The notes under the pieces are model-generated. The model was not told the DNA's origin. It made no database searches and saw only the letters and a program-made list of their open reading frames with translations. Positions 1-64,000 of a DNA stretch of 64,000 bases are shown piece after piece. Location of the stretch: IMG/VR virus record IMGVR_UViG_3300044707_000881. One strand, written 5' to 3'. Positions within the stretch are counted from its first letter, which is position 1. Each line of letters begins with the position of its first letter. The position numbers and the translations under genes are program-made. This stretch comes from an uncultured virus (IMG/VR IMGVR_UViG_3300044707_000881) (taxonomy: Duplodnaviria > Heunggongvirae > Uroviricota > Caudoviricetes).

Positions 1-121
1 TTAATTGGACTACACCTACTTTTTTATAATAACATAAAATCAATATTTTGTTCGTTTCGTCGCTGTAGCCTTCTTTGTTTTCGCTACGCTCAAATACAAT
101 TTGGGCTACGCAACTCAACTC

Positions 122-168
122 ACGCGCCATTCATCCCACGCTCCTAAGAGTGAGACGTGGGGCTTCTG
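122..168. mobile_element. Possible IS200/IS605-family end hairpin (element would extend beyond window start)
   Basis: ATTCATCCCACGC...GACGTGGGGCTTCT resembles the sub-terminal palindromes of IS200/IS605 elements; no transposase in window. Confidence 0.35.
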
Positions 169-295
169 TCGGTTAAACTAACGAAAAAAGGGGTTTCGGT
201 TTTACTTAATTAGTTCTTTCTATATCATGATAAGTTATTCGGTTTTTGGATAACTAGGCTCGCACAATCATTAACTCGTTATTTGTAGAGGCGAG

Positions 296-541
296 TTAAT
301 GATTGTCAAACGTTACGCCGAAGTCAACACCTAGCACTTCCTCCAGCTTCTTTAGGGTTGAGTAGGCGATAGCCTCGACCATTCCTGTTTCAAACCTGTG
401 TAATGAAGTGCGATTAATTCCAGCGTCTCTAGCGACTTGCGCTAAGGGTTTTTCTCCCCTCGCCTCTTTCAATCGCCGCGATAAATCGGGGATTTCTACT
501 TCTTGAGTACGGCGGACTTTCATTTTGCTAATCATGGTCAA
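296..541 (-). CDS. XRE/Cro-CI family HTH repressor
   Basis: RLKEARGEKPLAQVARDAGINRTSLHRFETG HTH motif; divergent from a strong promoter. Confidence 0.85.
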   Translation of the reverse strand: MTMISKMKVRRTQEVEIPDLSRRLKEARGEKPLAQVARDAGINRTSLHRFETGMVEAIAYSTLKKLEEVLGVDFGVTFDNH

Positions 542-599
542 CTTTTCCTTTATGTTACGTGATGCTTATCAGATTTCATAATAATCTTTATTTTTCCTC

Positions 600-628
600 T
601 TGACAAGTGTTACGCAACAGGCTACTAT
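600..628 (+). promoter_or_regulatory. Sigma70-type early promoter
   Basis: TTGACA-17 bp-TACTAT; imperfect palindrome TGTTACGCAACA in the spacer may be an operator. Confidence 0.75.
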
Positions 629-712
629 AGAAATATAAAGAAGGCAGCCGCTACACCGTCCAAAGTCAAGCAACTGCCTCCTGTCAAACCCCGTAAAAAG
701 GTCTAACTAATT

Positions 713-1546
713 ATGACACATCCAAAGTACACCGCCAAATATTTACTCAAAAAAGGCATTAGCTACTGTAAGCAAATCGCCAAAAAGTTAGGAATTGCTC
801 CAGAAGGTGACAAAAGACAATTATTTACATGGGTAGAGGCAATCATTGAGCATCAATCTACCCAGGTTCAGAAGATTGAGATTGTAGAAGCAACAATTAA
901 TTTCAACTCTGAAAGCTGGGACAGCGAGGCTTATGAGGTAATCGTTAACAGTGAAGTCGTTCACCAATGTAGTAGCTACCAATTAGCAGAACGCTACTGC
1001 AAATGGCAGGGCTACATACTCGTAGACAGTCAAGCCTTAGCCCAAAACGAGTTAGAGGTTGAGTTAGAAGTGCAAGCAGCAGAGGCTTCTGAAATCAGCT
1101 TTATTTCCTCTGATGACTTCTTTAATTTTGAAGCCATTGTACACAACGACGTACACAACGTCATTGCTACAATTGAGCGGGATTCTGATAATGGTGAATG
1201 GATTGCCAGAATGGGTGAAGGCAGTTTCTCATTTGATTCCTATGTAGATGCTGAACAGTATATTAAAGATGAGTATGTAGGCATGATTGAAGACGAGCGC
1301 GGCAGTGGTCGCATAACTCCCCCTATCGGAGACATGGGTATGACTATCGAAGATTCAAACTTTATCCATGATTTTGGGCAAAGCTACACACTCAGAGTTC
1401 ATGGGGCGCTCGCTGGGGATATCTTCCTGGATGATGATCTGGGCTGGACTATGAATGGTGAGGATTTTAGCCAAGACTGGCAGCCCGTAGCTAAAGAGTT
1501 GATCAGATTGACTCGTCGTGAATATGAACATTTGTTAGCAGCTTAG
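713..1546 (+). CDS. Acidic hypothetical early protein
   Basis: 277-aa ORF directly after promoter; no recognised family. Confidence 0.7.
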   Translation: MTHPKYTAKYLLKKGISYCKQIAKKLGIAPEGDKRQLFTWVEAIIEHQSTQVQKIEIVEATINFNSESWDSEAYEVIVNSEVVHQCSSYQLAERYCKWQGYILVDSQALAQNELEVELEVQAAEASEISFISSDDFFNFEAIVHNDVHNVIATIERDSDNGEWIARMGEGSFSFDSYVDAEQYIKDEYVGMIEDERGSGRITPPIGDMGMTIEDSNFIHDFGQSYTLRVHGALAGDIFLDDDLGWTMNGEDFSQDWQPVAKELIRLTRREYEHLLAA

Positions 1547-1633
1547 ATAATTTTCTTGGGGCGTAATTGCCCCTATTCAAAAACATTTTAGAGGAAGATA
1601 AAGATTGTTTAGAAGAATTATTCAGAGGTTAAA

Positions 1634-2287
1634 ATGATTGAACTAATTAAGGCGTTGATCAAAGCGCGGGCGGAGTTTCCGCCCATCGAAAAAGACAAAA
1701 CTAATCCTCATTTTAAAATGAGCTATGCGTCGCTAGATTCAGTCTTGGACGCAGTTACCCCACACCTTTGTAAGAACGGATTAGCAATAGTTCAAATCAT
1801 GGAAAAGGGGGGCATTTTAAAAACCCAATTATTCCATGAATCGGGTGAAGTTCTGACTTCGGAATATGAACTTCCTGATATTCAAGACTCTCAGAAAAAG
1901 GGCGCGGCTCTCACTTATGCCCGTCGTTATTCGGTGTGTGCTTTATTGAGTATTACAGCCGACGAAGACGACGACGCAAATAGCACAAAAACTAACGGCA
2001 ATGGCAAACAATCAGCACTGGCTATTGGCGACACCATTAAACAAGTCAGGGAATTTTTAAAAGTTGATAAAAGCTGGGTTCTAGCTTGGTTGTCCAGTCA
2101 TCAAGTTCCATCAATTAATGATTTAAAAAATGCCGATCAACTCATTAAAGATATGTGCATTGATTGGGCGATTTCCCAAGGGGCTGAAAATTCATCAGCC
2201 CTTGAAAGTTACACGGATAATGTTAAAAAAACAGATTTAACATCGGTTCAAAAATGGCAACAAGTGTTGTTTAGAGGTGGTCAATAA
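1634..2287 (+). CDS. ERF-family ssDNA annealing recombinase
   Basis: KDKTNPHFKMSYASL...GAALTYARRYS...DEDDDAN are ERF motifs; RBS GAGG upstream. Confidence 0.9.
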   Translation: MIELIKALIKARAEFPPIEKDKTNPHFKMSYASLDSVLDAVTPHLCKNGLAIVQIMEKGGILKTQLFHESGEVLTSEYELPDIQDSQKKGAALTYARRYSVCALLSITADEDDDANSTKTNGNGKQSALAIGDTIKQVREFLKVDKSWVLAWLSSHQVPSINDLKNADQLIKDMCIDWAISQGAENSSALESYTDNVKKTDLTSVQKWQQVLFRGGQ

Positions 2288-2616
2288 TGCCTGATTTTAA
2301 TATGCGGTGTAGATTGTCTGATCCAGGACAATACAGGTTGTCAAAGACTAAAATTAGTAGACTTGAGTTTGGCTGGTGGTATGTACGTTATTGCTTTGTT
2401 TTTCATCCATACGCAGCTTTTGACGTATTTTGCGAAGAATACAAAAAACAGAACAATATTGACGATGATGTTGAGGTTTTAGATATTTTTGATCATTACA
2501 AAGACTTCAAAGAACCATCAGGAATTTTGCCGACGCTAATTAATGAAGTGAGCAAATGTGTTTTCAGAATAAAACTCTTATTTAGTAAAGTAAAAGCTAA
2601 GGGTCTGCCATTTTAA
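2287..2616 (+). CDS. Hypothetical protein
   Basis: Translationally coupled (TAATG) to the ERF gene. Confidence 0.6.
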   Translation: MPDFNMRCRLSDPGQYRLSKTKISRLEFGWWYVRYCFVFHPYAAFDVFCEEYKKQNNIDDDVEVLDIFDHYKDFKEPSGILPTLINEVSKCVFRIKLLFSKVKAKGLPF

Positions 2617-4112
2617 CCCGCCAAACCCCTGACCTGTTTCTTCCCTGATTTCCGTTCCCGTGTCTCTTTCTTAAACGGATAAATAGCATGAATTAGATAA
2701 CCCGCTGCATCACTCAAGTGAGAAAGTAGCGGGTTATCTGTTTTATTGATGCCCTCATCACTCCACGTTACTTGCTCCAAATCCTTGATAAAGTTTTGGC
2801 AGTTGGCAAAATGGATGTAACAACGGTTTTGGCGGAAAAGTTGATTAACTGAGTGAACCCGATTAACTACAAACGGGTTAGCGTCGGCAAACTTGCGAAC
2901 CAAATAACCTTTACCTCGCAGTGCTGCTAGTGGCTCTAATCCCTGAAACACAATATCCCACGATGACAACCGACTAGCCGCAGTTCGAGCGCGTCCGGTG
3001 GCATCTCCAAATATTTGTATTTCCGGTGGTATGCCGTGCTTCTCTACCCAGTCCACAATGCTTTCCGTGAGTTCCCAAATGTCGGAATCCATCAGAAACC
3101 ATTCTTTGCAAAAGTGAATCTCATTTCCCCGTTTTTGGGCTGCTAGACAAACTATAGGCGTGTGGTTAAAGTCAAAGGTTAGGAGTAGTGGTAAATTTGG
3201 GTCATATTCCAAAAGTTCCGCGTCCTCATCCTGAAAGGCGTGTTTGGTGCGGTCGAAGTATTTGTAAATTAAACCCTGTACCGTGTTGATGAACTGTCCC
3301 ATGACCTCCTGCTGGTACAGTTCATCGCTATAGTTTGCCTCTAGGGATGCTACATAATCCTCGCCTAAATGCTTTTTATTCTCCAGTGACGACATCGAGA
3401 CAATTTGGTAAATCCGTTTTAACTCCTCGCTGCGTGTCGGATCTCCAAATTTGTCCCACAGATAGTTATATCCGGCTGGTGACGTGGTTAATATTCCTTG
3501 ACCCTTGAGCGTACCTGGACCACGCCCCAATCTTCCATCAATTGTTAGGAAAGCCTTCTCCGGCGTGTATGCAAACTCATCACCCCAAAACCACCGGATT
3601 TGTAGACCACGCCCCGCTTGAGTTGAACCAGCAAAAGCCGACGCACTCAGGACGTAAACGAACGCCCGATCTGGTCCAATATAGCAGCGTTGGCAGTTGG
3701 CGATCGCTAAAGCCTGATCTTCTGCCGATTCACGCCAAGGTTCAAGGGGAATATTGAACATCCGGCAAACTTCGACTAATGCCAGAAGGGATGCCCTCGA
3801 TAGCTGCCCGTAGCTATTTGCCGATATCATACCTCTAGCATCCGGCGCAAGCAAAGCGCGAGAACAAGCCCAAACTGCACCGGAGAAAGATTTTCCTGAT
3901 CCTATTCCCCCAATAGCCGCTCCCCATCTCTGCGTTAGGGGTTCTACGTCCTGCCACCCCATCATATCAAGAAACCGCGCTTGTCCTCCGGGGTTCGGCT
4001 CAAATTCCTCAAACAGCGTGATCTTACTCTCACCTTGTGACTCTACCGCCAAGGCTTGCTGTGTTGATGATTCAAGATTGAGTAACGTTCCCCACCCGCT
4101 CATGAAACACAT
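2613..4112 (-). CDS. terL: Terminase large subunit
   Basis: Walker A GGIGSGKS, Walker B FWGDE, motif III TTSP, RNase H-like nuclease FDFN and HLSDAAGY. Confidence 0.92.
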   Translation of the reverse strand: MCFMSGWGTLLNLESSTQQALAVESQGESKITLFEEFEPNPGGQARFLDMMGWQDVEPLTQRWGAAIGGIGSGKSFSGAVWACSRALLAPDARGMISANSYGQLSRASLLALVEVCRMFNIPLEPWRESAEDQALAIANCQRCYIGPDRAFVYVLSASAFAGSTQAGRGLQIRWFWGDEFAYTPEKAFLTIDGRLGRGPGTLKGQGILTTSPAGYNYLWDKFGDPTRSEELKRIYQIVSMSSLENKKHLGEDYVASLEANYSDELYQQEVMGQFINTVQGLIYKYFDRTKHAFQDEDAELLEYDPNLPLLLTFDFNHTPIVCLAAQKRGNEIHFCKEWFLMDSDIWELTESIVDWVEKHGIPPEIQIFGDATGRARTAASRLSSWDIVFQGLEPLAALRGKGYLVRKFADANPFVVNRVHSVNQLFRQNRCYIHFANCQNFIKDLEQVTWSDEGINKTDNPLLSHLSDAAGYLIHAIYPFKKETRERKSGKKQVRGLAG

Positions 4113-4507
4113 CCTTCCGGGATAGGCGGGATTTTACTTCCAAAATCTTCATTGCCTTCTATGCTCAAAACCTTAAAAGAAGGCAGCTTATAAACGGCGT
4201 GTGACAGATCTAGATTATTTGGATTTTCCGTGGAATAGACATGTCCCTGAAATCCAGTTGAAACCTCAATCTCTCTGTCCCAAGCACTTAGAGCCATCCT
4301 TTCTACGCCTTTTTTGGCACTTGCTTTTTCCGCAAGGGCTTTTAGCTTGTCTTTTTCGTCACTCGCTGCTTGGTAGCTTTGAACTTTCACAACAGGATTA
4401 ACGCGAAGAAAAGGATCATTATGCTCCGTCTCAACTTCAACGCTTGCCCAAGTTATTCCTTTTTCGCCTATGTCACCAAATGGACACCATTCGAGTTTAA
4501 TTTTCAT
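4100..4507 (-). CDS. Hypothetical protein
   Basis: 135-aa ORF overlapping both neighbours in the same orientation. Confidence 0.6.
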   Translation of the reverse strand: MKIKLEWCPFGDIGEKGITWASVEVETEHNDPFLRVNPVVKVQSYQAASDEKDKLKALAEKASAKKGVERMALSAWDREIEVSTGFQGHVYSTENPNNLDLSHAVYKLPSFKVLSIEGNEDFGSKIPPIPEGCVS

Positions 4508-5540
4508 GTAAAATTGCTCCTAAAACAAAATTAAAATGTTCTGGATCTTGCTTGTAAAAATGAGACATCAGTCCGGGATCGCGGAAACGCTCAACCCCCG
4601 TTGAAATAACCTCGGTAGGAGTGCCAGCATTTCCATATATTTTCCCTACGTAAGGGTCTATAAAATTACCTGGGAATGCCATTTCAGTATCTCTGTAATT
4701 TTCTCCAGTAATGTCTTTTAATTTCATAGGCTTGTCGGATGTAGCCCGATCTTCAATGAATTTTCTTGACGCGACGGCTAACTGGCGATTCTCAAATTCC
4801 ATATAATGCGCGTATTCGTGAAAGACCTGGAGGCGATCAATTTTCTCTTCTAATTGTAATTCTCCGTTTGGATTTGCACTGGCTCTGTCTGCTTCACTTG
4901 TTACTTTGTTTATCTTTTTCGCGCCCTTACCACCTGTTACCGCATAAACATTCACTAAAGCATCAAGAGTTATTTTCTTGTTTTCGCCTGTGAGTCCGCG
5001 AGTATCTACCGAATCAGCCCATAATTCTGCATCTTCTCTATCAATTTTATGATGGGCTGCTATTCTCCGCATCGTTTCTCTTGTGGCTGATTCAAATTCT
5101 TTTTGGGCCAGTAAGGTTTTCTCGTCCAATTCTTTTAAACGTTTTTCATCTCGTTTGTAGAAATCTCCGTTTTTTTTAAACTTGTTCTTTCCCATTATTT
5201 CTAAGAAGGCACTCTTTTTTTCGGACAGAGCATCGTCTAGCGACTTTAGTGCTTTCCCCATAGTTTGATCGGAAAACTCCTTCCCTATGCCAATCAAAGC
5301 TCTGTGATCCGCGGAGTCAGCTTTATATGATGTAGGCGTAGTTTTACCAGGTTTGTCGGTGTCTTTCTTGGTAGTTTTACCAGGTTTGTCGGTGTCTTTC
5401 TCGGTAATTTTACCAGGTTGAGCGGAATCCCCGGTTTTTTTTGATTTCAAGCAATCTTTAAGCTTGGAAATGCAGGAATTCCCGCAAGGTGTACCATTCT
5501 TGCAAATTTTTTCCTTAAAATCGTTTAGTCTTTTGCCCAT
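4497..5540 (-). CDS. Zincin-like metallopeptidase-domain protein with N-terminal Cys motif
   Basis: FHEYAH (HExxH) plus downstream EVISTGVE; N-terminal CKNGTPCGNSCISKLKDC; repeated KDTDKPGKTT linker. Confidence 0.6.
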   Translation of the reverse strand: MGKRLNDFKEKICKNGTPCGNSCISKLKDCLKSKKTGDSAQPGKITEKDTDKPGKTTKKDTDKPGKTTPTSYKADSADHRALIGIGKEFSDQTMGKALKSLDDALSEKKSAFLEIMGKNKFKKNGDFYKRDEKRLKELDEKTLLAQKEFESATRETMRRIAAHHKIDREDAELWADSVDTRGLTGENKKITLDALVNVYAVTGGKGAKKINKVTSEADRASANPNGELQLEEKIDRLQVFHEYAHYMEFENRQLAVASRKFIEDRATSDKPMKLKDITGENYRDTEMAFPGNFIDPYVGKIYGNAGTPTEVISTGVERFRDPGLMSHFYKQDPEHFNFVLGAILHEN

Positions 5541-5603
5541 ACCGATACCCAGGATTCTGTTTCAGTAAGCTTTCCCTAATTTGAAAAAATTTTCTAAAAC
5601 CTA

Positions 5604-5632
5604 TTGACAATATTTTGTTAGACTGTTACTAT
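5604..5632 (+). promoter_or_regulatory. Early promoter (variant of the repeated cassette promoter)
   Basis: TTGACA-17-TACTAT with extended -10 TG. Confidence 0.8.
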
Positions 5633-5675
5633 CATGGAGTGAGAGAAAAACAACTAGCAACTAGCAGGACAAAAA

Positions 5676-5909
5676 ATGACTTACTACATCAACATGAAAG
5701 ATTCTGGCAAAGTAGCTAAAATCATGACAGAAACAGGCAACACCTGGACAGCTAGGATCAATGGCACTTTAGAGGAAATTCTTGATTATTACATGGGGAA
5801 AAAATTTAATGTTGGGCTGAGACCATCTGACAGAATAGAAACAGTGAAATATGTGGAGGTATTTGATGCTAATGGGATATTGTTGGGCAAGGGATTAAGA
5901 AACACATAA
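5676..5909 (+). CDS. Small early hypothetical protein
   Basis: Own promoter, RBS AGGA and terminator; contains no CpG. Confidence 0.75.
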   Translation: MTYYINMKDSGKVAKIMTETGNTWTARINGTLEEILDYYMGKKFNVGLRPSDRIETVKYVEVFDANGILLGKGLRNT

Positions 5910-5913
5910 ACCA

Positions 5914-5943
5914 AAAGCACACCTCATGAGGTGTGCTTTCTTT
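5914..5943 (+). terminator. Rho-independent terminator
   Basis: AAAGCACACCTC-AT-GAGGTGTGCTTT hairpin followed by T-rich run. Confidence 0.75.
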
Positions 5944-5994
5944 ATCCCTACGAAATTTGTGAGAGTTCAACAGGAATATTAGGAGTATAGCACG

Positions 5995-6201
5995 ATGGAC
6001 GACAATTTAAAAAAAGCTCAACAGAATTACGAGAAATCCGAAAAAGGCAAGGCGCGACGCAAGCGTTACCGCCAGAAGCCTGAAGTCAGGGAACGTGAAC
6101 GGGAATTAGACCGCGAACGCAAGGAGTATAAACGGGAATATATGCGGGAATTTATGCGACAGAAACGGGCAAAGTTGAAGGAAGAAAAACAAGGTGAATG
6201 A
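5995..6201 (+). CDS. Small highly charged helical protein
   Basis: RBS AGGAG; K/R/E-rich 68 aa; CpG-rich, unlike its neighbours. Confidence 0.65.
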   Translation: MDDNLKKAQQNYEKSEKGKARRKRYRQKPEVRERERELDRERKEYKREYMREFMRQKRAKLKEEKQGE

Positions 6202-6337
6202 TGCGGTGAACCCTCTATTTTGAGGGTTTTTAATGATAAAAAAATTTCCAAAAAAACTTTCCAAAACCCCTTGACAAATATTTGTTATCCTGTTACTATA
6301 TAAGAGTGAGAGAAAAAAACAACAGGAAACAAAAACA

Positions 6338-6595
6338 ATGTTTGTTACATTTGAAACCATAGAATCTAAACAAATCACAATTGACATCACTGGAGTAAGT
6401 GGCTGGGATAATGAGCAATTAACAAGATATGCCTGTGAACAATTGAATACAGACTACACAGATTATCAAGGAAGAAGTAGAAAACTGAAAAAAGGGGCAG
6501 TAGTAACTCCAATAAACTGGAGACCTCTAAAAGTCTCTTACAGACAAGAACTTACCATAAAAAGACCACCTAGGAAGTATTCAGTAGTTTTCTAA
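6338..6595 (+). CDS. Small early hypothetical protein
   Basis: Starts at the ATG ending the promoter repeat; terminator hairpin at ~6613-6649. Confidence 0.75.
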   Translation: MFVTFETIESKQITIDITGVSGWDNEQLTRYACEQLNTDYTDYQGRSRKLKKGAVVTPINWRPLKVSYRQELTIKRPPRKYSVVF

Positions 6596-6753
6596 ACATA
6601 AAACCTAAGCATAATACCCTGGATTAGTGATAGTCCAGGGTATTTTTTTAGTCAAAAAAAATTTCCAAAAAAACTTTCCAAAACCCCTTGACAAATATTT
6701 GTTATCCTGTTACTATATAAGAGTGAGAGAAAAAACAACAGGAAACAAAAACA

Positions 6754-7050
6754 ATGATTAATGTCTACTATGCCTGCCTCCTAGATGAAGAAAACTGCCC
6801 AGAAATCACTACAGCATCAAGAAAAAGGGCTTTAGAATTAGCTCAACAAAAAACCAGCAACCCTGTATCAGTAGCAGTATTTGAAAAGGGGGAATATCTG
6901 GTATTTTATGAGAAAATTTCAGTTGATGAGACATTGCCTGAGAACAGGGGATATACTATAAAAGCCATTATCAATGACTTAACTCCTCAGTGTAGTGATG
7001 CAGAATATTCCTCTCATAGAAAAGTTAAAGTTACCTCCCAAGAGTGCTAA
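6754..7050 (+). CDS. Small early hypothetical protein
   Basis: Starts at the ATG ending the promoter repeat; hairpin at ~7077-7103. Confidence 0.75.
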   Translation: MINVYYACLLDEENCPEITTASRKRALELAQQKTSNPVSVAVFEKGEYLVFYEKISVDETLPENRGYTIKAIINDLTPQCSDAEYSSHRKVKVTSQEC

Positions 7051-7219
7051 GACTGAAATATTTGTCCTATTCTTAGTAACCCAGTGCATAAAACACTGGG
7101 TTATTTCATGTTACCTAAGTCAAAAAAAATTTCCAAAAAAACTTTCCAAAACCCCTTGACAAATATTTGTTATCCTGTTACTATATAAGAGTGAGAGAAA
7201 AAACAACAGGAAACAAAAA

Positions 7220-8218
7220 ATGAGAGTAGCAGAAATTAACACCACAGAACTAAATTTAGACCCCAAAAGATTTCAATACAAACTAGTCCACAATTCAACA
7301 GGTGCTACTGGTTCATTATCAAATATTGATTCTTGGAATGTTTACTTGTCTGGGATTGTTCTAGTATGGGGAGATCCCACAGATGGGAAAATTTATGTAG
7401 TCAATGGACATAACAGAGTTAACCTAGCTAAAAAATTGGGAACTGTTGAGAAAATTTTATGTAGGTTCATAGATGCCCAAAATCACACAGAAGCTAGGTT
7501 AACAGGTGCATTAGCTAACATTGCAGAAGGCATGGGAACTGCTGTTGATGCAGCTAAATTTTTCAGAGATTCTAGTTACAGCATTAATCAAGTAAAAAAC
7601 TTTGGTATCAATCCAAAATTAAAAATTGTGCAAGATGGGTTAAGTCTCTCAAATTTGGTTAGTTTCTTGTTTGACAAAGTTGCCATTGGTGATATTCCCA
7701 TTGATAAGGGTGTGATTTTAGGAAGTGTGGGGACTAGAGAACAGCTGGAAGTATGGGAACTAATCAAAGGTAAGCAGGTGAGCAGCAAAGCACTAGATGA
7801 GATTATTTCAAACATTCTTAACCCTGCAAGTGGGCAAACATCACTTTTTAACCTGTTCAATCAAGATAGTCAAGATGATGAATTAACCAAGCTGGAATTA
7901 GTTGCACAGGTGAGAGTCAAGCTACAAAGATCCAAAAAGTTGCTACATCTAGTTTCAAATCAAGGCAATGCTTCATTCTTGGAGTCAATTGGTAACAATC
8001 TCAATCAAGCTGGCAACTTATCAGCTAGTGAGTTAACCCATTATGTCCTGCAAATATTTGACCAACTAAAAAACCAACATTCTCCAGTGAGTGAGATTTT
8101 GAATAGTGGTGTTGATGCTAAAAAGTCTGGCAAGTCAATGACAACCATTGTTGATGACTGTGTTAGTCAGTTGATCACAGTCATCCCCAAAATGATTAAT
8201 CAAAAAGTTGCTGCATAA
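7220..8218 (+). CDS. ParB/Srx N-terminal-domain protein (early)
   Basis: DPKRFQYK...KIYVVNGHNRV ParB-like signature. Confidence 0.7.
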   Translation: MRVAEINTTELNLDPKRFQYKLVHNSTGATGSLSNIDSWNVYLSGIVLVWGDPTDGKIYVVNGHNRVNLAKKLGTVEKILCRFIDAQNHTEARLTGALANIAEGMGTAVDAAKFFRDSSYSINQVKNFGINPKLKIVQDGLSLSNLVSFLFDKVAIGDIPIDKGVILGSVGTREQLEVWELIKGKQVSSKALDEIISNILNPASGQTSLFNLFNQDSQDDELTKLELVAQVRVKLQRSKKLLHLVSNQGNASFLESIGNNLNQAGNLSASELTHYVLQIFDQLKNQHSPVSEILNSGVDAKKSGKSMTTIVDDCVSQLITVIPKMINQKVAA

Positions 8219-8234
8219 CCAAGAATTTTAACCC

Positions 8235-8267
8235 AGTTGATCACTTGTCACAGTGATCAACTTTTTT
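8235..8267 (+). terminator. Rho-independent terminator
   Basis: AGTTGATCACT-TGTCAC-AGTGATCAACT followed by T-run. Confidence 0.75.
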
Positions 8268-8283
8268 GCATTTTGAGGTAAAA

Positions 8284-8820
8284 ATGAAATACAGACAATT
8301 ATCAATTTTTGACTTGCATCCACAATCAGATCCACAGGTGAGAGCCAAGGCAACTAAAAAAACTCACACCACACCACAAGAACCTAAAAAATCAGTGATT
8401 GACAAAATCAAAGCAATTTCCATCCATGCCCCCCATGCCTATGCCATCTGCATGGGTAAAAAACCTTATGAATACAGAAACTCACCCACCAAAAAAAGAG
8501 GTTGGGTATTGATTCACAGCAGTTCTAGCAAGGCAAGTGACTCATTTTTTGAGGACTATGGGATTGACAAAAAAATAGCTGCTAGAGGGGCAATAATTGG
8601 GGCAAGTTTCATAACTGACTGTATAGGTGGTGAAAGTGCCATAACTCAACATGGGGGGTATGCCTACAGGATGACAAGATCAATGCTGTTTCCTGCCCCT
8701 ATTTTGGGTGTCAAGGGGTGTCAGGCAATCTTTTGGGGACATTGTAAAGATCCCCAAAAAATCAAGGCATTTAACCAAGCATTAGAACAGATGGGAATTG
8801 ACCTGAAAGTGAGAGGATAG
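8284..8820 (+). CDS. ASCH domain protein
   Basis: AISIHAPHAYAICMGKKPYEYR...RGWVLIHSS...GAIIG; ATG at 8284 preferred (RBS GAGG). Confidence 0.85.
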   Translation: MKYRQLSIFDLHPQSDPQVRAKATKKTHTTPQEPKKSVIDKIKAISIHAPHAYAICMGKKPYEYRNSPTKKRGWVLIHSSSSKASDSFFEDYGIDKKIAARGAIIGASFITDCIGGESAITQHGGYAYRMTRSMLFPAPILGVKGCQAIFWGHCKDPQKIKAFNQALEQMGIDLKVRG

Positions 8821-8874
8821 GCAATCTGGGGGAGAAATCCCCCTTGTTTTTGGCAACATACAACAGGCTATAAT

Positions 8875-9408
8875 ATGGGTTATTTGGATGCAACCATGAA
8901 ACCCATAGCCTACTCAATGCGCCCCGAAGAAGCCTTAAAACTGGCAATTGGGGAAATCAGAATTATTTTAACAACTCAGGCAGAATCAAAGCGGAAAATC
9001 CTGTTTCACGCTTGCAGCTACGACACAACGGAACAGGAAAACGCCGGATTTAAAGCGATCGCACAGTTAGGGTTTTCGCCTGAAGAAGTGCCAACTAATT
9101 CAATTATTGGCTGGGCGAAAATTGCAGACGTGAAAACCTACGACGCGGCAAAATTTGCAATTGACGGGAAACTTCACGGACACGGATTTGATTTAAACCA
9201 GTTTCTTGCTGCTGAAGGTTGGCAAGGTCAACAAGTTTACGGATTAGTTTTAGAGGAACAACATTATTTAAACCTGCCAATTATGGGCGTGGGTTCAGAA
9301 TATGTACACGGCGACTTCTGGGAAGCACAAAGCCCGTTTCAAGTGGTGGCATTTGAACGGGCTTTAGATGCTGGGAGTGTTGATATTGCGGCTGCTGTGG
9401 GGTATTAA
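8875..9408 (+). CDS. Divergent ASCH-like protein
   Basis: AYSMRPEEA...ILFHA...NSIIGWAKIADV; lacks the GxKxxExR motif. Confidence 0.6.
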   Translation: MGYLDATMKPIAYSMRPEEALKLAIGEIRIILTTQAESKRKILFHACSYDTTEQENAGFKAIAQLGFSPEEVPTNSIIGWAKIADVKTYDAAKFAIDGKLHGHGFDLNQFLAAEGWQGQQVYGLVLEEQHYLNLPIMGVGSEYVHGDFWEAQSPFQVVAFERALDAGSVDIAAAVGY

Positions 9409-10016
9409 AGTCCTAATCTTTGTGCTGCGGCACGCGCTGCGGCTCTTTCTCCTGGAGTTGCACCACGTTGGGCTAAATTACGAATTGCATTGGCACGGCG
9501 GGAAGATACGCCACCGCCCCCGGATGCAGTTCTAGCACCCCCAGATCTTGCTGCCCCAGTTCTAGCCGCGCCAGAACCACGATAAGGATCGTTGCTGGTT
9601 CTTTTGAGTCCAGAAGTTCCGCCACGGGCTAATGCACCGCCGCGAGTTGCTAGACCTCCGCCTCCACCGCCGGGGAAGTCGGAGTTAAAATCTCTCCCAG
9701 CTTGCGCTCTTTGTGCGGCTCTTTGCCTTTGGGGGTTGTTTTGAATAGCGATAGAAGCAAGTGTAGCATCACCCCCCCGCGTCAGCCTACCCCTTCTCCC
9801 CCCTCTGGTTCTATTCTGGTTTGCAGCAGCGCGGGTATTTCGCGCCCGCCCGATGCCTATTCTATTCGCATTACCTAATGCTCCTGCTCCGTCAGGGGAA
9901 GTAATCAAAGTTCCATTACTTACCCCTCGCGTTTGATTGCCGCGTCTGCGTCTGCCACCGCCTCTATTCTGAGTGCCGCCAGCAGCAGTTCGTCTACCTC
10001 GTCCACCTCTAGCCAT
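9405..10016 (-). CDS. Arg/Gly/Ala-rich basic low-complexity (protamine-like) protein
   Basis: MARGGRGRR... start at 10016; very few acidic residues. Confidence 0.65.
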   Translation of the reverse strand: MARGGRGRRTAAGGTQNRGGGRRRRGNQTRGVSNGTLITSPDGAGALGNANRIGIGRARNTRAAANQNRTRGGRRGRLTRGGDATLASIAIQNNPQRQRAAQRAQAGRDFNSDFPGGGGGGLATRGGALARGGTSGLKRTSNDPYRGSGAARTGAARSGGARTASGGGGVSSRRANAIRNLAQRGATPGERAAARAAAQRLGL

Positions 10017-10063
10017 AATAGTCAATCCTAATTTTGTAAATATGTTTATTTTTAGTTTTCCCA

Positions 10064-10393
10064 ATGACGGTATTAGTAAAAACCCGCGCGATTCACTACG
10101 AGTTACTGACTGATGAGAGCGAGATTATTGGCGGCGTGTTTGCTGTTAATCACCGCCAATATATCGAGATAGTTGATTTATTTGTAAACAGAGAATTTCA
10201 AAATCAGGGACACGGGCGATCGCTCATGCAGATAATTTTCGACAATCACCCAAACAAAATACTCTGTTTACAATGCGGGGCTTTTAGCAATGGGTTAAGT
10301 CAGGGCAATTTAGCGGAATGGTATAAGCGGCTGGGATTTGTGGAGGGTACGCCATTTCATCAAGGGGATGGATGGATGCACAAACCTATTTAG
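10064..10393 (+). CDS. GNAT N-acetyltransferase
   Basis: LFVNREFQNQGHGRSLM (motif A) and WYKRLGF. Confidence 0.88.
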   Translation: MTVLVKTRAIHYELLTDESEIIGGVFAVNHRQYIEIVDLFVNREFQNQGHGRSLMQIIFDNHPNKILCLQCGAFSNGLSQGNLAEWYKRLGFVEGTPFHQGDGWMHKPI

Positions 10394-11276
10394 CCGTCAT
10401 CCTTGCTGTGATTTCCGGGAACAGATCACACAATTCTTTTAACTGAACCGGAGCATAACGCGCCATCCATTTATAGTAGGTACTACATAGAGTTTCCGGT
10501 GTGCAGTACCACAGAGTCCGAGGAAATGGCTTACCTTTTTTCTGCGGTATTTGGTGCATTGAGTAGATAGGACTAACAGGCGATTCATTCTCAACAAGTA
10601 ACGCCCAAACATCCATATCCAGCCAATCACCCAACGGTAAGGCGCGAACCCACGGCAGTAAATCTTTTTTATCCTGATCATGAAATTGCAGCATTCCAGC
10701 ACGGGCAATTTCAAACTGTCTATCCATACCCTCAGCACCACGCGCACCCCACATATACATTACGTTGGGGGTTCCGTCACCATACAAATGATGAAATTGG
10801 TAGATACTTTCATAACTAATTGACGTGCCAACATCGCCCCAATCCCAAAAGTTTAACCGTTGTCCACCTTCACCCTTCAGACCGTAGGAATTACCCCAAT
10901 CAATATACTTTTTAACTATTAGTGGAAACGGGTCATCAGTTAGATATTCTTCATAATAAAACCCGTTACCAAATGAGTTTATATAATCCTCCCACTCTGG
11001 CAAAACGTCATAATGTTGTGGGAGTTCCGCCCCACAGTCAATAATTAAATTACAATAATCAACCTCTGCCAATTCTAAAATTATCGCAGTTGCCATTGAA
11101 TCTTTACCATACCCAAACCATAGACCCGGTATGACATCCTGATTAACTTTAGGGTTGTCATACCAAGACTGCACACGCTCAATGGTTTTGTTTTTGAGTG
11201 CCTGAAATTCATCAGTTTTCGCCCGTTTCGCTGCTTCCAGATATTTCTTCTGTGGCAGTGCTTTCGATATTTCCAT
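10386..11276 (-). CDS. PAPS-reductase/PP-loop family protein
   Basis: FGYGKDS PP-loop, WGARGAEGMDR, PLGDWLDMDVW. Confidence 0.8.
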   Translation of the reverse strand: MEISKALPQKKYLEAAKRAKTDEFQALKNKTIERVQSWYDNPKVNQDVIPGLWFGYGKDSMATAIILELAEVDYCNLIIDCGAELPQHYDVLPEWEDYINSFGNGFYYEEYLTDDPFPLIVKKYIDWGNSYGLKGEGGQRLNFWDWGDVGTSISYESIYQFHHLYGDGTPNVMYMWGARGAEGMDRQFEIARAGMLQFHDQDKKDLLPWVRALPLGDWLDMDVWALLVENESPVSPIYSMHQIPQKKGKPFPRTLWYCTPETLCSTYYKWMARYAPVQLKELCDLFPEITARMTAK

Positions 11277-11922
11277 CTCCCCAAATATCCCCTTCTAAAA
11301 TATTTTCAGGCACATCATAATTTCCCCAATTCAACACATCTTCTTCCGTGTGCTGGTTTTCTTCTTGGGTTTCTTTGCTGTCATCTTCTTCTTGGTTGTC
11401 GTCGCTTTCTTCTTGTGCATCATGGATCAATTTCTCCAATTCTTCTAAGGGTAAATCGGCATCTAGTTTTAATTGTTGAATACAAGCTAACGCCAATTCT
11501 CGCGCCATTCTGTCTTGTGAGTTTTTAAGAACAGCAACAATAAACGCCTTGCAAATATCCAACTGACGGCGGACATCACCCATTTTTGATAGGCGAACCG
11601 CGCCATCTGCTAAAGCTAAAGTTCCCTGAAATGCTGCTAACATTCCGGTTAGATCAAGCCCCAAAAGCCGCAGTTTTAACTCTTCGACAAACTCAAAAGT
11701 TAGCTCCCCTTGTTCAACTAAAATTTCACACGCTTGGAGTAAAGTTTTACCCTCTTTGGAGAATTTACCAGCGCCTTCAATTTGGCTAAGAATCCGACCA
11801 TGAGCAACATAGAAACTTTCACGGACAATAGTTTCAAAGTCATGATCCTCCGCATCCGTGAAAGCGTCGCGCCATTTCCCAGACAACCTTTTCCCGTAGA
11901 GTCCGTCATTCTTCTTTGGCAT
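11212..11922 (-). CDS. Hypothetical protein (terminase small subunit candidate)
   Basis: Helical protein with acidic tail in a late operon; function is inference only. Confidence 0.45.
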   Translation of the reverse strand: MPKKNDGLYGKRLSGKWRDAFTDAEDHDFETIVRESFYVAHGRILSQIEGAGKFSKEGKTLLQACEILVEQGELTFEFVEELKLRLLGLDLTGMLAAFQGTLALADGAVRLSKMGDVRRQLDICKAFIVAVLKNSQDRMARELALACIQQLKLDADLPLEELEKLIHDAQEESDDNQEEDDSKETQEENQHTEEDVLNWGNYDVPENILEGDIWGDGNIESTATEEISGSSETGEN

Positions 11923-12208
11923 TACGAATTAACCAAACTACTTGGGTGATCACCTTGTTTACTTCTTGCATTGCTTTAGAACGGCGGCCATGCCTGATAT
12001 TGTTCTTTCCACATTTAGATTTATCGCGTGGTCCGGTGGACTTCTCCCAAGGTTTATTTGCCAAGCATCGCCGCCGACAATCTTCAATGTATTCAGGTGA
12101 TAGATTTCGCTTGTACTTTTTTGGCGGGTATTTTTTAGCCTTGAACAGTTCCATAAACTTGTCAGAATCCAATGTTTTCGGCTGTGATTGGTTCGGCTGC
12201 GCTGTCAT
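11906..12208 (-). CDS. Small basic protein with STGPR...N..HG motif
   Basis: KSTGPRDKSKCGKNNIRHGRRS resembles HGGxSTG-like motifs. Confidence 0.5.
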   Translation of the reverse strand: MTAQPNQSQPKTLDSDKFMELFKAKKYPPKKYKRNLSPEYIEDCRRRCLANKPWEKSTGPRDKSKCGKNNIRHGRRSKAMQEVNKVITQVVWLIRNAKEE

Positions 12209-13139
12209 TTACTGCCACTCCTAATTCAGTAATCATCATGTCTACTATCTTTAGAATTACCTGACTCCGGTATTGTTGAACCATACCATCAGTTGAGATG
12301 CCAACTTGGGGCGCGAGTTGGTCAAGTTTGGATCTAAATGGTGCTAAGTCGGATTTATCGAGAAAGATATAAAACTGTGTTTGTTCGCCCTTTCCGGTGT
12401 AGTTGATACTTTGGACGCTGGCAACATCCGCCACGTTTTCAGTCTCAACTGTGACTTTTTCCGCAGGTGGTGGAGGCGTGTAATCACTTCTACTGGGTGT
12501 TACGTCAATCGTGGTGTTATTGGAATTTTGATCAGAATATTTATCATCATCAAAATCGTAGTTGCCCGTTTCTTCCTGTTCCTCTAACTCTTCGGGTTCT
12601 TCCGTCTTCCGTACCAGAAACGCTTGCATAAACGAGTTAGCAGTGCCAGAATCCCAACCCGCACTTTTTAGCTGCTTCTTAGGCATTTGTGCAAGGATAG
12701 CGGCTATTTTGCCGGGGTCATCACGTCCATCATGGGATGTGTTGTTAAGTCGAAGCAAAGCCGATTTTTGGCTAAGTTCATCGAGTGTTACGGGGACAAT
12801 TGGAATAGTTGCCCAATATTCAGCGCAAAACCGCTCTTGGTGCTTGTGAGAAACTTTGTCCCTCCCTGTACCTTTGATCCACCGCTCCCACTCTTTCAAG
12901 AAAAAGTCTTCATCCTGTTGACTTAGCCAGTCCGCACCCTGAACCCGTCCATGTCCAGAGATGAGATAGCCAAAACTACCGTCTAAATTCCGTTGAATTG
13001 TAGGGTAAATTAACCACCCGAAGTCTAGGAGTGAGTCACGAATCCAAGGCAAATCATTCTCTTCTGAATGTTCGCGGGGATTCTCAGGGTGAAACTTTGC
13101 CAACACGCCGGATGTTGGAAGGCGTAAAACTTCACTCAT
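12162..13139 (-). CDS. ParB-like protein (modification-associated type)
   Basis: HPENPREH...SLLDFGW...LISGHGRVQGA. Confidence 0.8.
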   Translation of the reverse strand: MSEVLRLPTSGVLAKFHPENPREHSEENDLPWIRDSLLDFGWLIYPTIQRNLDGSFGYLISGHGRVQGADWLSQQDEDFFLKEWERWIKGTGRDKVSHKHQERFCAEYWATIPIVPVTLDELSQKSALLRLNNTSHDGRDDPGKIAAILAQMPKKQLKSAGWDSGTANSFMQAFLVRKTEEPEELEEQEETGNYDFDDDKYSDQNSNNTTIDVTPSRSDYTPPPPAEKVTVETENVADVASVQSINYTGKGEQTQFYIFLDKSDLAPFRSKLDQLAPQVGISTDGMVQQYRSQVILKIVDMMITELGVAVNDSAAEPITAENIGF

Positions 13140-14254
13140 TTTTTAACAACCTCTACCGCTTTTTGTGAGTGAATCATTGCTTCATGCAGCGATTTTAACG
13201 CCGCTTCAACATGAGTAGAATCACCACAGGTTTTCATCACCCAGTCAGCAAGCCCGGTAAACTTGCTGGTAACTTGCCATTGTTGTTGTACTATCGTCAT
13301 TCGTTTTCTCGATAGATTTATTGAATCATTGATAACATAATTCTTAGCCCACAGGGAAGCGGTGCTGTGGTCAATTCCTAAATAGGTTTCGCACCAGTAG
13401 GAACTTTTGCCGTTAGCGATCGCATCAATTGCCCTAATCTTCAATTCCTTAGAATAGCCACGCCTCCCAATTGGCGCGGGGTTGTCCCTGAATTGAGTCT
13501 GGCAGGACTTGCACAAATAGCCCTGTTTACCGTCACGTTTACCATTTTTAATAGTTTGATAATCTTTGCAATTTGGACATTGAACCCGCCCAAGTGCCAT
13601 CAACTTTAGTTTTCGTAAAGCGTCAGACTCAATGCGGCGTAACTCCCTCAATTTAATATTGTGAATTTGGCACAGCATTTTGACGGGAATATGGTCAATG
13701 TATAAATCTCGGATAATTGTGGCGTGAAGTTCTGGCAGTTTGTCAAGTAGGGGGAGAATTGAATCTAATTCCTCTTGTTGTTCTGCCGTCAGTTGTTTAG
13801 GCAACTCAGGATTATTCTGATTGCAAGCCATCGCCGCCTCTTTGGCGACTTGCAAGGATATCTCAAGTTCTAAAGCAGCCTGTTCATAAGTTACGCCGTG
13901 CTTTTGGGCGTATCGCTTTAGTTTTTGGTGAGTTTCTTGTAACTGACGCGGGACTTTTACTATCCGCGCTTTATCCCTGACAAATTGCGCCATTGCACCA
14001 TAGATAAAGGGAACAGCGTAACTGGACAGCTTGATTTTCTTGGCAGGGTCAAACCTCTCCACCGCTTTGATCAACCCCTCCGCACCAATTTGTATCAGAT
14101 CTTCTCTTGGGACTGTGCAGCAAGCGGTCATTTTCCCTGCGACATGACCGACCAGTCCCATATTCATCTCAACTATTTTATTTCTCAGTCGGATGTCCCT
14201 GGTTTGGTGAAAATTAATTAAAAGTTGCTGGTTGTCTAAGTATGCCGCGTCCAT
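13136..14254 (-). CDS. SigF/SigJ-like sigma factor fused to IS1 InsA-like Zn-ribbon/HTH
   Basis: EDLIQIG..GLIKAVERFDP..LSSYAVPFI region 2; C-terminal CPNC..IKNGKRDGKQGYLCKSC plus HTH. Confidence 0.85.
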   Translation of the reverse strand: MDAAYLDNQQLLINFHQTRDIRLRNKIVEMNMGLVGHVAGKMTACCTVPREDLIQIGAEGLIKAVERFDPAKKIKLSSYAVPFIYGAMAQFVRDKARIVKVPRQLQETHQKLKRYAQKHGVTYEQAALELEISLQVAKEAAMACNQNNPELPKQLTAEQQEELDSILPLLDKLPELHATIIRDLYIDHIPVKMLCQIHNIKLRELRRIESDALRKLKLMALGRVQCPNCKDYQTIKNGKRDGKQGYLCKSCQTQFRDNPAPIGRRGYSKELKIRAIDAIANGKSSYWCETYLGIDHSTASLWAKNYVINDSINLSRKRMTIVQQQWQVTSKFTGLADWVMKTCGDSTHVEAALKSLHEAMIHSQKAVEVVKK

Positions 14255-14640
14255 TTATTCCAAATTTAGTAATTACCTTTAAATTACCCAGTCCTGGCGT
14301 GTTTGTCACTGATCCAGAAACAGGAAACCCAGTGCAAACCACAACCGATGTAGTTGTCGAAGCATGGATGGAGGGTAACGCCGCAGTCAAGCCCGAACCA
14401 GGGCAAAATCCAAATGTGGTTAATTTACGCGGCTATGCTGTAAAACCTCGACTACTGCCAACTGAGTTGATCCGCAAACAGTCGGAAGCGTCAGCAGTTT
14501 ATACCGATCCTCTCACTGGTAATGAGCAGACGGGAAAGTTTACTTTACAACCGCAATTCGACGGTAAACGTCCCAGAGTCACCAAGGCTTTAGCCCGTGC
14601 TTTGGGGGCGGAATTACAAGGTACTTTTGAGTTTGGGTAA
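14242..14640 (+). CDS. Putative head-tail connector/closure protein
   Basis: Position before gp10-like gene; paralog fragment at 21579. Confidence 0.5.
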   Translation: MPRPFIPNLVITFKLPSPGVFVTDPETGNPVQTTTDVVVEAWMEGNAAVKPEPGQNPNVVNLRGYAVKPRLLPTELIRKQSEASAVYTDPLTGNEQTGKFTLQPQFDGKRPRVTKALARALGAELQGTFEFG

Positions 14641-14641
14641 T

Positions 14642-14926
14642 ATGCCGATTTGGAGAAGTTGGACACCACCGCAATTAACCGTAACCATTGCCGATTACCA
14701 ATGGTCAGCACCTTACGCCTATGATGTTCATGAACGACAAGGAAACCGATGGACTGATCGGGCGTTAGTTGGTAGTGATTTAACTGCGGTTTTTAAAAAT
14801 AACTACCAAACTACTCTAGACATGGCATTTATCCAAACCGCATATTATTTGAATCAACGATTTTTAGATGAAGTGCCTCAAAGAACCGGAACATTAAAAG
14901 CGTCACAATCCATGAAGTTATCATGA
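14642..14926 (+). CDS. HK97 gp10-like neck protein
   Basis: VPQRTGTLKAS motif; ATG at 14642. Confidence 0.5.
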   Translation: MPIWRSWTPPQLTVTIADYQWSAPYAYDVHERQGNRWTDRALVGSDLTAVFKNNYQTTLDMAFIQTAYYLNQRFLDEVPQRTGTLKASQSMKLS

Positions 14927-15336
14927 TCAAAAACATCCACGCCGCGCCGGAACTTAGAGCCGTAATTGTTGACTTACTAGCACAGGAACTCGGCACTTTT
15001 GGCAACGGTCAACCTGCTGTTTGGGTAGAACCTCCGTCAGCACCAAAAGGCGCGGTCAGTGGTGGGTTAGAGGTGAGTATTGTTAGGTTTAAAAATGTTT
15101 CTAGCAGTTCTTTGATGCTGAATAATCAACAAGAACAACGGTATGAGTGGGTGGTTTCTGTTAAGACAACAGGCGATAGAACGGCGTTGGAGTATTCTAA
15201 ATTCAATAGCGCTATAGACAAAATGCGGCGATATTTCCCCCGTCGTAGAGAGTCAATATCGCCGTTTAGTGAAACTGATAATTTAATTGCAACTTTTAGA
15301 TTGAGCGAGTTAGAAGTTTTGAATAATTATTTATAG
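14923..15336 (+). CDS. Putative tail terminator/neck protein
   Basis: ATGA overlap, size and position. Confidence 0.45.
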   Translation: MIKNIHAAPELRAVIVDLLAQELGTFGNGQPAVWVEPPSAPKGAVSGGLEVSIVRFKNVSSSSLMLNNQQEQRYEWVVSVKTTGDRTALEYSKFNSAIDKMRRYFPRRRESISPFSETDNLIATFRLSELEVLNNYL

Positions 15337-15542
15337 GTGAGGTAAATGGGCGGGGCATATTTCGGGTTATTCGTTGCCATGTGACAAGGTTAAAAAATGT
15401 CCGGGCGAACGGGATTGGTGGTAATTATTGAAGTTTAAATCATGTTATTATTTATGAATACCCAAAAACGCGACTATTCAAAGTGGCCACGTTTTTATTA
15501 TCGGGTATTCGACCGCTCATTTAGTTTAGGGAACAAGCGATC

Positions 15543-16397
15543 ATGGTTAATAGTTTAGCTCAAAAAGACTTCATCGTTTACGACAAAGAAGCTCAAAAAT
15601 TTAAGGTAGATCACAGCAGAGAGGGGTTTGTTTATATAATCCGTGCAGTAGGAACGAATAGGATAAAGATTGGTTTTAGCAAAGATCCCGAAAAGCGTTT
15701 AGCATCACTAACGTCGCCTCAAATGCCGTTTGATCTAGAACTCGTTTACAAAGAATGGTTTATAGATGCTTACGCGCTAGAACAGTGTATGCACAAAACA
15801 TTTCATAGGTACAGGGTAAAAGGTGAATGGTTTGAAATCCCCATAGATATAGAAGATTGTGTTGACGATCATGATGGAATAGAGTACAAATTTTGTTCTG
15901 TGTATCAAGATGAGTACGAAAATGAGTTTTGGGGTAACAAAATTTATCACCCATACCCGATTGAAAGTGTGTTAATCAGAATAGGATTAAACGAATTTTT
16001 CGACGATGTAGTTAGACCAGTCGTAACAGAATTTGTAAAATGTTTCGCCACTGCCTGTAATATTGACGACAAACGAGCATGGAACGGATTTGATGCGAAT
16101 TTATCCAGCTTATTACAGGATAAACTGGAATATATTTCTGTCTGTTCAACAGAACCTGACTTTTTAAGCAAAGCAACTAAATGGATGTTTGACGAGTTGA
16201 ACACCGTAGTGTTTTATTCAATTGAGGCTAAATATACGGATCAAGACATGGGCTATGGAAAAGAATCATGGAAGGGGATGGGCGGACTAACCTATCAGAT
16301 GGGCGTTATAGCTGGAGTAATCGAAACCTGCCGCAATGCTATCCAAATCCTCAGAGAACTAGGGGGTGAAATAAAACCTCAACCCACTGTCAACTAA
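15543..16397 (+). CDS. T5orf172/GIY-YIG-like protein
   Basis: GFVYII..KIGFSKDPEKRL..LE..H..F...RVKGEWF. Confidence 0.85.
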   Translation: MVNSLAQKDFIVYDKEAQKFKVDHSREGFVYIIRAVGTNRIKIGFSKDPEKRLASLTSPQMPFDLELVYKEWFIDAYALEQCMHKTFHRYRVKGEWFEIPIDIEDCVDDHDGIEYKFCSVYQDEYENEFWGNKIYHPYPIESVLIRIGLNEFFDDVVRPVVTEFVKCFATACNIDDKRAWNGFDANLSSLLQDKLEYISVCSTEPDFLSKATKWMFDELNTVVFYSIEAKYTDQDMGYGKESWKGMGGLTYQMGVIAGVIETCRNAIQILRELGGEIKPQPTVN

Positions 16398-16828
16398 AAC
16401 CCAATAACTCATAATAAAACCACCTCCTGATTTTGTCTGAGAAGTGGTTTTATTTCACCAATTATCACTATTTGGCTAATCCCAAAACCCTTACCCTGCC
16501 TACGTTCCCAGCTTTCCCTACAGAATCTTATTCATGGTTGCCAAAAGTGAAGAATTTAATTAATTTTTTCTTCTGATTGATCTGTTTCCCCTAAAATCCT
16601 CTTTTTGATTAAACGCATTTAAGTTATATGGCATGAAGAAAAAGATTCTGTATGGAAAATCCAGAACCTAGTCACAGCAAGGGTTATTGAAATATTGATA
16701 ATCTTATCGAAATAGCCTATAATACCCATAACGGACAAAACGCCCCAGTGGCTCTGAACCCACCAAGACGTTTTTTATCAGTCCGCTCAATCTGCTCATT
16801 TTTCACCCGCACAGATCAAGAAATATAT

Positions 16829-17707
16829 ATGAATCTTAACGTAAAACTCCCAGAATTGCAAGGTACAACCGTACTCACCCGCCAACAAATTTTAGACACC
16901 CGTGAAATGGCGTTTGGTGCGGCGGACAAGATGAGCGATCGCCAACTTCTAACCCACATGGGGATATTAAACTCATTGATATGGCGGGCTGCTACTGACT
17001 ATCAGGCTATACGCAAGGATAACGACGGCGTGGAAAGGATTATTCCTGAGAACTGGAATAATTTATTAGCCTGTTCGGTTCAGGGTGAGGTACAAATAAC
17101 AATCCCTATTGACTGGACTGACAAGTATTTAAAAACCTATTGGACGGGCGCGTTCCATGACCAGAAAACCGTGAGAACCTACCGGAAACAGCAGTTATCA
17201 TGGGGACTATTTTATTTTGATATTGAGAACCGTCCCAAGGGCGCTATGTGGGGAGCATTCACAGGCACTCCCAACCAAGGAATAGCTACACCGCCCGTAT
17301 TAGAACGGGTTGACGTTGCCAGAATATTAATTTTTTATCAGATGTTTGATCAAATTAGGCGCTCCAAAATTAACGAAAAACTTAAAAATTCTGAGGATGT
17401 AACCGCGTTTAACTGTATGCCGGATCATGGCGGTATGGTGATGGTTGAACTCTACAACGCCTTATTTTTTGGTGTCTCAGAGTTTTTTGGGGGTTCTTAT
17501 GGGAGTTCCGATATAGTCATTGGGAGCATAGAGCCATTGCCAGCGACTAAAGTTATTGTGTGGCAGTGGCAGAAACGAAAAGGACTGTTTAGGGCATTGT
17601 GGGAACGGATGGTGATTAAGGCTGGATTTGTTGCTAAACAGGCGTTAAAGATTGTCACTCAGATGGTAGTCGAGCCGCTGGGAGAATTAGTAGAAGTTCC
17701 GTTTTAA
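16829..17707 (+). CDS. Hypothetical protein, paralog of 46194-47015 (replication-initiator candidate)
   Basis: Shared motifs W.GA, WG..DF, PP.LE..D, P.H.G..M..L...LF.G; promoter TTGATA-17-TATAAT at 16695-16723. Confidence 0.6.
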   Translation: MNLNVKLPELQGTTVLTRQQILDTREMAFGAADKMSDRQLLTHMGILNSLIWRAATDYQAIRKDNDGVERIIPENWNNLLACSVQGEVQITIPIDWTDKYLKTYWTGAFHDQKTVRTYRKQQLSWGLFYFDIENRPKGAMWGAFTGTPNQGIATPPVLERVDVARILIFYQMFDQIRRSKINEKLKNSEDVTAFNCMPDHGGMVMVELYNALFFGVSEFFGGSYGSSDIVIGSIEPLPATKVIVWQWQKRKGLFRALWERMVIKAGFVAKQALKIVTQMVVEPLGELVEVPF

Positions 17708-17755
17708 ATGTCCAATTTTCTCCGATAATAATGTTAGTTAATTCTTGAAAATAAG

Positions 17756-18274
17756 ATGAACAATAATAATTATGGAATGTCTCAAACACGAGACAAATGT
17801 TATGGCGTAGCCGCTTGTCTTACCTATTGGGCTTTCAAGTGCCGTGACAGAAAACGTAGTCCAGCGATGGGTACTAAAACCTGGACTTACTTGGAATCAA
17901 GTATTAGAAACTCTGCTGAAATATCAACTAATTTAGAAGATTATTTGCAGCGACTTTGTGATAAACTTTGTTCACAATTACGCCCAATCGAGTTAACAAA
18001 AATAATTCAGCCAACACAACGGATACTAAGAGTAAATGAAGATGCGACGGAAATCAAGGAACTTCCCGTTGACCAAAATCTTGTATTTATGGGATGGTTG
18101 GATTTAATTGCTGACATTCAACCACACGGATTTACCGAGTGGGATGTACTTGAACTACTGAGAACCAAAGCAGGGATTATTCAAGTAATTTGTAGATTAC
18201 GGTTTGAGGAAGACCGCAGTTTAGGGTTAGATGAACCAGAAGAGTTTATAGAAGTTGAGGTGACAAATGTTTGA
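17756..18274 (+). CDS. Type IV-B small subunit (Cas11-like)
   Basis: Helical 172 aa, first gene of the csf operon, overlaps csf2. Confidence 0.55.
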   Translation: MNNNNYGMSQTRDKCYGVAACLTYWAFKCRDRKRSPAMGTKTWTYLESSIRNSAEISTNLEDYLQRLCDKLCSQLRPIELTKIIQPTQRILRVNEDATEIKELPVDQNLVFMGWLDLIADIQPHGFTEWDVLELLRTKAGIIQVICRLRFEEDRSLGLDEPEEFIEVEVTNV

Positions 18275-19397
18275 TAATTACGATGTTTTTGACCGTGAAA
18301 GATTGACATTGCATTGTGTAATTACGACACAAACGCCACTTTCACATATTGGGGAAGTGTCGGGAAATGTGAGCAATTTAAAAACATTAAAATTACTGGA
18401 TTTTGAAGGTAATCCCAGAAGTGTTTTCACCTATTCTGGAAATGCCTTGAGAAATGGTTTGTTACGGCGTGTAGGTGTAGCTGCGGCGTTAACTGAATTA
18501 GGATTACAGGTAAATCCTGATACACACCATACAATGTTTGCAGGTGGCAGGATTGATGCCGGTACAGCTTCAGATATGGAACTTGATAAAAAGATCCGGG
18601 TTCTAATGCCTTGGTTGTCGGTCTTAGGAACTGCTAAACCTGCTAAAGTGTTTGGTTCTAAAGATGCCCAAATGGTGCAAGGTAGGATTAATGTAGGTTC
18701 TGCTTACTTGGCTTGTTATGAGTCAGCAGAGTACATCTACAATCAGATACCAGCAATATTACCACCGGAAATACAACCCGCTATTCAGAAGCTAATTGAG
18801 GCTAAAAATAAATTATCTTCAGACCCATTCACTCCCACAAAAACTGAAGATTTGGATAATTGGAATCAAGCAAAAAATGACTACTTGCCTTTGATTAGAA
18901 AAGTAATGAAAACATGGTCTGAATATTTAACGGTTGATCAAACTACCCGCAGAGATGCAACTTTAGATCCTAATTTGATTAAATTTCTGCCAACAGAAGT
19001 ACAGGCGCAACTCAAGGGAGATGGTGCAGCTAAAGAGAAAAAATCGGATCAAATGATTGCTTCCGATAGATTAATTATGCCAGGAGCAAAACTATACTCA
19101 AGATGGGATTTGAACTGTACGCAAGTTGAGCAGGGATGGATTTTTGATACTTTATTGAAGTTTGCACAATTCCCGTATTTAGGTGGTAAAGGCAATCGCG
19201 GAAATGGTCGAGTCAGCATGAATTTCTGGTTTAGTTCTGAGTCAGAACGTGGTTTATTGTGGAGTTCTGAAAGTGGTGTAGAGAGCGATAGATTTAACCT
19301 GGCACACGCTAAATATAGAGAATATATCAATCAATATCAACAGTTTTTGAGTGAGGCGAAAACATCAACTGAGTTAAGGAGTTTGTTGGGTGGATAA
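18267..19397 (+). CDS. csf2: Type IV Cas7 RAMP (Csf2)
   Basis: TPLSH...YSGNALRNGLLRR...MFAGG and Gly-rich loop YLGGKGNRGNGRV. Confidence 0.85.
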   Translation: MFDNYDVFDRERLTLHCVITTQTPLSHIGEVSGNVSNLKTLKLLDFEGNPRSVFTYSGNALRNGLLRRVGVAAALTELGLQVNPDTHHTMFAGGRIDAGTASDMELDKKIRVLMPWLSVLGTAKPAKVFGSKDAQMVQGRINVGSAYLACYESAEYIYNQIPAILPPEIQPAIQKLIEAKNKLSSDPFTPTKTEDLDNWNQAKNDYLPLIRKVMKTWSEYLTVDQTTRRDATLDPNLIKFLPTEVQAQLKGDGAAKEKKSDQMIASDRLIMPGAKLYSRWDLNCTQVEQGWIFDTLLKFAQFPYLGGKGNRGNGRVSMNFWFSSESERGLLWSSESGVESDRFNLAHAKYREYINQYQQFLSEAKTSTELRSLLGG

Positions 19398-20079
19398 CTT
19401 AAAAATTACAGCACATTTGGCGACATCTTTGGGTGCTTATGACAACTGGAGTCCATCGCTAGAAGGGATTTTAGTTTATAGGCTTTTAGAACAAAATAAT
19501 CTACTTTCACCTAATCCCACGCCAGATCAAGTAGCAGAAACCAAAGAGTTTATTGAGCAGAATTTACCACTAAAACAAGGTGTCATTAAGTCAGAGAAAT
19601 ATTGGTGCGTGAGTTCACCTTGCTATGTTTTGCAGGGTGAAGCTACAGACAAATATAGAAAACGATGGGATAATCACGAAAACAATTTAGACTGGGGTAA
19701 GCGTAAGCCCAAATTTTTAACAGGTGAAGGGGCGGAAAAATCCTATGATTTACCGCTTTACACAAGGTTAATTAATTCTATTTCTTGGTTTGCTGTAGGC
19801 GATAAAACGGCAATCAAAAATCTTTTGTCGTCTGTTACTCACATTCAGAAAAAGCGTAGTTACGGCAATGGTGAAGTCAGGGAATGGGAAATAGGGGTGA
19901 TTTACGATAATTACCATCTGTGGCGTGATAGTAAATTAATGCGTCCTATCCCTGTTAGATTACTTGATCAAAAAATAGATAATCCTCAGATGGTTTGGGG
20001 GTGGAGAAGTCCCGCTTGGTTAGCGGCAAACAAGGAGTTGTGCTATATGCCAAAGGATAACGTGATTTATGCTAAGTAA
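19390..20079 (+). CDS. csf3: Type IV Cas5 RAMP (Csf3)
   Basis: LKITAHL N-terminus; WFAVGD...THIQKKRSYGNGEVREWEI; MRPIP. Confidence 0.8.
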   Translation: MDNLKITAHLATSLGAYDNWSPSLEGILVYRLLEQNNLLSPNPTPDQVAETKEFIEQNLPLKQGVIKSEKYWCVSSPCYVLQGEATDKYRKRWDNHENNLDWGKRKPKFLTGEGAEKSYDLPLYTRLINSISWFAVGDKTAIKNLLSSVTHIQKKRSYGNGEVREWEIGVIYDNYHLWRDSKLMRPIPVRLLDQKIDNPQMVWGWRSPAWLAANKELCYMPKDNVIYAK

Positions 20080-20815
20080 CGGATCTGGCGTTCAATATCC
20101 CTGGTTAAAAAAGAAAATAACCAGGGCAAAAGACTTAATTAAAACATGGTTAGAGCAATGCGATTATCAGGTTTACGCTAGTGTGTCAGGTGGTAAAGAT
20201 AGCCTAGTGATGTCACATTTGATTAGGCAAGTTTACTCAGATTGTCCATTGGTCTGGGTAAATCAGGGAATGTTTGCTGAATGGGATGATTGCATTGAAT
20301 TATTAGAGTTTTTGAAAACTCAGGGGTGGAATATTATTGAACTTTGTCCAGTGCGTGATTTATGGCATTTGTATCTGGATTATGGCGTTCCCCTTGAAGG
20401 GACGATGGACACAAAAGCCGATAAATTGATAAATCAAAAACTGATTTATGACCCGCTTAATGAATACCAAGAATTGAATAATGTTAAGGGTTATGCGTGG
20501 GGAATACGTAAGCAAGAAAGCAAAAACCGCGCATTTTATCTCAACAAATATGGTGAAGTGCATACGCTCAAAAACGGGTTGATTTGTTGCTCACCCGTGG
20601 CATTTTGGACTACTCAAAATATCTGGGAATATATTGATATGCACTCGTTAAAATACCCTGCTATTTATGATGTTGATAGAATGACAGTTAGGAATGGATG
20701 CCCAATCGGTACAACAGGTGCTAACTGGGGAAGATTAGCAGAGTTAAGAAAGCATTACCCAGATATTTATAATCAATTTGCTACTAAATTTCCACAGGTA
20801 TCAACCTATGTCTAA
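20069..20815 (+). CDS. CysH-like PAPS reductase (type IV-B associated)
   Basis: SVSGGKDS, WGIRKQESKNR, PVAFWTTQNIWEYI. Confidence 0.88.
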   Translation: MLSNGSGVQYPWLKKKITRAKDLIKTWLEQCDYQVYASVSGGKDSLVMSHLIRQVYSDCPLVWVNQGMFAEWDDCIELLEFLKTQGWNIIELCPVRDLWHLYLDYGVPLEGTMDTKADKLINQKLIYDPLNEYQELNNVKGYAWGIRKQESKNRAFYLNKYGEVHTLKNGLICCSPVAFWTTQNIWEYIDMHSLKYPAIYDVDRMTVRNGCPIGTTGANWGRLAELRKHYPDIYNQFATKFPQVSTYV

Positions 20816-21560
20816 TTGCTACCTTTGCGCTAAACCCGGATCTAATGCTTTGGAATTATCCAATACATTCACGATGCACTCGTCAGCTAAATGTCCAGAG
20901 TCTAAAGTGCTATGCGATCGCTGTCACTCTACAATTTCCGGTAATCAAAAGCAGCTTTGGTACTGGAATGAAGGTAAAAATAAATGGTCAAAGCTGTGGG
21001 GACGTTCTTTGTCCAGGGTTTATCAGGGTGATAAGCTAATTGCGCCTGTCGTTGAAGGTGAATATACAGAAGGCAAGGATACTTTTTCAATAGTTAAAAA
21101 CTTGCTGACTAGGGTGGGAATTAGGCAATACTTGTTAAATCCACCTGAACCGCCTTTTACTATAGCCATAGCAGAATCGGGGCAAAAACATATTATCCCT
21201 TGGGCGTTAGAAGGTCAAAACAGAGATTTATTCCCTGTGCAATTTGAACTCGACACTATTTATATTGACAATAGATTTAGAGAATATTTGGAAATTTACG
21301 AACAATTGATGGGATTAGGTTTTAGTAAGTCTGAAATTGATTCTGGAGATTATCGAAGCGATCGCCTAATGAAAGTTTTTGATCAATATGGGGAACTTGA
21401 GGAACGGATAGCGCGTATTAGGGGAACGAGATTAATGCAATTAATTAGCTATGTTGCCCAAGTGCAAGACGCGCCGCCAATTACGGAAGTAGTGCAAATT
21501 CCCGTAATGCCTGTTTCACCAAAAACACTTGAGAAGCCACTGCAATTATCTTTGTTTTAG
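20808..21560 (+). CDS. csf1: Type IV large subunit (Csf1, Cas8-like Zn-finger protein)
   Basis: CYLC...TFT...C...CDRC; LLNPPEPPF...SGQKH; C-terminus QLSLF. Confidence 0.8.
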   Translation: MSNCYLCAKPGSNALELSNTFTMHSSAKCPESKVLCDRCHSTISGNQKQLWYWNEGKNKWSKLWGRSLSRVYQGDKLIAPVVEGEYTEGKDTFSIVKNLLTRVGIRQYLLNPPEPPFTIAIAESGQKHIIPWALEGQNRDLFPVQFELDTIYIDNRFREYLEIYEQLMGLGFSKSEIDSGDYRSDRLMKVFDQYGELEERIARIRGTRLMQLISYVAQVQDAPPITEVVQIPVMPVSPKTLEKPLQLSLF

Positions 21561-21578
21561 GCAAAAATAAAATCAAAA

Positions 21579-22063
21579 ATGTCCAAACTATTCATCCCCA
21601 ATTTCATCATTTACGCCACGCTCCCAACCATAGAAGCGACTTGTGGAGACTATGAAGTTGACCCGGAAACCGGAAACCCGATTGCAGTCAATACCACCCT
21701 GGAGATTAAGGCATGGATGCAAGGCTATGATCAGCTACGGCAGGGGCGAACCACGGCTAAACCGGAACATCCAAGCGTAGATTTTAACACCGTTTATTTG
21801 TCAGGTTATGCCGTCACACCTAAAGCCATACCCGCCCGGACATTGTTGGCGCGTGAAAAATATGGTGGTCTGGCTTGTTTAATGCCTTCAAGGGTAAAGA
21901 CGACGCGCCGATGGATTTTGTGGACTTATTGCCGTTTGCAGATGATATTAAAACTGGCAACAAACGGATAAGTTTCGCCACAGAAAAGGTCATTAAAAAG
22001 TTGGTCAAAGACGAATCTTTGCCAACTCAAATATTATCTATTTTGGGGATGTTGTTAGAATGA
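21579..22063 (+). pseudogene. Fused relic of connector gene N-terminus and tail-chaperone C-terminus
   Basis: 21579-~21835 resembles 14242 (FIPN, DPETGNP, AWM, GYAV); 21875-22063 resembles 55649 (DLLPF vs DFLPF). Confidence 0.6.
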
Positions 22064-22080
22064 TTTGTGTTATAATAGTC

Positions 22081-22157
22081 GCATATATTGAACTTTTATA
22101 ACACTGCTATCTTCGTCTTGGTTGTCAGGTTTCCCCGTCCCCTTGGATGGGGTTTTG
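22081..22157 (+). ncRNA. Candidate small RNA, copy 1
   Basis: Extended -10 TGTTATAAT (TATAAT at 22071); 5' 30 nt shared with copy 2; terminator hairpin plus TTTT. Confidence 0.55.
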
Positions 22158-22418
22158 TTGTTTACAGATGAAACGATCTTTTAGTGACGGAAATTCCTCT
22201 AGAAATTGTTCTAAATTTAACAACTGAAACTCATTTCTGAAATATGAATCTGGCACAGAATTAATGGCATTAGGGAAGGTTATTTTCCCATTTATGTCAA
22301 CAGAAGGATCGTTACAAGTTTGTTGTAGCTCAACTGTTCCGTCATCTGCTATTGCGCGAACAGAATAGTGAGTGCCATTGGTTTTAAGCCGAACGCCATA
22401 AGGATAATCTTGGTTCAT
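22125..22418 (-). CDS. Hypothetical protein
   Basis: 97-aa ORF. Confidence 0.5.
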   Translation of the reverse strand: MNQDYPYGVRLKTNGTHYSVRAIADDGTVELQQTCNDPSVDINGKITFPNAINSVPDSYFRNEFQLLNLEQFLEEFPSLKDRFICKQQNPIQGDGET

Positions 22419-22586
22419 CTTGGTTTTTGTTCTTTACTTCGTGAAATACCACACGCAAAATATTAACACTACCAACTAAATTACCTACTCACCAATTAAT
22501 CTTTGTCTAGCAGTTCCGAATACCAAATCAATCACCTCATCCAGTGAGTCGGGCGCGATGTATTCGTTGGTACTGTGACGTTAGGT

Positions 22587-22937
22587 TCATTGGTTTTGGT
22601 GTGCGACAAATAGCATAAGTCTGTTCTTTTCTGGGTTGATATTACAAGCTGCTAAATTCCTATTCCCCCAAATCAGAAGTAATCCTAATGGGAATTTGTC
22701 AGCAATATCGTGTGTGATAATTTCTGCGCTGTAAGCCGCTTTTGTAAATTCTATTACTTGTTGGTGAGATATAGAATCAGTTGATAATATGTCTCCTGCT
22801 TGGGTATCGTGGTGAATTTGGATGGTGTGATCGCCTATCAGGTACAGCCAAGCAAATACAGGTAATTTAGAATCAAGTTGCAAGTGGAATAACCACTCAT
22901 CAAGTCTTTTTTGGTTTTTGGTTCTTTGATCATTCAT
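22587..22937 (-). CDS. Hypothetical protein
   Basis: 116-aa ORF. Confidence 0.55.
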   Translation of the reverse strand: MNDQRTKNQKRLDEWLFHLQLDSKLPVFAWLYLIGDHTIQIHHDTQAGDILSTDSISHQQVIEFTKAAYSAEIITHDIADKFPLGLLLIWGNRNLAACNINPEKNRLMLFVAHQNQ

Positions 22938-23018
22938 GATTAATTTAGATAATTCTAGTAATACGTGATGGTAGTTTAAGACGTTGCTTGTTGTACTTAG
23001 GGTTTAATTGATAGATAC

Positions 23019-23210
23019 TTAATGATTCTTGATCACTACTTTGATGTTGCTATTTTTAAGCACGGATGAAACATAACAAAGCGCGGTATATAATGTTTTC
23101 CCAGAACCTTGATAAGCACCTGTTAATTCTGAGAAATTATCTATTCTACTTAAATATCCAGGCAACGCCCGTTTCTGCCAATCACGCAAGTATGTCTTGT
23201 TGGTAATCAT
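23019..23210 (-). pseudogene. Truncated SF2 helicase (Q motif and Walker A only)
   Basis: LRDWQKRAL...GAYQGSGKT, then stop at 63 aa. Confidence 0.6.
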
Positions 23211-23285
23211 TTTGTTATTGATTGTATGGATAAGGTTGAAAGTGCGATCGCCCCAAAAGAGACGACCGCGTGACGTACTATAGTC

Positions 23286-23368
23286 GCATATATTGAACTT
23301 TTATAACGCTGCTATTCCCCTCACTTGGTATTAGATGTCTCTCGCCCCATCCCCTTGGATGGGGTTTT
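23286..23368 (+). ncRNA. Candidate small RNA, copy 2
   Basis: TACTAT at 23276 with the same spacing as copy 1; same 5' block and terminator. Confidence 0.55.
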
Positions 23369-23457
23369 ATTTTGCACTAAAAATGTATTTAATATTTTCA
23401 GTGGCTTTACTCAATTCTCTTAATCGCTTATTCGCCTCTTTCGATGTCGTCATAACG

Positions 23458-24009
23458 CTAGTCCCACCGGAACAATCCGTTTAGTTTTATTAACGATTCA
23501 CTCCATGTATGTCCTAAATACATTCCTCTTCTTTTTTCGTGAACTATCAAATAATAACCGTCTATATTGCCTTTGCGAGTTGTCCATTGCAACCCTAACC
23601 ATTTATTCCAATTGAATCCATTCTCGTAGCTTCTACGCCGTATTTCCGTTGTTTCTGTCCCGTCAATTAAAATTACTATTGCGAGGCTGCCTAACATGAC
23701 TCTCACGCAGACAATACGCCACGAATCTTTGTAGTGTTCAAAATCTCCGCCTAAAATTGCTCTGCCATCAACAATCTCCGAATCAGTCATCGGAAGCCCT
23801 TGAGGTAAGTTACCCATAATTCCCACCATACCTATTGACGGGAACGGTCTAAGGAGACCATTCTTGTTATTAATTCGTAAATTATCAAGAATCCATTTAT
23901 TGACTATTCCTTCCCCTTCGGGAATCTCGCATTCATCAAAACTATTTTGTTTGTTCAATACTTCCCATCCCTTGCGCTTTTTTCCTTTCTTTGAATTGCT
24001 TGATTTCAT
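23458..24009 (-). CDS. Hypothetical protein
   Basis: 183-aa ORF. Confidence 0.55.
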   Translation of the reverse strand: MKSSNSKKGKKRKGWEVLNKQNSFDECEIPEGEGIVNKWILDNLRINNKNGLLRPFPSIGMVGIMGNLPQGLPMTDSEIVDGRAILGGDFEHYKDSWRIVCVRVMLGSLAIVILIDGTETTEIRRRSYENGFNWNKWLGLQWTTRKGNIDGYYLIVHEKRRGMYLGHTWSESLIKLNGLFRWD

Positions 24010-24158
24010 AATTATCCACCCAGTAAATTCTACAAGTTTCGCAAAAATCAGTATCTAGTCCAGGTATTTTATCGTGTGTGCATGGAGTTTTTATTGTTTT
24101 GCCTTCTTCAGTTTTCCATGAAATACTGCTAGTGATCATAGTAATTAATTATCAACAA

Positions 24159-24764
24159 CTACCTCACCACTGGGTATATTGAAATTGACTTAACCATTGC
24201 AATACCTTCGGATTCTTCCTGCTTTTTGCGCTCTTTAATCATCCTCTCGTCGTGTTCCAATTTACGAGAATATTGATAGGTGACACGCCTGCTAACCCAT
24301 GCGCTACAATCATTGGTTTTGATTTTCCCGTCGTTACCTTCAATCAGTGTTACTAGATTGGGCTTCAGTTCTTCTAGTTCCTGCTCTAGTGCCTTCTGAA
24401 TCAGCTTTATCTCTTTATACCGTGCGAGATATTGGCTTTTATCGTACCCTAAATCAATAATAGGTAATTCAGGGTCAACGTCGTTATTATTTAGCGGTGG
24501 GTTGAATTTTTGGATGTATTCATGTTCCCATTCTTCTAAATCATCCATATCATTCCATAGCAAATAGCAGATGTATTGCACATTGTTAGCGCGAAATTCA
24601 CTCTCTTGAAGACAGGGGATAAATTCTTCTTTTAGACTAAATGAAGTGCCGATATACCAGACACGATAAGCCGCGTCACAGGCAAAATATATGCCGGGTG
24701 AATCGGGTAGGTTTTGGGCGTTGTTCAGTGTTACTTTGGCGAGTTTTTTGATTGTTAGGTTCAT
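24159..24764 (-). CDS. GIY-YIG nuclease-family protein
   Basis: LPDSPGIY...VWYIG...E..YIQKFNPPLN. Confidence 0.8.
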   Translation of the reverse strand: MNLTIKKLAKVTLNNAQNLPDSPGIYFACDAAYRVWYIGTSFSLKEEFIPCLQESEFRANNVQYICYLLWNDMDDLEEWEHEYIQKFNPPLNNNDVDPELPIIDLGYDKSQYLARYKEIKLIQKALEQELEELKPNLVTLIEGNDGKIKTNDCSAWVSRRVTYQYSRKLEHDERMIKERKKQEESEGIAMVKSISIYPVVR

Positions 24765-24777
24765 TAGGTTTATTGCA

Positions 24778-25005
24778 CTAATCTAGATTATTTCTAACGT
24801 CGGTAAAATGTGGGTTAATTTTTAGATCATCTAGTTTCACCCATTGCCTTCTTAGACCTGATCTGCCTTGCGGGTGAATCTCGATAAATCTTGAATTTTT
24901 CCTCTTGTTTTTACTCCAGTCAATTTGAGTTATGATCGCTGGGTATTCATTCTGCCATGCAAGGACGTGGCGTGGTTTCAGTTCTCTTAATTCTTGCTCA
25001 GACAT
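24778..25005 (-). CDS. Hypothetical protein
   Basis: 75-aa ORF with RBS-like AGGA. Confidence 0.5.
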   Translation of the reverse strand: MSEQELRELKPRHVLAWQNEYPAIITQIDWSKNKRKNSRFIEIHPQGRSGLRRQWVKLDDLKINPHFTDVRNNLD

Positions 25006-25093
25006 AATAAATCTTTCCTATTCAATATTTGTTCAATATTTGCGATGTTTACGAAAGCGCGGTCGTCTCTTTTGGGGCGATCGCCTAAATTAA

Positions 25094-25780
25094 TTATTCA
25101 AATGAAGCTAACGCCATTTCTACTAATTGATCCGGCGTGGCTTGCGCGTGTAGTTTTGCTTTACGTTCCGCCATGCGTTCAAATAGTTCTATTGATTCCT
25201 GTTCCAGTTGGTTCATGTTATCTCGATTGCACTGGAAATGACGCTTATTAAACAGCCGTTCATTTACCTTGACCGTCCAATCTCGATAATTGTTAGGCGT
25301 GGGAGTTACGCCAAATAAAGCGGTGGAACGGTCGCGTAAAATGTCAGTCCAAAGCTTACGGGCTAATATTCGTTTCATCCGTAATGCCAAAAGCTTATTA
25401 CGTTCTGACTCTTCAACTTGTTTGCCGAACGCTTTATCAAATCGTCTTTCCAGTCCCTCTTCAAGAATGGCATCAACAAAAGCCCTGGCAACCAAGTTAC
25501 CTTGTTTGTCTAATTGCCGTATAAGCTTAGACAGATCGGAAAGTACGATTATGTTGACGGCTTTTGGGTGTAAGTCGCTTTTAACTTTTTGGTGGGATTG
25601 GAAAGCTATGCTACACAAGGATTCTAACTGTTTTATGCTTCTTCCTGATGGGATTAATTTTATGTCGGCTAGTTGGGGAATAGAGGCAACATAACTGCCG
25701 TCGGGCATCATCAAGCCATCAATCTTGGCAAATCCTAAATCAACTGTCGCAACAACAGCTTTTGAGGTATCATTAGACAT
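25094..25780 (-). CDS. Putative phage DNA-binding/antirepressor-like protein
   Basis: VDLGFAKIDGLMMPDGSY N-terminus resembles P63C-type phage regulators. Confidence 0.5.
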   Translation of the reverse strand: MSNDTSKAVVATVDLGFAKIDGLMMPDGSYVASIPQLADIKLIPSGRSIKQLESLCSIAFQSHQKVKSDLHPKAVNIIVLSDLSKLIRQLDKQGNLVARAFVDAILEEGLERRFDKAFGKQVEESERNKLLALRMKRILARKLWTDILRDRSTALFGVTPTPNNYRDWTVKVNERLFNKRHFQCNRDNMNQLEQESIELFERMAERKAKLHAQATPDQLVEMALASFE

Positions 25781-26002
25781 AGTTCACTAAGTGGTTAAGT
25801 AAAGTGGACTAACCATTGAAACCACCGGAATACCGCAAATATTCCTGCGTGGTATGGTTTAAATAATTATATCATGTTTTCAATAGTCTTATTAATTTTT
25901 CAATAACTTAGGATACAATATTATCCAGTCGCGTGATGGTGTTGGTAGCACCGATTCACCACTGGCTGTAGGTCTTGTACACCCACATTGATATTATTCC
26001 CA

Positions 26003-27871
26003 ATGAAAACTATTAAAATCAAGGTCAAACTTCTTGCTGAACAGGCGCAATCATGCGATCGCTACCTAGAAGAATTGACATGGCTATGGAATCAGGTATT
26101 GGCTAATCAATTGCATAACCATTGCATCACCTGGTACAACTGGGCTGGTAAGTTGAGCGCAGATTTAGCTAAGGCGACGGAAAAGTTAGAGAAGCTAAAA
26201 CCGGAACAACAGCAGCTTGTTAGGAACTACTACCGCAGCAAAGACAAGCCAAAACTCAACAAAAAAGAACAGGAATTAGTTGCCAAATTTGATATATTTT
26301 CCCGGTGGTTGCCGTTTGACTTAGAAAATATTATTCCCGTACCTTTGCGAGTTGGCAACAGTGGCTACGAGGGCTTATCGTGCCAGATTGCTACAGGCGG
26401 AAGTTACTGGAAACGGGACGATAATTTTAATATTCCCATTAAAACCAAAAAGGGGATTATTCACGTCAAAGGGTCTAAATTAGTTAAGGGTGATTACCCC
26501 TGGAAACGGATAGAGATAATCCCCCACAAATACAAAACTTTCCCCAGTGGTAAGTTTGAGGGGAGGGAATTAATAGATTTAATGAAGTTTGATAATTTGA
26601 ACGGGTTAAACGGGTTAAGAGCGATGCAAAACCTACCAGACTTAACCGTTTCATCTCACTACGTCGGAGGCTTGTTAGGGTTTTTCAAACAGTCATGGTT
26701 AGCATTTTTAGACCCCAAAAGGATAAACAGCAGGAAGCCAAAATTCAAAAAAGATGCTGATAAGATTAGCACTTTATTTAATAAGCAATGTCCACCAAAT
26801 AAGATAGACATAAAGAATAATTCAGTTGAAATTACTGGATTTGGCAATTTAATCGTTACTGATAGAAGTTGGGGGGAAAGACTGAACCTAGATAGCAGTC
26901 TTCCTCGGGCGTATATGCTAACCAAAAAAGCATCTGGCTACTATATCAATATTGTCCTTGCTCACCCATTGCAAGAAGAAAAAGCGGTTTTAACAAAGAA
27001 ATTACCCAAGGTTAAAAAGGAGCTTGGAGAAGACAGCCAAGAGTACGAAAATATTAAGTCTAAAATCAAGTTTATTGAACAGCAAATCAAGGATTCGTTA
27101 ATCGTAGTGGGAAAGAATTTAAGCGTAGGGATTGACCCTGGAGTACAGGCTATTGTGGCGACAGATCACGGGGCGTTATTCCTCCCAAATCTAAGCAGGG
27201 AAAGAGTGTCAATCCATATAGAGGAACTACAATCAAGGCTTGATAACCTTGAATTAATTAATGATAAAAAGTGGAAAGATTCAGGAAGCAAAGGTGCTAG
27301 ACCTAAGACAAAAAACGAGATTAAGATACAAGATAAAATTACCAGATTACATGAACGTGGGGCTAATTCTTCTAATGCCTTTAATCATAAAATGTCAACT
27401 AGATTAAGCAGGACTTACGAGCATATAGCATGGGAGGATACCCAGTTAACCAATCTCCTAAAACAAACAGAAGCTAAAGCATTGCCTGAAGGGGTGGGAT
27501 ATGCTCACAACGGCGCGTCTGCTAAACGGGGTTTAAATTGGATTATGAGACAAAGATGCTTGGGTGATTTAAAAGCTAAAACTAAGCAAAAAGTTGAGAA
27601 CAGAGGCGGTAGTTTTCATGAACCACCTGCTAACTACAGTTCTCAACTATGCCATTGTTGTCATCAGAAAGGTGAGCGATTATCACAGTATGAGTTTGTC
27701 TGCAAAAACTCTGAATGTGAGTTATTTGAACAGGTGCAACAAGCTGACACCAATGCGGCTAGGAATCACAAACATAATAGTAGTTTTGAACTAGGAGAAG
27801 TCAAATATCACAACACTAGATTGGTTTACCAAAAACCCAAGAGATTTAAAAAGAAACGCTTGACAAAGTAG
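26003..27871 (+). CDS. TnpB-derived compact type V (Cas12-like) RNA-guided nuclease
   Basis: MKTIKIK..L TnpB-like N-terminus; RuvC-I VGIDPG, RuvC-II IAWED, Zn finger CHCC..C...C, RuvC-III ADTNAARN; adjacent array. Confidence 0.88.
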   Translation: MKTIKIKVKLLAEQAQSCDRYLEELTWLWNQVLANQLHNHCITWYNWAGKLSADLAKATEKLEKLKPEQQQLVRNYYRSKDKPKLNKKEQELVAKFDIFSRWLPFDLENIIPVPLRVGNSGYEGLSCQIATGGSYWKRDDNFNIPIKTKKGIIHVKGSKLVKGDYPWKRIEIIPHKYKTFPSGKFEGRELIDLMKFDNLNGLNGLRAMQNLPDLTVSSHYVGGLLGFFKQSWLAFLDPKRINSRKPKFKKDADKISTLFNKQCPPNKIDIKNNSVEITGFGNLIVTDRSWGERLNLDSSLPRAYMLTKKASGYYINIVLAHPLQEEKAVLTKKLPKVKKELGEDSQEYENIKSKIKFIEQQIKDSLIVVGKNLSVGIDPGVQAIVATDHGALFLPNLSRERVSIHIEELQSRLDNLELINDKKWKDSGSKGARPKTKNEIKIQDKITRLHERGANSSNAFNHKMSTRLSRTYEHIAWEDTQLTNLLKQTEAKALPEGVGYAHNGASAKRGLNWIMRQRCLGDLKAKTKQKVENRGGSFHEPPANYSSQLCHCCHQKGERLSQYEFVCKNSECELFEQVQQADTNAARNHKHNSSFELGEVKYHNTRLVYQKPKRFKKKRLTK

Positions 27872-27888
27872 ATGGTTTTAGTTATTAT
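27860..27888 (+). promoter_or_regulatory. Promoter for tracrRNA-like RNA
   Basis: TTGACA-17-TATTAT overlapping the effector stop codon. Confidence 0.7.
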
Positions 27889-27894
27889 CAATTT

Positions 27895-28040
27895 ACCGCA
27901 GTTTGGACGGGATGACTGGTTCTGTCAGTCTATGACTTGATGATTTTACGATCAAAAAGTAAGGGAGATGGTGACTACTCCCATAGACCAGCCGGAACTA
28001 TGGCTGGCAATCCTCAGAAGGGATTAATCATTTTGCAATC
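27895..28040 (+). ncRNA. tracrRNA-like RNA
   Basis: Three hairpins followed by an anti-repeat at 28008-28038 complementary to the CRISPR repeat. Confidence 0.75.
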
Positions 28041-28165
28041 ATCGAAGCGGCGTGGCTAAAACAAACCCGCGCGCAAATCCAGAACCTAGACAAGCGAAGG
28101 GATTAGAGCTATCTTTGCAGAATATCAAAAGGGATTTAAGCGGCTGCAATGGACTTTTTGGATTC

Positions 28166-29082
28166 CTTGCAGGATGACTAATCCCTTCTGAGGGATTGAA
28201 ACAATGATACTGGTAACACGTTCTCTTGGTTGTTTACCTTGCAGGATGACTAATCCCTTCTGAGGGATTGAAACCAGCCTGGAGAGGGAATTTCAGCAAG
28301 AATTAGAACTTGCAGGATGACTAATCCCTTCTGAGGGATTGAAACTCCTTGCCAGAAATTAAGGAACAGTGCGAGATGATGACTAGCTTGCAGGATGACT
28401 AATCCCTTCTGAGGGATTGAAACTATCAGAATATTGATTAATAGATGTAGTGTAATGTGCTTGCAGGATGACTAATCCCTTCTGAGGGATTGAAACGACA
28501 GTATCCTTCATTGTGCTATTGGAAATAATGAGCTTGCAGGATGACTAATCCCTTCTGAGGGATTGAAACTAACCATTTGTTCTAGCAGTTGGTTTTCTGC
28601 TATGTTCTTGCAGGATGACTAATCCCTTCTGAGGGATTGAAACAACTTCCAAGAGGGCGCGGAGGTCAAGTCCAAACTTGCACTTGCAGGATGACTAATC
28701 CCTTCTGAGGGATTGAAACCACCAAAGGCAAGAATTAGCACAAGAATTTGTACCTTGCAGGATGACTAATCCCTTCTGAGGGATTGAAACTGTTTCCCGT
28801 CTCCCAGTTTGGCGAGTGCATCGGAATTGCTTGCAGGATGACTAATCCCTTCTGAGGGATTGAAACAGATCCTTTTGTGGGATTGATAGCAGCCCGTTGT
28901 ACTTGCAGGATGACTAATCCCTTCTGAGGGATTGAAACTTGACTTAATTCTATTCCCCCAAAAGATGACATTACTTGCAGGATGACTAATCCCTTCTGAG
29001 GGATTGAAACGCGCTAATTCTTTCACTGCAAATACTCCTATTGATCTTGCAGGATGACTAATCCCTTCTGAGGGATTGAAAC
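28166..29082 (+). CRISPR. CRISPR array: 13 identical 37-bp repeats, 12 spacers of 34-41 bp
   Basis: Repeat CTTGCAGGATGACTAATCCCTTCTGAGGGATTGAAAC at 28166, 28238, 28309, 28387, 28460, 28533, 28607, 28683, 28754, 28830, 28902, 28974, 29046. Confidence 0.99.
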
Positions 29083-29286
29083 TTGGATTGGTACGGACAT
29101 GACGACTACATAGTGCCAATCAACCCAGAATTTAAAGCAAGCGAATTGAATTATCAAGTTGCCGTAAAGCGTGGTGAAGTAAAACCATTTCCAATTGAGT
29201 AAAGTTATTTGGAATTTTACCTCAATTCCATCAATAGTTTGTCCGTTATATTTGCCTTTGGGAAGTTTATTTTTGAGTTGGTTCAC
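29038..29286 (-). CDS. Hypothetical protein whose 3' end runs through the last CRISPR repeat
   Basis: C-terminal VSIPQKGLVILQ is the repeat read on the minus strand. Confidence 0.4.
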   Translation of the reverse strand: MNQLKNKLPKGKYNGQTIDGIEVKFQITLLNWKWFYFTTLYGNLIIQFACFKFWVDWHYVVVMSVPIQVSIPQKGLVILQDQ

Positions 29287-29442
29287 GGTTTTTAATAATT
29301 GTATTAATCTATAACATTATACATACTTAAGATCAAAAAAAAGCCCCTGATTTCTCAGAGGCTAATTTCTAAAATGGCAGAAAATCGTATAAATTTCTTT
29401 TACCAGATAGACTTTCTCTACCACTTAAATTCCTCCAAAAGA

Positions 29443-29661
29443 TTAATCTTCATCAGCTTCATAGTCAGGGCGATCGCCAGTGAGTAGCTGAAATATTTCT
29501 TCAGCCGCGCAAAGAATTGATTTTTCTGTTGGATGCTGGGAATTAAAAAAATAGCCCGGATTTTGCCGTTTTGCATACCCTAGATACCCGTAGATGATCC
29601 AACAAAGGTCTTCAATAAACTCTTTTTGATTGCAGTCAAATGATGTGTCGATCTTCATCAT
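29443..29661 (-). CDS. Hypothetical protein
   Basis: 72-aa ORF. Confidence 0.55.
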   Translation of the reverse strand: MMKIDTSFDCNQKEFIEDLCWIIYGYLGYAKRQNPGYFFNSQHPTEKSILCAAEEIFQLLTGDRPDYEADED

Positions 29662-29769
29662 GCTATTTGCTCTTTTGAATTAAATAAAACTTCTCCAACA
29701 AATCCTTTCTGTCTTTGATCGTTTGCGCGATCGCTCAAATATTTTAACTAAAGCGATCGTGCTAACTAA

Positions 29770-30792
29770 TTAAATTGATAAAACAATATCAATTATTTCT
29801 TGCGGATTTAACCGACTTGGTGTGTTCCAACCGCTTCCACCAACTGTTTTACGCCCTCCCCAACCGTCTGCATTAGGGTTAATTTTGCGTTCGGCTTCTG
29901 TCAAGGCTTCAAAAGTGCCTTGTGTGTAGTCTAGGGTTGAGAGTTTGGGGTGTAGCGGAATACAACCGATTGTGTAACTAAATCCTTTAAATTCGTTGTC
30001 TACGAATACTTCTCGCTGCGCTAGAGTAATCGGTGTTGCACAGTCGTGACCGTGATTTTCCCGAATAAAATCGTAGGCTTTTAACGCGCATCTTGGATCT
30101 ATATATTTACCTTGCAGTCCCTTATAATCAATTAACAAGGTGTCACGGTAAAACGTCACGCGATTTTCATTTAGTAAAAGTTGGGTATTTTCCTCAACCT
30201 TTTCCCAGTATTCCTTAGCTTCCCCACATTCTCCAGGGAATTTACGTTCACCCTTGCAAGCAGCTATTAGGGATTCTGTACCGCGTTGGAAAGCTAGAGA
30301 AGCATATTCTTCTTTTTGCTCAATTGTCCACTGTTTACGGTCTTTCGGAAGACCTAATTCAATAATTAAACTATCTGAATCGGATTTCATTGCTGCTACG
30401 CATTGAGCGGCAAAGTTGGATAGGTGCGACAATTCGGACGGAACGCCAAGATGATCACAGTCGTAAGCGATCGACCGGAGTTTGTTCAATGTTTCTTGGC
30501 TTAAATTATTAATCTGAAGATAAGCAGCAGCTACGCAAGCATCTGCATCAACCTGAGTAGTCACAATCAACCCTTGTAAATCAGAATTGATCATCAACTC
30601 ATTACTTTTAGGCATTTCATCAATCTGAATGTCTGCACCATCTTGGCGATGATGATCAAAATGGTAGTAATCCTCCCCTTTCATTGAGTTTATTAACCAT
30701 CCCGGAACAGTCCCATCAACCATGAAAACTTGGCATCCAGATGATGCTTTTTCTAAAACTTCTAAACGAGTTGTCACCAAATATTTGACCAT
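29770..30792 (-). CDS. DHH-like phosphoesterase family protein
   Basis: HFDHH, VDADA, C-terminal WGGR..VGGS. Confidence 0.6.
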   Translation of the reverse strand: MVKYLVTTRLEVLEKASSGCQVFMVDGTVPGWLINSMKGEDYYHFDHHRQDGADIQIDEMPKSNELMINSDLQGLIVTTQVDADACVAAAYLQINNLSQETLNKLRSIAYDCDHLGVPSELSHLSNFAAQCVAAMKSDSDSLIIELGLPKDRKQWTIEQKEEYASLAFQRGTESLIAACKGERKFPGECGEAKEYWEKVEENTQLLLNENRVTFYRDTLLIDYKGLQGKYIDPRCALKAYDFIRENHGHDCATPITLAQREVFVDNEFKGFSYTIGCIPLHPKLSTLDYTQGTFEALTEAERKINPNADGWGGRKTVGGSGWNTPSRLNPQEIIDIVLSI

Positions 30793-30939
30793 TTTGAATC
30801 CTTTTAGGTAAATTAATTAGCAGTTTAACGACTTACTCAGGTCAATTGATGTTTATTTCCTGCAAGCTCATAGGCATTTTCAACTAATTCTGCCACAGCT
30901 TCATAGGGCGTACATACTGTTTATACGCTGATTCCATAA

Positions 30940-32880
30940 TTATTCTCCCTGTTCAATAAATAAACAACTAATTCTCTCGTCCTGCGACACCATTGATGCT
31001 GTCGTTCTCGCTTGTGCTTGATCACCTTCATTGCTTGGAAGAAAACCCATGACAAGCAATTTATATTCATTACCAATACCATACAGGTGCAATTGTCCAA
31101 CCGCTTGGTAAATTGTATCTCTGGTCAGATATTTTTTGACTTCAACAATAGTACCGCCATCAAAATCAGTGGCAATATCAATGAAACCGCCATTACTTTT
31201 AACTTCTGTTTGCGCCTGATAACCGTGTTCAATTAGTCGGGATGCGATCGCTTTTTGTAAATCTTCCTCCCGCCATTTTTCAGGAAGTTGAAGATTAGCA
31301 GTAATTGTTCCCCAGGTAATATTTTCATCTGTTAATTCCAAGTTGTTTTTCAACAGCATTAAAGCATCGGCAGTTAAAGATATTCCAGTGACTTGTTGCC
31401 ACGCTTGAACTAACTCAGAATCGGTGGGGTTTCTGCCTAATTTGTCTATCCATGAGCCTATAACATGATAAGGATTTATGTCTTCTTTCGGTTGTGGTGT
31501 GTCTTGTGGTTTTTCAGTTTGCTCCAAATCATCAATATTAAATTGAGGAATCAAAGCAATATAAGGATTACCTTTAGTGGGAATTACTAGCGCATAGCGT
31601 ACACTTTGCTTATCAAGTAGTTCACAAACTTCTTTCAATAAGTCAAGAATATCACCTTTAACATTAAGAAAGTCGGATGGGTTACTTAATATGTAACTTG
31701 ATACTTTACCCAGTGCAATAAAGCAAATATTCTTGTAACTGGGACGACTAAAACCTGTGCATCCACTTAACGGATTTTGCCCCATGAACACGCCGTGAAT
31801 CTTCATTGCGGCTGTGAAATTAATGATGTAATTCCACATTCCCTGCAAGTTAAGTGCGGTTTCTTTGGTTACTTGTTTTTTGCCTGTTCCTGGTAGTCCC
31901 TTCCCTCCACCGTAGACGACATTTACTTCATCCTGAATCAAGAATATTTCTGATAGACCCGTACCTTTCTGATTGTGTTCAAATTGCTGTTGCCTCTCAT
32001 CAATTATCTTGGTAGCGAAAGTTATCCATTCTGGCAATGATTCCAGTCCCTCAAACTTTTTAGAGAACTTGCACAACCAACGGGTGACAAAATTCTTGGG
32101 GTCACTCCCAATCACATAAGCAGCACCTTGTGATTGAGCCGCAATCTTATTAATGATTACCCCTGCCAGAGTTGATTTACCAGACTGAGTTTCACCCCAT
32201 AATCCAAAGTGGTGGTTAGCCCTATTCCCCATATCCTGAACTGCGGAACTATCACACAATTCATCAATCCAATTATCATCAATTCTGATGTATTCGGGGT
32301 ATTCTGTAGCTAATTCTTCCAATACAGCCATCACACCAGGATTGATAATTGCCTGAACCGCATCCTCATTAAATTCCGCTACTTCAGGACTAGGGATACC
32401 GCGAGAACTGGGGAGTTGCTTTGGTTCGATTACAGCTTGTTGAACTTGTGGGATTTCTACTAATCCATGTAACCTGTATTCTTCCATCCATCGTTGACGT
32501 TCGTGCGGTGGCAATGAATTGATTCGGGCTGCTAAATCCCTCTTGGCTTCAATTTTCCGCATAGAGAGTTCATAATTAAGAGTCTCTCTAAGCCCATCTT
32601 TAACTATTTGATAATTAGCTTCATCAATACTTTGGTAAGTTTTTTCCTTACGTTGTCTGCGAAAACATTCTGCTGTGAAACAAGTCGCAAAAGACAGCCC
32701 CGCTATGTTTTCAATTAGCTTTACTTCCTTGATTTGATTTGGCCACAAAATAGGTAAAACTGTACCAACTGCGGCTGCAATTCCGAGCGCTCCCAACAAT
32801 ATGCGCTCGGACGTTATTAGTGGCTCAAAGCTGTTTTTCTGTTGTGCAAACGGGTTGGCTGATTGCATCATGTCATCCAC
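30940..32880 (-). CDS. Membrane-anchored FtsK/TraB-like P-loop ATPase with C-terminal PD-(D/E)XK domain
   Basis: N-terminal hydrophobic helices, GETQSGKS, LIQDE; FIDI...IVEVK...AVGQL. Confidence 0.7.
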   Translation of the reverse strand: MDDMMQSANPFAQQKNSFEPLITSERILLGALGIAAAVGTVLPILWPNQIKEVKLIENIAGLSFATCFTAECFRRQRKEKTYQSIDEANYQIVKDGLRETLNYELSMRKIEAKRDLAARINSLPPHERQRWMEEYRLHGLVEIPQVQQAVIEPKQLPSSRGIPSPEVAEFNEDAVQAIINPGVMAVLEELATEYPEYIRIDDNWIDELCDSSAVQDMGNRANHHFGLWGETQSGKSTLAGVIINKIAAQSQGAAYVIGSDPKNFVTRWLCKFSKKFEGLESLPEWITFATKIIDERQQQFEHNQKGTGLSEIFLIQDEVNVVYGGGKGLPGTGKKQVTKETALNLQGMWNYIINFTAAMKIHGVFMGQNPLSGCTGFSRPSYKNICFIALGKVSSYILSNPSDFLNVKGDILDLLKEVCELLDKQSVRYALVIPTKGNPYIALIPQFNIDDLEQTEKPQDTPQPKEDINPYHVIGSWIDKLGRNPTDSELVQAWQQVTGISLTADALMLLKNNLELTDENITWGTITANLQLPEKWREEDLQKAIASRLIEHGYQAQTEVKSNGGFIDIATDFDGGTIVEVKKYLTRDTIYQAVGQLHLYGIGNEYKLLVMGFLPSNEGDQAQARTTASMVSQDERISCLFIEQGE

Positions 32881-33175
32881 CTATTGTGATTCCAATAATT
32901 AGCGCGACTGTAGCCGCAGTTCCAAAAACATAGGTTGGGGCAAATCCTACAATTGATTGATTTTTATTCAGATGCCCGGCGGACTTGTACCACAGCCCAC
33001 ACCAATTATAAAAACCAAGCCCGACAAATATCAAAATTGAGAACAAGTATAAGGCGATCGCCCCATTCTTGGATTCAGGGAATCCCCGAATAATTTGCCC
33101 CAACAAAAGGAAGAACGATGCGCCAGTTAAGAAGTATCCAAAATAGAGTAAATTTTTCATTTTCGCATTTCCCAT
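32873..33175 (-). CDS. Small membrane protein
   Basis: Three hydrophobic segments. Confidence 0.65.
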   Translation of the reverse strand: MGNAKMKNLLYFGYFLTGASFFLLLGQIIRGFPESKNGAIALYLFSILIFVGLGFYNWCGLWYKSAGHLNKNQSIVGFAPTYVFGTAATVALIIGITIGG

Positions 33176-33253
33176 TGAAGATACAAGATCATGCCTAAAA
33201 ATAATGCAACTAATAGAATGATAATTATACCCTTTGCATCTGGAACTATCATT

Positions 33254-33736
33254 TTAATCTCCCTGTTTGCTTGCTATATAGAAAACATTTGCACAACCAA
33301 AAGCTACCTCTGATCCCAACACAAATACACCGCACAACACTTTAAGAAACAATAACTTGGGATTGCCAAGTTGAATAAGATTGACTTGATAATCAAACCA
33401 AAAAGTGTAAGCAGAAATCAGCAAAAAAGCACCTATTCCCAAGAAAGATACTATATCTACAACCTGCTTAACCTCTTTGTCTGACTTCGGTTTTTCAAGA
33501 ATTTTTATCAATACTCTAGGGTCAAATAACACCGTAATAGTTGCGCTTTCAACTCCTAAAATCAGAGCTATTGATACACAAGTTGCAAAAGTTTTTTGCC
33601 ACTGATCAATGCCTTTCATTAAATTCCAAAAATACGGAAATAAGGTGAATCCGTTGTAGAAAAATATAGCCCAACCTACTTTATTAAAAATTGAGCTAAG
33701 ACTACCATCTGCTTCAGCATTTCTTTTAAAGAACAT
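33254..33736 (-). CDS. Membrane protein
   Basis: About four hydrophobic segments. Confidence 0.7.
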   Translation of the reverse strand: MFFKRNAEADGSLSSIFNKVGWAIFFYNGFTLFPYFWNLMKGIDQWQKTFATCVSIALILGVESATITVLFDPRVLIKILEKPKSDKEVKQVVDIVSFLGIGAFLLISAYTFWFDYQVNLIQLGNPKLLFLKVLCGVFVLGSEVAFGCANVFYIASKQGD

Positions 33737-34167
33737 TAGTTAAATATCTCCACACTTACTTGATAAGCTTCTGTAAAACCGTCTACATAAGCCTGGGTTG
33801 TGGCTGCGCCTAACATATATTGAGCAACTGTTTGATTATGCCCAGATTCAATTTCTCGCAACTTCTGATCTGCTTTCATTGTCACAGCAGCCCATTTAGT
33901 GTTTTTAGCGTGTAAATCTACCGCCTTGCCAAGTAGTTTTTCTTGTGTAGAAATAATGTCATCGGCTAGTTGCAATTCTGCGTCAACCTGTCCCATTTCA
34001 CGCTCCAAATTAACTACTTGCTGTGCTGATATTTCAGTGGGTAATTTCATCTTGGCTTTCACTCTAGCCATTGAATTACCCATGTTGCCGATAGCAGTTG
34101 GATTTTGCCCACTACCTGCTAATTTACCGGACTTGTCCGCAACTAATCCCCCGAAAAAATTCTCCAT
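33736..34167 (-). CDS. Coiled-coil hypothetical protein
   Basis: Coupled in operon. Confidence 0.65.
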   Translation of the reverse strand: MENFFGGLVADKSGKLAGSGQNPTAIGNMGNSMARVKAKMKLPTEISAQQVVNLEREMGQVDAELQLADDIISTQEKLLGKAVDLHAKNTKWAAVTMKADQKLREIESGHNQTVAQYMLGAATTQAYVDGFTEAYQVSVEIFN

Positions 34168-34531
34168 TATTCGCTACGCTCCCCTGCGTTTGTTGGTTTT
34201 TATTGAATGAAAGAAAAAGACATAAAAGACTGACTAAAATTGATGAAGCTAAAACGCAGAGAGTCATCATATCAACGTTTTTAGCTTGCTTTAGTATTTC
34301 CAATTCCTGTTTTCTGCTTGCGGCTCGATTATAGTCAGTAGTTGTTATTATCTGTCTGATTACGTTGTCATCAGCAACGCCCTCAAAATTAAATTCTCCA
34401 CTTGGCTTGACACTAACTTTTATCGGCTTTGGTTGCTCACCAATCGGTTTGGCGGTAAACTGTATCGGGTTGGGCTGGGTAATTGTCTCCTCCTCCCATA
34501 TGTCGGGGAGGTCTGGAAATAGCATAAACAA
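34124..34531 (-). CDS. Single-TM hypothetical protein
   Basis: C-terminal hydrophobic segment. Confidence 0.6.
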   Translation of the reverse strand: MFMLFPDLPDIWEEETITQPNPIQFTAKPIGEQPKPIKVSVKPSGEFNFEGVADDNVIRQIITTTDYNRAASRKQELEILKQAKNVDMMTLCVLASSILVSLLCLFLSFNKNQQTQGSVANNGEFFRGISCGQVR

Positions 34532-34590
34532 AAGCTCCTGTAAATAGAAAAGAAAGAATTAACACAGTGGGAATCATCCAGTTCGACGGT

Positions 34591-35133
34591 CTAATTATTG
34601 ACGATATCTGCAAAAGCCTCATCGAAGATTGATCCAATTTGTCCACGAAAAGACGCGGATTCATCGGCGTACTCCTGAAGTCCTGCGGAAACCTTGGAAA
34701 CAATGTTTGGACTGATTTGTTTGTAGCGATTTACAATTCTTGCTGCGGCTGCATTCTCAACTTCAGTTGATTTTCTATCTGATATTTCGTACATTGCATC
34801 AGATTCGTTTGCAACTGTAGCCCTGAGATTTTGAACAGCAACTTTCAGGTTTTCAATACCTTGATTGCTGGTGGTTGTCGCTGGGGTATTTTTCTTGTTT
34901 TTCTTCGCTTTAGGTTCTTCGTTTGTTGCCAGTTGTCCGTTATTCTCAACAGTAGTCAAACCAAAACCAGCATTTTCTTTATCAATTTCACCCGCTACAA
35001 ATTGAGCATTTGCATCATCTAAAGCAGCGGGGTCAATGTCGTATTGAGTGCAGATAGCTTGGGTTTTCTCCCAAACTTGCTCTATTGACATTTCCGACTT
35101 CATGAGACTTTTAACTAAATCTGCAACTGTCAT
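34591..35133 (-). CDS. Hypothetical protein
   Basis: 180-aa ORF with RBS GGGG. Confidence 0.65.
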   Translation of the reverse strand: MTVADLVKSLMKSEMSIEQVWEKTQAICTQYDIDPAALDDANAQFVAGEIDKENAGFGLTTVENNGQLATNEEPKAKKNKKNTPATTTSNQGIENLKVAVQNLRATVANESDAMYEISDRKSTEVENAAAARIVNRYKQISPNIVSKVSAGLQEYADESASFRGQIGSIFDEAFADIVNN

Positions 35134-35392
35134 TTTTCAATCCCCAATAATAATTTTTTGATTTCTTTCCTAACTGTGGCAGTAAAAGCGAGTAGTCCGG
35201 GTTTCGTCGTCCACTCGCTGTAGCTTCCGTCTGGTTCGTGTCGTCTGATAGTGAGAATAATTTCAGTTTCACTGTTTTGCATTAACTACCTCGGACTCAA
35301 CTTTTGTGGTGTGAATGTTATTCGCTGCCACTAATGAAAGTGGCGGAATTGCAAACAATAATAAGACAACGATTGCGGCTTCTAACTTAGAT

Positions 35393-35668
35393 TTAAACAT
35401 TGCTATCTCCTTGGTTATATTTCTCTAGTTCCAGTTGAATCATTTTCGCTTTGCCTCTAAAATTTCTGTATTTTACGACAAGCGATCGCACCAACTTTAA
35501 TCGCTCAATTTGCTCATCAGTCTCAATTGGCATCCCAGTCAATTTGCCTGTTTCTGAATCCATAAAACCGGAAAAAACATTCAAATGCTGGGATGCCAAC
35601 TTTAAATATCGCTGGAGTTGCCTTTCCCCTACACCTATCTTTTCCGCAACATCCTTCCTATTAGCCAT
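35393..35668 (-). CDS. HTH DNA-binding protein
   Basis: MANRKDVAEKIGVGERQLQRY; start at 35668 with RBS AGGA. Confidence 0.65.
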   Translation of the reverse strand: MANRKDVAEKIGVGERQLQRYLKLASQHLNVFSGFMDSETGKLTGMPIETDEQIERLKLVRSLVVKYRNFRGKAKMIQLELEKYNQGDSNV

Positions 35669-35674
35669 TTTCCT

Positions 35675-35737
35675 GATCTTGACTTTGATCTCGACTTTGA
35701 TCTTGACTTTGATCTTGACTTTGATCTTGGCTTTGAT
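35675..35737. repeat. 12-bp tandem repeat (GATCTTGACTTT) about 5 copies
   Basis: Read directly; encodes QSQD repeats in ORF 35661-35936 (-). Confidence 0.9.
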
Positions 35738-36329
35738 TCCACGCTCTCCAAACCTGTCTTTGCCCCCTTTCTGTTCTTTCTCCGCACAAATCATTGTTGA
35801 TTGTTACGGCTGCTTGTTTAGCTAAGGATCGTGAAACTCCTTTGCTTTCCAGCATTTCTTGAAAAAGCCTTGTTCTTGTCTTTTCCACTGATGTCTGCCT
35901 CATGTCTGGTATGTACCCAATATAAAGCCACCTCAAAAGGGTGGCTATAGGTTTACCTACATTTGTCGGTTCTTCTATTCAAATTGCCTTATTTAAAATA
36001 GCGATCACCCAGTCAGGACAATCTCTCTCAAACCATTTTTCTATAGTTTTTCTGGCAGGTGGTTGAACACCAGCGTCATTATAAAATTTCTCTAATTCAT
36101 AATAAATAGTTTGGATACATCTCGAAACGTACCCATGCTCTCCAGGATAGATACGTGCATCTTTCATAAGTTTGTCGGCGATCGCTTGGATTCTTGTAGT
36201 GGTTTGTGCCATGATTAGTTTACTCCTAGCAGGTAATGGCTGTTTGGGGTGAAAGTCCCCCTTTCCGGTTGTGTCGGATTGGGGGATTATTTTTTCAGTG
36301 TACATCATTCCCGCTAAATCTGTGCTAAC

Positions 36330-36731
36330 TTGATGGGACAATCTACAAATAATTTTATGGTGGAACGCAAAAAACCGCAGACAAAGCAAGAGCTAGAAGC
36401 CGATTCAGTCAATCACCCAGAACGGGGTAAAGTTGACGGAAAACCAGTTGTAAGCGATGCACCCCGCGAACTTAGAGGGTGCGTACCAGCCGAACTCAAA
36501 AGAAAATTCCTCAGAGTTATTGCCTGTTATGGGCTTGATAATTCTGCTGGGGTGCAACAAGCGCTCACACTCTATTGGAACGAAAACAGAGAAGCGGTAG
36601 AATCTCACGAACGGCAAAAGTCTGAAGAGTTGGGAATTTCTGTTGCAGAAGTTCAGAAAAAAAGTTATGGACATTCCAAAGCTCGGAGTAGGCAGAAAAA
36701 ATTAAATTTAATGGGTGGTGACAATGAGTAA
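36330..36731 (+). CDS. Hypothetical (possible RHH-like) protein
   Basis: LRGCVPAELKRKF resembles an RHH beta-alpha unit. Confidence 0.5.
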   Translation: MMGQSTNNFMVERKKPQTKQELEADSVNHPERGKVDGKPVVSDAPRELRGCVPAELKRKFLRVIACYGLDNSAGVQQALTLYWNENREAVESHERQKSEELGISVAEVQKKSYGHSKARSRQKKLNLMGGDNE

Positions 36732-37239
36732 AATTCTATTTTTGGACTTAGATGGTACTGTCCGCAAAAGTAAATCTGGCGCGACTTTCATTAATGATCC
36801 CTATGACCAAGAATTGATTGATGGGGTGGAAGATGCGATCGCTCGCTACCACGACTACAAAATAATTGGGGTTACTAATCAAGGTGGCGTAATTGCTGGA
36901 CATAAATCGCTGGAGAACTGTTTTGAGGAGCAACGTCAAACCATGAAATTGTTACCTCAAATGAGTTTGCTGTTATTTTGCACGGATAACGGTGATACCA
37001 TGTTTCGACTCTCACAAAGAGCATTAGAAATGCACGGTATGCCGATTATGACTAATCGTTCTAATCATTTTGGCAACTTCAGAAAACCCAATCCAGGAAT
37101 GATTGTTTTTGGTATGAAATATTCCAGGGAAAAGCTGGAGGAAGTTTTGATGGTGGGAGATAGATCCGAAGATCAAGAATGTGCTGCTAATGCGAATATT
37201 CCATTTATGTGGGCGGAGGACTGGAGAAATGGTAAATAA
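36724..37239 (+). CDS. HAD-IIIA phosphatase (PNK 3'-phosphatase/GmhB-like)
   Basis: FLDLDGT, VTNQGG, RKPNPGM, MVGDRSED. Confidence 0.9.
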   Translation: MSKILFLDLDGTVRKSKSGATFINDPYDQELIDGVEDAIARYHDYKIIGVTNQGGVIAGHKSLENCFEEQRQTMKLLPQMSLLLFCTDNGDTMFRLSQRALEMHGMPIMTNRSNHFGNFRKPNPGMIVFGMKYSREKLEEVLMVGDRSEDQECAANANIPFMWAEDWRNGK

Positions 37240-37744
37240 CCAACCCGAAGGATATCCCCAGCGATGGGTGTGGGCTGCTTGCGCTCACATCTACGGCGAC
37301 CCGATAAGCGATCGCACTTGGAGAAAGTACAAGGATATATGCCAAGTCCCTGATTTTCGCAAGCTTAAAAAAGGAGAAGAACCGGTTATCAGCAAAACTC
37401 ATTGTCAATGGCTGATGATGTTGGCTTATATTCGGTTTGAGCAGAAACGGGAGAACGGAACTAAAAGACCAATGGGATGCAAAACTGGTGTGACCATTCA
37501 ACAAATTATCAAACGGTTAAACTCAAGTCCTGTTTTAAAAACTGAACTTGATAAGGCATTAGGTGATGCTGTAATTATTGATGGCATTAAAGGTTCGGAA
37601 GTACCAACATGGTTAGGTCGTCAAATCGGCAAGTCTCCAACAATTAAAACTCTCAGGCGTTGGGCAAAAAAGCACAATCTGAAGTTCTCAACTCATCTGC
37701 CTGTTCCGGTAGAAACGTTAGATACATTTTTGCGAATAGCGTGA
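37181..37744 (+). CDS. Hypothetical DNA-binding protein
   Basis: Two HTH-like segments (ISDRTWRKY, PTIKTLRRW); true start probably later. Confidence 0.5.
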   Translation: MLLMRIFHLCGRRTGEMVNNQPEGYPQRWVWAACAHIYGDPISDRTWRKYKDICQVPDFRKLKKGEEPVISKTHCQWLMMLAYIRFEQKRENGTKRPMGCKTGVTIQQIIKRLNSSPVLKTELDKALGDAVIIDGIKGSEVPTWLGRQIGKSPTIKTLRRWAKKHNLKFSTHLPVPVETLDTFLRIA

Positions 37745-37840
37745 CTTTCGTGAATTGCGCCAATAAATAAAAACCCACTAAAATTAATGCAATTTAGTGG
37801 GTTCATTTATGCCTAGTATTGATTCTACGGTTGGGAAAGT

Positions 37841-38350
37841 ATGCCGTTATTTAGGGTGAGAATAGATAGCGATCGCTCAGAACCCCCCAATCAACAAGTA
37901 TTTAAAGCAGGGACACGCGATCGGCACGATTCAATTGATTTACTAAACAGGGGTAATATGGACTCATTTAGGCTCTTAATCCAACTCAAGAAGCAAGAAA
38001 AAGAACTCGCGGAGAAAATCAAGTCGGTTCAAAAAATGGCTATTGAAGATGCCATGTCTTTCGGTAAGACCGGACAAATTGACACAATTGATGGCGCAAA
38101 AGTTGTTTTTAAATTGGTGGCAGTCAAACCCAAGCCGACAAACGAAATTCAAATAATGATGGAGCATTTGGAATTTGTCAGGGAAAATCTGCAAAAGTCT
38201 AACTCTTCCCGTATCGCTGAATTGAAGGCAGAATTAGAAGCGCTCACCACGAATCCAGAAATTCAGGAAATAGAGTTGGAAATAGATGCGGCTATGGGAG
38301 CGATCGCGTCTGAGAAAGTTGGTCAAATTGCGATTACGTTACCAAAATAG
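37841..38350 (+). CDS. Coiled-coil hypothetical protein
   Basis: ORF followed by a terminator at ~38355. Confidence 0.55.
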   Translation: MPLFRVRIDSDRSEPPNQQVFKAGTRDRHDSIDLLNRGNMDSFRLLIQLKKQEKELAEKIKSVQKMAIEDAMSFGKTGQIDTIDGAKVVFKLVAVKPKPTNEIQIMMEHLEFVRENLQKSNSSRIAELKAELEALTTNPEIQEIELEIDAAMGAIASEKVGQIAITLPK

Positions 38351-38386
38351 ACAATAAAAAACCCGCCATTTCTGACGGGTTATTTA

Positions 38387-38707
38387 TTAAATTCTTTCCC
38401 AGCCTTCTTTGATAGGGATTATGTATGTATACCTGTCCCTATCCCTGAAGTAAATCCTAAAAGCCTTATTTGACTTATCTACATATTTATCCCAGTCTCT
38501 TGGGTGTGAGACATAGGCAAATTCTATAGAAGGGGTATATTCTGAGTACCATTCATCGTTGAGAAATTCATTAATAAATTCCCCTGGTCGCATTAGGGAA
38601 TCGTTAAATTGAGGTAAGCAAGAACCCCTTGCTTCGAGACTGAGATCAACATCAACTACTGCGATAACCTCGGTAGTGATGCTGTTGAATAAATCTTGTA
38701 ATTTCAT
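38387..38707 (-). CDS. Hypothetical protein
   Basis: 106-aa ORF. Confidence 0.55.
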   Translation of the reverse strand: MKLQDLFNSITTEVIAVVDVDLSLEARGSCLPQFNDSLMRPGEFINEFLNDEWYSEYTPSIEFAYVSHPRDWDKYVDKSNKAFRIYFRDRDRYTYIIPIKEGWERI

Positions 38708-39139
38708 TCTTCCGGCATCTTTTTATTAATCTCTACTTTGTATCCTAGACAAAGTAGAGTTTGGTTTATTTTGACCCATGTTTCAGGGTCTTTTTTTAGC
38801 CATACTTTAATACTATAATGTCAACCACCAAATTAAAATATTTTTAAAATAAAAAATCCACCGTTGCCGATGGACTAAAAATTATACTAATTCTCTAACT
38901 GTTTTTTCTAATTTACTTTTACCTTTCCATCGAACTGGATGATGCAGATTTTCACATCTGGCTTCATTCCATATGAAATCTATTACCTGCTCTACGGAGA
39001 TTTCAGGAAAATTGATTTTTATCTCCTCTACAGCTTTTTTGACAACGTCAATATATTCCATAACTTTCTGTTAGCTTGCTTACCACTACATGAGATGCAC
39101 TTTAGCGATCGCGGAACTAAGGAGTTCCGACATTCATAC

Positions 39140-39352
39140 TTAGGCGATCGCCGCCTGGATAATTTTATGCGCCTGATTGCCAGACATACCGTCTGGCAAC
39201 TGAATTCCAACCATGTTGACCGCAGGTGCGGTCATGTCATCGGAAAGTCCGAAATTCCAGTCATAGTCCGGTGCTTGTGTCAGTGTTGCGCCGGGAATGG
39301 CTGCCAACACTTTTTCAGCATTTTCTCTTTTAACTCTGATTACCTTCATCAA
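39140..39352 (-). CDS. Small cargo protein of RHH cassette 1
   Basis: Shares its 5'UTR with the gene starting at 41401. Confidence 0.6.
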   Translation of the reverse strand: MMKVIRVKRENAEKVLAAIPGATLTQAPDYDWNFGLSDDMTAPAVNMVGIQLPDGMSGNQAHKIIQAAIA

Positions 39353-39423
39353 CTTAACCAGGGGATTGTGAGTGGTGGCTTGGTTGTTTTCCCCCTGCCT
39401 CCTTATTTATAAATGTACACCAT

Positions 39424-39639
39424 CTATTCTAGCTTGTCAAGTGATTTTGAAAAATTTTCTTGAAACCACTCCAAAGACTTACTAGATAAGACTTCCACGA
39501 AATTAACTAAGTCTGGATTGATAGTTTGCTTATAATTGCGACTATATCCTGATGCTATTAATTTTCTACACAGTTGTTCCTTGACATCCTCAGTGCATCT
39601 AACTTTTATCTCTGTTGTCCGGTTTAATGATGGTCGCAT
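39424..39639 (-). CDS. RHH-like small regulator (paralog 1)
   Basis: MRPSLNRTTEIKVRCT...; paralog of 41467-41682. Confidence 0.7.
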   Translation of the reverse strand: MRPSLNRTTEIKVRCTEDVKEQLCRKLIASGYSRNYKQTINPDLVNFVEVLSSKSLEWFQENFSKSLDKLE

Positions 39640-40339
39640 GATTCCATCTGTTAGTTGTACACCATTAACTATAACAGAGATTTTTGTCAAGGGGTAGTCA
39701 TGCGAATGAGGAAATATCCAAGAATCCCCATAGAATCAGGACTTGGAGTATCAATCACTGCAACTATCTATTGATTCTCTATGGCTATAGTTAAATGCTT
39801 ATGCTAAAATTAAAACACCTCCCCAAATGCACTCCGGGAAGGTGTTTCGTTTACTTGTAAAAACTTGAATTATGAATATCCTAGCATCCCCTGTGGATAG
39901 CGTGGGGTAATAATGACTGGTGCTTGAATTACACCCCACAGGATACCTTTAGACATCTACTTTCCATTTTTTACACCAGTCTTGGAACTCCTGAGACTGC
40001 ATACTATCTTGCAGTCTGTAAGGCAGGAGATATTTTAACTTCTCCTCAGTGGCGCGGACTTTTTCACCACACTTTTTGGCTAGTGATTGGGCATCTCTCA
40101 ATCCTTCTTTTGTGAAGGGGAAATAGCGATTATACTCATCACCGTCTTCTTTTGAGAACTCAAATACCAGATAGCATTTAACTAATGTCTCTTGCAGAGA
40201 TCGGAATTTATTTCTATGCCACTCTTGCGGTCTTTCTAATGCCTTGTTTTTCATCGTTTTCTTGTGGGGTATGTGACAGCTTCCCACGACTACCAGGTGG
40301 TAGTTTCGGACGGTAGCCAGCCGTCCATCATCAGGTGGG

Positions 40340-41401
40340 CTAGACTGTTGCCAGCCATTTCTCGAAAGGCTTAATAATACCTTTTTTGGCTTGTTGTGCT
40401 TTTTTGTAAATCTCGTAATTGCGCTCTTGTTGTATCTGCGCTTTTTTGGCTTCTTCTTTAGCCAGCCTTTCAGAACTTTTATCATCAGCATAGACTTTAA
40501 AAGCTTTTGCTCTTTCAAGAGCTTCTTGTGTAGATATAACAATCGCGTCTACCTTCTTATCTTCGTCAAATTTATAGATATATTTATCTACACCATCTGA
40601 TAGTTGCTCGTAGGATACTGCACCCTTCCGACATTCAAAAACTGCATTGGCTACTGGCCACATACAGATATTGATGTAGCTTTCATATTCCCGTAGCTCA
40701 GGATACAAGCTATAGAAATATTCTTTTAGGTCAGGATATGCCGCTTTTTTAGAAGCTAGTGGGTGTTTAGGTACTGCTTTAGTAGCTTTCAATTCCCAGT
40801 GTTCTACCCAATTTTGGAACACTTTTTGATCGCGGTTGATCAATTGTTGAGAAGCTTTCCAGTTGTCAGCGATCTCAACACCTAGAAGTTTTAATGCTTC
40901 CCGTTCGCTATATACAGGGTGTCTCCAAAAAGAAATTACTTCTGTTGTTGTACCTGTTTGAGCTACAAATACTTCTTGGAAGACTTGCTTCCATTCACCA
41001 GCAGCAATAGAAAATTCGATTGCTTTCTGAGTTTCTAGCCGAGTTGCATACTCAGTTTTTTGCGCTGCCGTTAGCGCTGGCAGTTCAATATTAAAGGGAA
41101 ATTCCTTTCCATCTTTGTCCAGAAGGATGACACCTTCTGAATCATAAGAGGATTCAACCTCAAAATATTTTCCTTCGGTTAGAAGGCTTCCGTTCTTATA
41201 AACACCGGGTTCTCTATCAGAATCAATTTCTACTAATTCATATCCTTTGTAAGTAGTTTCCATTTGTTTTACCTCTGTGGATTCAAGTTTCCAATCAATT
41301 TTTAATAATTCATCCATCCATTTCTGGATGTTTTGCTTGCCACCCACACGGGTGATTAAGTTGATTAATGTTTGTTGTCTAGCCTGTAAATTTTTCATCA
41401 A
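40340..41401 (-). CDS. Cargo hypothetical protein of RHH cassette 2
   Basis: 353-aa ORF. Confidence 0.65.
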   Translation of the reverse strand: MMKNLQARQQTLINLITRVGGKQNIQKWMDELLKIDWKLESTEVKQMETTYKGYELVEIDSDREPGVYKNGSLLTEGKYFEVESSYDSEGVILLDKDGKEFPFNIELPALTAAQKTEYATRLETQKAIEFSIAAGEWKQVFQEVFVAQTGTTTEVISFWRHPVYSEREALKLLGVEIADNWKASQQLINRDQKVFQNWVEHWELKATKAVPKHPLASKKAAYPDLKEYFYSLYPELREYESYINICMWPVANAVFECRKGAVSYEQLSDGVDKYIYKFDEDKKVDAIVISTQEALERAKAFKVYADDKSSERLAKEEAKKAQIQQERNYEIYKKAQQAKKGIIKPFEKWLATV

Positions 41402-41466
41402 CTTAACCAGGGGCTTGTGAGTGGTGCTTGTCTTCCCCCTCTCTCCATATTTTAGTTGTACCCCAA

Positions 41467-41682
41467 CTATTTTTGATTGTCAAGATTTTTTTCAAAGTTT
41501 TTTTCAAACCAACCCAAAGGCTTATCCGCTAAGGCTTCTAGGAAGTCTACAAAGTTTGGGTTTATGTTACCGTCCTTAGTACGTTTGTACCCGACAGATA
41601 TTAGTTTTCTCGCTAGCTGTTCCTTGACTTTTTTGGTACATCTGGCTTTTATCTCTGTTGTGCGGTTAAGTGATGGACGCAT
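41467..41682 (-). CDS. RHH-like small regulator (paralog 2)
   Basis: MRPSLNRTTEIKARCT... Confidence 0.7.
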   Translation of the reverse strand: MRPSLNRTTEIKARCTKKVKEQLARKLISVGYKRTKDGNINPNFVDFLEALADKPLGWFEKNFEKNLDNQK

Positions 41683-41758
41683 GGCTTTATCCTTTATAGT
41701 TGTACACCATTAACTATAGCAGACGATTTTGTCAATGGTTGTCATGCGATTGAGGAAA

Positions 41759-42436
41759 TTAACTATAAGTATTCAACCCAGGCGCACCCCCAAACGGCAA
41801 GTCCGCGTAAGAACCAAACCGAGTTTCACACGCTGTCAAGGTTTTGGCGCACACATCCAACGCCGGATTATCTGTGGCCACATTATTTAAGGTGAACCCG
41901 CCCCCCAAATACCCACACTCGGCGGAACGATACCGCCATGAGCATGACCGCAGTAACGGACGGGCTGGCAATGTCACGCCCTCAACGTCAAACGACGATC
42001 CGAGTCGGAATTGTACAGCGAGATAAGTTTCTGACACTAACTGCTCAATCACGAATATTTGCTGTGGCAGTTCTTTGATTGCCGCGCCTTCATTCTCACC
42101 ACCATCTAAAAATTGCCGTTGAGTAAGGCGGCGCTTTACCGTCGTTCCTTCTAGTCGGTAATTGGGCGAGGTTTTGCATTGTAGCAGCCACTCGCTGACC
42201 ACGCGCCCGATATTGGAAACTGTTAGTTGTGGCGTGGGAATTGGTCCTTGTCCGATAAGATCAAAACCTTCAGATTCACAGCCAATGGCGGCGTATTCCT
42301 GCCCCTCGAAGGACACGCCGGGATAATTGCAGATGTACAGGGTTTCTGTTGGTGCGGTCAAGTTGTAATTAGATATCTCGAATAACTCAATGGGTGAGTC
42401 GGGATTGAGGGATAGGAGATTGCTGATTATTGGCAT
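41759..42436 (-). CDS. Lambda gpL-like minor tail protein
   Basis: IELFE, P.LTVSN, C-terminal Cys cluster CSWRYRSAECGY...C.K....C..RFG...PFGG.PG. Confidence 0.9.
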   Translation of the reverse strand: MPIISNLLSLNPDSPIELFEISNYNLTAPTETLYICNYPGVSFEGQEYAAIGCESEGFDLIGQGPIPTPQLTVSNIGRVVSEWLLQCKTSPNYRLEGTTVKRRLTQRQFLDGGENEGAAIKELPQQIFVIEQLVSETYLAVQFRLGSSFDVEGVTLPARPLLRSCSWRYRSAECGYLGGGFTLNNVATDNPALDVCAKTLTACETRFGSYADLPFGGAPGLNTYS

Positions 42437-42484
42437 TTTATTTTTAGAATTGCCAATAAAAAAGCCCCTATTACGGGGCGTAAG

Positions 42485-42736
42485 TTAAATTAGTTCCAGT
42501 AAAATTGTGAGCGCCTCTTGGATGCTGGCGATCGCATCCTTGATTAACGCGCGCTTCTGTTTTGCGGGTTTGTCGGATTTTGAAAGCAGTAGCTCACGGC
42601 TGGCTATCTGCTTCATTAGCTTGGAGATATTGGGTTTTTCTCCCCACGTACAACCGAACTCTAGGGCTATATTTTCAAGTTCGGCTTTATCTTCTTCGCT
42701 GACAGAGAGCGTTATGCTCTCTGATTTTCTACTCAA
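42485..42736 (-). CDS. RHH-like small regulator
   Basis: SITLSVSEEDKAELE..A...G...NISKL; TTG start overlapping upstream stop. Confidence 0.6.
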   Translation of the reverse strand: MSRKSESITLSVSEEDKAELENIALEFGCTWGEKPNISKLMKQIASRELLLSKSDKPAKQKRALIKDAIASIQEALTILLELI

Positions 42737-43004
42737 TGTCCATCCCAGATATTTGGGGGAATGGGTTATGCTTATCTTCCCATTCCAATGCAATCACTCT
42801 TGCATTTCTTAATTCAGGATGATCATTGATATTTTCAAAGCTCTTCTCTACATCCTGTCTCTGAGGATATATAAATTGAACATGACCATCAATTAGTTCC
42901 TCAAAAACAGATTCTTCCATGCCCTCAGAATTGGGATGGATTATTTCACATCTTGCTTCATTAACTTTTGTGAAATAATGCCCATCAATTTTTGTAATCT
43001 TCAT
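42729..43004 (-). CDS. Small early-type hypothetical protein (CpG-free)
   Basis: RBS AGGA; TTGACA upstream on the minus strand. Confidence 0.65.
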   Translation of the reverse strand: MKITKIDGHYFTKVNEARCEIIHPNSEGMEESVFEELIDGHVQFIYPQRQDVEKSFENINDHPELRNARVIALEWEDKHNPFPQISGMDIE

Positions 43005-43139
43005 GATACAATTCCTTTTGAAGCTAAACTTTTACTGTGTGGCTTGGGCTTGCTCCCCTTGCCTCACATTTATATATTTACATAATATTTTATCCTTGTC
43101 AATAGCAAAGTGTCCTTACACTTAAAATATTTTCATTCC

Positions 43140-43484
43140 CTACAAAAATCTCCTAACCTGCTCAAACTTTCCACTAAAAGCAGCCGCCGTCACACCCTGC
43201 TGTTGAATAGTCCACTCTTTGCAAATGTACAGTTTTCCGTCGTCGGTCACACCGCCATCAAGTGACAACCTGAATGGAGAACCACGCCGCGTCCTGAGAA
43301 ATTCATCTACTTCTGCAAAATTAATAATATTTATGCTGATATCCCACGCACTGCTAATGGTATTAATACCCTTGGTGGTACGGCGTTCAACTCCAGTTTC
43401 ACCATATTTAGTTTTGGCAATATCGGCGGTTTCTGTTTCTGAATTTGACCATGTTGGCGTAAGGGGAATTATTGGGTAAGTCAT
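43140..43484 (-). CDS. Lambda gpM-like minor tail protein
   Basis: KYGE..GIN..W..FL..R.G.PF...C.EW...F.Q pattern. Confidence 0.75.
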   Translation of the reverse strand: MTYPIIPLTPTWSNSETETADIAKTKYGETGVERRTTKGINTISSAWDISINIINFAEVDEFLRTRRGSPFRLSLDGGVTDDGKLYICKEWTIQQQGVTAAAFSGKFEQVRRFL

Positions 43485-43497
43485 AGAGGTAAAATAA

Positions 43498-44136
43498 GTG
43501 AGTAAATATTTCATAGACTCAGAATTCATAGAAAACGGCGTGACCATAGATTTGATTTCTATTGGTATCGTAGCCGACGACGGACGCGAATACTACGCCA
43601 TCAACAGTGAATGTGATTTTTCAAAGGCCAGTGACTGGGTGCTAGAAAATGTTTTGCACCCAATCGGATTAGATAAAGACGGGTTAACCTTAAACCCATC
43701 TGAACCTTGGGTAAAACCAGCTTATAGAGACTCCTATCTGTGCGCCCATCCAAAACAAGAAATTGCGCGTCAAGTTTTACGATTTACAAAACCAAGTATT
43801 TTACCCGTCCCGTCAGCAGATAAAGGCTACAAAGAATTAAGGGACGCTGTAACAGAAGAATCTATAGAGTTTTGGGGTGAATGGTGTAGTTACGACTGGG
43901 TAGTTTTGTGTCAACTGTTTGGGGTGATGGCGGAATTACCGTTTAGCTTTCCAATGAGGTGTAGAGACGTTATCCAGTGGAAAGAGGATCATCTTAAATA
44001 CGCGGGTGAATTACCTCCATCACTAGAAACCGACGGCAATCACAACGCATTACTAGGAGCAAAAACCGTCAAAATGCGGTATGAATTTTTAAAAGATTTA
44101 GACGAAAAATCGATTATCCGTTGCATAGACGTATGA
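43498..44136 (+). CDS. DEDD 3'-5' exonuclease (Rv2179c/RNase AS-like)
   Basis: YFIDSEF...LISIGIV..DGREYYA; YDWV; HNAL. Confidence 0.8.
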   Translation: MSKYFIDSEFIENGVTIDLISIGIVADDGREYYAINSECDFSKASDWVLENVLHPIGLDKDGLTLNPSEPWVKPAYRDSYLCAHPKQEIARQVLRFTKPSILPVPSADKGYKELRDAVTEESIEFWGEWCSYDWVVLCQLFGVMAELPFSFPMRCRDVIQWKEDHLKYAGELPPSLETDGNHNALLGAKTVKMRYEFLKDLDEKSIIRCIDV

Positions 44137-44705
44137 TTACAGTTTATTTACAAGGTGAACTTGCAGACTATTTTACCTCACAAATTACCGTTGATGTCTC
44201 TAGTGTTGCCGAAGCTGTGGCGGCACTACGTGCTAACTTCAAAGATTTTGCGAATTATCTATTTGAAGCTGCTAACCGTGGCGTATCCTATCAAATTCAG
44301 GTAGGGTATCAGGAGATTGAAGAACAGCATCTAAAATGCCCAATTTCCAAAAAGGTGCAATCTATCAGAATCATGCCTGTAATCGCTGGTGCTGGTGCAG
44401 CTGGTAAAATTATTGCAGGCGTGGCACTGATTGCGGCGGGGTTTTTAACTGGGCCAGCAGGCTTCCTGGGGCTATCTTCAGCAACTCTATTTCTGACAGG
44501 GGGTGCTTTGCTACTGGGTGGTATTTCTTCCCTGTTCGGACGGCAAGAATCACCTGACGCTAGAGAGGACAAAAAATCACTGGTGTTTGGTGGTACGTCA
44601 ACGACCGTTAAAGAAGGGGGGCGTGTGCCAATAATTTACGGGGTGGCATTGGTGGGGATGTATATTATCTCTGCCAAGATTACGACTTCCTACCAGCCGA
44701 GTTAG
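44133..44705 (+). CDS. Lambda gpI-like tail assembly protein
   Basis: Ubiquitin-like N-terminus, PVIAGAG, Gly-rich hydrophobic segment, G..VPIIYG. Confidence 0.88.
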   Translation: MITVYLQGELADYFTSQITVDVSSVAEAVAALRANFKDFANYLFEAANRGVSYQIQVGYQEIEEQHLKCPISKKVQSIRIMPVIAGAGAAGKIIAGVALIAAGFLTGPAGFLGLSSATLFLTGGALLLGGISSLFGRQESPDAREDKKSLVFGGTSTTVKEGGRVPIIYGVALVGMYIISAKITTSYQPS

Positions 44706-44775
44706 GCAATAAAAAAACCCGCCATTCCTGACGGGTTTCGGCAAACGATCATCATCTACACAAATTCATACGACC

Positions 44776-44882
44776 GAGTCTCTTTGTTCATTACGCAAAG
44801 CTGTCCTAAACTACCTTGATGAAATCCCTGCTCAGAACGTTGATTAGAGTCTCTTTGTTCATTACGCAAAGCTGTCCTAAAC
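44776..44882. repeat. 36-bp direct repeat flanking a 35-bp unique insert (mini-array-like)
   Basis: GAGTCTCTTTGTTCATTACGCAAAGCTGTCCTAAAC at 44776-44811 and 44847-44882. Confidence 0.9.
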
Positions 44883-45126
44883 AGCCTAGCGATCTTGCCC
44901 ATTCACGACGCTCAACACCAGCTTGTCCAGGATTTTCATAGCACCCCTGATCAAGATGCCCAACAACTTCATCCCCTTTTAGAATCCACCATTGGCGGTG
45001 GTAGGGAATGGAGCCGGTTGCAGTTCCCCACAACTCAAAGCCGTTTTTTAAGGATAGATCAAGGTTGTACTTTGCGGCGTTGGCGCGAACCTCTGCTGCT
45101 TTAGAGTATTGATTTAATTTTGTCAT
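44806..45126 (-). CDS. Hypothetical protein with C-terminus altered by the insertion
   Basis: RBS GGAGG; 3' end lies within the duplication. Confidence 0.6.
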   Translation of the reverse strand: MTKLNQYSKAAEVRANAAKYNLDLSLKNGFELWGTATGSIPYHRQWWILKGDEVVGHLDQGCYENPGQAGVERREWARSLGCLGQLCVMNKETLINVLSRDFIKVV

Positions 45127-45196
45127 GTTTCTCTTCCTCCAAATTAATAGTTATGCTGCAAAAAGTTCTAGCTGCTGATGATTTTGTGAACTATGA

Positions 45197-45502
45197 TTAA
45201 TTACTTCGATGACATAAGATTTTGCCATCACCAATCACTGATTCTTCAACAACAGTCCAACCATTTCTATCAAAAGTCTCTGTTAAAATCTGAATATTAA
45301 CAGGCTTGCGCCGGACATCACCTAAATCTTCGTCATCATATTCAGGCTGGTCAACGCCGTATCTTGCATCTGGCAGCCTTGGGAAACTGCCATCTTCTGA
45401 TTGCTTAACGATGTCATAAGACTCATGTAAGTCACCACTTGCGCGATAAATATCAATTAAACAAATACCCATTTCAATTTTGTCAGATTTAATTAATTCC
45501 AT
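45197..45502 (-). CDS. Cargo hypothetical protein of RHH cassette 3
   Basis: 101-aa ORF downstream of an embedded promoter. Confidence 0.6.
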   Translation of the reverse strand: MELIKSDKIEMGICLIDIYRASGDLHESYDIVKQSEDGSFPRLPDARYGVDQPEYDDEDLGDVRRKPVNIQILTETFDRNGWTVVEESVIGDGKILCHRSN

Positions 45503-45564
45503 TTTATTTGCCTTTTGCCTTTTGCTTTTTTGATTGCCTCTCTACATTTATAACTGTATAGCAC

Positions 45565-45780
45565 TTATTCTGGAATGTCAACCCCTTTTTCAAAAATTTT
45601 TTCAAAAAACTCCAAAGGCATACTAGATAAGGCTTTGATACATTGTGTGAACCCAGCCTCCACTTCTCCCTTCCTGCGATAGACAAATCCGGCCGCTATC
45701 AACTTACGGCTTAATCTCTCCTTCTCACCAGGGGAAAGCCTAATCAAAATAGTAGCTCCATTAATTTTCGGGCGTGCCAT
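45565..45780 (-). CDS. RHH-like small regulator (paralog 3)
   Basis: MARPKING..I.IRL...KERLSRKLI..G...ALS..PLEFFEK.F. Confidence 0.65.
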   Translation of the reverse strand: MARPKINGATILIRLSPGEKERLSRKLIAAGFVYRRKGEVEAGFTQCIKALSSMPLEFFEKIFEKGVDIPE

Positions 45781-46193
45781 ACAGCCTTTTTTAAAACAAT
45801 ACCTTAATTGTATAGCACAATCAGAAAAAATCTATCAATCAAGAGTCTCACGCGAATGAGGAAACCATCAACGGAAGTCTATTATTTTACTGTTTACCAT
45901 CTACCTGAATCTATCTGAGGACTATATGCTTTTCATTTATATCAAACGAGAGCAGTTATTTTATTTTCTCTTTTAATTTAATTCCTCTTTTGATCTCAAA
46001 TTCTTCTCGTTTGCAATAGAAGTAAAAGCATATAGTCGTAAAGTACCGAAAACCGAGTGTAGGGGCGGTTTTACGGTGGAGATATTAGAGTATTAATAAA
46101 ATTATTGATTTACCCATAGCCTTGGGTTAAAACAAAATTAGCCGCTCAAGTTTGATAGCAGGAGCGACTAATTTATTTAATCACATTGAAATT

Positions 46194-47015
46194 ATGTTAA
46201 CCCAATACCGCATCACAAAGCAAGACTTTCTGAAAAAAGAATCAGAAATCTTTGACAGAATCCAAGATTTGAACACCCCGCAGCTTTTAGCGGTTATGGG
46301 AGTTACCAACGCATACTGTTGGGCAGCCCTCGAAAGATTAGAACTACTGGAGAATAATAAGCTTGTTCCCGAAAAAGCAGGGGAGATAATAGCCGCATCC
46401 CAGACAGGTGCAGCATCTATTGAGATGACAAATATTTACCTGTCGGCATATCTCAAGAAACACTGGAGTGGTGCTTGTAGTTCCGAACATAGCTGTAGAA
46501 ACGTGAGACAACTGCTATCAACTGGACTTTGGAAAACTCGCACTAATCAAGACACAGGGGAAATTGAGGAAGTCTGGGGATTGGGGTTTTTGGACTTCAC
46601 TCCTAAATTGTCCGGCACAACTGTTATTCCTCCCACATTGGAAAATATGGACTTGGTGGGAATGGCGCAATTATATAGATGTGCTTATCAGCTTTGGAAA
46701 GAGAAGATGATACGGAAATTTCCAGATACAGACCCCTTTGACCTGTTGCCAGAACATAAAGGGGCGTTGATGTTGACGCTGTTTGACTCCCTATTTTATG
46801 GAATGATTCAGTTTAATTCTGTGGGTTTTGAGCGATCGCTAATTGAAGTAAATGTTGAGTCGGTGGTTAAATCCGTGAAGCGTGCTGTGATGTGGTTTTT
46901 CAGTGAATCATACAAGATTTGTCGCAGGGGTTGGAGAAGGTTGATCAAGAGGGAATTTGAGCAACAAGAACGGGAATATCAACAGAATTTGACTGAAATG
47001 GGGGTGGCATTTTGA
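46194..47015 (+). CDS. Hypothetical protein, paralog of 16829-17707
   Basis: Shared motifs and a similar upstream inverted-repeat region. Confidence 0.6.
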   Translation: MLTQYRITKQDFLKKESEIFDRIQDLNTPQLLAVMGVTNAYCWAALERLELLENNKLVPEKAGEIIAASQTGAASIEMTNIYLSAYLKKHWSGACSSEHSCRNVRQLLSTGLWKTRTNQDTGEIEEVWGLGFLDFTPKLSGTTVIPPTLENMDLVGMAQLYRCAYQLWKEKMIRKFPDTDPFDLLPEHKGALMLTLFDSLFYGMIQFNSVGFERSLIEVNVESVVKSVKRAVMWFFSESYKICRRGWRRLIKREFEQQEREYQQNLTEMGVAF

Positions 47016-47264
47016 TAGGCGAACCTAAATACAAAGAGGGTCAAAAAATACTATTTCAGCATCCAGATAACTTTGATTGTGAATGGAACAAAGGACGGAT
47101 TAGCTCTGTGATTTGCATTCAAGGGTTTTTCTGGGGTTACGTAATTTCATATTCTCCATTGAGAAAAAGATTGTTCAATCAATTTGCCTCATGTAGGCTG
47201 TCTAACGAAAATTGGATTAAGCCCGACAACAGGCAAAAATAAAGTCGTAACTTAAATACGACTT

Positions 47265-49529
47265 ATGCCGAAAAAACAATTTAAAGGATTTGGTGGTAGT
47301 GGGGGCCGTAAAAAATCCCCACCCAAGCCGACAGAAACAGCTATATCAGGGCGTTCCGTGTCTAACGCTGCAATGCTGGGGATTGTGTCAGAAGGGGAAA
47401 TTGAGGGACTGGTTAACGGGCTGCAATCCGTCTATTTCGATGAAACTCCAGTGCAAAATGCCGATGGTTCGCTCAACTTCCAGGATTTTGGCTGGGACTG
47501 GCGACCCGGAACACAGGCACAGGGAAGAATGCCGGGTTTTGGGGATGAGGTCACTAGCGAAACCAGTGTTGCTACTGAGGTTAAGAACAACCTTCCCATC
47601 ACTCGCACCATCGCTAATGGAAATTTAGATATTATTAGAATCCGCCTGGGCGTGGTGCTTCAGGAATACCCCCCAGACGGCGGGGTTTTGGGCTTAAATG
47701 TAACTTTTAGGATTTACCTAAAACAAGGTGCGGGGGCGTTCTATCTAGCTTATGAGGGCAACTTAGGCGGACGCTTTGCAACCCTTACAGAATTTGAATA
47801 TGCTTTTGCGGTCAATAATGTCGGTGGCACAGTAACAGATTTTAGCGTCAGAGTTGAGCGAGTAACGCCCCAAGATACCGACTCTACAAGGTATCAGCGA
47901 GTTTTAACATGGCGCTCATTTACTGAAGTCACGGAAACTAAACTCAAATACCCTAATAGCGCGATGTTTGGGTTCAGATTTGATGCTGCACAATTCCAAG
48001 ACACGCCGCAAATATCCCTAAGGTTGGCAGGGCGGAAAATTCAGATACCATCAAATGCCACCCCAACAGGTACAAGGGGACTGACGTATAGCGGAACTTG
48101 GAACGGAACATTTTACACCCCATCAGTGGCAGTGGCAGATCCGGCGTGGATACTCTATGACCTGATCACTAACACCCGCTATGGACTTGGCAGGTATATT
48201 AATCAATCCCAAATTGATAAATGGGCATTGTATGAGATTAGCCAATATTGCAATGAGTACGTCCCCAATGGATATGGAGGTACGGAACATCGTTTTCAAT
48301 GCCACTTATTACTAGAGGGCAAAGAGGAAGCGTATAAGGTTATTCAACAGTTTCTATCAGTGTTTCGTGGTTTCAGCTATTGGATGAATGGAGCGATCGC
48401 CTTTGTTGCTGACAAGCCCGGATCTCCAGTAGCACAATTTACTCAAGCCGATGTAGAAGATGGGATGTTTTCATATACCCGCACAGGACTAAAAACTAGA
48501 AATACTATAGCTTTGGTAACTTGGGTGAACCCTGACGACTTTTACCGTCGGTCAGTGGAAACCATTGATGATCCCAGTGGAATAGCTAAATATGGCGTTC
48601 GGGAAATAGAAATGTCTGCTTTTGCTTGTGTGTCAAGAGGTCAAGCGCGACGGGCTGGCTATGCTGCCTTGCTCACTGACAGACTAGAACAGGAAACCGT
48701 ATCTTTCCGATGTAGAGCCTATGGTGCTTATACCAAGCCGGGTGACATTATCAGGGTGATGGACTCAAAAAGGGCTGATATCCGATACGGAGGATTGATT
48801 GCAGCAGCGACTACCACAGAAATTACCTTAGATCATGAAGTAGAGATTTTATCAGGGGAGACTTACACCCTCACGGTAATGCTTGCTGATGGGACAGTAC
48901 AGGAAAAATCCGTTACCAATTCGCCTGGACTAACTACAACGTTAACCCTTGCATCCGCTTTATCATCAGTGCCACCACCGGAAAGTAACTGGATACTGGC
49001 ATCAACCACCGTACGGCCGCAGTTATTCCGGGTTTTAAATCGCGTACCGAGTTCCGGTAGCACGGAAATGATGCACGAAATTACGGCTATTGAATACAAC
49101 CCTGCCAAATATTCTCAGATTGAAAATGGCTGGAGTCTTGAGCCATTGCCACCCCGCCGCAATCCTCCCGTTGTTGTGTCAGTTCCCAGGAATATCACCC
49201 TCAGTTACCGCGCGATTGACCTATTTGATCTCAATGCAGTCTGGGATTTTCCGCTTTTGGGAAGTGAGCGAGATCCCTATATCACAGGCTACACCATTGA
49301 ATTGCGGCTTGGCGATGACGATTTGTGGGGGAATAGCAGATTTGAAACAACTGCCTCAACGCAGTTTGCGAACATATCCGCAGGGAAATATTACGTCAGA
49401 GTCGCCGCAGTTGATCTCAATGGCAGGTCATCGCGTTGGGTAGTTTCTGACCCGATACTTCTAACGAAATACAACTGGGTAGGTATTTTCACTTCTCGAT
49501 ATGCTTCTGTATTTGCAATGGAATTTTAA
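47265..49529 (+). CDS. Lambda gpJ-like tail tip/host specificity protein
   Basis: SEGEIEG, YPNSA, DPAW.LYDL....RYG, W.LY.I..YC.E.VP.G.GG.E.RF; C-terminal Fn3-like domain. Confidence 0.92.
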   Translation: MPKKQFKGFGGSGGRKKSPPKPTETAISGRSVSNAAMLGIVSEGEIEGLVNGLQSVYFDETPVQNADGSLNFQDFGWDWRPGTQAQGRMPGFGDEVTSETSVATEVKNNLPITRTIANGNLDIIRIRLGVVLQEYPPDGGVLGLNVTFRIYLKQGAGAFYLAYEGNLGGRFATLTEFEYAFAVNNVGGTVTDFSVRVERVTPQDTDSTRYQRVLTWRSFTEVTETKLKYPNSAMFGFRFDAAQFQDTPQISLRLAGRKIQIPSNATPTGTRGLTYSGTWNGTFYTPSVAVADPAWILYDLITNTRYGLGRYINQSQIDKWALYEISQYCNEYVPNGYGGTEHRFQCHLLLEGKEEAYKVIQQFLSVFRGFSYWMNGAIAFVADKPGSPVAQFTQADVEDGMFSYTRTGLKTRNTIALVTWVNPDDFYRRSVETIDDPSGIAKYGVREIEMSAFACVSRGQARRAGYAALLTDRLEQETVSFRCRAYGAYTKPGDIIRVMDSKRADIRYGGLIAAATTTEITLDHEVEILSGETYTLTVMLADGTVQEKSVTNSPGLTTTLTLASALSSVPPPESNWILASTTVRPQLFRVLNRVPSSGSTEMMHEITAIEYNPAKYSQIENGWSLEPLPPRRNPPVVVSVPRNITLSYRAIDLFDLNAVWDFPLLGSERDPYITGYTIELRLGDDDLWGNSRFETTASTQFANISAGKYYVRVAAVDLNGRSSRWVVSDPILLTKYNWVGIFTSRYASVFAMEF

Positions 49530-49532
49530 ATT

Positions 49533-49967
49533 ATGCCCACACCACGCATTTACGTTGGGGGAGACGGAAGCCCCTATCAGCGATCGCTCACAAACTCGTC
49601 CGCAGGGACAACGGACAACCCCGATGTTGCTCATTTTGCGCTGAATTACTCAGAAGAAAGTCCGATTACTGGGGCAACAATGCCGGCTGGGGGGATAGGA
49701 GCAATCGGTTGGTTGTCAGCGATTTGGAGACAGTTATCGGGAAATCAACGAACTCCAGGCTTTCTTAGCACAACTACCACAGGCACGGTAACAGCAGGGG
49801 CTAAATCTGTGATTATTAAAAACGTTGGTGGTGCAGTGGGAACGGTTTTGACAGTCAACCTGCCAGTAGGGGAAACTCTTAACTTTGCAACTGCCGGAAA
49901 CGACACTCTTGGGGCGATCGCTTACAACGCCACCGGAACAACTTTTCTGATCTCAGAGGTTCGATGA
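49533..49967 (+). CDS. Putative tail-associated structural protein
   Basis: G/T-rich beta composition; in tail operon. Confidence 0.55.
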   Translation: MPTPRIYVGGDGSPYQRSLTNSSAGTTDNPDVAHFALNYSEESPITGATMPAGGIGAIGWLSAIWRQLSGNQRTPGFLSTTTTGTVTAGAKSVIIKNVGGAVGTVLTVNLPVGETLNFATAGNDTLGAIAYNATGTTFLISEVR

Positions 49968-51343
49968 TGACGAACTATGATTACATTAATTTTAGTTGTA
50001 CATTGTCCGGTGTTTACGGCTCACCGGGGCTTTATGCAACTTTGGCTGATTGCGAAAACGCCGTAAATGATGGCAGTGTAAAGCCTGTTTTAATCCTGAA
50101 TCCGTTGTGGAGTGCGTCTAAAAAAGCGTCACTTCCACTATTGATAAATAAATTGGGTGACGGGTATCAACAAATTGTTTTTCAGGGCGTTGATCTCATC
50201 AATGAAGAATGGTCTATAACTTCGCCTGTTTTGATAGGGACAGAAGTAGATGAATTACTAAATCAATTACGAAGTCTCTGTACAATTTCGTTTTTCTGGA
50301 GTCCCAATAACGGTGTAATTGATTATCGGGAGTTTGTCTGTGATGAATGGCAAAAAATACGGGTTGGGGTAAATCAATATCAGCTTACAACAACATTTAG
50401 GAAAATTGGGGGCAAGAAAGATCGGTTTTTGAATTTGTTAATCCCTTCCTATATCATTGTTTGTCCTCCTACTGCTGGGTTTAAATTAGGCGGAACTATT
50501 GAAAGTGATGCTACACAATTCAAGTGGGAGCAAATAGCAGGAAATAAAACGGTATTATTTGATAATAATACGATCAAAGAGCCTACTATATTTATTCAAT
50601 CAACCTGTTATACCACTGGGTGTGATGACGGTACTGGATTACCTATTATTCTTAGGGTTAGTTTAGCAAGTAATCCTGGTATTTATTGGGATATTATTGT
50701 TTACAATACTCTCACCTCCACATACTTTGGCAACTCTGTAAGTCAAGGGGTATTGAGCGATAGAGTATGTCAGAAGGTTACTTTCTTTCCTGCACCGTTG
50801 TACCCCCAAAAAGCTTACTGCGGAGAAGAAGGCACTCTTATATCTGTTCACTGGAATCCCCCTAGCTGTGAAAGTCAATTTGTAATTGGTTATAGCTTAG
50901 TTGCCAATACAACTGGTAGTTATATTGAAGTTGACTATGTAGATGTTAGTGAAGAAAGAACTTTCTTTTTAGAGTTCAATAAACATTATAAAATAGTAAC
51001 TGTATTTAGTTTCTATGGAAAAATAGTCAGAACTCCATCAGATATCATTTACTTGTCAACAAGTGAAACACAGCATTTCTTATTTGGTGATGATACTTAT
51101 AATGGATTATCTACAAATAAACTTACTGACGGTTATTCTAAGGTAAACCTTAAAGTAACTACTTACGAATACAACGATATCTATAATGGTCTTTCTATTT
51201 CTAAGCTAACTCAAGGTTACTCAAAGACAGACTTAAAAGTAACGTCTTACGAATATCAAGACAATTACACAAGTCAAATATCTATTAGTAAATTAACCAG
51301 TAGTTATGTTAAAATAAACTTAGGCGGCATTGTTATTGGCTAA
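49964..51343 (+). CDS. Tail protein with internal gpM-like domain
   Basis: KLGDGYQQ...F.W.P...FVCDEW. Confidence 0.6.
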   Translation: MMTNYDYINFSCTLSGVYGSPGLYATLADCENAVNDGSVKPVLILNPLWSASKKASLPLLINKLGDGYQQIVFQGVDLINEEWSITSPVLIGTEVDELLNQLRSLCTISFFWSPNNGVIDYREFVCDEWQKIRVGVNQYQLTTTFRKIGGKKDRFLNLLIPSYIIVCPPTAGFKLGGTIESDATQFKWEQIAGNKTVLFDNNTIKEPTIFIQSTCYTTGCDDGTGLPIILRVSLASNPGIYWDIIVYNTLTSTYFGNSVSQGVLSDRVCQKVTFFPAPLYPQKAYCGEEGTLISVHWNPPSCESQFVIGYSLVANTTGSYIEVDYVDVSEERTFFLEFNKHYKIVTVFSFYGKIVRTPSDIIYLSTSETQHFLFGDDTYNGLSTNKLTDGYSKVNLKVTTYEYNDIYNGLSISKLTQGYSKTDLKVTSYEYQDNYTSQISISKLTSSYVKINLGGIVIG

Positions 51344-51347
51344 AGAT

Positions 51348-53861
51348 ATGAAAATTACAGGTAGCGTAGAAATAAGACGGATTGATAGTGTTACTGGGAA
51401 GATTGTAGAAATAATTAAACAAAAGAATTTAATACCTGCCAACTCGTTGTTAGGGGTGTTGTCTCAAACAGCGACTAACAACTATTTTGGTGCTAGACGC
51501 ATTTCTATTTCTACTTCTACTACTGCTCCGAGTATTTTAAACTCTACATTAACTAATATTATTGCAACTGGTTATACCCCCGGCGGAGTTACCTCTCCTA
51601 CCTGGAATCCCAATATTGAGCCTCCTTTTTTGCAAATACAAAATAGAATAGACTTTACAGGGACAGCTAGAACATTTAATAGTGTTGGATTAACGGATTT
51701 GGGTACTAGCAATAATCAGGCTAATTTATCTACTACAACTTATGCTTATCTAAAACTTGATACAGTTTGTACGCAAGGGGCAACGGAGTTTTTAGATATC
51801 TTTTACAGAATCCAATTTACTAATGCTGGGGGACAAGGGTTTTTAGGTGATAGTGCTAGATATGACTTTGGAAAGAAGCTTTCATTTGCTCATAACGTAA
51901 TTAATGACCCTGGCTCAGACCCTTTTCGTCTTCATTTTCTTTACTCGTCTTTCACAAAAAAGATTGAAGCTTTAGCTTATAAGTCATTGCTTGTTTCTAA
52001 TTCAAATTTTCTTGATGGTTTAGGAGGGACAACTGTTAACACTCATTATAAATACAAGTATTCTTTGTCTTACAATAGAGATACTAAAGTTGGCAGTATT
52101 TACAATACTCTTCTGCAAGGAATAACCGAAAGAAATACTATTGATACTGCCTATAGCTCTACTTCTTTTTCTTATCCCCAAGAACCATTCCAAACAGGGT
52201 TTTGGCATAGTTCCGCAGCCCCCACACCTTTCTTTGATGCCAGCTTTGCGGGTAGTTCTAATGGTGTTCCCACACTTGCAGGAACTTGGACTGGTAAACT
52301 ACCTGAATTATTTAAACTAACTATTACCAATACGGGTGCGGTTGGTGTAGCGACCTATAAGTTATCTGTTCGTAAACACCTTGGTTTTAATGGTAGCAAC
52401 TACACCGATTTAACAGTAGGAACTCCATTTAGAAACCCTAATGCTCCAGCGCATCCCAGACATCATGGGTGGAGGAAAGAAAATAATGATTTACTCCGTT
52501 GGTCTAACACGCAGATAGTTCAATATGATGATACTGGGGTAACTTCACTTGATATATTTGACGGAACTTTCACCACTTGGGATAGTTTGTCAACTCCGGT
52601 ATTAGGTGCAACTCAAATAAGACAAGTAGCGGTAAACCCTGCAAATAATTTAATTTATGTTGCCTGTAGAAATAACGGTCTTTATATTATTAATACCAGT
52701 TTAAATACTGTCACGTTACAATTAAATAATCCTTGTTACGGGGTTGATGTAGGAAGAAATGGTAGAACTTTTGCTTTGGTTAGTGGCGGTCTTTATAGCT
52801 CTAATAATTGGGCAGTTCCTGAGACTTTTACATTTACTGGAATTAGTGACGGAAATTGGTCAAGAGTCTATTTCTTAAAAGCAGACCCTGAAAATGTTAA
52901 CGACCAAATAGCTATTGTTGCTGAGAATGCAGCTAATACAAATAGAAGAATAGTATGGTGGCAACCTTCCACACCAACGGCTGTGTTGGGCTATGAGGGA
53001 GGTGAGATAAAAAGATGGACTGCTAGTTTAGATGTTAGTGATACTGGAAGTTTTTGGGCAGCACAAACATCAAGATTTACTTACGGAACTACCACAAGAT
53101 CTGGATTGAGTTGGGTCATTCCTTGGGAAAACCTTACTCATTCTATCTTTGGTTTTGATGCTTACTACAAAGTAAGTTTCTATCTTGGGAATTTAATCAC
53201 AAATGATAGATTAGTAAGTTCGGCAAATGCTTCAGTAGTTACATACACGGCATTAGGAACTACCCCAACACTCCTACATCTAGATAGTGGAATAACTCTC
53301 TACGCATCAATGAGACAACTATTTACAGATAACGCTTATTGCTGGACTGACTACGGTTGGAATGGAAGTGCTTGGGTTGCTGGTAATGCTAATTCTAAAA
53401 CTACTCATGCGGGGGCGGAAGCATTGCTAAATGGAATTACAGTTGCCTTTACCAATGGGGCTAACCCACCGCATTTCACTTCTACTAATTATTTTACTCA
53501 GGGAATATGTTACGGCTTATGGAAGGATAATGCCACTTCCCTGGACTACTCATCTGCTTGGTACTCAATCCCAGTAATCTTTGACCAATCTGTAAGTCTG
53601 ACTATTCCTGCTACCGCGCCTTACACATTAACTTTGACTGATGCAACTACTCACCCTTCATTTATCAGGATAGAAACTGACACCCCACAATTGCATAAGC
53701 TTACAATTAATGGGACACCTGTTACACAAATCTATACTAATGGCGCAGCCCCAGCCCCAGGAGAAATTAGTATGCAATCTTCCGGGAATGGGGTGCTGAC
53801 ATTTAATGCTGCCGATGCTGGAAAAACACTTGGAGGGACTTATACGTGGCTAAAATTCTAA
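51348..53861 (+). CDS. Putative tail fibre/receptor-binding protein
   Basis: T/G/S/N-rich ~840 aa with beta-propeller-like segment. Confidence 0.6.
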   Translation: MKITGSVEIRRIDSVTGKIVEIIKQKNLIPANSLLGVLSQTATNNYFGARRISISTSTTAPSILNSTLTNIIATGYTPGGVTSPTWNPNIEPPFLQIQNRIDFTGTARTFNSVGLTDLGTSNNQANLSTTTYAYLKLDTVCTQGATEFLDIFYRIQFTNAGGQGFLGDSARYDFGKKLSFAHNVINDPGSDPFRLHFLYSSFTKKIEALAYKSLLVSNSNFLDGLGGTTVNTHYKYKYSLSYNRDTKVGSIYNTLLQGITERNTIDTAYSSTSFSYPQEPFQTGFWHSSAAPTPFFDASFAGSSNGVPTLAGTWTGKLPELFKLTITNTGAVGVATYKLSVRKHLGFNGSNYTDLTVGTPFRNPNAPAHPRHHGWRKENNDLLRWSNTQIVQYDDTGVTSLDIFDGTFTTWDSLSTPVLGATQIRQVAVNPANNLIYVACRNNGLYIINTSLNTVTLQLNNPCYGVDVGRNGRTFALVSGGLYSSNNWAVPETFTFTGISDGNWSRVYFLKADPENVNDQIAIVAENAANTNRRIVWWQPSTPTAVLGYEGGEIKRWTASLDVSDTGSFWAAQTSRFTYGTTTRSGLSWVIPWENLTHSIFGFDAYYKVSFYLGNLITNDRLVSSANASVVTYTALGTTPTLLHLDSGITLYASMRQLFTDNAYCWTDYGWNGSAWVAGNANSKTTHAGAEALLNGITVAFTNGANPPHFTSTNYFTQGICYGLWKDNATSLDYSSAWYSIPVIFDQSVSLTIPATAPYTLTLTDATTHPSFIRIETDTPQLHKLTINGTPVTQIYTNGAAPAPGEISMQSSGNGVLTFNAADAGKTLGGTYTWLKF

Positions 53862-53896
53862 AGGGGAAAACTGAAAGCAACTTATAAAAACGTCCT

Positions 53897-54610
53897 ATGC
53901 CTTTAGTTATTGCCCGTCCCTCAGTTGTCGAAACTACACTGGGGATTACCTTTCAAATTGGTGAACTTCCTACGCAAACAGTAGGCGATGTTGTTATTAG
54001 TTCTAGGACACCGACTTCCTACACAATCACCACCTCTACAACTGCATCATCTGGCGCGGAATCTATTGCTGTAGCTGCCTTGCCAGTAGCGTTGGATGCT
54101 GGGACTATCCTAACTTTCGGAAGTACCACAGTGACAGTCAGTAATCGCGCTGCTGCTGCTGCAACATCAATCCAAACCTTGCCGCTATCAGCCTCAGTTG
54201 CCAGCGCGGCAACTGCAACAACCAAAGCCCTTGTATTCGTCGCAGGGTGTACAGAGGCTACAGTCTCACCCCAGATCAAGAACTCCGACACCACTAATTA
54301 TTTAAGTGGACTGGGGATGGAGAAGGTCACGGTAGGCAACGCCAAAACAATGAACCTAAACTTTAACTTGGTTTACGGTGATTTGGGCGGTGGCATCCTT
54401 CGTAAGATTGCCTACGACAACGCTTTTGCTGGACGTGAGTTTTACTTTAGACTGGCGTTTCCAAGCGGCGAAGTTTATGAGGGTGTTGCTTTACTTGAAT
54501 CAGCATCACCTCAAAACCCAGTTCAGGAAAAACGGGCTTTTAGTTGTACCGCACAGATCCAAGGTGCTAACTATTTCTACACAGCCCCGACAGTCGTGAC
54601 TATTTCCTGA
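53897..54610 (+). CDS. Major tail tube protein
   Basis: Position before chaperone and tape measure; YFRLAFPSG..YEG.A. Confidence 0.7.
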   Translation: MPLVIARPSVVETTLGITFQIGELPTQTVGDVVISSRTPTSYTITTSTTASSGAESIAVAALPVALDAGTILTFGSTTVTVSNRAAAAATSIQTLPLSASVASAATATTKALVFVAGCTEATVSPQIKNSDTTNYLSGLGMEKVTVGNAKTMNLNFNLVYGDLGGGILRKIAYDNAFAGREFYFRLAFPSGEVYEGVALLESASPQNPVQEKRAFSCTAQIQGANYFYTAPTVVTIS

Positions 54611-54613
54611 TAG

Positions 54614-54877
54614 ATGTTATTGCATAAATGCCTCCACTCAAACGGGCATACAGTAACCTTGTTAAACTGTAAGCTGCACTCAGATCATTTGATTTGTGGT
54701 GCGGCTTATTTCACATCTGGGCTGCCTGAAATCATGCCTTTGTACAGTTTATCTGGCGAAAAAGTCAGTTTAATTGTCGTGCCAGATGCTGCTAGAAAAA
54801 GCCCAACATTTACCCGATTACTCTCACCACAAGACGATATAAGGATAGAATATGCAAAACCCTTGGGGAATCCCTGA
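54614..54877 (+). CDS. Hypothetical protein
   Basis: In tail operon. Confidence 0.5.
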   Translation: MLLHKCLHSNGHTVTLLNCKLHSDHLICGAAYFTSGLPEIMPLYSLSGEKVSLIVVPDAARKSPTFTRLLSPQDDIRIEYAKPLGNP

Positions 54878-55640
54878 AATAGTTGCTGTCGCTGGTTTTC
54901 CGCTGCCTAAAATGGGTGGACTAAACCCTGAAGAAAAAGATTATATGGCTGATAAAATCCGTAATGTGCAGTTCCAGGAAATTGCACCATTAGCAGAAAT
55001 TGCGGATATCGTTGTCGAAAAAGAGAAGATTAGTCAAACTGAAGCCGTGGCTTTAATCCGCAAAACTCTAGAAGGAAATACGGGTAAAACTGAAGAAGAA
55101 ATAGACAGATTACTTGCTTTTGCGATTGATTACCGCAATGAATTGGGGCGGATCAAAAAACCTGAAATGATGGTTGAGCGACAATCCCAAGAAGTTGCAA
55201 TTATGATTTTAAAATCACGACTTGCACCTGATTGGATATTAGCTAATATTGACAACTTAAAAGCATCTTTCCGGTGTTCACTCGATAAAGAAAAATGCTC
55301 TCAATTGATGGCAATTCCCGAAGAAAGATGGATGACCGATTTAATAAGGGATGAAGTTATTAGAGCAATTGTCCGCAAACTTCCTGAAAATCTTTACTCA
55401 CAAATTGCCTCATTTGCATTAGGTGAAGAGAGAGAATGGGCGGAATTGCCAGTATTTACCATTGAACAAGAACCAGAGGAAGTAACGCTGGGGGAGCAAT
55501 CAAAAGGCTTCGGGAATACCACGAACTCACGGAGAAAGAAAGGGAGTTCTACCGAGAAAGTTACTTTACCATCCAATACTTCGGAGTCACAGACCCCAGT
55601 TTCCACCGTCGAAGCTTCCACCGTACCCCTTGCTGGGTAA
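54852..55640 (+). CDS. Tail assembly chaperone (gpG-like)
   Basis: Between tube and tape measure; GGGGGAG slippery site at 55490. Confidence 0.7.
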   Translation: MQNPWGIPEIVAVAGFPLPKMGGLNPEEKDYMADKIRNVQFQEIAPLAEIADIVVEKEKISQTEAVALIRKTLEGNTGKTEEEIDRLLAFAIDYRNELGRIKKPEMMVERQSQEVAIMILKSRLAPDWILANIDNLKASFRCSLDKEKCSQLMAIPEERWMTDLIRDEVIRAIVRKLPENLYSQIASFALGEEREWAELPVFTIEQEPEEVTLGEQSKGFGNTTNSRRKKGSSTEKVTLPSNTSESQTPVSTVEASTVPLAG

Positions 55641-55918
55641 TCAGGGAAATGGTAGAGAGTTTGTACCGTCAATATAAATTGCATACCAATTTAGAATCGA
55701 GTGCGATCGCTAAGATAGGCGCGTCATTCTCTGAAAAGGCTACTTTACAAGACTTTTTACCATTCCCGGATACAGACCAGGGGCAAAAGCAGAAAATACC
55801 AATGTCACGGGAGACAGCACAAATCTATATTGAGTTGCGAGATATTGGCGTTCTTCCTCTCCGTGTACTTGGGGCATTTGCAGATATTGAGGGAGAGATT
55901 GAAAAGTTAGTTAAATAG
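55490..55918 (+). CDS. -1 frame extension of tail chaperone (gpT-like)
   Basis: -1 frame is open from 55466 to 55918 and includes ORF 55649. Confidence 0.65.
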   Translation, partial: GGAIKRLREYHELTEKEREFYRESYFTIQYFGVTDPSFHRRSFHRTPCWVIREMVESLYRQYKLHTNLESSAIAKIGASFSEKATLQDFLPFPDTDQGQKQKIPMSRETAQIYIELRDIGVLPLRVLGAFADIEGEIEKLVK

Positions 55919-55959
55919 CGTGTTGGGGAAAATTACCACTAACGCCATCCCCAACCGCT

Positions 55960-58900
55960 ATGACATCCCTCGGTACTCTCGAACTACAGTTGACGGCCAA
56001 CCAAGCCGCACTATACCAACAATTAAATCAAACCAAGGCTTACGCCACACAAGTCGCCAAGGATATCGAGAAACTGATAAATCAAGCCTTTGGTAGTGTC
56101 GGGGGGCAGAATAATTTAGCAGGGTTAAACCAAGCAACTGCTCAAGCTGCGAGCGCTGGACAAGCCGCTGGTAGAACTTTCACAGATAGATTCAAGAACG
56201 CAGTTGAGCCGATTAAGGGCATTTTAAGCAGCGTCTTTAACGGTGTTTTTGTTGGGGCGGGAATCGGGGCGTTTAACTCAATTACTGGTGTAGTTGGTTC
56301 AGCGTTGGGTGCGGTTCAACAATTCGCGGGTGAGATATTTAATGTTACTAAGGATTTTCAGGGGTTTGAAGCTTCGCTAAAAACCTTTCTTAGAGGCAAT
56401 CAACAGGAAATTGATAAATTTGTCAGCAGTTTAGAAAAGTTTGCAGCTACCACGCCGTATGAGCTAAAGGATTTACAGCAAGCAGCAATCCAAAACTTAG
56501 CAACCGGTGCAAAACCAGATCAGATTATCAAAGACCTCAAAACCATTGGTGATGTCGCCGCAGGTGCTAACGCCAGACTTGGCGACTTGATGGAAGTTTA
56601 CGCCAAATCACGGACTGAGGGGAAATTACAGAATGAAGACATTGACCAATTTACAGGGCGCGGGGTGCAGCTTCGGGCTGAACTTGCCAAAATGCTAGGG
56701 GCAAAGGAATCTGAAATTAGACAACTGGCCACAGACGGAAAACTAGAATTTCGTCACCTTGAGGAAGCTTTACGCCGCATGAGTGCTGAGGGCGGGGCGT
56801 ATTTTGGGGCAATGGAGAATAAAGCCAAAACCTTAGAAGGCCGTCTATCCAACGTCCAAGATACTTTTTATCAGTTCCAGAAATCTATCGGCGTGGCATT
56901 TGAGCCGATCATGAATTTCATTGTCCAGACATTTGGTGATATTGTGTCTGGCTTGACATCTTCTAACGGAATCATGAAGGATGTCCGCAAAGAATCTGAG
57001 AAATTAGTCGAAACTTTTAAAGCTAATCCGCAGTTGGTTCAATCCCTAAATGAAGCTATTCAAGAGTTAGTAGCAGGTGGGTTTAAATTATTATTAGACG
57101 GGATAACAAGTTTCACTAAATATTTAGAAACTAACCCGAATATTATCAGGGATATGTCTACTGCCTTTAATGATTTTTGGTCAGTAGTTAAGGGCGTTTT
57201 TGACGGATTAAAATTTATTTTTGATGGTATTAATTTTGTTGTTGGTGGCATCCAAGCAGGTGCTAGAGGTGCGGCGGATATTTGGGTTGCCAGTGAATCA
57301 ACTTTAAGTAATCTCTGGGAAATAACAAAAGGCATAGCCAAAGCCGTAGGGGATTATTTAGTTTTTGAATGGAATGTAGTAACTGGCGTAATTAAAACCA
57401 TAATTAAGTTAATTCAAGACTTATTTAATGGAGTTGTAAATCTCGCAACTAACGGGATTAATCTATTCACCAAAGGACTACAAAACGCAGTATCAATTAC
57501 ACAGAATATTGGTAAAAATATTAGCGGTTGGGCTTCAAGTATTGGTAGTGCTATTCAAAAAGCTGGGGAGTTTGCAAATCAGGGAATACCGGGAATTGGC
57601 AGTGCATTCGAGAAGGTAACTAAAAAGGCTGAGGAATTTTGGAAATGGGCGACGGGACAAAATCAGCAGGCAGTATCAACGCCACAGGCACAACCCCAAC
57701 CAGGTAATAACAGTAGCGGAATTGTAGGTAATATTGTTCAAGGTGTAGAGGGCTTTTTTAGCGGTGGCAATGCCATTAATCAGCGTAAATACAGAATTGT
57801 CGAAAGAGTTGGCAGCAGGATGGAGAATGTTGGAAAATATGAAGATTTAGCACCTCATCACCCTTCAGTAGTTGCCCGTGGGGGACACAAAGACAGACCC
57901 TATGGAATGGTCGAGGGCAGGAAAGAAGAACTAAACCCGTTAAACAGAAGCTTGATCAAAAAGGATTTCGTTCTGATTGATTCCCAGGGTAAGCAGTACG
58001 GAGTTCCTGTTCCCAGTCCGGTCGCTGGCTACGCTGGCAAAGTCGGACAGGGTTGGGGCGCGGTTAATCTGTATGCTGACAAGGGCATGACTAAACTGAT
58101 AGCCCAGGTCGGACATATGATTGACTTACAGGTTAAGAATGGGCAATTAATCCAATACGGTCAAACCTTGGGGATGCAAGCGGGGATGGGGAAAAAGGGA
58201 TCTCGTACTTACGGAACTCACGTTGATATGTCCGCAGATCCCGAAACCTACAGAAAATATATAAGGGATTTACAGGCTGGGGTTTTCAAAAGCGAGGGAC
58301 AGAACCCTTTCCAACAAGGTGTCAATGCTGTAAAACAATTATTTACCCCAGTCCAAAATGCACTACCCACAGGCGCGGGTTTGTCATCTCGCACTGCCAA
58401 TATTGTGCGTGGCAAGAATGAGGGGATTTTCGGTAAAGCAGGTATAACAGATAGTTTAGTGGAATTAGTTAAGCGGTCTGAAGATTTTGAAGCTACACCA
58501 TATTTTGATCGCACTCAATACTCGGTTGGTTTCGGAACTAAGGCTAAATCAACAGGGGAGAGGTTGACGGTTGAAGAGGCGAACCAACGGCTATTGGAGG
58601 AGCTACTTTACAAACGCTCTCGCGTCTCCAAAATGGTCAAAGTGCCTATCAATAATAATCAACTAGATGCTTTGACCTCATTTGCTTTTAACGTCGGTGA
58701 AGGGGCATTAGGAGAAAGTACCCTACTCAAAAAACTAAACTCTGGGGATTATGCAGGGGCGGCTAAAGAGTTTCTGAGATGGAATAAAGGTGAGTATCGC
58801 GGAGTTAAGCAGGTTTTACCAGGGCTAACTAAGCGGCGTAATTCTGAGATGCAATTATTTCTGAGTCAGGGACAATCAGCGTCCTCCCCGTCTATTAGTC

Positions 58901-61107
58901 AACAATCAGAAGCCAGGAATCAGCAAGTTACTGGCGCGGCTCAAGGTGGCAATGCTGAAGATCAACGGAATTTATTAGCAGCACGACGTAAACTTTCAGA
59001 AACCAAATACCGGGAAATTAAAGAAGAGATTGACGCAGCTACCAAACAATCTGACAACGCTCAAAAACAGCAGCGAGAATTAGATGCTAAAAAACGCGAA
59101 CAAGCTGACAAGCAAAAACGACTAGAATTTGCAGCCTATGAGGCTTTAGCACCGGATGAAGAAGCTAAAAAGATTGTGCAAAAAAGAGCTAAATTGTACG
59201 AAATCAACAATAGATATGATGAGGATTTGATCAAGAAAACTCAGGAATTGGAAGATTTAAAAGATGCTAGGGACAAGAAATTAAAGATTCTGGCGGAGGC
59301 TAAAAAACGTGGTGAAACTGTCACGCCGGATGATGCTGGCGTGGATTACACCAAAGCAATTAATCAATTAGAGCAAGTCATACAAGAGCAAAAATATTCA
59401 CGGGATTTAGAATTAGAAACTAATAAATTAAACCTATTCAATGCGGATAAAGAAGTCGAGAAAAATAAGGATCGTCAGCGAGAAATTGAAAAGTTATCTC
59501 GCGCTCAAGAAGCGTACATCAATCAGTTAAAATTGCAGCAATCGTTAGTAACAGATGAAGCGACAAAACAGGGTATTCAATTAACAATTGATAAGGCACA
59601 AATTGAATACGAAGCGAAAACCGCACTAATGCCGTTGCAAAATAAGCTTGATGATTTTCAAGATCAGAAAGTTTATTTACTGGGTGAAGGTGGTTTAAAA
59701 AATGATTCCGAGGAAGTTAAACGGCTTCAAAAAGATATTAATGATTTAGTTGCTCAAATTAATTCAATCGCCGATAAGGGCGGCGTAGATTTGAAATTAT
59801 TCGAGAATCAGCGTAAACAAATTGAGTTACAGAATCAACGGTTAAGGGAGTCAGAAAAACAGGAAATTGAATACAGCAAACAAGTTCTTGAGCTTAATAA
59901 AGAAATTTCTACCTCACGGACTCAACAACAGAAAGCAGAGTTACAATTCCAGTTAGATAAAATAAATGCAATTCAACAAGAAAAACAAGCATTAACCACT
60001 CTTAAACAGCAATATGATGATTTAACCCAAGGACGCGAGAAGTTAATCAATGAGGGCAAAGTTGACGCTGCTAGTGCCGTAATTAAAGATTTAGACACTA
60101 AGATTGCTGACTTAAACGAAAAGATAAAAACGCTTGGCGAACAGTCAAAATTAAGTTTTGAAACTCTCACCAAAGAAGGACAAAAAACCATTGAACAAGG
60201 TAGATTTGCGGATCTAGAATCTGCACTTTCTAGAGAGTCGGGGTTTGTAAATAGTCAAGCATCAATCTTGTCTGGGCAAGCTGGTTTAATTCGCGGGCGT
60301 GGTGGCAATGAATATCAAGCATCTGCATTAGAAGCTGAAGCCGCGACAATGCAAGAACAGATTAGATATAAACAGGAATTACTGCAAATCGAGCAACAAA
60401 TAGCCGCAGTAAGAGGGAAGGCTAACGAGTACACAGAACAGGAAATAGCCACATTACAAGCCAATGCCGAAACGATTAATAAAATTAATTTAGAGGGTAT
60501 TTCTCAACAGGTACGGACACTTGGTAAAGACTTATTAGACGTTGGTAAAAACGCCCTCGGTTCGTTCTTTGGTGACATCATTTCTGGTTCTAAATCTGCG
60601 GGGGATGCCTTCAAAGATTTGGTTGGCAACATTGCTCAACAATTAACTCAATTAGCGGTTAATTCTCTCATTTCCAATATCTTCGGTGGAGGTGGTGGTA
60701 TTCTCGGATTCTATCAAGGTGGTATAGTTCCAAATTACGCCAATGGGGGAAGTGTTGGGGCGGTAACTGATGCCTTGCACCGCGAAAGATCAATGTCGGG
60801 AGGCAAGAACCCGGTACTAGCAGCCCTAACACCGGGCGAAATGGTGCTAACAATTCAACAAGCTAAACGATTCCAAGAACTGCGATTAGACAAAGTATTG
60901 AATTTTGCGAATGGTGGGGTTGTTGGAGGTGGTCAAAATTTAAGCAATGAAATCGGGTCTAAAAATATGACCATAAATATCCCCGTCACTGTAGAAGGCG
61001 GCGGGGATAGCTCGGTTAATGTTCCACAATTGCAAAATTCTCTAAGGTCGGTTGTGTTGGCGGAAATCCAAAAACAACAGCGTCCGGGCGGGGCGTTGAA
61101 TAAATAG
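55960..61107 (+). CDS. Tape measure protein with M23-like and GH24 lysozyme domains
   Basis: FAATTPYEL, KTLEGRLSNVQD; VPSPVAG..GHM..H; LDALTSFAFNVG..LLKKLN.GD..GL.KRR..E..LF. Confidence 0.92.
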   Translation: MTSLGTLELQLTANQAALYQQLNQTKAYATQVAKDIEKLINQAFGSVGGQNNLAGLNQATAQAASAGQAAGRTFTDRFKNAVEPIKGILSSVFNGVFVGAGIGAFNSITGVVGSALGAVQQFAGEIFNVTKDFQGFEASLKTFLRGNQQEIDKFVSSLEKFAATTPYELKDLQQAAIQNLATGAKPDQIIKDLKTIGDVAAGANARLGDLMEVYAKSRTEGKLQNEDIDQFTGRGVQLRAELAKMLGAKESEIRQLATDGKLEFRHLEEALRRMSAEGGAYFGAMENKAKTLEGRLSNVQDTFYQFQKSIGVAFEPIMNFIVQTFGDIVSGLTSSNGIMKDVRKESEKLVETFKANPQLVQSLNEAIQELVAGGFKLLLDGITSFTKYLETNPNIIRDMSTAFNDFWSVVKGVFDGLKFIFDGINFVVGGIQAGARGAADIWVASESTLSNLWEITKGIAKAVGDYLVFEWNVVTGVIKTIIKLIQDLFNGVVNLATNGINLFTKGLQNAVSITQNIGKNISGWASSIGSAIQKAGEFANQGIPGIGSAFEKVTKKAEEFWKWATGQNQQAVSTPQAQPQPGNNSSGIVGNIVQGVEGFFSGGNAINQRKYRIVERVGSRMENVGKYEDLAPHHPSVVARGGHKDRPYGMVEGRKEELNPLNRSLIKKDFVLIDSQGKQYGVPVPSPVAGYAGKVGQGWGAVNLYADKGMTKLIAQVGHMIDLQVKNGQLIQYGQTLGMQAGMGKKGSRTYGTHVDMSADPETYRKYIRDLQAGVFKSEGQNPFQQGVNAVKQLFTPVQNALPTGAGLSSRTANIVRGKNEGIFGKAGITDSLVELVKRSEDFEATPYFDRTQYSVGFGTKAKSTGERLTVEEANQRLLEELLYKRSRVSKMVKVPINNNQLDALTSFAFNVGEGALGESTLLKKLNSGDYAGAAKEFLRWNKGEYRGVKQVLPGLTKRRNSEMQLFLSQGQSASSPSISQQSEARNQQVTGAAQGGNAEDQRNLLAARRKLSETKYREIKEEIDAATKQSDNAQKQQRELDAKKREQADKQKRLEFAAYEALAPDEEAKKIVQKRAKLYEINNRYDEDLIKKTQELEDLKDARDKKLKILAEAKKRGETVTPDDAGVDYTKAINQLEQVIQEQKYSRDLELETNKLNLFNADKEVEKNKDRQREIEKLSRAQEAYINQLKLQQSLVTDEATKQGIQLTIDKAQIEYEAKTALMPLQNKLDDFQDQKVYLLGEGGLKNDSEEVKRLQKDINDLVAQINSIADKGGVDLKLFENQRKQIELQNQRLRESEKQEIEYSKQVLELNKEISTSRTQQQKAELQFQLDKINAIQQEKQALTTLKQQYDDLTQGREKLINEGKVDAASAVIKDLDTKIADLNEKIKTLGEQSKLSFETLTKEGQKTIEQGRFADLESALSRESGFVNSQASILSGQAGLIRGRGGNEYQASALEAEAATMQEQIRYKQELLQIEQQIAAVRGKANEYTEQEIATLQANAETINKINLEGISQQVRTLGKDLLDVGKNALGSFFGDIISGSKSAGDAFKDLVGNIAQQLTQLAVNSLISNIFGGGGGILGFYQGGIVPNYANGGSVGAVTDALHRERSMSGGKNPVLAALTPGEMVLTIQQAKRFQELRLDKVLNFANGGVVGGGQNLSNEIGSKNMTINIPVTVEGGGDSSVNVPQLQNSLRSVVLAEIQKQQRPGGALNK

Positions 61108-61275
61108 CTACACCATACCCCACGCGTTGCCAATTTTCTGCAAGTATTCAGTGTCTTTCTTCAACATCTGCTCATAGTGCGCCACAAGTTGCTGCTTCAC
61201 CTGTTCCGGTGACATCTGCTGTACTTGCATCTTAAAAGCGGCAATCTGAAACTGCTGCTCAGTAGTTAATTGCAT
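61108..61275 (-). CDS. nblA: Phycobilisome degradation protein NblA (not in the ORF track)
   Basis: Own translation: MQLTTEQQFQIAAFKMQVQQMSPEQVKQQLVAHYEQMLKKDTEYLQKIGNAWGMV. Confidence 0.9.
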   Translation of the reverse strand: MQLTTEQQFQIAAFKMQVQQMSPEQVKQQLVAHYEQMLKKDTEYLQKIGNAWGMV

Positions 61276-61400
61276 ATAGTTACCGTAATTTCGATAACTT
61301 TATCGTATAATCAATAGGTAATGTCAGCACGGCGAGGGAAGCCATCTACTACTTCCCAGTCCGTTACAGCCGACAGTCCATGAACCGTGAGAAATGAACT

Positions 61401-62210
61401 ATGAACAGTTTAACAAAGATTGACGACAATGCAAGCCCATTTGACACTATCCGCCGGGTTGATGACAGTGGCGAATTTTGGTCAGCGCGTGAATTAATGA
61501 CATTAATGGGTTATCCAAGATGGGCAAAATTTGAAAGCCCAATCATTCAAGCTATCGAAAACCTAGAACTTACTGGGGATAAGACTCCTGACCACTTTTT
61601 ACCCTTGATGGTAAAAAGTCAGGGACGCAACGGCAGTGATTACAGACTTTCACGGTATGCCTGTTACATGATTGCATTGTGCTGTGACGGCAGAAAAATT
61701 GAGGTAGCATCCGCCAAAAAATACTTTGCAATCAAAGCCCGTGAAGCTGAAATTATTATCCCTCAGCAAAACGATAGAATCCGTGAACTAGAGTTACAGG
61801 TACAACTAGCACAAGCTGAAGCGCAAAAAGCATTGGCGGAAAAATCCGTCCTTGACACGCGCCATTTAATTGTCGCAACCTGTCCTGAACCCATGCAGCA
61901 AAAAATACTGGGGTTTGAGGTTGTCAAAGAAATTGAATACAGAGATCGCATAATCCAAGACAACCAAATTGTTAACGACGGGTCAACCGTCAACAAAACC
62001 GCACTATGCAAGCGTTACGGATTCATGACTAAAAGTGGTAAACCTGATTACGTCAAATTAAACAAGCATTTAGAATCGCTCAAAATCCCTGATTACGCCT
62101 GGGAGAATGTACCAAGCGTCCGCGACAATCAGGAGTTACGGCGTGATTATTTGGGTGAATTGGACAAGATGATTATGGATGATTCCCGTCAGCTTTGGTT
62201 TGGGGAGTAG
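61401..62210 (+). CDS. DinD/BRO-like antirepressor-type protein
   Basis: SPFD.IR...EFWSARELM.LMGY..W..F...DYRLSRYACY.IA. Confidence 0.8.
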   Translation: MNSLTKIDDNASPFDTIRRVDDSGEFWSARELMTLMGYPRWAKFESPIIQAIENLELTGDKTPDHFLPLMVKSQGRNGSDYRLSRYACYMIALCCDGRKIEVASAKKYFAIKAREAEIIIPQQNDRIRELELQVQLAQAEAQKALAEKSVLDTRHLIVATCPEPMQQKILGFEVVKEIEYRDRIIQDNQIVNDGSTVNKTALCKRYGFMTKSGKPDYVKLNKHLESLKIPDYAWENVPSVRDNQELRRDYLGELDKMIMDDSRQLWFGE

Positions 62211-62212
62211 TT

Positions 62213-62911
62213 ATGACAGTAAGTGATTTGGTTTCATTTGTTGCTGGATGCAGAGACACCCGATTACTTCGGTGGCATGGGGTAAATACAAAAGTTACCT
62301 GTTGTTGCGGTAAATTGTGTTCTGATGACTCTACCGCACTGGCAGCGCGTAATCTATCTATACACTGGCGCGGGTGCATTAAAGCAATGGAAGTCTTAAA
62401 ATCCCACTACCCTACTTGGTTTAATCACTACAAGTATTTTTTTGAAAATACCAATCAAAATTCACGCAAAATGAGAGCTTTTTTCGCGGAGGAAAAAATG
62501 GAAATAACGCCTATAACATTTAATTGCCCTAGTGAATATATATCTGGACTGTTTAATGTTTCAAAAACAGCAGGCAAAACAATTCCAGAATATTTAGTTG
62601 AATGCGCTGCTGCTATAGCGCGGGCGGACAATGATTTTATCCCCATAGCTAAAGAGCATATTGAGACGACAGGAAAACGGGCAACAAATAGCAACGCAAT
62701 ATCATTTGATCACGTGGCAGAACTGGCAAGGATTCAAGTTGATATCGTGAAGCTAATGGTAGCTATTGAGGAATCAGGGGATTCAATCAGCGCGTCTGAA
62801 CGCCTTACCAGCATTATTGACGATCTGTTACGGGTGAAAATGATGATTATATTTTCGGAAACTATGGAAGGTTCTGGTTTCAGGATTTGTAACGACACAC
62901 AAACCGAGTAG
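62213..62911 (+). CDS. Hypothetical protein
   Basis: ORF after dinD-like gene; Cys/His-rich N-terminus. Confidence 0.5.
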   Translation: MTVSDLVSFVAGCRDTRLLRWHGVNTKVTCCCGKLCSDDSTALAARNLSIHWRGCIKAMEVLKSHYPTWFNHYKYFFENTNQNSRKMRAFFAEEKMEITPITFNCPSEYISGLFNVSKTAGKTIPEYLVECAAAIARADNDFIPIAKEHIETTGKRATNSNAISFDHVAELARIQVDIVKLMVAIEESGDSISASERLTSIIDDLLRVKMMIIFSETMEGSGFRICNDTQTE

Positions 62912-63671
62912 CCGTCAACCAATACCCACCATACATAAACAACTCACTCATCCGCCCTTCGCCTAAATTGTGGAGGGCTTTGCCATTTTTAGGGTCAAGC
63001 AAAATTGCGGAGTGATGGGTTTGAGTTCCAGAAATACACATCAATATAATGTCATTAGCTTGCAGCGGCTCATCTTTATCCAGTTTCCTAAAACCCGCCT
63101 TCTCAAAATTACCCGCGAACATATCCCAATCGGGTGACGTGGTTTCCTCAATCCCATTACGCGGAAAGTCGGGTAAATCAATTCCTAGCATTCCTTTGTA
63201 ATAAGACCGCACCAGCGTATAACAATCACTGCGGTTGTAATCAAATTTCCACCCCAAGTAATAAGCCAATTCCTTCGGCATCCAGGGGTTAGAGATTAAC
63301 GGATAGGGGTAAATATCGTTAGGGTTGTAATAGTCCCATTCCCCAAAATCTGTATGATACAAGACGTATGGCAATTTTAACGCCTTGCTATTGGCTATAT
63401 CTTCACGGCTTAAAATGGCAGGTTGTGAGTCAAGGCAATGACTGTGATAAATTGCTACAGCGGAATCAGCGACTAGATCAAACTCGCTTTGTTCAATGAT
63501 GAAATTATGCTGTGGTTCATTTGCACAATTATTCATTTGCACAATTTCGTCATTGTTCAGAATCACGCCACAGATTTCTACGTCCGGCGTGGCGATCGCT
63601 TGCTCAATAATTTGGCGTTTAATTTGGGTAGTCAGCATTTTTGATGAGATAATTTTTAATATTGTTGACAA
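62880..63671 (-). CDS. Lambda gpK-like tail protein (JAB + NlpC/P60)
   Basis: EICG...YHSH......LS..D; DCYTLVR..Y; HHSA; true start probably MLTTQ. Confidence 0.9.
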   Translation of the reverse strand: MSTILKIISSKMLTTQIKRQIIEQAIATPDVEICGVILNNDEIVQMNNCANEPQHNFIIEQSEFDLVADSAVAIYHSHCLDSQPAILSREDIANSKALKLPYVLYHTDFGEWDYYNPNDIYPYPLISNPWMPKELAYYLGWKFDYNRSDCYTLVRSYYKGMLGIDLPDFPRNGIEETTSPDWDMFAGNFEKAGFRKLDKDEPLQANDIILMCISGTQTHHSAILLDPKNGKALHNLGEGRMSELFMYGGYWLTATRFVCRYKS

Positions 63672-63720
63672 ATAAAAAACTCCTAATTTCTTAGGAGCAA
63701 AAGATTAGAATCCATCTAAC

Positions 63721-63791
63721 CGCAGGGGGAGGAATCGAACCATCCATAGAACGTAAACGCGCCGATGTCTTACCACTTAAACGACCCCGCG
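63721..63791 (-). pseudogene. tRNA-like element with aberrant anticodon arm
   Basis: Acceptor stem CGCGGGG/CCCTGCG, D loop AAGTGGTA, GTTCGATTC; no canonical anticodon stem. Confidence 0.6.
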
Positions 63792-63939
63792 AAACACCAT
63801 CCCTGATAACTTGCAAGGCATGAAGCCTATATGAAGTTAAACGAGTTCCGGTGTAAAAACATAATAGCACAATTTTAGTTCAAAAACATTGAACTACTCC
63901 GAAAACCCCTGTTAGCGATGGATTACAAGATTTTCTCTA

Positions 63940-63985
63940 CCGCCTTCTAAGCGGACGGTCGCTGGTTCGAGTCCAGCCGTACCCA
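63940..63985 (+). other. 3' half of tRNA-Arg(TCT), putative att core
   Basis: CCGC-CTTCTAA-GCGG, GCTGG-TTCGAGT-CCAGC, CGTACCCA; 5' half (acceptor and D arm) absent. Confidence 0.75.
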
Positions 63986-64000
63986 TCCCCTGAAAGTCTT

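Follow-up and report, generated by a model that had tools for sequence, protein, structure and literature searches.

Off-target spacer integration, giving so-called 'neo-CRISPR' loci, was reportedly described in the type I-E system of E. coli by Nivala, Shipman and Church in 2018. This work is cited for off-target integration in the accessible parts of PMC7054753, PMC6607411, PMC6698737 and bioRxiv 10.1101/148544, and integration at repeat-like sites outside arrays has been seen in vitro, according to the part of the source at hand (PMC8047081). The kind of event is already known, mainly from laboratory experiments, and natural cases are thinly documented in print; in the literature that we could search, i.e. 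titles and abstracts, with most subscription papers outside reach, no report of such a unit inside a phage genome was found. Type I-D systems have a GTN flank and a modal spacer length of 35 nt, as given in the accessible part of PMC10212523, and strains of A. flos-aquae carry I-D and III-B systems according to the corresponding part of PMC6293099.

In this paper, we analyse a stretch of 64,000 nucleotides from an uncultured virus (IMG/VR IMGVR_UViG_3300044707_000881; Caudoviricetes), hereafter the window. A sequence-only reading had pointed out a repeat-insert-repeat unit at 44776-44882, and had proposed that it arose by the off-target integration of a CRISPR spacer into a phage gene. By analogy, the unit resembles the integrations of Nivala et al. 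2018 and agrees with them in the core features that can be tested.

Results

The phage, its host and its CRISPR content

The window is part of a lambda-like phage, with genes for the terminase, tape measure, minor tail L, tail assembly protein and tail-tip J. Among the contigs recorded for the 106-aa protein affected by the unit, the longest has 84,482 bp, and therefore about 20 kb of the phage may be unseen. The host is inferred to be a member of the Nostocaceae, probably Dolichospermum or a close relative, because related proteins have been recorded from Dolichospermum metagenome bins, array spacers of the phage match a plasmid of Anabaena sp. 90, and Nostocaceae genomes hold spacers against the phage. 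The window carries the following elements related to CRISPR and recombination:

25988-29082, plus strand: phage-borne V-U2 (C2c8-like) effector and array of 13 repeats, without cas1; 37-bp repeat, spacers of 34-41 bp
17756-21560, plus strand: type IV-B-like operon (small subunit, csf2, csf3, cysH, csf1) without an array; csf matches below curated cut-offs
1634-2287, plus strand: ERF-family single-strand annealing recombinase, a candidate for the later junction conversion and for the rival explanation by recombination

The family matches of the V-U2-like effector, like those of the operon, are below curated cut-offs. None of the 76 window ORFs scanned against Pfam matched the Cas1, Cas2, Cas4 or Cas6 families, and cas1 was found in none of five sibling phage records, all five incomplete. 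One cyanophage has an array-less type IV-B-like csf-cysH operon together with an actively growing array served by a V-U2-like effector, with no cas1 in the part seen. In some siblings (L071:12200-13300, L065), the same V-U2-like effector is followed by two tandem 37-bp repeat types, which differ from one another and are separated by a second leader-like stretch. Furthermore, a second PAPS-reductase-like gene, a weak match below the cut-off, lies at 10386-11276, apart from the csf operon, and short tandem repeats with units of 12 bp and 33 bp occur within small ORFs (35674-35737 and 5338-5403).

Geometry of the unit

The unit consists of three parts:

44776-44811, plus strand: first copy of the duplicated 36-bp target, which is ordinary accessory-gene coding DNA with its AAAC end on the plus strand; single copy in relatives
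44812-44846, plus strand: insert of 35 bp, spacer-like; matches best (28/35) the tail-tip J of sibling phages, in the same strand and frame and from insert base 1
44847-44882, plus strand: second copy of the duplicated 36 bp, which remains in frame with the minus-strand gene

A direct check of the sequence bears out the exact 36-bp direct repeats around a unique 35-bp insert: the two copies are identical and lie 71 bp apart, and the duplication is exactly 36 bp long because the flanking bases differ on both sides. The insert is present once in the window at up to three mismatches (a match in 0/100 shuffles), and the next best site in the window reaches 24/35, so the insert is not local sequence; nor is it an ancestral gene end, as the C-termini of the homologues described below demonstrate. 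Apart from the real array, the unit is the only perfect repeat pair with such spacing in the window, and no comparable non-array unit was found in 35 sibling-phage loci (467 kb, partly redundant).

The sequence-only reading had also held that the sizes match the array of the window. This stands for the insert, whose 35 bp fall within 34-41 bp and equal the modal spacer length of the sibling phage arrays (11 of 45 spacers), but the duplication falls one base below the 37-bp repeat of the phage itself and has the length of the 36-bp repeats in host-family genomes. Insert bases 3-5 are identical to flank bases 3-5, which constitutes a microhomology. The CTTTG/CAAAG hairpin noticed in the unit is at chance level (z -0.28; 74/200 shuffles fold equally well).

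The interrupted gene and its empty allele

The unit occupies the 3' end of an ORF on the minus strand. This ORF belongs to a cassette slot that extends from the terminator of the tail assembly gene to about 45530-45916 and whose content differs among close siblings. Its surroundings are as follows:

44806-45126, minus strand: interrupted accessory gene, 106 aa, with the last six ancestral residues replaced by 13 new residues read from the insert
44756-44775, minus strand: RSYEFV-stop, the ancestral end of the gene, orphaned beyond the new stop codon; compared with P0001, P0012 and P0014-P0016
44714-44739, minus strand: intrinsic-terminator-like hairpin closing the accessory cassette and bordering the variable slot
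45553-45581, minus strand: sigma-70-like promoter upstream of the cassette, a 10/12 consensus match only; two found vs 2.6 expected in shuffles

The accessory gene has no match in Pfam, NCBIfam or PHROG, and its protein-atlas matches (0.76 at most) are uninformative; no relatives were found in genome contigs, in 389 Nostocaceae genomes (0/389) or among phage records. Searches and clustering gave 28 related proteins (11 search matches plus cluster members). The C-terminus is uninterrupted in 24 of the 28, five of which end exactly in MNKETRSYEFV. The tail derived from the insert is present in two others, P0013 and the window's own protein, and the remaining two stop short of the unit. In addition, a 551-nt contig of the RNA run X15 joins 44775 to 44847 and skips exactly 71 bp, with 36 ambiguous letters. 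Because 24/28 proteins are uninterrupted and the X15 contig lacks the 71 bp, the single-copy (empty) form is the ancestral one. Removing the insert and one copy had been said to restore a natural gene end, and that end is indeed the one possessed by the relatives; the uninserted allele, which was to be looked for in relatives or reads, thus exists in relatives and in an RNA-run contig. In the window allele six conserved residues have been lost and thirteen gained, a change which the two homologues that are devoid of this region altogether suggest to be tolerated.

Several observations concern the variability of this region. In close siblings, unrelated reverse-strand cassettes follow the same terminator between the tail assembly gene and J (hypervariable slot, window 44739-45916; L002-L008, L016), and in run X2 other cassettes follow the cassette terminator at depths of 86 and 6.7, compared with about 27-31 for the unit-bearing cassette. 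Small regulator-like genes, repeated with near-identical upstream stretches (39345-39715, 41394-41759, 45529-45780), mark several accessory modules. One allele of the accessory gene (L001:3440-3510) ends in LGCR, where it meets a 34-bp stretch that recurs elsewhere in L001; this is a separate truncation made by recombination.

The filled allele in assembly graphs

Four of 21 listed runs were examined, all as contigs, and these include one (X15) of the six RNA runs. In X2, the 36-nt repeat unitig stands at a depth of 58.3, compared with 28.4 for the 95-nt insert unitig and 27.3 and 31.2 for the flanks. Such depths would be expected with the insert in essentially every copy of the cassette, and an insert unitig of this length needs k-mers across each junction. 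X2 may be the source of the window, and X7 belongs to a different study. The repeat unitig of X7 is 41 nt long and its insert unitig has two other letters (a 41+30 allele), so that the filled form is real in two studies. We read the X7 variant as one in which the first two insert bases have probably been changed to those of the flank. This reading predicts a protein ending in FIKAV, and P0013 ends in FIKAV, compared with FIKVV in the window's protein, which itself is recorded on four contigs. Run X5 is uninformative on the allele, its contigs stopping at 44808 and resuming at 44876.

The empty allele and the two filled alleles all occur in lake populations. Only two filled alleles were seen, and both carry the same single insert, i.e. 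spacer turnover is not seen between them. The earlier description of a snapshot of array birth is therefore overstated, although the integration itself is supported.

Origin of the insert

In the window and 19 sibling loci, the best match of the insert is to the 5' part of J, with 28/35 in L006, 27/35 in L007 and L055, and 26/35 in L009. The match is in register from base 1, and the first 13 insert bases match the L006 J exactly. The J gene of the phage itself is located as follows:

47265-49529, plus strand: tail-tip J gene; insert-homologous site at 47433-47467, only 21/35

By this measure the phage's own J is not the donor, because its homologous site matches at only 21/35. No exact donor was found in the viral contigs (four scans), the metagenomes (one scan), the 389 Nostocaceae genomes or by BLAST of plasmid and phage records. 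The search for a donor with a flanking PAM, which had been proposed earlier, hence yielded a best homologue, the sibling J at 28/35, with a PAM-compatible flank, but not an exact source.

How far such a match can be trusted was addressed with controls. Shuffled inserts reached 27 in 0/1000 cases in 547 kb and 28 in 1/10,000 cases in 1.06 Mb, and natural 35-mers reached at least 28 in 5/3000 cases in a control that included true array targets. The insert differs from the L006 J at six of 33 coding bases compared, five of these differences changing amino acids; among J alleles, about half of the differences at the insert-homologous site are non-synonymous (147 vs 149). In addition, the insert would give Ile at a position where 0/134 J sequences have Ile. 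Because of these amino acid changes and the Ile unseen in 134 J sequences, the J match may be due to chance, and a 25/35 match of the insert to an unrelated gene in 2/389 genomes indicates that such look-alikes occur. Nevertheless, we consider it likely that the J gene of a sibling phage supplied the insert. If so, the original parse is fixed as 36+35, because the first insert codon encodes Tyr or Phe in 80/80 close J sequences.

Other candidate donors were set aside as chance matches: L020/L021 (23/35), L022 (a GC-rich contig), L057 (25/35), L051/L052 (25/35, in another frame of an unrelated gene), and the BLAST matches to the insert at E values of 1-5.

A probable signature of the adaptation machinery

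Flanks were oriented by reading the unit so that it ends in AAAC. In this orientation, the J site is preceded by GTC (L006, L055) or ATC (L007, L009) in the four best J alleles. The background frequency of such a purine-T-N flank is 13%, and that of an AAAC end is 0.7%. The likeness of the AAAC end to real repeats, claimed earlier, was confirmed: it is common to all eight host and phage repeats compared, each of which ends in GAAAC.

Real spacers provide the reference for these flanks. Three of the 45 sibling-array spacers (window 28720-28753; the L069 and L071 arrays; L074) have protospacers on plasmid pANA03 of Anabaena sp. 90, with the flanks GTT, GTT and GTA (GTN in 3/3). Among 206 host spacers examined, 13 match the phage set at 83% or more. 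Twelve of the host protospacers belong to 37-bp-type repeats and have the flanks GTN (six), ATN (three), GCG (two) and ACC (one), i.e. purine-T-N in 9/12; one belongs to a 36-bp repeat and has the flank TAA. Host-family arrays have repeats of both 36 and 37 bp, and cas1 is present in 5/5 host-family genomes tested, three of which hold spacers against the phage group. The subtype labels of the host arrays and the cas4/cas2 labels are our own reading of the sequences, not tool results. One protospacer is located next to the unit:

45258-45292, minus strand: protospacer in a neighbouring cassette gene, 35/35 to a spacer of a cas4-cas1-cas2-linked array in the Nostocaceae genome G077

The site matched by this spacer (L106, G077:C110:2264-2298) is flanked by ATT, where the PAM is expected, and by GTC at the opposite end, so that the spacer may be a flipped one. 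A single host array in another genome (L126, L136; G317:C2) has at least eight spacers against the phage group, mostly against the tail region.

The sibling phage arrays differ by spacer blocks and in length (13 vs 20 repeats), and therefore an integrase supplied in trans acts on these genomes. A phage-borne array without cas1 indicates that the host integrase acts on phage DNA, and the sibling arrays target a host plasmid and seem to be fed by a host type I-D-like adaptation system.

The unit itself shares 7-17 of 36 bases with real repeats; the best of the eight, 17/36, is reached by 0.4% of the window's 36-mers, uncorrected for eight tries, and identity to the phage's own 37-bp array repeat is 11/36. 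No exact copy of the I-D leader motif GCCAAA, as given in the accessible part of PMC6607411, is found in the 100 bp upstream of the unit. The length of the duplication fits the 36-bp host repeats and the flank fits the 37-bp systems; either enzyme class, a 36-bp-repeat type or a 37-bp type with a one-base slip, would be a candidate.

Discussion

The unit is most probably the scar of one off-target spacer integration by host Cas1-Cas2 during co-infection, and is now neutral. In such an event, a Nostocaceae host cell would have carried the window phage together with a sibling phage, and the host adaptation complex would have cut a 35-bp prespacer from the J gene of the sibling, beside a purine-T-N flank. 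The prespacer ends would have been joined to opposite strands 36 bp apart in the accessory gene, at an AAAC-ending site like those of the host repeats, and repair would have duplicated the 36 bp. The gene would have gained a 13-residue tail for six residues, probably at little cost, and the allele would have spread with the cassette; in one lineage, later recombination would have changed the first two insert bases to those of the flank. Off-target Cas1-Cas2 integration into a phage gene, as the sequence-only reading had proposed, is thus supported by an empty allele that exists, a filled allele that is real, an insert that is non-local and a PAM-compatible J match. Against it stand a duplication of 36 bp instead of the 37 bp of the arrays that show the purine-T-N flank, the little repeat likeness beyond AAAC, the fact that this is a single event, and the microhomology at insert bases 3-5, which suits recombination.

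We regard as improbable that microhomology-mediated template switching or ERF-driven illegitimate recombination made the unit, its CRISPR-like sizes being coincidental. A nascent strand would have copied the unit plus five bases, jumped at the 3-base microhomology, copied 30 foreign bases and returned 41 bases back. The phage does encode an ERF recombinase, the slot is hypervariable, and the 41+30 allele that such a path predicts exists, both as the 41-nt repeat unitig of X7 and in the FIKAV end of P0013. However, the two bases peculiar to the window allele match J, so that 36+35 is likelier the original form; there is no microhomology where the strand returns; and the two lengths, the AAAC end (0.7%) and the flank (13%) would all have to be coincidences.

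A unit made by the host enzymes, as preferred here, could now serve as a guide against the J genes of siblings. Its transcript would come from the side of the tail operon, and would be taken up by a host complex, by the V-U2 effector or by the array-less IV-B complex of the phage. The insert is much nearer to the siblings' J than to the phage's own (28 vs 21 of 35), the allele has the same depth as its flanks in X2, and two variants of it persist. A IV-B-like operon is present in the phage, and in the accessible part of PMC7937560 a IV-B complex assembled on heterogeneous non-CRISPR RNA; moreover, virus-borne mini-arrays target related viruses, as far as the corresponding part of PMC6858448 goes. 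Yet the 11/36 identity to the phage repeat, a hairpin not above shuffles and seven mismatches to the best known target argue against such a role. The predicted transcript of the cassette is antisense to the would-be crRNA, with a hairpin just upstream on the sense side, and the sole RNA contig examined (X15) carries the empty allele. No immunity resulted from off-target units in E. coli (Nivala 2018, cited in the accessible part of PMC6607411). A functional mini-array, the other possibility raised earlier, is judged unlikely given how little the unit has in common with real repeats, and with neither a significant hairpin nor a leader motif found we do not uphold it; the unit is probably non-functional and inert. 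It is very unlikely that the phage, by borrowing the host integrase, gained a non-array spacer against its relatives that is used as a guide (e.g. by type IV-B) for interviral exclusion. If this were true, the unit would represent a working array at its birth, and a candidate for the RNA partner that type IV-B has in nature.

An assembly artefact or chimera is scarcely credible. The window is a metagenomic assembly, no examined contig spans the whole stretch, and X2 is possibly its source; but the unitig lengths and depths in X2, with the repeat at twice the depth of the insert and flanks, fit two real copies, X7 and P0013 give an independent variant, and the protein is on four contigs, which disposes of an objection that the sequence-only reading had itself raised. 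Finally, the capture of 123 bp from a genuine host array at the gene end, comprising repeat, spacer and repeat together with 15 bases of a further spacer, suggested by L001 and P0005 ending at LGCR without the whole unit, has a negligible probability and was rejected, since 24/28 homologues encode the unit once as protein, which makes L001 a derived truncation, and since the unit was not found as a real CRISPR repeat in viral contigs, metagenomes or, at up to three mismatches, any of the 389 Nostocaceae genomes (0/389), in scans from which records very close to the window may have been excluded.

Scarring by the host integrase, if correct, presents a before state, an after state and a later variant, and the donor is plausible. 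The case suggests an ability of host adaptation enzymes to insert sequence into the DNA of infecting phages at non-array sites, by which a co-infection is recorded and a phage protein altered, and it offers one plausible route to the cas1-less arrays carried by phages. It also provides a defined natural 36-bp site for testing which cyanobacterial integrase misfires, and why.

Comparison with known systems

The minimal effector and array at 25988-29082 are comparable to the type V-U2 locus of cyanophage vB_AphaS-CL131, whose host family is the same, as described in the accessible part of PMC6293099. The unit is not part of this array, from which it lies 15.7 kb away and with which it shares only the AAAC end. 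Naive adaptation by the type I-D system of Synechocystis, in the parts of PMC10212523 and PMC6607411 at hand, is similar in its modal 35-nt spacer, its GTN flank and the possibility of low-level leaderless integration, whereas the I-D-like repeats here are 37 bp long and the 36-bp duplication has the length of the other host repeat class.

The mini-arrays of SPV1 and SPV2 (PMC6858448, in its accessible part) are likewise one-spacer viral units, with a spacer nearer to a related virus than to the carrier and a host integrase acting in trans. Known virus-borne mini-arrays differ in having host-like repeats, and those of SPV1 and SPV2 also in their leaders and spacer turnover; the 'repeat' of the phage unit is coding DNA that has been duplicated, its insert is single, and no leader was found.

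The closest likeness is to the neo-CRISPR loci of E. coli, as far as these are described in the sources seen in part. In both, ordinary DNA outside an array is present as repeat-sized copies around a single insert of spacer size, the target existed beforehand in one copy, and immunity is probably not conferred. Unlike the E. coli loci, which arose under overexpression, the phage unit is natural, lies in a phage genome and has the cyanobacterial geometry of 36-37 bp; its donor is apparently a sibling phage, and its empty and two filled alleles are all found in lake populations.
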